A stretch of 64,000 nucleotides of DNA from Octopus vulgaris (taxonomy: Eukaryota). The translations under genes and the position numbers were made by a program. Location: the NCBI GenBank assembly GCA_951406725.2, contig OX597814.1, forward strand, positions 99,944,001 through 100,008,000, written 5' to 3'. A model generated the notes under the pieces. The model saw only the letters and a list, made by a program, of their open reading frames with translations. It ran no database searches and had not been told where the DNA came from. Positions 1 to 64,000 of this stretch are shown one piece after another; positions within the stretch are counted from its first letter, which is position 1, and each line of letters opens with the position of its first letter.

Positions 1-370
1 TTTATGCGATTTTATTTTCAAACGTGCCTTTGTAAGTAACACCTGTTTAACGTGTGAATTGTATAGTAAAGTAAATTTACGAAAATAAGAGATAAATGCA
101 GCATGTTTTTGTTACATATATGTTGAACTTAAAGCGTAATAATGGTTTCTGAATGAGTCCCAATGCCAGTAGTTTTGAGAGTTGCGCAAGCCGATACTAT
201 TGCTCCAGTAACTGACTGATACTATATTTCATCGTCCACGGAAGGGTGGAAAGCGTGATTTGAACAAAGAACGAAAAATGTCGAAGCATACCGTGAGTCA
301 CTTTGCCTATGCTTTAATCAGTTTGCCAAACCACTACACTTTACATGTTTTATAATGGACAGGAACACAT

Positions 371-428
371 ATTAGAGCACCGGGTAGATTGATTAGTACC
401 ATTAGAGCACCGGGTAGATTGATTAGTA
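371..428. repeat. Perfect tandem duplication, 30-bp period
   Basis: attagagcaccgggtagattgattagta at 371 and 401. Confidence 0.9.
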
Positions 429-2715
429 AAAATTCTGAACTACGAGCTCAATTCTCGCTAAGGTCAACTTTCTCTTTCGTCTTTTCGGTGTCCTATAAGT
501 AACTTACTAGTCGTATACTTGTGTTGTCTTTTATCTTCCTTTCACTCTTTTCGTCCGTATCACTTACATGGAAAAATCGGTTGTGAATTGACCTTGAGTG
601 TGATAGATTCTGCTAGCTCTTCACAGGCCTAAGTCACGCTGTATTTTGATTCGGCGCACCCATTCTTTATTAAGGTCAACCCTAGAATATAGTAAAAGGC
701 ATGCTCAAGTAGTAGGACCCGAATTTTTTTAACCACACGGCTTATATATTTTTGCATATAAGCGCACGTCCCTTTAGGCCAGTCTGAATAACATCTGGAC
801 TAACCTTTATTGTTCCATAACTTTGTAGTTCCACAAATAATAATCGATAAAACGAATAGAGACAGGGTAGATATGCATAATTCAAACGTTGTAGGCAGCT
901 ACGAATACACAAATAAGAGAATCTACACACTCACCTACATACATAGTGTTGTGTGGAAGTAGAACACCCCTATTGGCTAGCTCCTAATGGACTGTGCCAC
1001 AATATAAATGGACATACGCAAAGAGCCTTGAGCAGTGTAAAGCTGAGAGTTGCGTATTATCGAGGGTTATTACCAGTATCTTTAGTAGAAAGATTTGCAA
1101 GGACATTATTATCCCGTTATATCGTACGTTGAACGTGCGATACAACACATAGATACATACATACATACATACATACATACATACATACATACATACATAC
1201 ATACATACATACATACATACATACATACATGTATACATGCATGCATACGTACATAGATACATATATATATATACTTCATACAAATTACATTCATATGTTT
1301 GTGTGTGTGTGTATGTATGTCATAATAATGCTAATCAAACAAGGAAGACTGAATATTTCCTGATAGTATTCTTCTATGTATATGAGTTCATTTTTGATAA
1401 TTATATCTTCCTTTATGATAACGTCGACGTAGGATAATCGCTCTTGGGAATTCGTAATCTTCGCGTGAATTACTTTTCACATCAAGTTCTAACAAAGTTT
1501 ACAAGAAATAGCTTTGTTTTCTTTTTTAAATATTCACATATTTTCTTTATAGATTGCCTATATTATTTTACAATTGATGTTACACAAATAGATGCTTGTA
1601 CACAACTTCATTTTTAATTTTTTTCTTCAAATTCCTAGAGTGATGAGGTCTCCTGATGCAACGATAAATACACCAATGCTGTTATTGTTTTTATATCTTT
1701 GAGTGAGGAGAAAATACAGTTTCCAGGACCCTTTACAAAGCTTCTCGGATTGGATAGGAAAGTATCTAGAAACCGGAGACCTGGTATAAATACTTTCGAC
1801 AAAATGAACTCTGTTTATGGCAATAAAAGTGCCAGGCAGTAAGGTATGGAGATTTCAATATAAAGAACATGTACAACTGTCACAAGGGATTCGATCCAAA
1901 ATTCTTCCAGTGAAGCTAATCCACTGCCTTGGGTTGGTAATTTTTTCAATCTTTAAAGAATAAAATGGAAAGGTGATCCCGGCAGTGTATGTATTCAAAT
2001 CACAGAGACACGGTATAAGTATCGCTCGGCATTTCATCCGACATTTTCAGGATGCATGCAATTCGTCATCGTTTAACTCAGCCTTATAATCTAGAGAATT
2101 TAATCCGTGGTTATTCTGCATTTTAGGGGTAAGAGATCCTTACTGAACATGTTATTGCGTCTGCTCAAGAAAGTGATTTTATCAATGATTTTGATATATG
2201 GGCCAACATTAGTTTAAGTCTGTTAAAAAATGTTTCGCCTTCCACACAACAGTTGCCGATTATCTAATTATTTATTGCTTTAAATATTTTAAGATACTTG
2301 AAAAAAATTTATAAAACATGTACTAATAAGAATTTTAAATGCAAGTTTTGCTTTGGGCAAAATGTGACTCATATACGTATATAACAAGTTGAATGACTCA
2401 ATAATTTCCGAAGTGTGATGCACGAAAGTTATTACATATTATTTATAAAGCTAGTGAATGCGCGCACGAGAGAGAAAGAGATAGATAGATAAATAGATAC
2501 ATAGATAGAAATAAATAGATGTAAACATGTGCGTGTGTTTATATACGACGAGCTTCAGCAAATATACTGCGCAACAATTTCACTCAACAGGCGCAAGTCA
2601 ACCCTAGTCTATAGATGTTTCTCCAAATCTTCACACAATGGCATCTAACAACGGACGATCTGAATGTGAATCGCACTTCCTTACCATGCATCCAATGCAT
2701 GTACATATACATGCG

Positions 2716-2777
<62 letters not shown>

Positions 2778-3068
2778 CAAAGTAAAAGTGCGTGTAACCG
2801 CACGAGTAAAAGTATAAAGAAAAGAATCTGAAAATGCAGAAGTCTTTTAAAAGTATTTATTAACTTAACCGGTTTCACTTATTTAAAAAGATTTTCAAAC
2901 GTAAACTGAGCTTTTGTGTATATTCTATGGTGTCAAAAATTAGCTTACGAAAATATATTCAAATCAAATGATGGAGTCTCTGACAAGAAGATAAAATATG
3001 TGTATGCATACATACGCACACACACAAACATATGTATATGTATGTATGTAAACACACACGTATATATA

Positions 3069-3116
<48 letters not shown>

Positions 3117-3202
3117 TATACACATGTATTTATATATGTGTGTGTGTGTATGTATGTATCTAAATATATATCTATGTGTAAAACAAGGTATAAATAATGG
3201 CC

Positions 3203-3499
3203 ATTATATATTTCTTTATTGTAGTAAATTAGAGTAACACCTGTTTCCACTAGCCATTATAGGTGCGTGATAGATTGGTTTACTTAATCGGTCAATTGAT
3301 CGGTTCACAGAAATCGAACGACCTAGACAATTAATACTACTCTTGTCAGAATCATTTCTGGTTATAAGCAAGCGAAATACTCGTTCAATTTTTCTTACCA
3401 TATCAATGGTTCGATTGGCTAAACCACTCAATAATGAATCTACAATGATTACTGGAAAGAGCTGTAAGTCGAATTTACTACAATAAAGCAATATGTAAT
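3203..3499. mobile_element. MITE-like foldback element
   Basis: 17-bp perfect inverted repeat ctttattgtagtaaatt (3214) / aatttactacaataaag (ends 3488), with imperfect extension outward and inward. Confidence 0.65.
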
Positions 3500-3730
3500 G
3501 AACATTGTTTATGCCTTGTCTTGTATATCACGGTATAAAAACAATAAACATTATAAATAGAACCCAACCAAGGTTTTACAATATATCAAAGGTTGATCAA
3601 CTATACCATCACACCATGCCACATGTATACACAGAATTCTTTACTAATCTAAAAAAAACATTGTTATCCTGGTGTACTAAGAGAGAACTTATGAAGTAAT
3701 TTGTCCGGATTAATAATTCTTTATTAATGA

Positions 3731-3855
<125 letters not shown>

Positions 3856-4000
3856 AAAAGCAATAAAGATTCAAGTTAATTTAAATGAATTTACTTGAAT
3901 ATGGTACCTAACTTAGATGCACCAAAAAACTATACGGTTTTAACAATACAGTAATGTGGGGTGATTATAAGCGAGAAAGAAGCAACAAGAATGGTTAGGT

Positions 4001-4091
4001 TTTTAGTACAATCGTTTCATACAAGGACAGGCTTTATTAAAAGTTGCAAAAATTGCAGCATATAAACGTGTCCCGTACTCATCAGCTAAAA
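4001..4091 (-). ncRNA. Type I hammerhead ribozyme in the PLE 3' UTR
   Basis: Minus strand reads TTTTAG-CTGATGA-GTAC GGGAC...GTCC TT GTAT-GAAAC-GATT-GTA-CTAAAA: 6-bp stem I, canonical core, stem II closed by G:U, short stem III, GUA cleavage triplet. Confidence 0.85.
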
Positions 4092-4242
4092 TACATGTGA
4101 TTTCTCTAGACATCCTAGTGGTTGAGGCTATACTCATGAAGTAATGTAGATAATTAAGTAACATAATCAGATTTCCAAAGTTCATTAAAGTTCTTTAAAG
4201 ATGGTGTACAGTCTTATCACAGAATTTAAAAAAAATTTCAAT

Positions 4243-4530
4243 AGCATCACAGAGAAGGTGACTTAATCCATAGTGTACATATGAATTTCCAGAGATATGA
4301 GGAGGGATTACATACTCACAGACGACAAATTTATCCATTGTTAATCACAACGAGGTGGGTCTCAATTCCTGCTTATTAGCATTACAGAGAGGGTGAGTTA
4401 ATCCTTTGTATAGATGCACAATTTCCAATGGTGTAGATGTAAATTTCCAGAGAAATGAAGAGGAATTTCATATTCACAGGCGATAAATTTATCAATGGTT
4501 GAACACAATGAGGTAGGTATCAATTCTTGC
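4243..4530. repeat. Diverged tandem duplication (2 x ~135-150 bp) in the PLE 3' UTR
   Basis: agcatcacagagaaggtgacttaatcc...ctcaattcctgct versus agcattacagagagggtgagttaatcc...atcaattcttgct. Confidence 0.8.
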
Positions 4531-5546
4531 TATATGATTAGGTATTTGCCACATTAATCACATTACTGCTATTTACAAGAGACTGTAGCTATTTAACTTT
4601 TAAAGGCTGAAGGGCTTTCTAGAGAGGCAAAGAACAGAAAAGGGAAGGAAAGAGAAGAAAAGAGAGAAAATAAAGGAGGAGGGAGCAAAAGGGGGGGGAC
4701 TAAAAGAGAAGAGAAAAGGAAAAAGAAAAAAGAAAAAGAGAATAAGAAGAAGAGAAAGAAAAAAGAGAAAACAGAAAGAAATAGGGAAAGAAGGGAAAAA
4801 AAGAAAAAGAAAAAAAGAGGGTTCTAGTTATACAGAAGAATTAGTAGACGACAAGTCTGGTTTTAATTTACAGGCATCTAGGAACTAGAGGAGAATATTA
4901 TTATTTGACCAGTAAAACAGCTAATTTATTGCTGTTGAAAGCAGCTATGAATCTAAAGAGAATCTAAAGAGATAACACGGTCAGGGGTTTAGGGGTCAGA
5001 GGCTAAAATCAAAAGAAAATACATTAGGAAAATCTAAGTATAATCTTATCAAAAAGTCATTAAAATTTATTTATTTAATTTATTCATTTTACTGTCTTAA
5101 GGAGTTGCCGTTATTATTCATACATTGACGGACTACAGGTCAAATCTTAGAAGATCATTTACAAGGTGTTAGGGAATTGTCTATCATAATGAAGATAATC
5201 ATATTATTACCGAGGGAGTAGCCTTATTTATTTAATTTTGAGATAGAATTATGGGGCTTTATTAACTCATTTTATTTTATTAAAGTTATGCTACTTAAAT
5301 TAGATTAAGTTAAGAATTAAAATTAAAAATTAAAATTAAGATTTAAAATTATGAGTTTGAAATTAAATAAAGCCTCAATTAAGCAGCGTATAAGTACTAT
5401 TCATTTCCCTGTTCTCAAAAAACTGATGCAGATATAAGGAAAAAGATAACTGTAGTGTGAGAACTCTTAGTTATCTACTTAAAGTAGTGCTATACTAGTA
5501 AAAATCAAGTTATATCTATCTATCTATCTAGTTACGAATATTCTAA

Positions 5547-8360
5547 TCATTTAAAATATTTTAAAGTCTTCAATTTAGCGTGGACACAAACTTGACCTAG
5601 TTCGATATGGTTATTCAATAAGTTTCTATGTTTTCTATGCTTTAGAATTTCATACGTCTCCATGGAGCATAGTTGGCAACCAACCCTGCTATTTTTATAC
5701 GGAATTGCTCTCCTAACTATTTCCCAATTAAGGTTATAATTATTATTATTATTTTTGAGTTCCCAGATTTTGTTTGAAAGTGTGGTGGTACCAGCTTTAT
5801 GACGTAATTTAAAAGACGAGATGTGATTTCTAACTCTGGCTAGAAAATTAATTGTACATCCAATGTAAAAATATTTGTTATTCTCCGTGGATATGGTACA
5901 TTTATAGATTACATTATTTTCCCCGCATAGACCAGGTGCCGGGCATTTTGATTTTATTCTACACTTACACACAGGAGGAACAACTTCAGGTTTTGGATTA
6001 TTCTTGGGTAGATGTCTTAGGTTCCTATTGTTATGATTATCATGAGTATAATTGTCCTTATTGTTATTAATATTTCTATAGTTGGTGCTGATATCTAAAG
6101 TATTGCTATTATTTATTGATCCTTCTGTTTCATCTTTTAGGTCTAAAGTCCTACCATGATTTCTTATATTATTGGTAATGTTACTATTATTGTTAATCTT
6201 TTTATCCGACTGCATATTGTTGTTATAGATATCACTGATATTTTCATTCTCCTTATTTTCACCATTAGCCTTATTTCTATTATTTCTATTATTAACATTA
6301 TTACTTCTATTAATATCGGTATTGCTATTCTTACTATTAATGTTAATGTTATTAGTCATTCTGTGGTTACTAATTTCACCCATGTTTTGATAGTTACTAT
6401 TGCTGTTTTTATTGTTGGTAGTATTATTATAATTGCTATTGGTATTCATGCTGATATTATTATTTTTATTTCTATCTTTCCTGGCTAGTTTAATGTTGTT
6501 ATTATTAATCTTAGCTATTAAAGTGGACATATTTGGGAGGGTTGAATAAGAAATCCTAACTGTTTTCCTAGAAATAATTCTATGATATCTATGAGAGATT
6601 GGGAAATTTTTTTCCAGAATTACTTTGAATTTGTTCTGTATATCCGATTGTATCGCACAGTTGAAAGGAATATTCAGCCATAATATATCTTTTTTATTAA
6701 ATTTAGGGTTCGTAGAATTATTACTATTCATCTCACCGGAGTTATTGTATTTATTACCATTATTTTTATTTTTATTTGTGTGCATCTTTGGTTTATCTAC
6801 TTCGATATTATCCGAGTTACCTATGTTCTGGTCAATGCTTCTATTTGAATTGTTGGGCCTGTACGTTAGATTAGCGTTTACCGTTAATTTAATTCTACTT
6901 TTATTTCGGGCTTGGTCTGTTTTGCTGCTTACGTGATTACTGATAACTTCTTTATTAGGAATACGTGAGTTCTCCATATCAACGAATGTAATCTTTTGGT
7001 TGTATCCAGCCTTAGTTAACGCCGCATTATAATGCTCAGAATGGGAGTTAAATATATCCTTATTGGATGATAATTTTGAAATTCTTAATGAAATATTTCT
7101 TACTAAAGATTCAATTATATTTGGGGGATGATTTGATAATTTATTTACGTAATTCGTGATTTCTCCTTCCTTTCTAAATGGGTAATGCAGCTTGGAGTTA
7201 AGGTCTAGCGTAATATCTAGGAAGTTAACTATTTTAGTGCCCGGTTCATACGTTATACTGAGGTTGAAATCCTTAAAGAACTTATTAATTTTCTTTCTAA
7301 TCCTTTCTCTAACAGATTTATTATTACTAGGGATAACAAACAGAGCATCATCCCTATATAGACCCCCCTGTATTTCTGGGATATCCTTGCTTATGCATTT
7401 TAATAGATATGCGCCTACTAGGTTGGTTACCTCAGCCGAATCACTGGAACCCATTGGTATATCAAAATAATTAGGTGTATCTGCTCTAGTCCATAATTTA
7501 TCTTCAAATTCTATAAATGTCTTCCTAGCTAGTAGCACAATATTGATTTCTTTTCTAGATATGAGGGATCGATTCATGGCAAATATTAGTGATTTGTTGA
7601 GTAAGATAGGGGAAATACTAGAGTAATAACTATTAATATCGAACTGAATAAAGGACAGACTGCTAGTATTAGTTAGAGAGTTAAACCATTTTAGAACTTC
7701 GTCCGTACTTAGCCATAGGTTTAAGGGGAGAAGAGGGGTTATTTGGGGTAGAACAGTATCCAGGATAGATTTACTAAGTCGGCCAATGTCCGACTTAGTT
7801 GGACAGATCAGCCTTACCGAAGGGTTTTCCAAGAAATTCTTTTTGTGGTCTTTAAGGTTGATCCTGGGCTCACACGGTTTAAGCGGCTCTGTTCTATCCG
7901 TTAAATTTAGTTTCTCCATGATCTCTTTCATTTCCAGGTTTACTTTTTTCAAATTGTTCTTAGTCGTAATTTTATATTTGGAGTTTAGTTCCTTCCTAAT
8001 TAATTTGCTATAAAGATCGTAATCAACTCTATACATATTACCCGTTTTATCTGCTGGTACTAGGATTCCATGTTTGCACCGGGTTGACTGAATAAAGTTC
8101 CTAAGGTGTCTAAGGTGAGGGTTATATCTTAACGGGTGTTCCTTGAAGCTAATATCATCTATAAGATTCAGCAAGTCTTTCTCAAAATTCTCCAGGAATG
8201 GGTTCTGAGGTGGACTTTTTCTACTTTTAAAAATTCTTCCAAAATTCTTTTCGGTATTCTTTTCCTGTGGTTTCTTCTTCTGTTTGACATCAAAATGGTA
8301 CGTTTTCCACCTGATTCTTCTAATGAAATCGTTAATCCTATGAATGAGAAGCCAATGAAT
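5547..8360 (-). CDS. Penelope-like element (Naiad-type) polyprotein: reverse transcriptase + Cys knuckle + GIY-YIG endonuclease; slightly 5'-truncated
   Basis: The 875-aa ORF in the track stays open upstream to 8360 (IHWLLIHRINDFIRRIRWKTYHF...FLENFEKDLLNL). PLE motifs: ADKTG, FIQFDINSYYSSI, IPMGSSDSAEV, GLYRDD (7347-7358), VNFLDITLDL, SNHPP, CKCRIKSKCPAPGLC, VIYKC...YIGCT, CQLC..E, LLNNHIE..CVH. No stops or frameshifts. Confidence 0.95.
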   Translation of the reverse strand: MHWLLIHRINDFIRRIRWKTYHFDVKQKKKPQEKNTEKNFGRIFKSRKSPPQNPFLENFEKDLLNLIDDISFKEHPLRYNPHLRHLRNFIQSTRCKHGILVPADKTGNMYRVDYDLYSKLIRKELNSKYKITTKNNLKKVNLEMKEIMEKLNLTDRTEPLKPCEPRINLKDHKKNFLENPSVRLICPTKSDIGRLSKSILDTVLPQITPLLPLNLWLSTDEVLKWFNSLTNTSSLSFIQFDINSYYSSISPILLNKSLIFAMNRSLISRKEINIVLLARKTFIEFEDKLWTRADTPNYFDIPMGSSDSAEVTNLVGAYLLKCISKDIPEIQGGLYRDDALFVIPSNNKSVRERIRKKINKFFKDFNLSITYEPGTKIVNFLDITLDLNSKLHYPFRKEGEITNYVNKLSNHPPNIIESLVRNISLRISKLSSNKDIFNSHSEHYNAALTKAGYNQKITFVDMENSRIPNKEVISNHVSSKTDQARNKSRIKLTVNANLTYRPNNSNRSIDQNIGNSDNIEVDKPKMHTNKNKNNGNKYNNSGEMNSNNSTNPKFNKKDILWLNIPFNCAIQSDIQNKFKVILEKNFPISHRYHRIISRKTVRISYSTLPNMSTLIAKINNNNIKLARKDRNKNNNISMNTNSNYNNTTNNKNSNSNYQNMGEISNHRMTNNININSKNSNTDINRSNNVNNRNNRNKANGENKENENISDIYNNNMQSDKKINNNSNITNNIRNHGRTLDLKDETEGSINNSNTLDISTNYRNINNNKDNYTHDNHNNRNLRHLPKNNPKPEVVPPVCKCRIKSKCPAPGLCGENNVIYKCTISTENNKYFYIGCTINFLARVRNHISSFKLRHKAGTTTLSNKIWELKNNNNNYNLNWEIVRRAIPYKNSRVGCQLCSMETYEILKHRKHRNLLNNHIELGQVCVHAKLKTLKYFK

Positions 8361-8612
8361 AGGAAGACATTTATAGAATTTGAAGATAAATTATGGATTA
8401 GAGCAGATACACCTAATTATTTTGATATACCAATGGGTTCCAGTGATTCGGCTGAGGTAACCAACCTAGTAGGCGCATATCTATTAAAATGCATAAGCAA
8501 GGATATCCCAGAAATACAGGGGGGTCTATATAGGGATGATGCTCTGTTTGTTATCCCTAGTAATAATAAATCTGTTATAGAAAGGATTAGAAAGAAAATT
8601 AATAAGTTCTTT
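8360..8612 (+). repeat. Inverted duplicate of an internal RT segment (7275-7527) at the PLE 5' junction
   Basis: 253-bp reverse-complement match. Two differences are visible in translation (WTR/WIR, SVRE/SVIE). Confidence 0.95.
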
Positions 8613-8687
8613 CTGATGTGAATTTGCTACCCAGGTATCGGTTAATTCGAATTATCCATAATAAGATAATTCATTCAACTGCTCAAA

Positions 8688-8798
<111 letters not shown>

Positions 8799-9657
8799 TA
8801 GTTCTAAAATCTCTCTAAGATATCAACGCAGTAGTTGTACTAACAAGTAATATTCATAACCACTTTAGTATGGCTGTCCCTTTGAGCGGAGAATACTGCG
8901 ATTTTAAACCCCAAGAGGACATCTCCTCTAGCCGGTTAACTATGCACAGGTGCATCCAATAAAATTGCGCGCGGGCGAGCGAACTCATACAATCTCCTAG
9001 CAACGGGACCAGTGGACCAGTTTAGGTTTCGGGCTATTTCTGGTACTGCTCAGTCCTAGACACCTCCTCTGCCAGGGATGATTGCAGCTTGCTCCTGCAT
9101 GCAATATACATTTCAATATATATATATTCAATATAATACACAGTCGCTGATTTTGCAGCATGCAAAAGTGCTAGTTCTAAAATCTCTCTAAGAGTTCACC
9201 AGAGTAGTTCTACTGACAAGTAATATTCGTAGCCACTTTAGCATGATTGCCCGTTCGCGCAGACCCTACTTATATATTTTAACCCGAAGAGGACATCTCC
9301 TCTGGATGGTTAACGATGCACAGCTGCATCGGATAAAATTGTGAACAGGGTACGAACCCCTACCATCACTTAGCGTCGGGATCAGTAGAACAGTTCTGGT
9401 TCCGGGCTATTTCTGCCACTCCTGCTATCATCTCTGGCACACGAGGTGTCTAGTACAGAGGAGTGGCAGAAATAGCCCAAAACCAGGAATGGTCTACAGG
9501 TCTCGACGTTAGGAGATGGTAGGGGTCCGGTCCCCTGTGTGCAATTTTATCCGATGCAGCTGTGCACCGTTAACAAGCTAGAGGAGATGTCTTCTTGGGT
9601 TTAAAAAAATCGAAGTAAAGTCCGCTCGAATGGACAGCCACGTGAAAGTAGGTACGA
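8799..9657. repeat. Non-coding repeat array: two direct diverged copies (~8799-9090, ~9172-9424) plus an inverted copy (~9420-9657), bounded by (TA)n/(TACA)n
   Basis: tagttctaaaatctctctaaga starts both direct copies. gaggacatctcctct...gcatc(c/g)(a/g)ataaaattg recurs and appears reverse-complemented at 9541-9600. Confidence 0.85.
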
Positions 9658-9660
9658 ATA

Positions 9661-9696
<36 letters not shown>

Positions 9697-10061
9697 CAAT
9701 TTCTGGTGTAATCTTTCGCCACAACATTTTCTCATTCTTTCTTCTGTTGGCGTGCTCGCTTATCCAGCGGGGTGGCGTCATTTGAAGGCTAAAACAATGC
9801 AAAGCGCATTGTGACCAACGATGTGTAGCAACATCTGACAGCCTGGTCGGTCACAGTGATAAGGGTGATATATATATAATGTATGTGTGTGTGTGTGTAT
9901 ACATACGCACATATACATACATATATGCACACTTACGCATACACACATACGCTCGCAAACACATTTATATATATAAATACACGTATATGTATATTTGAGT
10001 GTATCGTTTTATAGTAGTACGACTATGAAGTATACACAAGCGGGAACTGTGTCTACAACTA

Positions 10062-10112
<51 letters not shown>

Positions 10113-10542
10113 TTCTAAGGTATCATCAGGTAATATATTAGTTAAACACACACACACACACATGCATGCACACACATATAATATTTATATGCATGTATAT
10201 ATATGGATACATACATATATGTATATATATTTGTATATATATATTATCTATGTATATATATTATATATATTTATATATATTTATATTTTAAAATTAGTTT
10301 TAGACAAGGCTCCCGTTTGTGTATACTTCATAGTGGTACTACAATCAAACAATACACTCAAATATAAATATGCGTGTATTTATATATATACATTTGTTTG
10401 CGTGCATATGTCTATGTGTCTGTGTGTTTGTGTGTGAATGCACAAATATATACACAAACATTCAGATAGCAGCGTAGTATGTAATATATGTGCATAAATT
10501 TGTCCACACATGCATCATATACATACATACATACATATATAC

Positions 10543-10577
<35 letters not shown>

Positions 10578-10624
10578 CATACATACATATACATACATAT
10601 ATATACATATATACATATATATAC

Positions 10625-10696
<72 letters not shown>

Positions 10697-10875
10697 ATGT
10701 ATTTATATATATATATATATGGATCTGTGCGAGAGAATGTGTGTCTGCACCTCTATATGTGTAGATCGAGTCAATTCACAATGGGGATTGTGCGTCAAAT
10801 CTGAACGCCATCCAATAAGGTAAACTTTCTGTACATTATATTGGAAATGGTTTAGAAATCATTTTCCTTCTTGTG

Positions 10876-10951
<76 letters not shown>

Positions 10952-10978
10952 TAATAATAACTATTAATATTATTATTA

Positions 10979-11016
<38 letters not shown>

Positions 11017-11036
11017 GTTGTTGTTGTTGTTGTTGT

Positions 11037-11071
<35 letters not shown>

Positions 11072-11956
11072 ATCGTCGTCATCATCATCATTATGGAATT
11101 ATTTACTAGTTTTGATTATTTTTTTCTGTTTTTTTTTGTAGATTTCTTTCTCGCTTTTATTTCAGGCGATTATAAAGGATGCAGAACGGTTTGCTTTTGT
11201 CTTGTTCCAAGCAACTGTTTCCTCTTGCTCCAATGAAAATATCTTCCTGCTCATTACTAGAAATTTATTGCATCGCAGACAAACCGGATACCTCTAGCTA
11301 GAATCGATTTCATGGACAAAAAAATCTAGAAGTATATACACATATACATGTGCATATATACATGCATATATATATATATGTGTGTATGTGTGTGTGGATA
11401 TGTAGGTGTGTGTGTACACGAATAAAACAGCCAGTGTAGCGGAAAATAATACGTAAAAAAATAATAGTTATAACGAAATACAAAAGGTAAGAAATATTCA
11501 CAAAAAAATAATGAATAAATAAATAAATACAGGTGGGCACAAAAAAAAAGGAAAAATAGAAGAAACGAATTATCGAAATGGTAGGAAAGGAGAAAAACAC
11601 TATATTGGAAATAAAACTGAAGGTAGAAATTGGAAAAGAATAGAAGAAACAGTAAAAAAAAAAAAGAATTATTAAAATGAGACGAATAAAGGAAAGGGTA
11701 GACTAGTAGAGGGCTGGAAAATGAATAAGGAGGCAAAAACAGGAAAGGAATATTAAGGACAGGCGATGGTGGAGGAATGCTTATATATATTTATGTGTGT
11801 GTGAATAGATATAAGCACGTATATATGTGTGTATGTATGCATAGTATATATATCATACGCACACACAAGCATATATAAATATATATATATATATATAAAC
11901 ATTCCTCCACCGTTGCTTATCCTTACTATTCCTTTCGTGATTTTGCTTCGTATTCA

Positions 11957-12001
<45 letters not shown>

Positions 12002-12018
12002 GTAGATATATATATACA

Positions 12019-12090
<72 letters not shown>

Positions 12091-12258
12091 CACACACATA
12101 TATATGTATATGAAATAACAAATAAAATATATTTTATAAAACATAACTAGATCTCAAAAAGTATAAAATTGAATGATCAATATATATATATATAAACCTT
12201 ATAATTTCTAAATCTCTCAGACAGAGATATCTAGTAACACTTCTTTAAAGTAAATATT

Positions 12259-12490
12259 ATTTGCCAACATAATGTGGCAGTCCTGGATGGGACGGATGTT
12301 ACTGTTGTTGTTTAGCCCCAGAAAACGTCGTTTCCAGCTAGCTATGCGACACAACATCTCTGTCCTTATGTTTTCGAAAATATAAGGACACGGATATTGT
12401 GTCGTATAGCCAGGGGAAAATGATGTTTCCTGGGGCTAAACAACATTGACAATCATCCCTTCCAGGACAGTCGCATTGTGTTGACAAATA
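12259..12490. repeat. ~230-bp imperfect palindrome centred on ttttcgaaaa (~12376)
   Basis: tatttgccaacataatgtggcagtcctgga...tttagccccag pairs with ctggggctaaa...tccaggacagtcgcattgtgttgacaaata. Followed by (TA)n. Confidence 0.85.
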
Positions 12491-12496
12491 GTCTTT

Positions 12497-12571
<75 letters not shown>

Positions 12572-12661
12572 ACAGAGAGAGAGAGAGAGGGAGAGATAGA
12601 AATATATATATATAGAGAGAGATTTAGAAAGATAGATAGGGATATAAATAGACAGAAAGAA

Positions 12662-12705
<44 letters not shown>

Positions 12706-12805
12706 TTAGAGATTTAGATATATATATATATGTATATACATATAACATATAAACGTAACCACACACACCCGTATGTGTGTGTGGGTGTGTGTGTGTGTAT
12801 GTTTA

Positions 12806-12945
12806 TGTAAATGTAATATGTGACAGTTATTCGGTAGCCATGATAAAACTCGGCGGCGTGGATTTCCACCCCTACATCCGAAACTCGGAGTTGTATCATG
12901 GCTACCGATAATTGTCACATATTACATTTACAGATAAATTCCTCT
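12806..12945. repeat. Fold-back fragment of an HHR-bearing repeat family (relatives at ~18690-18850 and ~24285-24368)
   Basis: tgtaaatgtaatatgtgacagttattcggtagccatgataaaactc is inverted against gagttgtatcatggctaccgataattgtcacatattacatttaca. The 3' half of the HHR (catccGAAACtcggaGTT) is retained. Confidence 0.8.
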
Positions 12946-13091
12946 CTCAACATAATATCGAGGTCTCTTTCTTTGTTTTGCTGTCTTACCATTTCTATCA
13001 ATATATATATATATGTATATTATCTATCTATACACACACACAGACACACAGATATATATACATACATACAGGGAGAGAGAAAGAGAGAGAG

Positions 13092-13149
<58 letters not shown>

Positions 13150-13259
13150 GAGATAGAGGTATGCAGGGAAAGATGTAAGTAGTGAAATAACTAAAGTGAA
13201 ATTGAAAATAGACAAAAAGTTTGATGGGACAAATATAAAGAGCAACTTGTAGCAAGGAT

Positions 13260-13307
<48 letters not shown>

Positions 13308-13654
13308 ATATTGGGGAGTGAATGAAAGAGAGAGGGAGAGATATAGAGAGTCAGGGAGAGTTGAGACTGTGTGATTATGTGTGTTCATTTGTAAAAGTGC
13401 GTGAAAGAGAAACTGCGAGAGTGACTGCGAGATAGAAAGAGACTATAGTGAGCTGAGTAGAATATAAACTGCAGCGTGGAAGCTGCGAAGTACAACTACA
13501 ATACAAAATGATACGCAAAATATTTTCCAGAGGAAAATTTTACGTTCAACCAAATACAATTAATCGGATGACAGATATTCATATTGCCGGTTCATGGTCT
13601 TGAATAACTGCACAGTGATCTGTCAGCATTGACAGAAACATGTTGCTGTTCATA

Positions 13655-13867
<213 letters not shown>

Positions 13868-13899
13868 TATTATTATTATTATTATTATTATAATAATAA

Positions 13900-14115
13900 T
13901 GAAGTGGTGAGTTGGCAGGATAGTTAGCACTCTGGGCAAAATGCTTAGCGGTGTTTCGGCCGTCGCTATGTTCTGAGTTGAAATTCCGCAGGGGCCGACT
14001 GTGCATTTCATCATTTCGGGGTTGATAAATGAACTACCTGTTACGCACTGGGGGCGATGTAGTCGACTGTTACCCTCATGCAAACTTTCAGACCTTATAC
14101 CTTTAGTAGAAAGAC
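13900..14115 (+). mobile_element. tRNA-derived SINE, family D, inserted within (ATT)n
   Basis: Similar to 56470-56700: ggtgagttggcagga..ttagcac..gggcaaaatgcttagcggt..gagttgaaattccgc..tttcatcatttcggggttgataaa. Confidence 0.75.
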
Positions 14116-14125
14116 ATTATTATTA

Positions 14126-14209
<84 letters not shown>

Positions 14210-14547
14210 TATGTTTGACTTTTGCTTTATGTCTGTACACGTTGGCTCCAAGTCTCACCCAGAGACCTCAAGAGACAACAGGTTGGAAGTTCACGTTGTT
14301 GTTATGCCTAGTGTGCCATATATTTGGGTTTTTTTTTTTGGTGTTGTACTAGTGAATGTCTAATACATAAAAAAAGTTTGTTTTAAACCTTGGGATTACA
14401 TAGAGAGTATTTTGCATAGGATATGAGCATTTCCCATGAGCACTATCTTTTGAATTTCTGCCATTTTGGGGTTTCCTGGTATCTGAGTTAGGTAGCAATC
14501 AGCCCCTTTCGCTATTATTCCCAGGGCACCTGTGACAACAGGTATTG

Positions 14548-14551
<4 letters not shown>
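14210..14551 (-). mobile_element. 3' end of an R4/Dong-like (restriction-like endonuclease) non-LTR retrotransposon inside (TAA)n
   Basis: Minus-strand KTIPVVTGALGIIAKG...EIQKIVLMGNAHILCKILSM* matches the R4/Dong C-terminal pattern IPVVIGALG...QK..L.GTA.ILR.VL. Short 3' UTR. (ATT)n on both sides. Confidence 0.8.
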
Positions 14552-14632
<81 letters not shown>

Positions 14633-14639
14633 GTTTTTA

Positions 14640-15065
14640 TTATTGAGTGAAAGAGCAGTGCATGTCATCAAAGTGACACTGGGGTAAAATATACGAAACC
14701 CAGTATACCCATCATGACTACCCGTCTGATAAGGGTACATTAGGCACATGCACCGCAACCATATTCGCGCGACATGGTGATCTTATATCAAGATAAACAG
14801 CGCATGACCTTGCAGGTGGGACCCAGTTAGAATTTTCTTAAGGTGGAGTAGCCCACCCTGCACAAAATGTCCCTGAATAAGTGTTGTTTAAGGATGTTGA
14901 ACAAAAGACCCATGTTTCCAAGGTGAATTTTCCAAACCCAAAAGAATCCTTTTCAACACATGGCTATGATGCTCCCTAGAGGTGCACATATCCTCAGCCA
15001 GTAATGTCAAGCAACTAACAAGCAAATCTGAGGTATTGAGCAGAATATTTGCTGTAGCCCATATT
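14640..15065. repeat. Unclassified GC-richer interspersed sequence starting directly at an (ATT)n tract (possible non-autonomous or 5' part of a TAA-targeting LINE)
   Basis: Sharp compositional boundary at the microsatellite. No ORF. Single copy in the window. Confidence 0.3.
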
Positions 15066-15406
15066 GATGAGGGACTCTCCAGTCGAATACGTCATGTGAG
15101 CGTTGTTCAGATTTAGCCGAAAGACCTGTGCAAATGATTTCTTTATAATGATCAAACGTTCAAGGTGTACATTAGGTCTCTCTCCGTCAAATCGGCGTTG
15201 TTTGAACAGGGAAACAATTTACGACGCATCAAGTGATCGAAGTGCAACGTGAGAAAAATATTGTTCAAGAACACAACGCACCGCCCGATCTAGTAAGTGA
15301 AATCCCGATCTCGCAATCATCAGTGCAACACCATAACCACTGAAACATATATATATATATATATATATATAACAACTGAAACGTATATATATATATATAT
15401 ATATAT

Positions 15407-15615
15407 ACTCTTTTACTCTTTTACTTGTTTCAGTCATTTGACTGCGGCCATGCTGGAGCACCACCTTTAGTCGAGTAAATCGACCCCGGGACTTATTCTT
15501 TGTAAGCCCAGTACTTATTCTATCGGTCTCTTTTGTCGAACCGCTAAATGACGAGGACGTAAACACACCAACATCAGTTGTCAAGCAATGCTAGGGGGAC
15601 AAACACATACACAAA

Positions 15616-15680
<65 letters not shown>

Positions 15681-15815
15681 CATATATATGACGGGCTTCT
15701 TTCAGTCGGCCCAAAGCTATAGTAGAAGACACTTGTCCAAGATGCCACGCAGTGGGACTGAACCCGGAACCATGTGTTTGGTAAACAAGCTACTTACCAC
15801 ACAGCCACTCCTGCG
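15407..15815 (-). mobile_element. tRNA-derived SINE, family A, with internal (TA)/(CA) microsatellite
   Basis: Head cgcaggagtggctgtgtggtaagtagc...gggttcagtccc (A/B-box-like) and tail ...gactgaaacaagtaaaagagt. Multiple copies in the window. Confidence 0.85.
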
Positions 15816-15819
15816 TAAA

Positions 15820-15874
<55 letters not shown>

Positions 15875-16341
15875 CCAATACAGAGAGACAAATGAAACAA
15901 ACATACATGCATACATACACATCTTACTAACCAATGAGTCAGATTTATGTGGGTGTTGTAAGCCTCAGGTTACATAAATTTATCACACCATTCAGACTGA
16001 TAACATGGCTGAAGTAGCTTGTAATACTTTTAGTCGTTGCTTGTCTAATGAATTGTTAGATTAGCTGTTGTTTCTGGCGCTATTCCTGATGTTGAATATC
16101 TTGCTACGTTTCCTGTAGTTGTTGTTGTTGTTGCTGTTGTTGTTGTTGTACTTGTTCATTTTGCCCAGGAACATTATCAGAATGTACTCTAGTAACCACA
16201 TCAATTTTTTCTGCTTAGTTAACTCGAAGTAGAAGTATTCACACAGCATATATGGAGAGGCACATATCAAGTTATACATGCGTAATAATTTATATTATTA
16301 TACATAGACCTACACATACGCACCTATATATACATGCATAT

Positions 16342-16380
<39 letters not shown>

Positions 16381-16392
16381 TATATGTGTGAG

Positions 16393-16443
<51 letters not shown>

Positions 16444-16461
16444 ATATTTTCTTTTTCTTTT

Positions 16462-16645
16462 TTTTTTACTTGTTTCAGTCATTTGACTGCGGCCATGCTG
16501 GAGCACCGCCTTTTTAGTCGAGCAACTCGACCCCGGGACTTATTCTTTGTAAGCCCAGTACTTATTCTATCGGTCTCTTTTGCGGAACCGTTAAGTGACG
16601 GGGACATAAACACACCACCATCGATTGTCAAGCAATGCTAGGTGG

Positions 16646-16692
<47 letters not shown>

Positions 16693-16837
16693 CATATATA
16701 CGACAGGCTTCTTTCGAATCCACTCAGAAGGCCCGAGGCTATAGAAGAAGACACTTGCCCAAGGTGCCACGCAGTGGGACTGAACCCGGAACCATGTGGT
16801 TGGTAAGCAAGCTACTTACCACACATCCACTCCTGCG

Positions 16838-16840
<3 letters not shown>
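16462..16840 (-). mobile_element. SINE family A copy
   Basis: Closely similar to 15407-15815. Flanked by (TA)n. Confidence 0.85.
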
Positions 16841-16931
<91 letters not shown>

Positions 16932-17277
16932 CGTCTGTGTAAGTGTAGGTGTCATGGTGCAGTTCTGCGTATGTTCCTGTGTAAGAGTGTCTATGAGCAT
17001 TCGCTTTTGAAAAAGTTAGTGCTAAAGTCAGAGGTGCTTGGGCAACTTAAATAAGACATTAAATGTTGCACTTTTTTCAGGAACATAACCCAACATGACC
17101 CAATGTGCGAATATATATCTGTACGTTAAAATATATCATGATGTGTGTGTGTGTCTGTGTGTATGTGTATGCATTCGCACATCTGCATACATATACGTGC
17201 ATACATATGTTTATATATAAATATATATAACGATGGTATATATGATATATCTATATATATGTATACACACACATAGA

Positions 17278-17331
<54 letters not shown>

Positions 17332-17554
17332 GGTCTCTCTTCCTCTCTCTCTCTCTGCATATATATAATATATATACATGTATATATACACACACAAACA
17401 CACACGCATACACACACACGTACACAAACATACACACAGACACAAACACACACACATAGACACACATACATACACACACTCACACACATACACAAAAGTA
17501 CGCACACACACACGCATACACACACATATACTCAACATATACAATGTTAATGCA

Positions 17555-17715
17555 GACACTTCTTTCTCTCCGTTTCTGTCTTTGATTCGTCTCCTCATTC
17601 CTCTCCGTAGAAGATCGAAGCCTTGAAACGTCAAAGACCTTCCATTTTTCTTGAGTCTCATACTAATACACTTTTTTGGCTGTTCTTTCACCTGTGTCTG
17701 TCTTGCACCCATAAA
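17555..17715 (+). mobile_element. Short non-autonomous repeat with a degenerate hammerhead (family shared with 25040-25180, 33975-34070, 47465-47630, 55825-56010)
   Basis: Pyrimidine-rich head, ccgtagaagatcgaagccttGAAACGTCaaagac, then ttttcttgag..atactaatacac..cacctgt. Confidence 0.55.
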
Positions 17716-18376
17716 CACTAATACATACAATCAGAAGTATATGTGAGTGCATATACGTGTGTATGTAAAAACTGCAATCACTCACACAGCAATGAATTCA
17801 ATGCAAAAATGTTAAATATGTCCTAATGATTGTTTTAAAACACGACAGTAACATTAAAATTCCACCAGAGCTACGTTATGTGTATTAAGTACATCCTCTA
17901 GCACTCTCCCTTTCTCTTACATGCACACGCAAATACGCACACAGGCACATACGTATGTATATATAAATATACACACTCAAAGTCACACACATATATATAC
18001 ATATGCACATATGCATATCGCATTCATATCGTGTTAAAGGGATTAGCTCTTCCCGTCAATTCTTTTAATTTGTGTTACAACCCGAAACTATTTGTAATCT
18101 CATATGTATTTGTGAATCACTTATTCTACAAAATAACTCACTGAGACTAATTGTGGTGTTTACTGTGGAGTAATTATGCATCTTATTACCAAGTACACAT
18201 GCATATACATATATTAGGCGCAATCATGCCTGTGTACCTAAGTGAATCTCATTCAAACTACAAGTTCACATTGAAGCTCACTTTGTTCGGAATCTTGCGC
18301 AAGTGTCTTCTATTATAATTACAGAACGGCCACTTGACCGGTGACGCTTGAAATATACATTAGTATTATACACACA

Positions 18377-18444
<68 letters not shown>

Positions 18445-18777
18445 CATGTACATAACAGGTAAGAGAAATGAAGTGAGAGAATAAAGGCGTATTCCCTTCG
18501 TTTACGGCTGTTTCATAATATTGTGAGTTATATAGCAGATATTACATTAACATTCGCACATCCTATCAGGTGGAGCTATAAAGTTTTAGATGGCCTGGAC
18601 CAATCTTTGGTCGAAACATATCTAAATTATCTAAGTGATATATACGCACATATATACATGTAAATATATATATTGATAGAAATGGTAAGACAACAAAAGA
18701 ATGAAAGAGGCCTCAGTATTATGTAAATAGAGGAATTTATCTGTAAATATAATATGTGACAATTATTCGGTAGCCAT

Positions 18778-18838
18778 GATAAAACTCTGAGTTTCGGATG
18801 TCGGTACCGAAACCCGCGACGCCATCTCTTCAGTTATC
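18778..18838 (-). ncRNA. Type I hammerhead ribozyme candidate
   Basis: Minus strand: GATAA-CTGAAGA-GATG...CATCC-GAAAC TC A GA GTT-TTATC. 5-bp stem I, intact core, near-palindromic stem III, GUU triplet. Confidence 0.7.
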
Positions 18839-20118
18839 CGGCCATCGAAAAACTGCTATGGGGTTCACTGACATCGAGAGCCTTTCCTGGTAAAAGCACA
18901 TCCTAATCGTATTCAGGGTCGCATCCCCACAACTAGGCATTCAGAACAAACTAACACTTCAATTTCTCGGGCCCTGTAATATTGCTCTATTATCTGATAT
19001 GGTATTGCTGCTGCTACTGCTGTTGCTGCTGCACACAGAGATATCTTAAACGGCATTCAGAAAAGAGCCAACTGACTGGCATAGAGACTCTCACCATCAG
19101 TCTTGCCCACCATCAGTGGTACGTCTTCTTTTTCTGTATCTACTACCATAATTATATGGATTCTGCTTCTCGGAGCAGGCTGAGTATATATCATTTATAA
19201 TTAAACAGTGCCAATCCACTCATCTCTACTAATCTTACCTCACTTTTGTGTCTAATCCCATACGCGTCACAATGATCAATACACCTTTCTTCCAGGGTGT
19301 CACATCTCATGAATGCCTTTCTTCTACTCATGTCTTTCCCGCAGGTATTTCTTTATAAAAGTAAATGAGTTTCTTCTAATAATTTCAAGTTCTCCAGACT
19401 GAAAGTTTATTGGAAAGCAACACTCGTTTCCCACTCTTCCCGCCTTAGGAAATAAAAGCAGGATGTATAACTCTAACGCTGTTAGTCCTTCGAAAGTTTC
19501 GGACAATATAGACAATGCAGATTAGAATAGTTTTGGTGTTTAAAGTCAGTCAGTGAAAGAAAACGGCAAGGTTCCGTCTCATTACCGTTCCTCGGTGGAA
19601 AATTTTATACTTCTAAAAAGAATAATTGTCATAGAATCAACCTAAAAAAAAAAAATGATGAAATTATAGCCACGATTCTTGGTAATATCTGCAATATGAT
19701 ACAGAGAAGATGCCACAGAGAAATGCTTTTCTTAGTGAATATATTGCAGCAGGGTCCCATATCACTTTCAGTTGTATCATTTTTGTCATTCATTGTTTTA
19801 CGGAAATTCATCAGTTGCAGTTTGATATTGAGGTGAGAAGGGCCATGAAGTTCATGAAAAGACATTATTACAATAAATAGCTAGAGAACTTACTGCTGTT
19901 TTACTATTTATTTCTCAAAATTTCCCCTTAGAAAAGATAAGTAAGAAAATTATGGTGCTTATTCATAGACAGAAAGTGAAAAAAAATCATTAAACTAAAT
20001 GAATTAAAGGTTAGAGCGAGATATCTGGACGACATGAAAATAGATATATAGCATAAAATTATATACTGTATATAAGATAATATCTGTATGCTTGTACGTT
20101 TCTCTCTATGTGCGTGTG

Positions 20119-20206
<88 letters not shown>

Positions 20207-20349
20207 CGCGCGTGTAAGTTATCAAGGAAAGAGGAAGATTGAACATATTGCATGGTAAAGTGTGTATTGGAAAGGAGAAATCTTTTTTCTAGCGATTTAA
20301 ATTTCAAGCCACAGAGATCTCAGGCTAGAGTGTACGCCCAAGTTGTGCC

Positions 20350-20387
<38 letters not shown>

Positions 20388-20993
20388 CATTCTGAACATA
20401 TATTTACATTCTGAACACGTGTGTGTGTTGTGTATGTGTGTTAATACGCATGTTGGAGAAAGTGGGTGAATGTATAGAATATTTCTATGTATTACTATAT
20501 GTACATAAAACACAGAACAATTGCTAAATAAAGTAAGAATTGTCATTCAAAAGCTAAATTCTCCGATTATATGTGAAATGAAAAAAAAAAAAAAAATGGA
20601 AAAACTGAAAAAAAGAAAGGAAAAGGAGAAACACATAGGAAATAATGAAAAACAAAATAATATATCAACCAATAAGCCAAGAGATGGAAAAATACAAATA
20701 AAACAAATATTATAAGCAAAACAATCCAAGGAGTATGCTTATAAATCTTCTCCTTGTGACACTAAAGTGCGCAAAAGAAAACTTACAGCGTACAGAGAGC
20801 GATATCCACACGCGTACACAATCGCATACGCACACTAGCATAAATTTGCAGCATGTACGTAAGCGTATATACACCCATACTTGAATATAAATACTTGAAT
20901 ATAAATACACATACTTTCATATGTATATATATATATGTATATATATATATAGACGCACATATAAATATACATGCATACTTACATATACTTAAG

Positions 20994-21024
<31 letters not shown>

Positions 21025-21032
21025 GTATGTAA

Positions 21033-21075
<43 letters not shown>

Positions 21076-21336
21076 GCGTGAATATAGTTACGTATGTGCG
21101 GTGTGCGTGAGTGTGTGATTGTCTTTGTGTGTGTACATGTATGTGTTTACGATCATTTGTATAGAAACGTGTTATGTAAACCTTGCTTTATATATTTTAT
21201 TACACACCCACACATGCACACACAGACACAAATACACACACATACACGCACACATGTATTTGTATGTTTAGATATGTGTATTTATTAACCTTAGTATATG
21301 CAAATATATATATATACATATGTATTTGTAGGTATG

Positions 21337-21369
<33 letters not shown>

Positions 21370-21963
21370 TCATATATATATCTATTTGCATATCTATATA
21401 CGTGTGTGCGCGTGTATATGTATGTTTGTATCATGCATCTATGTATATATAGTTTCGTGTGTGCGTGTTTATGTATATATGAAATGTATACCTCTATACA
21501 CAGACTTACACATTGCACATATAGGTATATGAAAAAAAATGATGTGTATTTGCACTTACATGTACATATGTATATGTTAGAAGCATTAGAAAAAAAAAAA
21601 AAGAAAAACAGAGGGATTTAGGTATATACTGTGTTTTTTATTACCAGAAAAACCTGTAAATCTCCAGTTTATCACCACCCGAGGCAGTTTCAATTCTTAC
21701 CGAGTGTCACGTAAAATCAACTCCAGCTACATTGCATAGGAGATAGAAAAAAAGTAATACTGAAACAAAACTAATACTTCGACCGATTTGATGGAAGAAG
21801 AATATATGTGAGGAAATATAAAACACCAAAGATTTCATTTAGATACAAATACTTAACGAATTCTATCGCTTCCACTTTAGTTCTGTTTTGAAGCCGGTTC
21901 GGATATTTTGCATTCGTTTATTGCTGGTATGTGTGTACGAGACGCGTAAGTGGTCGTGTGTGC

Positions 21964-22015
<52 letters not shown>

Positions 22016-22100
22016 ATTTTATGTACATGTGAGCACACACACCAATGTATACACACGCAGACACACACATATCATTTACAGTATAGCATGAATATGTCCA

Positions 22101-22137
<37 letters not shown>

Positions 22138-22245
22138 CACAAACAAAAACACGCATATATGTTTGTGTGAGTGCGTGTGTATGCTTGTGCATCGATATGT
22201 ATAAACACGCTTAAACGTATATAGGTGTATGTACATATACATATA

Positions 22246-22292
<47 letters not shown>

Positions 22293-22309
22293 AGATAGAT
22301 AGATAGATT

Positions 22310-22364
<55 letters not shown>

Positions 22365-22407
22365 CGATACATCGATTGATAGATAGACAGATAGATAGAT
22401 AGATAGT

Positions 22408-22485
<78 letters not shown>

Positions 22486-23296
22486 TATTGATAGATAGAT
22501 ACACATGTATATTCATAAAATGTTCTCGCACGCACTCACTTACGTACGCATATGTGTGGGTATTATTGGTGAGGTGTATATTTGTGATAGTTTCATTATT
22601 AAAGGACGATGTGTGTGTAAGACAAAATATGTGGCTGATACAATATGAGAATTGTTGTATAAATATGTGTATTCATATGTATGTGTGTTTATGTATGTAT
22701 ATGTGCATGAATGTGTGTGCGTTTGTGTATGTGCGTGTGTGTGCGTGCGTGCGTGTATGTGCGTGTGTGTGTGTGCGTGTGTGTGTGTGTGTGTGCGTAT
22801 GTGTGTGTGAGAACGAGAGAAAGCGAATGAAAGATTAAATGAGATAACGTCTGAAAGAAAGAACTAGACAGTGATCGATGGCGAGAAAGACAGCGATGAA
22901 CAGAAATGGACATTCCGTAGAGATGTAGAGAAAATAGAATTGAGAATATGACGGAACAAGGAGTACGAGCTTTCTAAATAGTTTGTCCGACATTTTATTG
23001 GAGATAGGGGACCGGCTTGACGCTTGTTTATTCGACAAAAGCTTTCACTTAAACTAAAACATTAACAAAAAGCAGAATTATTGATGGCAGCAAATTCAAT
23101 GCAGGGAAATAAAATACTATATCGATGTTTGAAGTACCAGGAATTGTGGTGAATTCTGAAGAAATCTCCCGAACAGCATTATCCTAGATTTATATACAAG
23201 CATTCGAAACTACGGAGGTCTCAATATTTACTATGTTGCACATTCGCAGCGCATATATATGTGTGTGTGTATATACATACATACACACACACACAC

Positions 23297-23364
<68 letters not shown>

Positions 23365-23380
23365 ATATATATATGTATGT

Positions 23381-23703
23381 AGGAGTAGGAGTGGCTGTGT
23401 GGTAAGTAGCTTGTTTACCAACCACATAGTTCCGTGTTCAGTCCCACTGCGTGGCACCTTCGGCAAGTGTCTTCTACTATAGCCTCGGGCCGACCAAAGC
23501 CTTGTGAGTGGATTTGATACACGGAAACTGAAAGATATGTATGTGTGTATATGTTTGTCCCCCAATTCGCTTGACAATCGATGCTGCGATTTGGCGAAAG
23601 TGACCAATAGAATAAGTACTAGGCTTACAAAGAATAAGTCCTGGGGCCGATTTGCTCGACTAAAGGCAGTGCTCCAGCAAATGATTGAAACAAGTAAAAG
23701 AGT
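23381..23703 (+). mobile_element. SINE family A copy
   Basis: ggagtggctgtgtggtaagtagc...gttcagtcccactgcgtggcacc...gaaacaagtaaaagagt. Confidence 0.85.
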
Positions 23704-24246
23704 ATATGAAAACAAGAGTTACGGAACGTCAGGAATGGCAAATATTCAAGCGAGGTATATTCCGCAGGCTACCTTTCAGGCTAAGGATATCTTGGTTAAA
23801 TGAAAGTTTACTATTCTCCTCTCCTACTGGGCTCTCTCAACATCCTGATTGAATATTCTATGCGCTAGCATATGCCTCCTTGCAACAATGTAAACGTTCA
23901 TGTATTCAAGATATCTTTAACCAGAAGAGTAGTGTCGCTTGAATATTTATCACTTCTGAGGTTCCGCTCGCTATGAAATATATTTAATCCGGATCATATC
24001 TACTTCATTCGGTAACTCACGCATACTCGGCAAACCTGGTTGCCTACCGTGAAATATTAAAAGGACTTTTTTTCAGTTTATTGTATTTCGATACACACAA
24101 AAAAAAAGAAAAAAACACAACCTTCCAACTCAATAAACCATTATTGTCCCTGAAATTTATTTTTTATAGTTACTACGGATTGCTTGGAGCTAACATTCTT
24201 CCTGCACCTCGATCCCTGGATCTTACACACACACACACACACACAC

Positions 24247-24285
<39 letters not shown>

Positions 24286-24747
24286 GCCGGTGTGGGTTTC
24301 CGCCCCGTCATCCGCAACTCGGTGTTTTATCATGGCTATTGAATAATTGTCACATATATTCACAGATATATATATGTACATATATATGTGTGTGTGTGTG
24401 TGTGAATGTTCGACTTACAAGAAAGATCGAAGGGAATAATTACAAGGTAGCCAGATGTCACATAAGTGTCCTGGGAATCAGTGTTCACACTAGTATATTC
24501 CTATATGTATATGCATGTATATTTATATATGTGTGCATGTGTATATGCATGCGTGTGTATGTGCACGCATGTATCTATTTGTGTATCTATGTTTTTAGCA
24601 TATATGTATATCCTTATGCGTGTGTATGTGTATGTATATGTGTTATATGTGTATGTAGCACGTGTGTACACGTATATATATATATACGTCACATATTGGA
24701 GTGTCTTACATCTGATAAAATGTCTAATTGATGAGCACTATTGTTTT

Positions 24748-24839
24748 TATCCTCCCTGATAAGATTGATGTATCGCTCTACATTATTCATCCTGCCGGAT
24801 TTATTTTGTATGCATCCATCGAAACATATGTCGATGATA
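24748..24839 (+). ncRNA. Degenerate type I hammerhead (core CTGATAA)
   Basis: CTGATAA-GATTGATGTAT...ATGCATCCATC-GAAAC ATAT GTC-GATGATA. Long stem II and palindromic stem III. G8->A change and imperfect stem I. Confidence 0.6.
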
Positions 24840-24918
24840 TAAAGATATAAAGAATTTAACATCTTGAGCGTTTGTTTCCATTTTCAATTTTTCCTATATA
24901 TATATATATTTTTTTTTT

Positions 24919-24956
<38 letters not shown>

Positions 24957-25331
24957 TATATAGAGAGAGAGAGAGAAAGAGAGAGGGGGACAAGAGAAAG
25001 AGGATGTGTTCAATTGTAAATAATAATAATAAAAGATAGAGTCAAATGAATGAACAGCAAACAAGGCGTATTAACTTTGATACTCAGGAAAAATAGAAAA
25101 GTCATTGACATTTCGAGCCTTCACTCTTAGAAACAAATGATGGAACAATATGAACAGAGACAAAAAAATGGAGAGAGAAAAAGCTGAGCCTGGATTAACG
25201 ACATGCGGAAATGACCTATATACACAGATGGGCACCAGAGTAAGCACATAAGTGTGGAACTAGGTAGAAAAACATAGTACTCGAATATCGGAATATGCTT
25301 TATTAATAAGCCTGCGAAGACATCATAAAAA

Positions 25332-25422
25332 CTGTTACTCAGAGTTTCACGCTCCCCTTTGTTGAACAGTTTTGTTTGAGAAAACTGTCCGACGAAAGGG
25401 AATGTGAAATTTTGAGTAACAG
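25332..25422. repeat. Palindrome made of two inverted degenerate minimal hammerheads
   Basis: Right arm: ctgt-CCGACGA-aagggaatgt-GAAAttttgaGTA-acag. Left arm reverse complement: ctgt-tcaacaa-aggggagcgt-GAAACtctgaGTA-acag. Confidence 0.55.
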
Positions 25423-27074
25423 ATTTTGTGATGTCTTTGCAGGTTTATTAATACATTATGCAGATAATTAGATACATGTGTAGATAGGATCTCGAAAACT
25501 TCGCAGATCAATTGATCTGACATTTGTGATTGTAGCAGTAATACCGTTCTATATAGGTGAGCAAAACTGAAATGTAGGATTCCTGTAGTATCGTAGTAGG
25601 GTAGCATAGCGATAATATAGAAAGGATGCTGTTTATATATTGAAGTTTGAACTTTGTTATAAAGTGATGTCAGCGTGGATAAGTCGCCTGGTGTACCAAG
25701 TGAACGGTGGTGTTACGTGTTTAGTTTGATATTTTCGAAATAAAAGATAAAAGGAAAATAAAATTAAACGCTTTATTAAAAATTTAAACTGTAATAAAAT
25801 ATGTTCGTGCATTTAAGTCCTTTGTTCATTATGAAAAAATTAAAAACTTTAAAGCCGACGCACAGCTAGTCCTGGGCCTCAGCAACACTAGGGCTAGGCC
25901 TATTGTTGTCATGTGGTTTACTTCAAACAGCTGTCATAGCAGGTATGAAAGATCTTGTAGTAAAAAATGTCTATTGAGAAGGTGGGTAGTCAACTATTGT
26001 CTGGTGGTTGTAGTTTTACTGTGGCGGATTTAGAGCAGAAATAAATCCTTCTTTGACCGGGTGATTCAGGTTTTACCGAGGGATTAAGGTAACGGCAAAA
26101 AAGTAAATGCAGCGCTCTGAAAATAGGATGAAAGGGGCAATGGCTTTATTCCCTGTATGCGACTTATGGTACCACCTCTAAGAAAGAACATCTGTACTTT
26201 GTAATGCGGGCAATTTCAGATCTGCAAGGGTTTCCCTCGTTAGTTGTTGTCCTAGTGTTCAGGTAATATTACCTCTTTGCACAACCTTATTCTCCTTATT
26301 TTTCTTTCAATCTACTTGAAATCCGAAGCACACAAACTTTTGTAAAGTTTGCTTGTAATGTAAAATCAAAAGTAAATTCAAGATATTGAGGCAAACAATA
26401 GAAACAAAATTTCATGAATAAACTTTAGTTCAGTTGTATTAGTTACATTGTAGTCAACTTAAAAACAGTTGCGTTTGTTACATTATATTGAACATATTTT
26501 TTTAATGTTTTCAACAGCATAATTTTATTTACTTTTCCTTTCTTTGCCATTAACCAATTCAGACTGGAATTGTTAAACGAATTGCATTAAGAGAAACGAT
26601 GCTAAAAGGATTTAAAATTTAAATCAAATTTAAATGACTTGTTTCAGATGGAAAAGCAAGAGAAAGTACAAACATACAACAAACATTTTACAAAAACAAA
26701 CAGAAAAGAATTAAAATTGTTAAGCTTGTGTTGGAGATATCAATAATTTAGTTGTTTAAACATTAAACAGGTGTAAGTCAAAGTTTCGCGAACATTCCAG
26801 CAGTAAATCAAATATACTAGGTAATTTTATCATCAACGAGGTATTTGCCTGATAAAAGAAATGCGAGAGATTGCTCAATAGAATTTATTTCCAAAGCACA
26901 TTCTACAATATGTAAGGAGGAGGACACAATGAAATTTTAATAAATGATGATAGTTTAAGCGAAATATCAACCTGTTAGTGATAATATAACACATTAAAAA
27001 TTCCCTCTCTTTCTTTTTCTCGCTATATCTCTCATACGCATTGTGTGCGTATGTGAGTATATATATATACATAC

Positions 27075-27181
<107 letters not shown>

Positions 27182-27353
27182 CATTTGTATATAAAATGAT
27201 AGATAGAGAGAAAGATAGAAAAATAGACAGATAGAGAGAAAGGATATATAGATAAAGAGAAAGATAGGAAAATAGACAGACTGGCACATAGATAGATAGA
27301 TGGATATATATATAAATAGATAAATAGAGAGAGAGAGAGCTAGATAAATAGAC

Positions 27354-27436
<83 letters not shown>

Positions 27437-27692
27437 CGCACGCTCCAAAACAACTTGCGAATTCAGGCGAACATGTTTACGGAAATGTTAACATATATCC
27501 AAATAAAACCATATAAATAAATATGAACACTTTCATATAGATAGAAGAAATCGGTGTGAATATTGTATATATATCGTATCGCTAAACTATATATACTATA
27601 CAAATACATACACACACGCATTAATGCGTGTGTATACACACACATATATATATATACATACATATATACACACACATTAATGCGTTTGTATA

Positions 27693-27756
<64 letters not shown>

Positions 27757-27953
27757 TGAATGAATTATCCTATGCTTATCGTCAGCATGGAAAATTCGTT
27801 TAACCGAAACCTGGGTAGCAAATTCACGTCAGAAACATGGTTGTGCGACCTGTCCAAGGGTAGAAACTCCGGGTTCATGTGCAGAAATTTGTCTGTTGTA
27901 TACGAATAAATGAAAGAATGGAGTCGAACGAAGATGTTAACAAAATTCCTATA

Positions 27954-28035
27954 CTCTCGACATATGTTTCGAAGACAACATGTTTTCATTCCAAAGGAAT
28001 AAAGGGTGCATTATGCAATCTTCTCACTAGGAAAG
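27954..28035 (-). ncRNA. Degenerate type I hammerhead in a (TA)n-docked repeat starting at ~27755
   Basis: Minus strand: CTTTC-CTAGTGA-GAAGA...TCTTC-GAAAC ATAT GTC-GAGAG. Stems intact, core mutated from CTGATGA. Confidence 0.6.
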
Positions 28036-28897
28036 AAATGGAGCCTCTCTCGACAACAAGACAAACAAAAATTTCGATGACTGCCTACATGGTAAACAAA
28101 GCGATAATGAGTGTTTTTTTTAAAAAAACCGTTAGAAGAATTGACGTCAAAGATAGATAGTAGGAAGAGAAGGGTTAAAGGAATAATAGGCAGGGAACAA
28201 GTGGAGAGGGAAGGGTACGTTGATTGAAGGAATATTCAAAGGCTTAGGAAAGAATTTCGCTATAGAAGTGGGGTGGACGTAAAGCTAATTGTTCAAACCA
28301 CAGTGACTATCGTTATCCTTTATATGAGTAGAAAGTATAAGGTTCCCCTAGTAAACACACTCATAGAAAAATCATACAAATGTAAACACTGGCAGAAATA
28401 TACTTTCTACTCATTTTTGTTCGAAATTTTTACCGGCATCCCCTCTGTCGCCGGGTATAATCTGCGTCTGCGCAGTGGTTTGAAAAGTTAGGATATACAA
28501 TCCGTTAGTTCTACATGTGTATCTGGCTGTCTGTATGTTGAAATCTAAAAGCTATCCCACTGATGAAAACTGGCTTTCAGCGAATATTTTTTTGCTGGAA
28601 ATAGTTAGAAACCATGGTCTGGGAAAAAGTTGAGATGGTAAACATTTTAAATTTTCATTCCTTTCGAGAATTTATCCTTTTTGTGGTTTTTGAGATTTCT
28701 ACTGCTCTTTTTAGTACAACGTTTTCCTATTTGGAAGCCTCTTATTGTATATATATATATATAATATATTATTATATGACTGAACACCAGGCATCCCCTT
28801 CAAAGTAAGTTTTATCTCTCTCTCTCTATGTATATATATATATATACTAATATGTGCATAAATATTTAAGTATACATATATGTATGTGTGTGAATAC

Positions 28898-28941
<44 letters not shown>

Positions 28942-29124
28942 GTATATGTATACATATATACATAAATGCACACGCATGCACGCAGACACACAACACATAT
29001 ACTTACGCATACAAGTATATATATATATATGCACGTATGTAATAATATATGAGTCAGATTGTCTGCGAATTTACGTGTATGTTTCTATGTTGGCTCTTAT
29101 TCTATCTTATGAAATATCTATAAA

Positions 29125-29240
<116 letters not shown>

Positions 29241-29691
29241 CGTACATATATAAATCAAAATAAGGAAACAGGTGCAGCGTATTATTATAAAACAAAACTT
29301 TTGGGGTTCACTTCACATACTTGTCTTTGAACGTTTTCTATGTATCTGTGAGTGCATGATTGATATTATTTTCTACCATATGTAGGCAATTTATAAGTAT
29401 AGAGTTTGCAAGCCGTACGCACACGCTCATAGTAAATTCTGTCGCATGTACATATAAAGTTTATCATAGTTCATGTGGAGAAAGACGAATGGCAATTATC
29501 CTCAAGAAAACACTTGTATTGTTTCTTCAACATACGTGTGTTTATGTATATGATTCTATGTAAATCCTTGTGTCGGCAAAAAGCATCTATAAAAATGTGT
29601 GTCTGTATAAATATAAATATATATATATATTGCGTTTTGGGATTTGGCTTGCAAGATTCTTTATGTGAGTTCGTGTGTTGAAGCTTATTCG

Positions 29692-29927
29692 GTTGTGTCT
29701 GGGGATAGTCATTTTCCTTTTGTGCCTTATAATTTAACAACCTCACCGGTAAAATTTCCACTTATTTCTTTTTATTCTCCTAAAATTTTCGTTGTATCTT
29801 GCATCTTTTTCAATAATCTTGACTCTGTCCGTTATTTATACTGCATTCCTTTTTGTTTGTTTGTGCGCATGTGTGTGGGTTAGTGTGTGTATGTGTGTGT
29901 GTGTGCCTATGCATGTATGTATATACA

Positions 29928-29963
<36 letters not shown>

Positions 29964-30216
29964 TGAATATATGTATACATGCACATGTGTTTATGTATAT
30001 ATGTGTGTGCATGCATACGTATATATATATGTGTGTGTGCATCTGTATGTATGTATTCTGCATATTCATATGCTTGCATGTCAGTGTTTGTGTATTTTTT
30101 ATGTATGTGTGAGTGTGGCAACGAAAGTTTTAGGAAAATAAAAAAGTGGAAATTTTACCGGTGAGAGTGTTAAATTATAAGGCACAAAAAGAAAATTACT
30201 CTCCCAAGACACAACA
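29692..30216. repeat. ~100-bp inverted repeats (29692-29793 / 30119-30216) enclosing a microsatellite-like spacer
   Basis: ttttgtgccttataatttaaca..ctcaccggtaaaatttccactt versus aagtggaaattttaccggtgag..tgttaaattataaggcacaaaa. Confidence 0.85.
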
Positions 30217-30221
30217 GTATA

Positions 30222-30272
<51 letters not shown>

Positions 30273-30278
<6 letters not shown>

Positions 30279-30626
30279 AAAGGGTAAAATTAATTAATTG
30301 ATTAATAATTAATAAGTTTACCAATCAGTTCGGTATGTTAAAAGAACCATTATCGGTAACCTTGTACAAAAGTTCTATAATTATAAGCATAATTATCATC
30401 AGGGCTCAGCAAATTGCTTCACCACATAACGAAATTTTAGAAATAGCAGTTAAAACTATTTCTCTGCCATAGGATATCTCTCAGACAGCAATACTCCTAA
30501 TTCACGTAGGTAAAGAGAAAATTAACGAATCCACCCGGCTTTTGATCAACCGCATACGCGTTTCTGGATTAAAGAGATGTAAAATTTTATTTTTACTCAC
30601 TTATTTTCGTCTTCAGTGTAGTATTT

Positions 30627-30630
<4 letters not shown>
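30273..30630 (-). mobile_element. Retrozyme-like non-autonomous element between two (TA)n tracts; HHR at 30549-30622
   Basis: Minus strand: actaca-CTGAAGA-...-GAAAC GC GTA-tgcggt. Terminal hairpin, agggct/ttagcaa..ttgc..caccaca and ttagaaatagcagt blocks are shared with 60718-61100. Stem II is degenerate. Confidence 0.7.
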
Positions 30631-30705
<75 letters not shown>

Positions 30706-31656
30706 ACATACATATAGATGTGTGTGTATGTGCGTGTGTTTGACTGTATAAATGTTCATATTTGTGTTTGTGCCTGTGTGTCCAAGAGAAGACTACAGAT
30801 TTTCTGTTAAACATGTCATATCAAAAACACGATGATGTGTCACTATATATAGGCTTTAAGATATCGAATGTAATTAGAAATTGTAGTTGTATTGCAATAA
30901 TGCTCTATTAATACTAGTTCATGATAACGTCTAATAAACATTTGTTGTGTTTTATGAGAATTTGCTAACATCATTATCTTTTCTATACTCATGGTGTATT
31001 TGGTTCATATAGTATGAATATTCTATTTTAGTTTTTATTTTTATCACATTCGTTGTCAGAGAATTTATAGAATTGAATTTAAAATACAGAAATATGTAAT
31101 TACACATCCGCGTCCAAAGTTTAGGCATAAATACGAGGTTGAAAAACAACAGACACATTATACTTTTAATACTAAAACCATCTGCGTGTACCTAAACACA
31201 CTATACACATACTAACACACATTAGCATATATGTGTATGTATGTATTTAATTCATCTGTGATCAGTTGTATAAGACATGTAGGATCACGTGTGTGTTTCC
31301 GTGTGTGCGTGTTGTATGTGTGCGTCTGCGCGTGTGTATGTTCGTGTTTATATGTGTGCTTCTTCGTCTGTTTGTTTGTGTGTGTGTATGTGTGTATGTG
31401 TGTGTTTGTTTGTGTGTGTGTGTGTAATGATACTGCTTATGCAATTTTTAAACTCCTGAAACGGTGGTTGTAAGTTTATCAATAGGTGGTCATGATGGTG
31501 TAGGACATTTTGGCACATCTCTTTTGAAATCCTGTGCCTTTGCTGGGTCTTAATTTGACAGCAACGAGAAACGTATGTACCAGCGCTCGAAATTATGTTG
31601 TGCTAACATCAGGATCTAGAATGCAGTCAGTTAATATTCGTACAAGATCGAACGCT

Positions 31657-32941
31657 TACCAAGTGTTATCAAATAGTTCTCAGACTTGTTCTGTAACGAG
31701 CCAACAAATGGCAGTACTTGGTTCCATGTGCAGTGAGAACTAACAGAAACCTTCATGAGGCAGTGTGACGAGTGGCATTCCTGTGTTTACTTCGCAAGTA
31801 GTGAAATTCATGTTTTTCTTATCACGTGCATGCTGTAGTCTATGACCTGTCATGGACATGAAGTGTAAGCAAAGAGCCAAGATGAAATTTTGCGTTAAAC
31901 GTCTGAAGTCTGCTATAGTGACGATAAGCTTACAGTGACGGGGCAATCGGTCATACGCAATGATTCGAGTGACTCAGGTGCTTCATAAGTAGAAGAACAT
32001 TCCTGGAAGACTATTAGCGATCTGGAAGATCTTTCCCGAGAGTCACCCCCCGAAATGTGGGGAAAATTCATTAGCTTGTACATGAGGATCGTCGGAGGAC
32101 AACCAACGGCATTACTGTCATATAGGTCCGTGCGAACAATCCTAATGTCTGAATTGAACATGCGGCATATCTCTGACAAATTTGTGCTACATCTACTAAC
32201 CAATTAGCAGAAATAACACCACGTCAAAGTTTATCAAGGTTTCCGTCAGCGTACCGCTGATGACTCATCATTTATGTCGAAGATCTTCGCCGGTAATGAG
32301 AGGTGAGTCTACGGGTACGACTTTGAGATGAAGCAGTAGTAGTCACAGATGAAGAGGCCTTCATCTCCACGACCGCAAAAGGCACAACAGAACTGCAACC
32401 CAATCAGGAGCATGCTCATCGTTTGTTCGGCATCCGCAGTATTTTGCGCCGAAATTTTGTCCCCCAGAGCCAGGATGCCAATCGGAAGTTCTACTGTGGT
32501 ATTTTGAAGCACTTGAGGAATGAGATTCAGGGAAAGAGACCGGATCTGTAAAGAGCGAAGAATTGGATTTTTCACGACGATAATGTACCCTTTCACCGAG
32601 CTCTTCTCACTCGTGAGTTTCTCGCTAAAGACAACAATGTATCGCTTGCACATCTGTCCTATTCGCTAGATTTAGCACCTACAGACTACCATCTCTTCCC
32701 CAAGTTGAAAGTGCAGTTCAAATGTTGCCGTTTTAAATCAAGAAATCAAGAACGAATCGCAGAAAGCCCTCTTACGGAAAACGACTTCCAGACCGGATTC
32801 CAAAAGGAACAGGAACACTGGGACTGGTGCATCGCTGTGCAAGGGGACTATTTCGAAGGAGAGGATGTTGAAACTTAGCTAAATAAGTTATTTTTATATT
32901 AAACACAATTAGTCTAGGATCTTTTTTTATACTACACTGTA
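31657..32941 (+). mobile_element. Full-length but decayed mariner (DD34D) transposon, ~1.29 kb; transposase pseudogene
   Basis: Interrupted motifs: GNE.*VYGYDFEMKQ, PSSPRPQKA, FHDDNVPFH, YSLDLAPTDYHLFPKLK, QGDYFEG. Degenerate TIRs with TA ends. Confidence 0.85.
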
Positions 32942-34604
32942 ATTTATTTCAGTAAAGATTGTGAGTTCACGAAAACCTCCATAGTTTTGAAAATCTATTG
33001 ATTTCTGTTGTTACTAGCTCTTTTATACCCCTATGAGATTTTTTAAAAATTCTTAATAACATGGGGTTAAAAGCAGCGCAGAAAAATATATGCAAAACAA
33101 TAATGTGTGTCATAGTGAACGTACGTTAAATTTTCGAGACATTCGGAGAAACAAAATAGTGTTCCCAAACCGGTGAAAGATGATACTCCATGATTAATTA
33201 ATTAGTTAAGATGTTAATGAAAATGATATTAGACATCATACATAGCTATTTGAGACAGAAAAGGATGGAGACATTACTGGAGCCCTCTATAAAACTGACG
33301 TTTGTTTTATCAGGGATTTTATTAGCTGAAATGGAGCACCGGTAGTGAAGTAAATGCTTAGTTTCGGAGTCTGTTACGAGAATAAGAGCTCGTAGATAAT
33401 CAAGTAAAATTATGTGAAGACATATTTACTCATATATCTTGCTAAAAGTATTGCAATGCTTGAATTCAAATTGATAACTATATTATGGCATATGTTAACG
33501 ATTTGCATAAATCTGTATAATATGGTATCAAAGTTTGGAGCAAGAGTCGTTAGTGTTATATTTGTCAGTGTGTAGAGAATATCATGAGGTTTAATTATTA
33601 CATAAAATCATTTCATTTGGGAGTCGAAATGCCATCACAGTCTGGTATTTTACCTCTGTGGCACCTCTGAATCTAATGTTTGTAGATGGTTAAAAGAGAT
33701 TGCATTAAAACCAGTTACTTTAATATCCATCCTATGTTGTTACTTTGTCTTCAGTCTAATTGTTGATGGCAGAGAAACAGCAGGGTTAGATTTGCATCAG
33801 CAGATATTTGCCACGTCGTGAAATTATGAAGTGTTTCGATTAGTTGGTTAAAACTATTCAAGTGAGAGAGAGGGGGAAATTCCAAAGACGGCAAGAATGT
33901 GAGAGTGTCAGATGATTAGAATAATTCGAGAGAAGAGAGAGAGGGAGAAAGAGAGAGAGATGTATATAAATATAAAATCTTTTTCACTGATGTGTTATAC
34001 TAATACATCAGTTTGTTGTCTACACCACCTGTCTTCATCTTTTGCCTTTTTGTGTGTGAATTCTCCCTGTATATAAATATAGGTCGATGATTTATCAATA
34101 ATACAAGCGTGTTCACAATCACATTCAGACACAACATTTTATATACACAGATATTATACATATGTCTATGTATGTCATTATTCAGCTTATTTCAAGATTT
34201 CTTACCAATAAAGAACCGGTTTCTAACCTAGATCCAAGATTCCTTCATTGGAATTTCAACGGCAACAACAGGGTATTTTTGTATGTATGTATTTATGTAC
34301 GTTTGTATGTATGAGCAGATTTGTATGTTTTATGTATGTATTCTCATGCGTATAGTTATTTATCTAGACATGCTCTTGTATATTTAAATGATAGTATGTA
34401 TGTATGTAATTGAAATGTTATAAGAAACCTATCTATTCATTTAATCTGCATATGGTTTTTACATATCGTGGAAATATTCCCCGGCACATTGATAAGCTGA
34501 AAATCAGCGCCGACCGGATCCTGATCAGTTGAATAAGATTGTTCTATTGAAAAACCGCTTTGGCCGCAAGAGACTAGAATTAATATTTGATCCTTTTGTT
34601 TATT

Positions 34605-34991
34605 TCAGGCAGATCCAGCTGGTTTCCTTGAACGTTCCATAACCCACCATGAGTGTTGGCTTCATCACTTTGCGCCAGAGACAAAGATAATTCACTCAGT
34701 GGGTACATCTCTCCTCATCCGCTCCAAAGAAGGCCAAGGTTGTTTCATCCGCAGGGAAGGTGATGGTTTCAGTTTTAGGGGATGCACAAAGCATTGTGTT
34801 TAGTATTTTTAAAAGGGGTACTCCATCAATGAGAGTACTATGCCAACTTGCTGAGGCAGTAACGAAAGGCGATCAAGCCCAGAAAAACTGACGGAAGGTG
34901 TCTTATTTCATGAGGAAAATGCTCCATCATACAAGTCTTTGGTTTCAATGGTTGTTTTGCATGGAGGTGCCTTTAAACTGGTTGATCACCG

Positions 34992-34992
<1 letters not shown>
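34605..34992 (+). pseudogene. Mariner transposase fragment (irritans/Himar-like)
   Basis: FLERSITHHECWLHHFAPETK...SSAPKKAKVVSSAGKVMVSVLGDAQSIVF, with frameshifts. Confidence 0.8.
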
Positions 34993-35085
<93 letters not shown>

Positions 35086-35730
35086 GTAAAAACTTTCGTA
35101 CATTCGTTTCAGTACCGCCAGACATTGACACTACTTTCAGAGATTGTTAGTCGATCCTGGCAACTTTAATACTTATTTGCGTTAGAAAGTATATTATTGT
35201 TCAATATTTAAACTTAATAATTTCCACGCAGTTCTTGTCATTATTTAACAGGCAATGTTCCTTCAAACATATATCACTTCTGCACTTTTACGTATGTATG
35301 TATGAACTATGTAATAAGTGCGCGCGTGTGTTTCAATGAGGGAGAAAAATGAGCTTGTAGGAGTGTGCCTCTGAGATAAACAGGGAGAATATATGTATGT
35401 ATGTATGTATGTATGTATATGTCTATCTATCTATTTATCTGTCTATCTATCTATACGTTTGTCTCTGTCTGTCTGTCTGTCTATCTATCTATTTCTCCAT
35501 CTATCTATCTATCTATCTATCGATCTGTCGGTCTGTCTGTCTGTCTATATATTTACATATATTTATGCTCGTATATATGGGTCTATAAATATACATGCGC
35601 AAACACCATATACATAGACACCCACACACATACATTCTTCCATTAACTGCTAGTTAGTGGGCAGATTATAAATGTGTGTGCGTGTGTGTGTGAGAGTGTG
35701 TGTATGTGTAATCGTCTTGCTCTTCCCACC

Positions 35731-35774
<44 letters not shown>

Positions 35775-36713
35775 AGAGAGAGAGAGAGAGAAAGAGAAAC
35801 ACACATACATGCGTACAAACATATATACATTGAATGTATGCCTGTTAGTGTGATTCATCTCAGTATGCCTTCTTTACAGAAGTCCTATTCATTGATGTAC
35901 TGTTTTGTATTTCATCTCTGATGTTTATTTTGTCACATCATTCAAGCGTATGTTAAGTTTTTATCATGTTATCTCGGAGGTATTTACAAACTACTTGATT
36001 ATGATAAAGACTCGTATATGTTGTTCAACTATCCATTGATACGACCCGTTCTTTGACATTTATAACAAATATACATACGCATACACACAAACAAGCATAC
36101 ACACACATATTCACAGGCACAGATGTATACATGTGCGAGCACGCACACGCATGCGTACATAAATAGTGAGTGAAACTTGTGAACCGAGTCAGAAAGTTAC
36201 TAGTAGAAAGAAGAAGAAAAAACACATTTCACGTCTTTGACGTGAGAAGAGAACATACACAACGTTGATATCAATTACTTGTTTTCTTAACTTTGCTTAT
36301 ACTATTTTTGTAAGAAGCGAGAGATCAAACAGTGTTGAAGGTATATTTTGCCCGTATAAATAATTTTATGAGTAATAACTGATTATAGCTAAATATAGTA
36401 AATGACGTTTTGAATATTTCCTTTAAAAACTTTGGATTTGGAAATATCATATATAAGAAAGTAATTGAGTTAGGACAAATAAATGTCGATGCTGTTATTG
36501 CTTCTGCTTCTTACTCTGTTGCTAATGACAATCACTGTTTTTGAGCTGACACAATCGTTAGCAAGCCAGACCAAATGTTTAGGGCATTTCGCCCGTATTT
36601 ACATTGTCAGGTCAAATTTCGCCGTGGTCGACTTAGCGGTTTATGATTTCGCACACGATAAAAATATAATTTCATCGTTTCCAAATGGCTAGAGCACTGG
36701 GGTCGATATAGAT

Positions 36714-36945
36714 ATTTCTTTATTGCCCACTGCGGGCTAGACACAGAGGAGACAGACAAGGACAGACAAACGGATTAAGTCGATTACATCGACCCCAGTG
36801 CGTAACTGGTACTTATTTAATCGAGAACGAAAGGATGAAAGGCAAAGTTGACCTCGGCGGAATTTGAACTCAGAAAGTAACGGCAGGCGAAATACCGCTA
36901 AGTATTTCGCCTGGCGTGCTAAGGATTCTGCCAGCTCGCCGCCTT
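36714..36945 (-). mobile_element. Young SINE family D copy inserted in an older family D copy, with TSD
   Basis: Reverse complement of the 56470-56700 type. gg(g/a)gtcgatata on both sides. Confidence 0.85.
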
Positions 36946-37429
36946 GGAGTCGATATAATCGTCTTATCTCCCCCGCCCCCAACTTGATGTCCTTGAGCCT
37001 ATCGTAGAAAGAAATTTTATTATAATCATCATCATAGTCGTCGTCATTATCATCATTGATGGGAAATCACGAATACGAGAACAACTACAAAAACGCTAAC
37101 AAAGACGGCACCTACAACAACAACGACGACGACAGCAACAACAACGACAAGGCAGGTGGTAGCGGCGACATCTCAAACAGGCAATCTTTGCTGGCAAGGT
37201 ATCGAAGTAAACAATTTTACTTCTCGCTTTCTCTAAACAACAAGCAGACACATCTGATACAGCTTACGCAACTTGTGAAACAAAAAGCGAGAGCTCAACC
37301 TGCAATTATAGTTGCCAAACTTTTAACTGTATCTGGGTGAAAAGCGTAGCTGTATCGCTGCATGTCGTTGAAAACATTACGCCTAGAAACAATTCATAGC
37401 CATATATGAAGATCCCTCAAACATGTTTG

Positions 37430-37720
37430 GGAAATTCTGGAACATGTCTCCAGAATAAGATGTCCTTTCGAAAGCAAAATCTTTGTGCTGAGTTTTCCGT
37501 AGTTTCATAAGCCACAAGTAAACTCATCCTGTTCACAACATATTTAGTAAGAGAGGCCTAATGCATTGCGAGTGAGCACTTTCCACCAGTAGTGTACTTT
37601 TGGTGGAACTTTCTTTGTGTTGTTCTGGAGAGGAGTGACACTATAATTAACGTAAAACGAAATGAGAGAAATTTGGTCTGGGTTCACATTGGCGATCCTC
37701 CAGCGGATCAGAACGGAGGA
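37430..37720 (-). pseudogene. Possible decayed Tc1/mariner-superfamily N-terminal HTH region
   Basis: Weak resemblance only (YSVTPLQ...RKFHQ...VLTRNAL). Heavily disrupted. Confidence 0.2.
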
Positions 37721-38260
37721 TGTGGAAACAACGTCTGCAGGTTTTCACCCTTCTTTAAATGTACTTTTCTACAGTTAGACTTTTTGACAGAACTGCATTT
37801 CTGGATCAAGCGTACATGAAAACAGGGTGACTGGCACTTAGCGTCTCTCATGTGCTTACAAACCTTTGCCTGTCAAGAAATGCGTTAAGTGATTGTTTCA
37901 GTGCAGCGTAATGTAGTGGATTCTTGGTGGGTAAAAGCAACGACCGCCTCGAGGAAACTTTGGGCTTTAACTGAAAAAACTGTCTGGCATGCTCCGGAAG
38001 AATTTCACTCCTAGACCCATGGATTATTTCTAGAAATCTCAGGTTTGTATGTACTGCGTGTATCTCTGGCTTATTTGTGTACGTGTATATGTCCTCGATT
38101 CAGGACATATACACGATGAAAATATAATTTCATCGTTTACAAATGGCTAGAGCACTGGGGTCGATATAGATATTTCGCTGGGACAAATATAATATCAGTG
38201 CTAATGATATTTCGTTCTTTCATTTTCTGGAAGTTTTCTAAAAGTGTTCGGCTACGGATT

Positions 38261-38344
<84 letters not shown>

Positions 38345-39231
38345 TATGTATGTACTACTGACTTTTCTAAATACCATCCGCTTAGAATATATTTTCTTGC
38401 TGCATTTAATCATTCCCACACCCATTTGTACTTTGTCATGGTAGTGATAACACGAAGGAAGACTCATAATAAAAGCTAAATATCCATCAGTGGTGATGAT
38501 CCTGCGAAAAGCGCAGAGACCACACTAGATAAAGATAAAAATTGCCAGAACACACGCATATATTCCATGTTAAAAGATAAGTAGATTAGAATGAATTTGC
38601 ACATCAAACTTTTACTTTCCGTGCGTGCGTGAAGTTATTGCCACACACGTACAGCAGATATATTCATATATTTACACACATACACACATTCACAAACATA
38701 CACATGTATATGTATTTATTAATATATTAGAACTATGATATGAAGATATAGATATACAACCATCGGAGGAGATAGGAAAAGCGAGACAGATGTGGGTGAG
38801 GGTGAGTGGAAAAAAGCGAAAAGACTGAAATTGAAGAAGGCAAAAGTGAAAGGAAGATGAAACTGATTACATGAATACATGTATGTGTGTGTGTGCTTAT
38901 TAGTACGACGTTTTGAGGATGAATATATGTTTGCTTCTATGTTTATGTCTACATACAATACGGTATCTTACCACACAAGCTTACAGATCCATCAGTGTAT
39001 CTAGTCATCATTTATTCAGTTTTTATCTCTCACGATTAATAATTCCAACATGTTAATTTCGCAAAAATGCTACACTTATACTCTAATTTCATATGTCCCT
39101 ATACCCTATACATGAACTATCTCACTTATTGTCTCTTTATCTCATGGCCCCTCACAGATACACTCATAAGAATATATATATACATACATACATACATACA
39201 TATTTATATATATATATATATATATATGTTC

Positions 39232-39430
39232 TTTTATTCTTTTACTTGTTTCAGTCATTTGACTGCGGCCATCCTGGAGTACCACCTTTTGATCGAAGAA
39301 ATCGACCCCAAGACTTATTCTTTGTAAGCCTGGTACTTATTCTATCGGCTTCTTTTGCCAACCCGTTAACTTACGGGGACGTAAACATACCAGCATCGGT
39401 CATCAAGCGATAGTGGGGGACAAACACCAA
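39232..39430 (-). mobile_element. SINE family A, 3' half
   Basis: ttttacttgtttcagtcatttgactgcggcc...ggggacgtaaacataccagcatcgg. Confidence 0.8.
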
Positions 39431-39520
39431 CAAGAAAGCACAAACACACACACACACACACATATATGTATGCATATATGTGTACACATATATATACACA
39501 CACACATATATATATGTGTA

Positions 39521-39561
<41 letters not shown>

Positions 39562-39568
39562 ATATATA

Positions 39569-39616
<48 letters not shown>

Positions 39617-39660
39617 ATATATATACATACATACACACACACTCACACACACATATATAT

Positions 39661-40045
39661 ATCTTTAAAATGAGGGTGAGAAATTTGGATATATTAATTT
39701 AATTAACTTCCATTTAACACCAGTGGACTAGCATATTAAAATCTGAAAGTTCAGTAAATTGTATTATATACATATGAGAATGATGACCACTATGTGGACA
39801 ACCTTTATGCTAGAAGTAGATCCGCTATGGTCTTACCACTAAGAAATGTTCTCAAGAAAAATTTTACAAACACCAGAACGTAAGCGAGCAAGACAAATGA
39901 AAAGTAACAAATGTTTGCTATTTTTTCTTGAGAAGGGTATATCCTCTAAAATTGATAAGTGATTAATAAAACGGACTGGGCAGACGAGAACAATGATGAT
40001 TATGCGTTTCTACTTCACTAGGCGTCTTCATCACGACTATTGATT
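39661..40045 (-). mobile_element. Degenerate retrozyme-like element docked on a microsatellite
   Basis: Begins aatgagggtgagaaatt..attaatttaattaac..acacc, like 60718 and 30273. Hammerhead remnant on the minus strand near 39995-40040 (tgatgaagac...gtaGAAACGCATAatcat). Confidence 0.45.
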
Positions 40046-40515
40046 AACCTTATCTCCAGTAGCCAAGAGACTTTAGCTTGTACAAAATGAGTTGAATACA
40101 TTTATTATCATTACCCTGTGGGTGATATTGGTCGACGGAAACTGTTTACGTTTTTGTTTTAGTCTAAGGGCTTGGCAACATGCGTTACTTTATTTATGTC
40201 CCCATACTTTAATAGTTTGGTAAAAAGTAAACGATACAATTAGTCCTAGATACGTTTAAAAAGTACGATTTAGGGCTGATATGATCGATTAAACTTTTTA
40301 AGGTGGTGCCTCAACATGAAAACAATGTCCTATGATTGAAACGAACAAAGGAGTAAATGAACATGCAAATACATGATACTTTTAACAGAATCTCAATTGA
40401 TCAGACTTGATAATTTTTATATAAACTTATTTCCAATTAGTAATATAAACAAAGTGATAACTGTATAGCATACATAATATTTAAATTCATTGTAAATTGC
40501 AGCAAAGTAGAAATG

Positions 40516-40564
<49 letters not shown>

Positions 40565-41287
40565 ACCTCTTCAATCTTTCTCCCTCCCACTCCTCCTCTC
40601 TCTTCGCCGCGTGTCCCCCTCCTCCTTCCCTCTTCCTTGCCTATAAAACAAAATTCCTTTACACGTGGTTCCCACTATTGAAAAGACTGCCTCCACGCGC
40701 TGCTACTACACTTTCGTCCATGCCAGCAAAAGGCTTCTTCGTTCGTCCCCTTGTGTGGTTGATTTCCTGTATAGTATTCTTGTTATTTTCTCGTTTTGTA
40801 ACTAATTGTACTTTTTGTACATGTATTTTTATTTTTGCAGTTTTATCGTTTGTCTATGCCAGAAAAAAGGCTTTTTCGTTCGTCCTCTTGTGTTTTTGTA
40901 CATGTATTTTAATTTTGCAGTCTTATTGTTACGTCTTGTTTGTGTTCGTACTCATTTTGACCCGCTGCTTGGAATTTTATTTTAATTCTCTCGCAGGAAG
41001 GCCTATTGGATTAGTGTACTGTTATGCCTTCGAAACATGCCTGACTCCTCTAGCGACAGCTGATGACGGGGGTTTTGTCCTTGTGTAGCTCGTCCTGTAT
41101 TTGTTTTTCGTTTTCTTGTTTTTCGTTTTCCGTTTTCTTGTTTTTTGTTTTTTGGCTTTTTCCGTTTCTACGTCTTATTGTGATGTCCTGTACTCCCGTA
41201 TAATTATTTATATATGCATGTATATATACTAGTAGATGTAGGTACGTACATATATGTTTGTATGTATGCATATATTTTTATTTATCT

Positions 41288-41373
<86 letters not shown>

Positions 41374-41377
41374 AATA

Positions 41378-41700
41378 TACAAAATGGGGCAAAAAACATC
41401 CAGATAGAAGATACAATGAAAACAAGGACGGGTCATTCGAAGTTTTCTTTCCTCAGTCAAGTACCAGAATATCTTCGCAATTTCGGCTGACTACACTTGA
41501 GATTGCTCCAATCTGGCCAGCCCCAAGGAAAAACTAAGCTAAGCGCATTAGATTCCTTCGAAGAAAGAAGCGAATGTATACAAAAACATGGACAGAAAAA
41601 AACGGACGTTATACAAATACAATAAAAATGATAACAACAGATAACAACAGGTGTCTTTCGACTAAGGACGAATTAAATTAAGCTGGCATGTGTGGAAATG
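41378..41700 (+). repeat. Unclassified interspersed repeat; inverted homolog at 57425-57742; both end at (TA)n-type tracts
   Basis: atacaaaatggg...aaacatccagataga.gataca..gaaaacaaggacgg...ctttcctcagtc..aatttcggctga..cttgagattgctccaatctgg is shared between the two. Confidence 0.85.
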
Positions 41701-41887
41701 AAGCCTTGCGGCAGGGATAGAAGATTTCACAAACACTGGGGGAAATAATGATGTTGCAGCGACAACGGCTAGACCAAGAAAGAAAGAACAGGCTTGGCCG
41801 AACGCCGGTCACGTGGGAAGAGAAGAGAGAGAAGTAGAAGCAGAGGGACAGAGAATTAAGGAGGGATATATATATATATGTATATAT

Positions 41888-42355
41888 CCTTTTACTTATT
41901 TCATTTGTTTTACTGCGGCTATGCAGGAGCACAGCCTTAAAAGACATTAGTCGAACAAATCGTTGCCAGGTCTTTTTTTAAATCTAGTACTCATTCTATC
42001 GGTCTCTTTTGTCGAACTGCTATGTTACGGGACGTAAACACACCAACACTGACTGTCAAGCAAGAAACAAGCAAGAAACAAAGACAAACATATATGTATG
42101 TATATGGATTTCATAGGCTTCTTCCAGCTTCCGTCTACCCAATACACTTACAAGGCTTTGGTCGGCCCGAAGCTACATCAGAAGACACTTACCTAAGGTA
42201 CTACGCATGCTGGAGACTCACATTGATGGGTTTAGTCGAACGAATCAATCCCAGTACTTATTAATTAAAACTTGTTACTTATTCTATCAGTCTCTTTCTG
42301 CCGAAACGTTATGTTACGGACACCTGATGAAGCTAACACCGGTTGACGGGTGGTG
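41888..42355 (-). mobile_element. Two degenerate SINE family A copies or fragments
   Basis: ttagtcgaacaaatc...agtactcattctatcggtctcttttgtcgaac appears twice, plus the head fragment caaggctttggtcggcccgaagcta..gaagacactt. Confidence 0.7.
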
Positions 42356-42598
42356 GAGGGGACGAACGCATACCGTAAGGCACACACACACACACACACA
42401 CACATATGTGTACTTACATATGTATATATCAGTGGTTCCCAACCTTTTTCAGCCCAGGGACCATTTTCGAAATTTCCCCAAGACACCTGATGAAGGCTTG
42501 AGGGTATATTAACAACAAACAAGATGAGGACAAATATCCGTCAATTGTAAATAATGTAAATAATTTACATAATTCCTCATCTCTTAAATACAGAACTG

Positions 42599-42644
<46 letters not shown>

Positions 42645-42856
42645 CGTAAAGTGTACTAGCCATCTGAATGTGGCTAGCCACTGGGGGTTGGGTGTTACTG
42701 ACGCTTTTAGCCCCAGGAGATCAACGTCACCAGCTGGCCTTAGACACAATTTCAGTGCCCTTGTGTTATTTGCAAAGGGAGGTCATCCTCCCTCGAAAAC
42801 CTAAGTGATACATACGGACTATAGTTTCAAGGTAATTGCCTCTCGTCAACGCGTCT

Positions 42857-42891
<35 letters not shown>

Positions 42892-43899
42892 GTGTGTGGG
42901 TGTTTATATGCGCATGTGTAAGTGCGTATGTGTGTGTGTGTGTCTTTTACATTGCTGAATCGTGTCAAAGTTACATGTTGTTACTGAAAACAATGCGGTT
43001 TATACTGAAACAATTGTTTTATTTAATGAAATACATTACGAAGAAAATTTAATGTCAAATTTATAGAAACTCTAGGGATGTAAATATAATATTCATAATT
43101 TAGAATGTACATTATAATAGGAAAATTCGTGATTAAATTGAATATTTTCATTTGGTTATTCTTGCAATATTGTTCTTGTTTTCTTTACAATGTAAGTTGC
43201 TTATTGAGTTCGAGAAAGTTGACAAATTTTACAACAGCACAACTGTAATTGAGGAAGCTAATTTTTTGCAAAACATTGTTATTATTGCAAAGACTTGAAT
43301 AATTTGAAATAATATTTACCTATCAATCTCAATTTGACTGTTTCAATGTAAATGTGGAAACATTTTAGGAAAACGCAATTTCTTCTTCGCCGTCTTTCCT
43401 TTATCTTTTCCACAAGCATTAGTTCAGTTTTCTGAGACAAAAAACTGAGCCAGATTTACACTTTCTCTCTTTACTTGTTTCAGTCATTGACTGTGGCCGT
43501 GCTGGAGCCCCACCTTTAGTCGAGCAAATCGACCATTTTTACCTTCTGAGTTCATGTTACGCCGAGGTCGAATTTACCTTTCATCCTTTCGGGGTTGATA
43601 AATTAATTACCTGTTGAACACTGGGGGTCAATGTAAACGGCTTAAACTCTCCCCCAAAACAGCTGGCCTTTGGTGAAGTGTGGTTGGTTCTATAAAGAAT
43701 AAGTGCCACCAGCTTGAGAGTAATACTAATCTTGGAGCATATTAATGCTAAATATATATACATATTCTATATTGTTTCCGAAATACATTGCCCAGTTTTT
43801 ATTTCAGGCTCTCTTTAGGGATGCCATCAGCAAAACTTGCAGGCCTTTGTTTATATGCGTCACTCTTTTAACAATATTCTTTGTGGTTATTTAACTAAC

Positions 43900-44148
43900 A
43901 GCCTGTCGTGAAATTAAAGTTCAAATGGCTGAGTACTCCGCGTAGTCTTAAAATAGTTCCCAGAGGAATTCAGCATGGCAAGGCTGGCTCTTTGAAATAC
44001 AGGTACTACTAATTTTTATTAGCTCATTGGATTGGAGCAACGTGAAATAAAGTGTCTTGCTGAAGGATATAACGCGCCCAGCGGGAATTGAACTCGCAAC
44101 CTTAAGATCACAGGCCGTATACCCCTAACCACCAAGCCATGTGCATTC
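43900..44148 (-). mobile_element. SINE family B, degenerate; family A and D fragments lie at 43468-43670
   Basis: tggagcaacgtgaaataaagtgtcttgct..gggaattgaactc..cctaaccac.aagcca, as in 53597-53918. Confidence 0.75.
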
Positions 44149-44539
44149 ACTTGCGGTCATTTTAAGTTGAGTTGATGGAATCTCCGTGTTCTCATTTGTA
44201 TTCTCAGCTTTTTATTGTTCTACGAATATTTATCAGCTCTTGGTTAAATTTTCATTATGTGGTACGCGCAAATGAACCATATCCTCCTCTATGCCTTTAT
44301 CAAATACTACATTTGTAGAGGAACACTTGTCACAACATCTCAGTTTGATGCAGACTCTGCACTATTTCGATTTTTAAAATATTTTAAAATTTATCTCAGC
44401 TACACTGTAGCATCTAGGCATTTAGCATTGCGAGTTGTAGGGATAAAGTTACAGACTATATATCGAAGGCAGTGGTCATACTCTATAATTCATGTAAGTT
44501 CGAATTCATTCTACATTTCAGAGTATTTGGGTGCCAATC

Positions 44540-45045
44540 TAAGGACAGTGCAATCTGAGAACATGTGTGAGAGTGATAAAAATGAAGCATCCAGTCAAGA
44601 TCATGGTGTTTAGTGTGATCACTAGTCATGGCGACGTTATGCCTCCATTCATCTTTCCAGACGGCGTCAGACTCAATACAGCGGTCTTCATCAAGTCCAT
44701 GGCGGAGGTAGTGCTGCCTTCGGTCAAGTGGATGGCTACTAGAAGACCATATCTGACAACGGGATTCTTCACCATGCCACACAAGCACGAGAACCCATCC
44801 ATGGCTGTCAGACGATTCCTGCTCCCACATCACCCCTAACATCTGGCCATTTAACTCCTCAGACTACAACCCCTTTGATTATTATGGTTGGAGCGCAGTT
44901 GAGCAAGTGACCAACAAAACTCTTTGTAACACCAAAGATGAACTGATGGCAAGAATTATGGCAGTAATCTCCAGAAAAGTTGTAGGAGATTCCGAAGTTG
45001 TCTAGAGGACATGGTTGAAGATAATGCTGTTTTATTGAATAAATT
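44540..45045 (+). pseudogene. IS630-Tc1-mariner transposase fragment (maT/DD37D-like)
   Basis: MKHPVKIMVFSVITSHGDVMPPFIFPDGVRLN...; QRDSSPCHTS; WPFNSSDYNPFDYYGWSAVE; CRRFRSCLEDMVE. Confidence 0.8.
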
Positions 45046-46087
45046 TTCTCTTTGGTATTTCAAGATATATTTATGTAATTTTGGTATCTGTTAAAATGAG
45101 ATGGACGGGAGAGTAGACGGGAAAGTAAACTGAATAAAGCTGTATACATATATTCATGGGCATAGAAGTGTTAATATGAACTTATGTACTCCTTTCTCAC
45201 TCTCAATTTCTTTGTTAATACACATACATATACATACACTGTACGTATATAACATGCCTGCATACATTACATACACACGTGTATATTTATGATAGACAAT
45301 ATGTATATATATACATATACAGATGCGTTTTTAATTTTGTTTAACTACTAGATTTATGAAATTGTCATAACATGTAGCTGCTTCGGTCACTTCAACAGAA
45401 ACAACAGGAAAAAAATCTTGGCAATTTTAATCTTAAATTTCTTTGCATAAATTTTTAATAACGTCCATATTACTGGTACTTATTCTTTCAAATCTGTTGG
45501 CCAGAACTTTTTAAACGATCTCTGAACATGACAGAAATACTAAATTTCCATAAAATCACACATTATTATAAGGTGGATGACATTGGTCAATATTTTTCCT
45601 GATACATCACAATCGCAAGATGTTCACTGCTAGAGTGTTCTGTTCAGTCAAGACTGCCTTCAGTCTAAATAACAATAACAATAAATTACAATAGAATTAA
45701 AGGAGGAGAACATTAAAATTAATCTAAACAATAGTCGTGACATTAGCTACACCAGATTATGAATATGTTATGTTGAAGAATATTTCATTGTACATACAAC
45801 TAAGAAGTCGGCTGTTGGCCTTTTCCCAGTAACTGATGTCCAGATACCTAAGACTCAAAGCCATATTTGAGCAATATCAAACAGGGCGGTATCGAATTCA
45901 TACCTTGTGATATGGATTTTAAACTGAATTCAATTCTTCCCGTAAAAAATCTTACAGAGTGCACTGGATTTGACTTGTCTCGCAACTGCTTACACGAGAG
46001 CACTCAATGGAATTATACCGTGAAAGGAAATTATGGAGATGACATCAGCAGCAGCAGCAACAATTGTAGTAGTATTATTATTATTAT

Positions 46088-46130
<43 letters not shown>

Positions 46131-47149
46131 TCTTGTTGTTGTTGTTAGTGAACATCGATTATTTTTAGTTTCATCAATTCTACATTTCTAACGTTAAATC
46201 TAGTCGAGTCAACTTTGTTTTTGCATATATCAGAGATCAGGAAATTAGTAATAGCCAATTCAAAAGATTTGATCTCACCCTGACCAAAAAAAAAGAAGAA
46301 AGAAAGAAAATGAAAAGTAAATGAAAATGTCTTTTTCACTAGTTAAAAAAAAATCAATAATTTACAAGTTGCAACAGCAAATACAAGAGCTGATGAAGAA
46401 AAAAAAATCGCTAAAAACAATGAAGAAGCAATAACAAAAAGAAAGAAAAAACTTTAATGACAAACCCGGTCAATTTTGCCCTATATGCATGGTCATGATA
46501 ACAGGCATATTGTCATTCAAATGTAATCGACTGCAAAAATTGAGAGACGTCCATTTTGTTTTCAAAAGTCGTATCGATTATTATGACATTGAATAAATAT
46601 AGGTAATCTAAAATCCCATAACTGCCCGAAGGAAATATCTAAATGTAAAAAACATAATCCATATATATAGTAAAATAGCAGCACTTTCTTTCTGCAGATG
46701 ATGATGCTAAAAGCAAAAATACTTTCTTAATGAATAACCACGCATGTCAGTGAGGTGGATAGCTGAATCAGGATATTGTGGTATTTAGTTACGTCCCTTT
46801 CTCTTTTGAATGCGAATAACGATGCTGTTGATTTTGTCTTTTATTCCTTTCAATGTCAACGAGTATTTTCTAGATACCTGAAAAACCATAGTATCAAATT
46901 AATAAGAGGCATCGCTAAGCATATGCATGCGCGCGCGCGTGTGTGTGTGCGTGTGTAGGTGGTCAGAATTCCTGTGACAAGTGTTATTTTCTATGTTGTA
47001 GAAAACAAAACAGCCTGGAATTTCGCTGTAAACAGCTTGTTCACAAATGCCTGCATGTGAGAGTGTGCATGTGCCTGCGTTCGTCGTCTTTGAAATGAAT
47101 TAATAAAGTCATACAGCCTTAAGTTCATGCTAAATATTGAGTTTCCAGT

Positions 47150-47292
47150 GCTCAGGGGTACGACCTCTTGGTGCAACACTGACATAGCACTGGTATCACC
47201 ACAAGTAAGAACTCCAACTGATAAGGGCGTCAAACAGGGAGATACCATCTTTCCAAATTTCCTCGCTGCATGTATGGAAATGGCCATTAAAG
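47150..47292 (+). pseudogene. RTE-clade LINE reverse transcriptase fragment
   Basis: TDIALVSPQVRTPTDKGVKQGDTIFPNFLAACMEMAIK resembles RT motif KGVRQGDTISPKLF.ACLE. Confidence 0.7.
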
Positions 47293-47464
47293 CTATTTGT
47301 TAGACTTGTTGCGTAAATGTATGTATGTATGTATGTATGTATGTATGTATGTATGTATGTATGTATGTATGTATGTATGTATGTATGTATGTATGTATGT
47401 ACGTATGTATGTATGTACGTATATATGTTTGTATGTATTTATGTCCGGCATTCGCCATGATAGA

Positions 47465-47630
47465 CCGCTAGCCACTTCACATTCTTTATTTTCTCTCCTT
47501 GTTTCTTTCTGTGTTCCTTTCTGTGGAAGAGTATAGGATCGAAACATTAAAGCATTTTTCACTCCCCGAGTGTTTTGTTGTCTACACCACCTGTCTTCGT
47601 CTTTTGTTTTATTTTTTTTAATTCTCCCCC
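47465..47630 (+). mobile_element. Short non-autonomous repeat with a degenerate hammerhead
   Basis: cttt-CTGTGGAAgagtataggatcGAAACATT-aaag. Tail ttgttgtctacaccacctgtcttc is shared with 34013-34040. Confidence 0.6.
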
Positions 47631-49129
47631 TATGTATATATGTATGGAAGGATGGATATAGCGAGACAAAGAGAAGGTAGAGAGAGCTTTGAGAAAAGAA
47701 AACTACCTTACGTTACAGATAATACAAAATGTAGCACGAGTAGATGAGCAAAAAGCCGAGCCCTTCATTAGCAAGCAATCGGAATATTTGCAATATAGGA
47801 GACGAAATCGTAGTGATATTCTGTTCGCAGCGCAGTGCTATTTGAACTATAGTTTTGTTTTATTCTTATTAACTTCCTTGGTTATTGGTGTTACATGTTG
47901 CTTACAAATATACCCACGCACACGCGTGTGTGTGTGTATGTTAAATTAATAGGTTGAATAATTAAGTTTCATCTTGTAATATTTGACAGTAATAAGATAA
48001 GAGAAAAGAATAGCATATCCATTACATACATGTGTTTTAAATACATGGGGTAAGTGTGTAATTTAGTTGGTTTAACCGGAAAATTCAAAAGAATAGAATG
48101 AAGAATTAATACATAGTAGATCTATTTTGAAAAAAGAAATAACATTTAGTTAGGCTTCAGGCTAATTTCAATGTAAGGGAACGAAAGGAGGGAAAACTAA
48201 TGGAGGAAATTTAAATTATGTCTATACAGAACCATAATTTAAAGGGAATTGCTTAATATGCCGGTGCAGCTGTATTTGTGGGGAAATGTGTATGATAGCA
48301 TATGTAAATGGAAAGTTATTATATGCGAAATGCTATTGAATTTCAATGGAAAATGCTTGTAGATTTTGTTGTGGACAAGAATGTAGATAAATTTGATGTA
48401 ATAAAATTGAAAGTTCTTTTATTAAGTCTATAGCTTTTTCATTATCAACAATTCAAATGCGCAAGCAGTAAATACACATTTAATTAAATTACAAAAATGA
48501 ATGCACAATATCTCACACACGCGCACACGCACGTATACCCCTCTACACATACACACACACACACACATACATACACGCGCGCGCGAAACCCTCACGCACT
48601 CACATTCACAAACACACACACGTATGGACTTTATATGTATAGGAGCTTATAAAATAATTTCAAAACTTACGATAGTAAGTGGATATAAATTTAGAAGTAT
48701 AAAAGTATGTATGTATGCATGTATGTATAAATGAATGAATAAGTGAATGAAGGAATGAAGGAATGGATGAATGAATGAAACAAATCAATAGACAAACGGA
48801 ATGAAATTTGTGTATACACAGGGAGCTAGAATTAGAAATAATTAGATCAGTGTAACTAATTGAAGAATATGTTAAGAAAATTGAAATAGCTTTGTATTTA
48901 GTGGTTTCCATTGTTCTTTCATGTAGTGTTTTAATATACGAGTTTTTCCTGCTTTTTTCTCTGTTTGCTGTTAAAGAAAGTGAAGATCATTCCCCACGCA
49001 CACACCCATAGATAAACTATTATTCGTCTACACGTAATCCACCTCGTTCTTCCTTCTTATGGGGCCGCATATTGCCCATCTCCTGTTTTCCAAAACAGCA
49101 TTTTATCTTACTCATTCCTTCTAAGTTTT

Positions 49130-49165
49130 TCTTCTGATGAAGGACTAACAACCGAAACGCTAAGA
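49130..49165 (+). ncRNA. Minimal type I hammerhead, one mismatch at U16.1
   Basis: TCTT-CTGATGA-A-GG actaacaa CC-GAAAC GC T-AAGA. Confidence 0.6.
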
Positions 49166-49714
49166 CTCTTTCCTTTTCTTACATACACTCATAGATGGTT
49201 CACGCATTCATACGTACATGCATACATACATATATACATACATACATAAATACATACATACAAACATACATACGTACGTACGTACGTACATACATACATA
49301 AATACATACACGCATACATACATACACACATACATACATACATACATACATAAATACATACATACATACATATATACATACATACATGCATACATACATA
49401 CATACATACATAAATACATACATACATACATACATACATACATAAATACATACATGCATACATACATACATGCAGTCATACATACATACATACACACATA
49501 CATACATACATACACATATACATACATACATGCATACATACACGCAGTCATACGTACAGGCTTAAATACATACATGCATGCATACATACATACATAAATA
49601 CATACATGCACACATATCCTTCTCGACCACATCCTCGTTATAATCCACGCTATCTTTGTTTTCATTAGCAACACCGTTTCTTATCATTACCGCCAACAAA
49701 AGCAGCAGTACTGT

Positions 49715-49745
<31 letters not shown>

Positions 49746-50437
49746 AGCAGTCAAAATAACAATAGTTGCAGCAACAACAAGATGAACACAAAAGAGCAGT
49801 AGTGTTAAGGAGAATCTACGATAATTTCCGAAAATCTAACGAAAATATGAAAAAAAAAACAAAAATACGAACGAATAACAACAACGCTAACACTAACAAC
49901 AAAAGCGATAAATATACAAGAGACATCTTACTTCTCAGGTGTAATTTGTACACATGCCATTTCATAGATGGTTTACTCTGCGTGTTAGGTTGAGGTAATA
50001 TCGAATTTTCTAGAGAAACACAAAGAAGCTCGGTAGCAAATGATGTTTATTGCAAAAGTTGATAAGAATAATTCCTAATCCCATTATCTCTCTTCGACAA
50101 CGAATGCTATTTACTTGAGAGTAAAGAGATTATAGGATGTAGGTAGATGTCTTGTGCGGAGTATGGGTGGTATGGGTGGTTGGTTGGTTGGGTGGGGGCG
50201 GTTGAATGTAGTGTCGGAGGGATGGAATGGTGAGAGGGGGAGAGTAGGGATGACGGAGAGGAAGAGTGTGAGGAAGGGAGAAGAGAAAGAGATGAGGAGA
50301 GAGAGGCAAAGAGAAGGGAGAGAGGGGTGAGAGATGAGAGAGAGGGAGAAAGAAGGAGAGAAAAGAAGCGAAGAGGAGACGGCGAGAGAGAGAAAGAGAA
50401 GGAGAAAGATGGAGAGAAGGGAAAAGAAGGGGAGAAG

Positions 50438-50519
<82 letters not shown>

Positions 50520-50521
<2 letters not shown>

Positions 50522-51290
50522 GCTTATGCCGATGAAGATTGACAGTATGAAAGCTAAGCGCGGAATGAGGGCCGATTTAACAAAACCAGAGGAGCACACC
50601 CTCGGTGTTGATCAGCATGACACTGATGATGATGATAATAAGAAAGAGGAGGAGCGGGAGGAGCAGGAGCGAAAGGAGATGGAAGGAATGTTGATGATGC
50701 TGATGCTGACGCTCATGATGTCGACGATGACGATGATAATAATGGTCATGATAACGGTCATGATGACGTCGACGAAGGCGAAAATGATGACGACAGCGAT
50801 GGTGAAGGTGATGATAGTGATGACGACGACGACGATGAGGATGATGATGATGATGAGGAGGAGGAGGAGGAGGAGGAGGAGGTTGAAGAAGATAATGAAG
50901 GGGAGGATGAAGAGGAGGTAAAAGAGGAGGAAGAATAAGAAAAGTTAAAAGAGGAGGTGAAAGAAGAGAAAGAGGAATGGGAGGAGGAGGAAAATGAATA
51001 CGCGTAATAGTAGGAAGAGTAGGAAGAGAAAGGGGAAAAGGGGATTAGGAGAAAATTAAGGGTGAAAGAGGAGGAGGAGGAAGAAGAAGAAGAGGAAGAA
51101 AATTAAAAGTAAAAGAGGAGGAAGACGAGGTGGAAGAGGAGGGAAAATGAGGAGGTAAACGAGGAGGAAGACGAGGAAAAGAAAGAAGAGGAAATGAAAG
51201 AGGGGAGGTGGAAGAGAAGGAAGTGGAGGAGGAGGAAGAGTAAGGGGAGGACGTGGTGGAAAAGAAGAAGAAGAAGAAGAAAAATTTGGT
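50520..51290. repeat. Purine-rich low-complexity (GAT/GAC/GAG/GAA) tract
   Basis: Degenerate triplet repeats. ORFs here are compositional. Confidence 0.8.
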
Positions 51291-51788
51291 GTTCTTATTT
51301 CATTTGAACTTATCGTGTTCGTCGATTGGAATATAATAAAAGCGAAGTAAATAATACAACTATTTACCAATGATGAATGTTAAACAATAATAGTGAAATA
51401 CGAAGACGAACAGTGGAATATTAATAATAAAGGCAGTAGTAACAGTAGGAAGAGGGGAGGGAACGGAAAAGGAAGAATAAGCAAAAGAGGAGTGAAGAAG
51501 GTGGAAGGGGACGAGGAGGAGAGAAAAAGAAAAAAAAAGTGATATTGTGGTATTGTACTTATGTTTGGCGTTGCCCTTGTTGTTGGGGTGCTAGTGGTCT
51601 TTGGTGGGGTAATGGTGGTATATGGAGCTGATTGAAGTGGTGATGGTAGAAGTAATAGAGATGATGAGGAAGTGGACATTTCAGTTAATAAAAAATTCTG
51701 TTTCAATTGATTGGAGAAATAGTACAGATTGGAGAAATAGTACAGAGCAGAATGCGGGAAGTGTATAGTAACTGTTGCCGCAAGGTTG

Positions 51789-51836
<48 letters not shown>

Positions 51837-51884
51837 AGAGAGAGAGAGGGGGAGAGATGCTTAAGACCACAAATCTAGTTTTGT

Positions 51885-52705
51885 TTGCAGGCCCAAATGT
51901 CAACTGATCAAACCTACGAAGTCTGAGATTGCGTTAGTGAAGCAATCAGGAAGGCTAACAACGACATTAGGAGAACATTTGACTTCTCTCTCTGTTGCAA
52001 CACCAATGAGGTTTAAAATCAACAGCAACGGAGGCAAAGTAAAGTTCACCCAATTCAATATAGTGGATTTTTATTCATCTACATCAAGAGATTTGTGCAA
52101 CAGAGCACTTACTAAGAATTTCCACTCATCTAGCATTCAGCCGTATAGGGACGATGTTTTGGAACTATACGGACGGGATTGCAGTCACACTTTTGATCGA
52201 CATATGAAGGAGCTAACCCATGCCATTAATTCCCATGGGCTGAAATTCGCAATAAAAACCAATTTGAAAGTGATTGATTTCCTGGATTTTACATTTAACC
52301 TAGATACTAATACATATAATTTTTTTCGAAAACCCAATGAGTATTTGATAAATATTGATATAGCTTCCTGCCATCCAGCCATACTTTTCGGAAATGTAGT
52401 TAGCTGGAGAATTTCCGAGCTATCATCAGGAAAGATTCTACACCGCGACTCCGCACTAAAATAGGTTCCTGGTCGCCAGTGGTTTCAAAGATAAGATGAG
52501 TTCGACGCTAACCTCACCAAAGAAAATGCTACCCTAAACGCTGCATTATGTCACTGTTTTCCCTAAACTAAATACGTGCAGGTACGATCTTCCATAGTTT
52601 AGTCGGGAAATATTTCCTTCAAACACATAAACGCAAGAAAATTTCCTGCAGACTTACTTCGAAGGTCTCTTTCAGTTGTGCTCTTGTCATAAATAAAATA
52701 TGAGT
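51885..52705 (+). pseudogene. Decayed second Naiad-type PLE RT with internal deletions
   Basis: RPKCQLIKPTKSEI (cf. NPSVRLICPTKSDI), FTQFNIVDFYSS, YRDD, VIDFLDFTFNL, FRKPN, SCHP, RISELSS, KYFLQTHK, KVSFSC. Collinear with the 5547-8360 protein. Confidence 0.85.
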
Positions 52706-52784
52706 GAGTGCATCCAATCTCAAAATAGAGGCAGCAACTCTCTTGCTAGGGATTTAGCAGCTTTACTTAAGTCTAAAGCCCTGT

Positions 52785-52900
52785 CCGAAGAAATGAGACA
52801 TACCCAAGGAATATCACAGTTGTGGGGAACTTGGTTTTCATGATGTTCATGTCCAGTCTCACGGCATTTACAATGCTCATACCTGTCACGATGTCGGCAT
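52785..52900 (-). pseudogene. Small maT-like transposase remnant
   Basis: IMKTKFPTTVIFLGYVS resembles the KHPVKIMVFSVITS block of the 44540 element. Confidence 0.35.
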
Positions 52901-53307
52901 TTTGAATCCAGTCGCGAATCATCATGACATAACTAACTCTTTTTTCTATATTCTTTATGCTTTCCAATGCCGTTGACTATTTACCAATATACCAATATAT
53001 TTTCCTGGAAAAATGAGACATAAACATTCGTCAAATTTAGCTCGAACACCCTTTCTTTTTATTCTTTTACTTGTTTCAGTCATTTCACTGTGGCCGTGCT
53101 GGAGCACCGCCTTTAGTCGAGGAAATCGACCCCAAGACTCATTCTTTGGAAGCCTAGTACTTATTCTATCGGTCTCTTTTGCCGAACCGCTAAGTTACGG
53201 GGACGTAAACACACCAGCATCGGTTGTCATGCGATGTGGGGGGAACAAACACAAACACGCAAACATATATACAAACATATATATACGTATATATATATAT
53301 ATATATA

Positions 53308-53560
53308 CGTGACTGACCAGACCATCAGATGTTGCTACACAACGCTGGTCACAATGCGTTCGCATTGTTTTAGCCTTCAAATGACGCCACCCTGCTAGCT
53401 AAGCGAGCAGGCCAACAGAAGAAAGAGTGAGAGAAAGAGTGGTGAAAGAGACAGCAGGGATGACCACCCCCTGCCGGAGCCTCGTGGAGCTTTTAGGTGT
53501 TTTCGCTGGGAATCGAAACCACGAGTCCGCTGCCCTACTAACCACTGGACCATTGCGCCT

Positions 53561-53561
<1 letters not shown>
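53308..53561 (-). mobile_element. tRNA-derived SINE, family C (3' part also at 9715-9860 +; head shared with 59351)
   Basis: Minus-strand head ggaggcgcaatggtccagtgg..agggcagcgg..ggtttcgattccc. Tail ggtggcgtcatttgaaggctaaaacaatgc. Confidence 0.8.
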
Positions 53562-54036
<475 letters not shown>

Positions 54037-55703
54037 CATACACATACATATATACGACGGGCTTCTATCAGTTTCCGTCTATCAAATCCACTCACAAGGC
54101 GTTGATCGGCCCGATGCTATAGTAGAAGGCACTTGCCCAAGGTACCACGCAGTGAGACTGAACCCGGATCCATGTGGATGGTATTTATATTTGTGCACAC
54201 AGTACAGTATGATTTAAGAGAGATTTGGCAGATATTTCTAGCTCAACGAGCGACTGTATAAATGCTTTTCCATTACAGTTGCTGCTCTTGATGGTGATGA
54301 TGATGATTATGATGATAATGTTGTTGTTGTTGGTGGTGGTGGCGGCAGTGATGGTGGTGGTGGTGGTGGTTGTCGTGGTGGTGGTGATGGAGAGAAGAGG
54401 AATAGAAGCAGGTTCCGACGGTGGTGATTATGGTGTTATTGTTTTGTTTTGTTTGTTTCCATCAATTTTAATCATGGAAGAAAGTAATCCATCATTTAGC
54501 CGATGCTAAGCTTTCTTGCCCTGCTAATTAACCAGTTAGCTCGCCACATATCACCAACGCTTTGCGGACAAACCAAACAACGTCAATTGTTAACTTAATT
54601 TTGTTGTATATCTGCCTTTATATCATATTTGATAGAGGACTTGTAAGAGATAAAGGGTATTGAATATACCAGTGAAACATACTTATTCTGTCGAATTTGT
54701 AAATACCCACATCGCAATTCTATTTTCCTGGGTTTTCTTTCTTTCTTTCTTTCTTTTTTTTTTTGTCATTTTTGTTGTTTCTTTTCGTTTACGAAGTCTC
54801 TCACTTCTGAAACACGAAAAGAAATAAATACACACAAAAGAAAGAGGAATGACAAAGAAAAGAAAAAAATGAGGAGGAAGAGGAGGAGAAAGAAGTGTTA
54901 AGAAGTAAAAGAAGATAAAGAGGGGAAGAAAGAGGAAGAAGAGGAGGATGAATACGAAAGAGGAGCAGGAGAGGCGGAGAAAAAGAAAGAAAAAAATGAG
55001 GATGTGGAGGAGAAGAAAAACCTCGAGGAAAGAAACGGAGAAGAGAGAAAAAAAAATGAAGAAACGAACGACAGAAAGACAGAAAGGCTGAAAGACGTTC
55101 GCCCTTAGTCCTGACTCTACCAGCTGGCTAGAGCCCTTTAAAACCCTATCTGTACATTTTGTGATTGATGACTTGTTTTATAGAAATTATAATTAAATGA
55201 ATAAACGAAACGCGGTGGCCCCGATTACAATGCGACTGCGTGAAACGTTTAGATATACATACATTTACTATAGTGTGGTAGTGTTGTTAGTATTTTTTTT
55301 TGTTTAGAGGAGGGCTCTTTCTTATTTATTATATTTATTTATTTGTATTTATATATTTATATAGATGGCGGATTATTATTTTTTTTCACAGTTTGGCCTA
55401 TTCTTGTGGTTGTTGTTGCTGCTTTAGTCTTTTATTTCTTTTAGCAACCAAACGACGAAGGTTAAAGAAGGCATGATGTCGTTGTGTCGCACGCTTCACT
55501 AAGCACGGTTAGCTGTCACAAATTCTGAAAGAAATAATAATAAAAAAAAAGAACAGAAAAGAGAAAAAGAAAGACGCGTTTGCAAAAGCTAAAAGACCAC
55601 CATCGGACCACCAGCGACGTGATGCTTCTGACTGCGATTGTACAAATATCTACGTACACAACATGTGCGAGAGTGTATTTATGCTCGTGTGTGTGTGTGA
55701 GTG

Positions 55704-55767
<64 letters not shown>

Positions 55768-55824
55768 CATATATATGCTTATAAAATGTCAATTTATAAG
55801 TAAGTATATATATATATATAATAT

Positions 55825-56007
55825 ATACGGCGATTTTTTTCCTCTGTCTTCCCTTCTTTGGATCTTTCCTTCTCCTGTGTTTCCGACGAAGAGCTTCGCT
55901 CGAAACGTTAAACCCTCCTCCCTTCCTTCTTTCCTGGGCGTCCAATAATACTATATTTGTTCCACGTCCTCACTTTGTGTTTTTTTGTGCTTTCTTGTTT
56001 GGATTAA

Positions 56008-56010
<3 letters not shown>
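55825..56010 (+). mobile_element. Short retrozyme-like element with a minimal hammerhead (55879-55913), ending in (TA)n
   Basis: GTTT-CCGACGA-A-GAGC TTC GCTC-GAAAC GTT-AAAC. Palindromic stem III (AACGTT). U4->C variant core. Confidence 0.7.
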
Positions 56011-56081
<71 letters not shown>

Positions 56082-56469
56082 ATATATATACATATATGAA
56101 TAAGCATATACGCACACATTCATAAACACACATACACACACCACATACGTAACAAGAAAGTAATAAGCAAAGAAACAAAATATGAAATATAAGGTACACA
56201 AAACGCCGATAACAGAGCAAAAAAGAGAAGAAATCAACAATTTAAAGAATTGAACAATTACAAATATATCAGAAATTATATCACTATAATATTGTCAAAA
56301 TGCAGACATGCGAAAGGCACATATGTGTATACAGGAACATATAAACGCACAGAAACTTATGCACGTAATATACACGTACGTACGTACATATATATTAATA
56401 GTTGTACGTAAAGAAACTCAATTTAAAAATTTGTTAAAAGGACGGTTAAGTTACGAGGTTATGTTATGA

Positions 56470-56700
56470 AGGCGGTGAGCTGGCAGAAACGTTAGCACGC
56501 CGGGCGAAATGCTTAGCGGTATTTCGTCTGCGTTACGGTGTGAGTTCAAATTCCGCCGAGGTCGACTTTGCCTTTCATCCTTTCGGGGTCGATAAATTAA
56601 GTACCAGTTACGCACTGGGGTCGATGTAATCGACTTAATACCTATGTCTGTCCTTGTTTGTCCCCTCTGTGTTTAGCCCCTTGTGGGTAATAAAGAAATA
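56470..56700 (+). mobile_element. Young tRNA-derived SINE, family D, with TSD
   Basis: A/B-box-like head. Central gcctttcatcctttcggggtcgataaattaagtaccag resembles Meta-domain SINE cores. Flanks aggttatgtta / aggctatgtta. Confidence 0.88.
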
Positions 56701-57424
56701 GGCTATGTTACGAGGATAATATGAGGGACAGTTGACGGCATTTTATTTGCTATATAGTGATGAAACATTACTGGGACATACTGAATACCTGATGAGCATC
56801 GCCGGATCTTCTCAATTTGACTGCAACTGTGAAAAATTTTAAAGTTCAGTGAAAATTTTAAAATTTGGTGTATTGATATAATTTTCTACGCTGAATCTCA
56901 GGAGACAATAAAACTTTTCCAAGAAAATGTTTTAAAACAAGTTACAAAGGTTTATTTTTGCCCAGTCAGGAAAGAAGATTTGGGAACTGTCATTTTGCGC
57001 GTGACATCACGTGTTGTCAACTGTAAACAAATGAAATAGTGACGAAAATCTGCTTTATGCCCCATATATAACTCCTCATAACTATCTTGATTTTTGGAAT
57101 TTTCAGAAAATACTTGCGAATTTTTGCAAACTTTAAAAGCTACTAGCTATTATTTATTGATTGATTTATGGCCGAAAATAAATTTCATGTCAACGATTAC
57201 TTTACAAAACTTTACAAAAGGATTACTTTACAAAACTACACCAATACGCCAAATATGAAATCAACTGGAATAAAAATTGAAGAAATTAAAAAGTGGCAGC
57301 CAAACAGAAAAGCATAAAAATGACAATCATCTAAAGGTACATTCCAACGATGCATTTGATATATATATATTCCTCCCTGTGCCTGTAAAATCTTGTATCT
57401 CTGCCATACGGCTTCATTTGCACA

Positions 57425-57737
57425 CACGCCAGCTTAATTTAATCCGTCCTTAGTCGAAAGACACCTGTTGCTATATCCTGTTATTTGTATTTGTGTAAAT
57501 TTTTCCCGTTTTTTCCGTCCTTGTTTTCGTATACATTCGCTGCTTTCTTCCAAGAAATCTAATGCTCTTGGCTTAGTTTTTCTTTAGTGCCTACCAGATT
57601 GGAGCAATCTCAAGTATAATCAGCCGAAATTGCAAAGATAATCTGGAACTCGACTGAGGAAAGAAAACTCCGAATAATTCCGTCCTTGTTTTCTTTGTAT
57701 CGTCTATCTGGATGTTTTGCGTTCTTGTCCCATTTTG

Positions 57738-57742
<5 letters not shown>
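57425..57742 (-). repeat. Homolog of the 41378-41700 repeat
   Basis: Reverse-complement similarity along ~300 bp. Confidence 0.85.
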
Positions 57743-57791
<49 letters not shown>

Positions 57792-58659
57792 ATGTATGTA
57801 TGTATGTATGTATGTATGTATGTATGTATGTATGTATGTATGTATGTATGTATGTATGTATGTATGTATGTATACGTATCTATTTACATACATACACACA
57901 CATACACACAGAATAAAATAAGTATAAAATCTCTTCAAATTACTAAACGGTGAAACTTAAATGCTCCCTCTCAAACCCCAGCCCTCTCCACCTCTTTCTA
58001 CCTTTCTTTCTCTATAAAACATTAACATAACCCTATCATCACCCTATCTTAGATGCCAGGTCACATTCCCTTCTCCAAGTTTCCAGGCAACCTGTTTCTA
58101 TGCTACTTTAATTCCGTGGATTGCGGTACCAGATATATTACTAGCGACACTGACTGAAAATATTGTTTCCTAACCATCGAATCTTTGGACGTCGTTTAGC
58201 TGCCACCCTATATTAAATCTCAAACCTCATTATACACTCGCATAGCCATAGTCATTTTGTCAAAAGAAATACAAAAGCAATCATTCATATTAATTACTCA
58301 ATTTCGGAAAGCAATTTAACGAAATAAGCTAAGTAAGCATGCAATCAATAATGTATGAAAATCAAATGTATTAAATTATATTCATTGAATCTAGATAGAA
58401 ACGATTCTTATGCCATAAATTCTCTGTTTAAAATGTCATAAATTAATCCTTCAGAAAATCCACATGGTGACTAAGTCAACTTTACAGGAATTGCATAAAC
58501 AATACAGGAAAAATACGTAAATGTGCTGGACAGTCAATGACTTTGAGAAAATGATGCAATTGACGAAAACGGATTGATGGTTTCTTGGGTGAGCTCTGAG
58601 AAATACAGCGTTTAATAACAATACAAAGGAACATAATAATGATAATAATAATGATGATG

Positions 58660-58708
<49 letters not shown>

Positions 58709-58991
58709 CAACAACAACAACAACAACAGCAGTAACATTAACAACAACAGCAACAACAACAATAAAAACATCAATAATAAAGAAAACAATAATGCCATTC
58801 TTTCTGTTGATTGCCAAATGAGCGCATATTTTGCGAGAGTAATAGTTTGGTATGGTTAGGTTTTCTATGGTTCGGTCAACAATAAACATAAGAAGGACAA
58901 TGGTAGGACAAGAATCTGCAGGCAATTAACTCTTAATGCAATTCTGTCTGCTATTAATCAATATTGTGTATGCTTGTGTGCGTACGCTTGC

Positions 58992-59050
<59 letters not shown>

Positions 59051-59350
59051 TATATTTGTGTATGTATATATAAATGTTTATGTGTATAAATTATGTAATA
59101 TAATCTGTCTAGTGTAGGTACAAGGATTGAAATTTTTTAGTCAATTACATCAATCCCAGTGACTAACATAAACTTGTTTCCACGAACGCGAAACGATGAA
59201 ACACAATATTGAAGTCAAATTCAGAAAGTAAAGAACCAGAAGAAATGCCTCTAAGTATTTTGTCTGGCTCGGAAAAGATTGTACTAGCCGACCGCCTTGA
59301 AATTAAAGTAATAATAAAGTAATATACATATGTGTATACATACATACAGT

Positions 59351-59632
59351 GGAGGCGCAATGGCCCAATGGTTAGGGCAGCGGGCTCGTGGTCAGATGAT
59401 CGCGGTTTCGATTCTCAGACCGGGCGTTGTATGGTTTTATTGAGCGAAAACCACGAGGCTCAGGCAGGGAATGGTGGCGACCCCTGTTGTACTCTTTCTC
59501 TCACTCTTTCTTCCTGTTTTTTGAATAACGCTGCGATGGACTGACGTCCTGTCCAGCTGGAGGGAACACATACGTCATAGAAACCGAGAAACCGGGCCCA
59601 TGCGCCCGGCTAGGCTTGAAAAGGGCGAGAAA
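59351..59632 (+). mobile_element. SINE with family C head and an alternative 3' tail
   Basis: ggaggcgcaatggcccaatggttagggcagcgg...ggtttcgattctc, ctttctctcactctttcttc, then a tail different from 53308-53400. Confidence 0.8.
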
Positions 59633-61007
59633 CAATATATACATACATACACGCATACATACATACATACATATATACATACATATATGTAGGTGTGTGT
59701 GGTAAGTAGCTTGCTTACCAACAACATGTATGTATGTCATGCGCTTTGCAGTAAGGCGCAGTGTATCATGGAAATGCCGCTATAACTCATAAAAATCATC
59801 AATACTGGATTTAAAATTATTCGCCGTTTATCTACTGTAAAATTTCGCGGTTCATTTTAAATATTATGAGTATGTGTTGAATTTTGCATTTGTAACTTGC
59901 TAGTAATTATTTTTAATAGAAGCACTTAACTAGAGCGTAGTGGGAAGAAATAGTCATCTACTTTGAACTCAGTACCTGATTGTTACTTAATTAATGGAAA
60001 ACGTAACCATTAATATGTTATTTTTTTTCAGCGCCCAGTCAATTGTGTCAATACATCACCCTCAGTAATTTATTATAAATTAAATTTTCACTCAATCAAT
60101 TTATTTTAAAATTCGTTGTAGAAATTTATTGCGGTTAACAATTATTTTATTCTCTACTTTTTCATGGTTTGCTGTGTTGCAATTTATCCAGAAAGCATCA
60201 CACTTACGTGTGCAGTGTGATGGTTTGGATCACATAATAATGCTTTAAAATGTTGTACATACATAGAAATCTGTATTTTACACTCCTTGTTGGAAGTATA
60301 TTCTGAGTGATTTGCGATTTGTATATCATAAGTGGGAGGTGTTTGAGTTCTTTATGAATTTTGTTAATGATGTATTTATCAATTTTATAAGTAACTTTTA
60401 TTTTGTTCAGGTTGTGCATTGTTACTTGGTGTTGCATCTGTTGTAAGAGTGTGAGAGAGGTTGTATTTGCGTTGGTCTGTTATAGTTAAGGATACCAATC
60501 TCTTCAGTTACTAATTATTTCAAAACTTTCTTAATCTTCTATGATTTCATTATTAAAATCTTCTTCAGTCGAGTATAATTTACAAATAAGCCTGAGAAAG
60601 GATTTCACTGGTCATATTTTGTGTCTACGTTGTCACACGGCACATCCGCGCATATGTATGTATGTTTGTATATATATATATATATATATATAGATATATA
60701 TATATATATATATATATAATTATCAATAATAAAGGGTGAAATTAATTAATTTAGAAATAATCATTAATTTCACCAAGTAGAGTTCGGCATGTAAAAGCCC
60801 CATTCAAGGAAGGCTTAAGTAATACTAAGTAATTAAGGGTTTAGCAACGATTTGCCTCACCACACACCGAATTTAGAAATAGCAGTCAAAAAGTTTTGGC
60901 TATTCTTTCTACTTAAAAGGGAGATTCCAGTAAAACCAAAGCACTTAAAAAGCAAACGACGCAGGCAAAAGAGAAAGAAATGACGAAAATCATTCTATAT
61001 TAAGTCA

Positions 61008-61098
61008 CCTACGAACGTACGTTTCGGAATTAAGTCATTGCAGAGCATAAAAATAAAATCAGTATGTCTTACCTGACTATTTTCCTCCTCAGCGTAGG
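61008..61098 (-). ncRNA. Type I hammerhead ribozyme (GUU triplet)
   Basis: CCTACG-CTGAGGA-GGAA...TTCC-GAAAC GTAC GTT-CGTAGG. Confidence 0.85.
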
Positions 61099-61746
61099 AC
61101 TCTTCAATCATAAATAATTGCGTCTCAATTATTAATAATTGTGTATTAAATTTGAAGGCACTAGAAGACATCACCTCAACTCATGGTATCAGAGCGAGCG
61201 TAAGGCTTTCCAGTACCACCAAATTCATTGGGTGAATGAAAGTATGTCACCATCCCCCTACCGCCAGCGTGCTGCCAAAATAAGATGCTACAGTTTTTTA
61301 AGTGCTTTGGTTTTACTGGGATCTCCCTTTTAAGTAGAAAGAATAGCCAAAACTTTTTGACTGCTATTTCTAAATTCGGTGTGTGGTGAGGCAAATCGTT
61401 GCTAAACCCTTAATTACTTAGCATTACTTAAACCTTCCTTGAATGGGGCTTTTACATGCCGAACTCTACTTGGTGAAATTAATGATTATTTCTAAATTAA
61501 TTAATTTCACCCTTTATTATTGATAATTGTATATCTCATCCAAGTAAAAAACTGTAGCATCTTATTTTGGCAGCACGCTGGCGGAAGGGGGATGGTGACA
61601 TACTTTCATTCACCCTTTGAATTTGGTGTTACTGGAAAGCCTTACGCTCGCTTTGATACCATGAGTTGAGGTGATGTCTTCTAGTGCCTTCAAATTTAAT
61701 ACACAATTATTAATAATTGAGACGCAATTATTTATGATTGAAGAGT

Positions 61747-61837
61747 CCTACGCTGAGGAGGAAAATAGTCAGGTAAGACATACTTATTTTATTTTTATGC
61801 TCTGCAATGACTTAATTCCGAAACGTACGTCCGTAGG
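61747..61837 (+). ncRNA. Type I hammerhead ribozyme (GUC triplet; predicted cleavage after 61831)
   Basis: CCTACG-CTGAGGA-GGAA AAT AGTCA...TGACT TAA TTCC-GAAAC GTAC GTC-CGTAGG. All core nucleotides intact. Palindromic stem III ACGTACGT. Confidence 0.92.
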
Positions 61838-62029
61838 TGACTTAATATAGAATGATTTTCGTCATTTCTTTCTCTTTTGCCTGCGTCGTTTGCTTTTTAA
61901 GTGCTTTGGTTTTACTGGGATCTCCCTTTTAAGTAGAAAGAATAGCCAAAACTTTTTGACTGCTATTTCTAAATTCGGTGTGTTTTGAGGCAAATCGTTG
62001 CTAAACCCTGAGTCGCTCAGGTTTTTGAA

Positions 62030-62570
62030 CTGAGGAGCAAGATTTGCACCAGGTCCTGCGTTCTGATGCCTTGTTTTCCCAGGAAGAAAAGGGAAGGTTG
62101 CATCACTTCAGATTGTCTTTCAATTTGTTTTTGAAGTGCAATAGTGGAATTCTAATTGATTTCATGTTGGAAATTGGCCAAATAGGAATTGCTTCGGAAT
62201 TCTGATATCATTCATACGTGAGAGGTAAACTGACTATCTAAGCTGTATTTTGATGAGGATGACTTCAATACCCGGTATGCTGCATTTTGTTAGAATCTCA
62301 CTATTATGAATATGGTCTCTCGGTTTTATGTTGCAGATAGGACGTAAACACCACATATGAAAAGCGTCAAGTTGGTTGATGTGTTTTCGGAATAGAGTCC
62401 AAAATTCCGGCTGGGGCTATGCTGTAGCGCCGCCTTTCAGCGAATTTGGATCACCTTTCTGTACTGTTTTTGGTGAAGAAGTGAGTTAGACACAGAGCCG
62501 ATCTTCTTAAGATATGTCGTATCGTGTAGTCCTTCAGTTTTACATATATAACTGTGATTAGTATGATGTT
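62030..62570 (-). pseudogene. RTE-clade LINE C-terminal remnant
   Basis: Minus strand: NIKPRDHIHNSEILTKCSIPGIEVILIKIQLR*SVYLSRMNDIRIPKQFLFGQ...LKDNLK*CNL...WENKASERRTW. Confidence 0.75.
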
Positions 62571-62605
62571 GCAGCTTGATTTCATTCTAGAGTTATTTGG
62601 ATTTG

Positions 62606-62826
62606 TACGGTGAGGTGCTTAAAAGTTCCCGGCTTCGGGTAAAAGAAAATACAGGAGGATCAGTTAATTATGATTTTATTCAACATATTCTCCTCTCAGG
62701 TTCACACACTTGTTGCAGCGGTGCTTCAGTTTTTCTAAGCCCTGTAAAAGCACTCGGAAGTTTGGGCCTCCAACTTAGCCTTTCGCGATACCGTTAAAAC
62801 CAGGACCTTTTCAGCACTTCTTCGTA
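62606..62826. mobile_element. Mariner-type MITE (~220 bp)
   Basis: TIRs tacggtgaggtgcttaaaagttcccggct / reverse complement tacgaagaagtgctgaaaaggtcctggtt, with TA ends. Confidence 0.75.
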
Positions 62827-63019
62827 AATTCAGGGACTGAATTTTTCTTGTTTTTTTTGTATGTAGTACAATAAACATATAAACTACGTATCTTTTAAAG
62901 TTAATGCTATTACGTTAATCATATAGAACGACATGAATGTGGGCCTGAAAAGAAAACACATAGTTACTACATCGGCTTAGTCTATAGTTTGCTTTTGGGC
63001 AATGGAGGAAAACCTCAGC

Positions 63020-63110
63020 CATGCAGACGATGGTACAAATGCCGTGCAGACGATGGTACAAAAGTTGTGCAAACGAGCGTACAAAAAACATGTTGACAAT
63101 GGTACAAATA
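63020..63110. repeat. Degenerate ~22-23-bp minisatellite (4 units)
   Basis: tgcagacgatggtacaaa x2, tgcaaacgagcgtacaaa, tgttgacaatggtacaaa. Confidence 0.7.
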
Positions 63111-64000
63111 ATATCTATGCACAAGAGTTAGCTTGTTGGACTCAGGATAATATGTGGTCGGATCCATTCCTGGACATCATTATGTCTTTGAGTAACGCAC
63201 TTTATTAAAGGTTTTCCAGTTCACTCTAAAAGTACTATCAGCCCAGTGCTCTGGAAGCCCTCCTTCCCTCAAGCCATTATATCCTCGATATTCTGCTAAG
63301 TGGAATGTAAATTAGCAGAAAGGGTAGCTGTGGTTGCTTGCCACTAGAGATGCGCTTTATAGCGGAAACATACTACATAAGACTGAGTCATACTCTCTTG
63401 CATGTGACGTGGTATATTTTAACGGTCTACAAAAACTGAGTGTGCGTGTTTACAAGTGTGTGCATTCGTGTTCTCTTAAGGAATATGCGTCGGCATTGAT
63501 AGCAAGTTCTCTTTTCAGACGAAGTTAAGCAGTGCAAATGAGAGAATGTTTATCTATAAATTCCATATTTTTAAAGATATGCACTTATAATATTTTGGCT
63601 TGAAACAAACGACGATCATCTTCAGATAGAAGCAATTTTTTCCACATACCATAGAAAATATTACTTCACAGAGTTATTCTAAGAAATATTTTGAAGATAG
63701 ATTAGTCCTTGGTATTTCTGTTTTAGTACAATCTACTGTATTAAGTATCGCAACATTTTGAAGTCTGATAGTTATCTTATCTCCTCATGAATCATCATGG
63801 AAGCCAAGCATATGTGATAATTATTTTACATACAAGAAAATCATTCATTCATACATTTGCATAGTTGAAGCTGCTTCTATAACAGACTTTGTTTCTAACA
63901 TTGTTTATGTTAATAGAACAGTGGATTGGCAGAATTCTTAAGATCTCCAGCAAAATAACCTGTTGAATTCCCGTCGTGTTTAACTTTGGTTTTCATTCAT

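Follow-up and report, generated by a model that had tools for sequence, protein, structure and literature searches.

The window analysed here is a 64,000-nt stretch of the Octopus vulgaris genome (assembly GCA_951406725.2, contig OX597814.1, positions 99,944,001 to 100,008,000, forward strand). Between positions 60669 and 62407 we found two head-to-head arms of a repeat with a 599-nt unit, flanked on the left by a (TA)n tract and on the right by an older dispersed repeat. The unit was numbered u1 to u599, with u1 at window position 61295. The features of this region are listed below.

60669..60717/60718, no strand: (TA)n tract, the likely insertion target (TRF: period 2, 25 copies)
60712..61300, minus: arm 1, running u251 through u599 to u240, 589 nt, its end being the long (L) site (blastn against the doubled unit)
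61008..61098, minus: hammerhead of arm 1, predicted to be cut at 61014/61013; its GUC is changed to GUU
61295..61300, no strand: head-to-head junction, a 6-nt overlap common to the 5' ends of both arms (sequence comparison)
61295..62009, plus: arm 2, running u1 through u599 to u116, 715 nt or 1.19 periods (sequence comparison)
61419..61428, plus: where the short (S) start site (u125-134) lies in the template; arm 2 reads through it
61472..61511, plus: hairpin directly upstream of the L site, a candidate recognition element (self-inverted 40-mer, formed in the fold)
61521..61534, plus: where the long (L) start site (u227-240), a TA-like patch, lies in the template; arm 2 reads through it
61747..61837, plus: type I hammerhead with 6-bp stem I, core, long stem II, palindromic short stem III and GUC; predicted cut 61831/61832
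61894..62009, plus: second pass of u1-116, halting ~14 nt short of the usual S end and without a TA tract
62010..62407, minus: older dispersed repeat, a decayed LINE-like RT fragment (~80% identity to other copies), cut at the junction and outside the element

The minus arm, read from 61300 to 60712, was identical to the plus arm at 578 of 589 positions (blastn, doubled unit). Its element-specific part stops at 60718 (u234) and is followed by one mismatch and then by 5 nt common to the template and the (TA)n tract; the template immediately beyond the arm end is TA-like. The original prediction had described a minus copy whose 3' end abuts (TA)n and a read-through that begins with microhomology to the TA target, and both descriptions agree with the TRF tract and the blastn arm end at 60712. 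It had also described a plus arm longer than the 599-nt period, which is correct, although the arm measures 715 nt and not ~717 nt. The minus-arm end had been taken for the monomer junction; we found that it is a family-wide start site and that the monomer junction is instead the ribozyme cut site. The last segment of the plus arm (61894-62009) repeats 61295-61410 at a period of 599 with 2 differences.

As predicted, the unit holds no meaningful ORF: the longest stop-free frame in the doubled unit is 61 codons. No tRNA gene was found in window positions 58000-64000, and the GC content of the unit is ~36% (majority base counts). These values fit a retrozyme, an element without protein-coding capacity, LTR, PBS or PPT and with low GC, as described for metazoan non-LTR retrozymes (PMC7229834; bioRxiv 10.64898/2026.07.22.740005). 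The unit folds more stably than 100 of 100 shuffles (z = -5.75), a result that says nothing on circularity.

The repeat on the right flank (62010-62407), presumably RTE-like, has at least 425 candidates in the genome at about 80% identity. Its other copies extend beyond the retrozyme junction, and the part missing here is absent from the left side of the insertion. The simplest reading of the right end is that the S end (~14 nt) and the right TA tract would have been lost by deletion. No target-site duplication is discernible at the window locus. The locus is an ordinary, slightly damaged family member that combines an L arm with a near-S arm ending at u116. Further to the right, window positions 63017-63108 hold four degenerate copies of a 23-nt unit.

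The plus arm crosses the intact hammerhead that had been predicted, with the same cut site (61831/61832). In the minus-arm hammerhead, GUC is replaced by GUU, a C-to-U change present in 2 of 80 family passes. Rfam Hammerhead_1 gives 61747-61837 a score of 21.6 bits, which falls short of the gathering threshold of 34; the probable reason is that the model has a far shorter stem II. We compared 108 distinct hammerheads from the family and its sister families. Pairing was 94-98% in stem I and at the base of stem II, with two-sided changes, including G-C in 61 and A-U in 43 at pair 2 of stem II and C-G in 95 and U-A in 9 at the outer pair of stem I. The stem III 8-mers were self-complementary in 101 of 108. 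Stems and core are thus backed by covariation across the family, and the build is the canonical metazoan type I, for which self-cleavage is predicted. This build works as a dimer, and a short palindromic stem III is expected to give weak cleavage unless dimerised, according to PMC4209133. The minimum-energy fold of the hammerhead alone is not the catalytic fold and is no better than shuffles (z = -0.94).

The 599-nt family has hundreds of copies in the genome. The DNA search of the genome returned 2,166 first-look candidates, of which 40 were scored, and a 28-nt family motif and the hammerhead motif had 196 and 112 exact matches, respectively. Two sets of copies were analyzed. Set 1 contained the best matches of four DNA queries (70 loci, 100 arms) and is biased toward long, similar copies. 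For set 2, the 196 motif matches were sampled by taking the first 100, on contigs C1-C9 (88 regions); this set is unbiased as to the 5' end. We found that the 3' ends lie at S or L in 92 of 100 arms of set 1 and in 88 of 96 motif-drawn arms of set 2. S ends (u108-137, mostly u130) accounted for 52/100 and 57/96 arms, and L ends (u225-245, about u227-240) for 40/100 and 31/96; the two sites are ~110 nt apart. TA repeats adjoin the 3' end in 82 of the 100 arms of set 1. The 5' ends were scattered. We considered u251 as a defined 5' start because three copies begin at u251-252, yet only 2 of 101 did so in the motif-drawn set, and this candidate was rejected. Priming at an internal TA-like patch annealed to (TA)n, also part of the original prediction, is supported by these ends. 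The original prediction missed that there are two start sites and that two-armed insertions use one of each.

This pairing was found in both sets, with one L arm and one S arm in 23 of 27 two-armed loci of set 1 and 25 of 37 of set 2. After pooling (duplicates removed by arm text, ~130 loci), 43 of 55 two-armed loci were L+S, none was L+L or S+S, and the other 12 had an off-site end. The L arm ran beyond the S site in 36 of 43 cases, and therefore the same template stretch was copied twice. The junctions between arms (n=37) comprised 19 with overlap, 7 blunt and 11 with extra bases. L1 twin priming likewise gives head-to-head arms, each primed from one target strand and joined by microhomology. 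The L1 arms, however, cover non-overlapping parts of the RNA, unlike the L arms that pass the S start here.

Family arms are short, the longest being 1,075 nt, and no more than 9 of 100 extend over two cut sites. Copies with at least two same-sense hammerheads therefore occur in the family; the window locus has one per strand, because of which it would probably not release a monomer. An RNA spanning both of its arms (60712-61893) would form a 589-bp duplex with 98% complementarity, a possible substrate for editing or silencing. We also looked for an RNA-editing signature among the template variants, and there was no excess (A>G in 9 and T>C in 8 of 68).

Judged by its layout, the family carries the footprint of EN-bearing Neptune and Nematis Penelope elements, namely a partial tandem, an inverted 5'-truncated copy, a tail at one end and microsatellite targeting (PMC8557442, PMC3846280). 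A (TA)n bias is known for Penelope-like elements, and the terminal repeat of Neptune/Nematis-type elements contains a hammerhead, as does the 599-nt unit. Unlike those elements, the 599-nt unit has no RT/EN ORF, and its tail is ~110 nt compared with their 30-40 nt.

We then searched the genome for candidate enzymes. A search for GIY-YIG domains gave 6,136 candidates, 150 of which were scored, and 16 of these 150 lay within 781-aa frames with an RT, a C-terminal GIY-YIG endonuclease and a Cys-rich linker. The linker is a mark of Neptune/Nematis elements (PMC8557442), a clade to which these frames may belong. The 16 places (L195:1745-4087 and 15 more) belong to a Penelope-like family that is young, has its 781-aa RT+GIY-YIG frame intact and a further frame upstream, and repeats with a period of ~4.8 kb; the hammerhead pattern gave no canonical hammerhead in this family. 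Of 8 copies of the 781-aa family, 7 ended at (TA)n, using either of two sites that lie 38 nt from each other, which is the typical Penelope tail. The genome thus holds autonomous Penelope-like elements that share a comparable two-end habit, and their proteins are candidate enzymes for the 599-nt family. The unit has no sequence similarity to the sampled autonomous Penelope families: blastn against 36 Penelope regions drawn from the 150 scored of 6,136 candidates found no autonomous partner, only neighbouring insertions and one 16-nt match to the unit.

Across the 258 retrozyme locus records, the two Penelope ORFs had matches close to no more than 3 places, and tblastn found none within the 64-kb window. 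Two of the three places (L298 and L237) were inspected as possible retrozyme-Penelope chimeras and rejected, as they are separate insertions with other sequence between them. Because the two places inspected are separate insertions and the window has no match, the unit is not just a pLTR. This agrees with the absence of an ORF in the unit and with the direct head-to-tail repeats, and the earlier proposed refutation, by which the unit would be no more than a pseudo-LTR belonging to a coding Penelope-like element, did not hold.

To examine what served as template, we analyzed passes over the ribozyme cut site. In the motif-drawn set, 92 of 101 passes ran through the cut site, which supports a template other than a cut linear monomer, and all 152 of 152 crossings lacked any inserted base. 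The identification as a retrozyme made in the original prediction is borne out. A further 9 of the 5' ends were located within 9 nt past the cut site (3.3 expected, Poisson P = 0.007). This enrichment is a hint only, because three of these ends sit exactly at the motif edge; it hints that cleavage may occur in vivo.

We next compared sequence variants within and between loci. Divergence within loci was 2.5% within arms and 2.2% between arms; the corresponding values between loci were 5.0% and 4.5%. Of the comparisons made at 30 polymorphic sites, 14 of 249 between passes and 12 of 253 between arms showed a difference, with random expectations of ~93 and ~95. Over 699 sites, the upstream pass was the odd one at 5, and the terminal passes at 10 and 9. 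Divergence one period apart was 2.4%, compared with 2.0% in the same register (P=0.21), and we took these as equal. A single haplotype per locus together with an upstream pass that is not more diverged indicates that each insertion came from one sequence, through a frequent one-unit bottleneck. A recurrent bottleneck of this kind is what a circular template would predict. However, three of seven recurrent differences between upstream and downstream units were located in loci of the same haplotype, which would be expected if a two-unit parent were inherited and counts against a pure monomer circle.

The window copy follows the family in this respect. Its arms differ at 12 of 573 sites (2.1%), each with changes of its own; they share five non-majority variants, one of which was found nowhere else among 55 passes. 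Since the divergence between its arms equals the family average of 2.2% and exceeds the 0.4% found within sister-family arrays, the copy is not especially fresh, contrary to what had been proposed.

Sister families have units of 589-601 nt (one compared unit is 76% identical), and the sister-family motif had 1,164 exact matches. They share the two-end habit and the L/S pairing, which held in all 10 of 10 two-armed loci with both ends in view. The longest of their arrays measures 3,692 nt (6.3 units), and 27 unit pairs compared within loci diverged by 0.4%. In arrays L182 (G000:C1:50432067-50435758) and L185, variants recurred every 3 units, and in L184 every 2 units at one site; in L182, one variant was confined to the terminal units of both arms. 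The period-2 and period-3 variants may reflect multimeric circular templates or duplication after insertion. Because period-3 patterns suggest such duplication, the long arrays are weakened as proof of rolling-circle copying. A pure monomer circle leaves these recurring variants and the terminal-unit variant unexplained.

No run on record as RNA contains the stretch. Contigs of presumed-RNA runs cover parts of the unit, and contigs of this kind cannot show cleavage, strand or circles. On balance a circle is favoured as template, with a little more than an even chance, and an uncut multimer, at around one chance in three, fits nearly as well; about one chance in ten is left for other templates.

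The multimer reading supposes the same enzyme and the same two start sites acting on an uncut or partly cut linear multimer from a young tandem parent, with circles uninvolved, and we consider it possible at roughly a third. The dominant in vitro substrate of one Penelope protein is uncut RNA (PMC11167929), and weak cleavage is predicted for a short palindromic stem III unless dimerised (PMC4209133). Some 5' ends lie at the cut site although downstream sites are intact, and in one sister array both arms carry a variant in the terminal unit, which would fit linear copying as well. It would nevertheless have to account for many haplotypes, private variants included, each present in both passes of a locus, and the upstream pass, which is not more diverged, would require the one-unit bottleneck to recur often. 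In addition, when linear parents are copied with 5' truncation, arrays can only become shorter, so that tandems would need another regenerating step.

A second alternative, which we consider improbable, is that cut linear monomers served as template, with the RT jumping end to end between them or between two identical RNAs. Copying would then continue across the cut site and, provided that the molecules came from one locus, leave a single haplotype there, and the overlap of L arms with the S-arm template would be easy with two molecules. End-to-end RT jumps, as known for R2 and group II RTs, usually leave added bases, yet none was seen at the cut site in 152 passes. Many haplotypes also coexist, and still arms and passes agree within loci. 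It is very improbable that the unit merely forms the pseudo-LTR in a longer coding Penelope element, or that the locus was misassembled or arose by fold-back at the DNA level: the architecture is that of Penelope ends and no contig bridges the inversion junction among the matches listed (4 runs), but the unit lies head-to-tail with itself at period 599 in many loci, Penelope ORFs are rare near its copies and separate where inspected, and the 2.1%-divergent window arms with changes of their own belong to a build found at 43 loci.

We therefore prefer to read the window locus as a two-armed copy of a non-LTR retrozyme, a 599-nt hammerhead repeat without coding capacity, which a Penelope-like enzyme likely inserted from a template that was most likely a unit-length circle, and assign this reading a probability of about 0.7. 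Loci with two same-sense hammerheads would be transcribed and cut as ribozyme dimers, and the released monomer would be ligated. At a (TA)n tract, a Penelope-like enzyme would make a nick in each strand, and one cDNA would be primed from each target strand, both on one RNA. Starts would occur at S on one strand and at L on the other through short TA-like microhomology. Each cDNA may continue for up to several rounds before the two cDNA ends are joined by microhomology. At the window locus, a later or concurrent deletion would have taken the S end and the right TA tract, and the resulting copy, which has a single hammerhead on each strand, would be a dead end.

More tentatively, we suggest that Penelope-like integration could be an obligately asymmetric two-primer reaction on one RNA, with S and L assigned by strand, in which both cDNAs on a ribozyme-made circle roll past their own start and the other; this generalisation is less likely to hold than to fail. 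If true, tails, partial tandems and inverted copies would all come from one step, and retrozyme families would be a genomic record of circular RNAs as retrotransposition template. Explanations for animal retrozyme mobility and for Penelope tails and inverted copies have so far been proposed rather than shown. Because exact start sites, the strict L-with-S rule and one haplotype per insertion are now at hand, the circle hypothesis is directly testable in vitro with intact Penelope-like ORFs of the same genome.

Taken singly, none of the features is new, and neither is the class of element. Metazoan non-LTR retrozymes have been published together with a target-primed circle model through Penelope-like elements (PMC7229834), and their Penelope origin has been argued (bioRxiv 10.64898/2026.07.22.740005). 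Our family resembles those of PMC7229834 in its non-coding tandem unit, its one type I hammerhead per unit and its low GC. Its 599 nt exceed the 150-450 bp given there but lie within the 51-972 bp of bioRxiv 10.64898/2026.07.22.740005. It differs in that stem II is unusually long and that it consists mostly of partial tandems and inverted pairs. The accessible text of these two sources does not describe fixed ends or two-arm pairing.

The likeness to Poseidon PAc (PMC11167929) extends to two internal start sites that set the tail, cutting and extension of both strands, and an AT-rich target. Its in vitro template is uncut linear RNA, and as described there its start sites show no strand difference and no target homology, whereas here clean pairs are L+S and both sites are TA-like. 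With the circle model (PMC7229834) and internal initiation on uncut RNA (PMC11167929) both in print, the template inference itself is not new. Strict S/L pairing, single-haplotype passes and the 599-nt family were not found in the limited literature searched.

Some further copies deserve mention. The 589/591-nt sister family (L185:1668-1778, L186:1446-1557) has a CCGAUGA core instead of CUGANGA, together with a two-sided change in stem II. L188 and L189 (G000:C1:216.17-216.18 Mb) are duplicated sister insertions in which one arm stops a few bases after the hammerhead cut site and not at S or L. Within the window itself, positions 30259-30630 (minus strand) hold a ~360-nt relative with ~70% identity over u61-240. 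It is flanked by (TA)n at either end and its hammerhead is degenerate; it is an older insertion of a related family.
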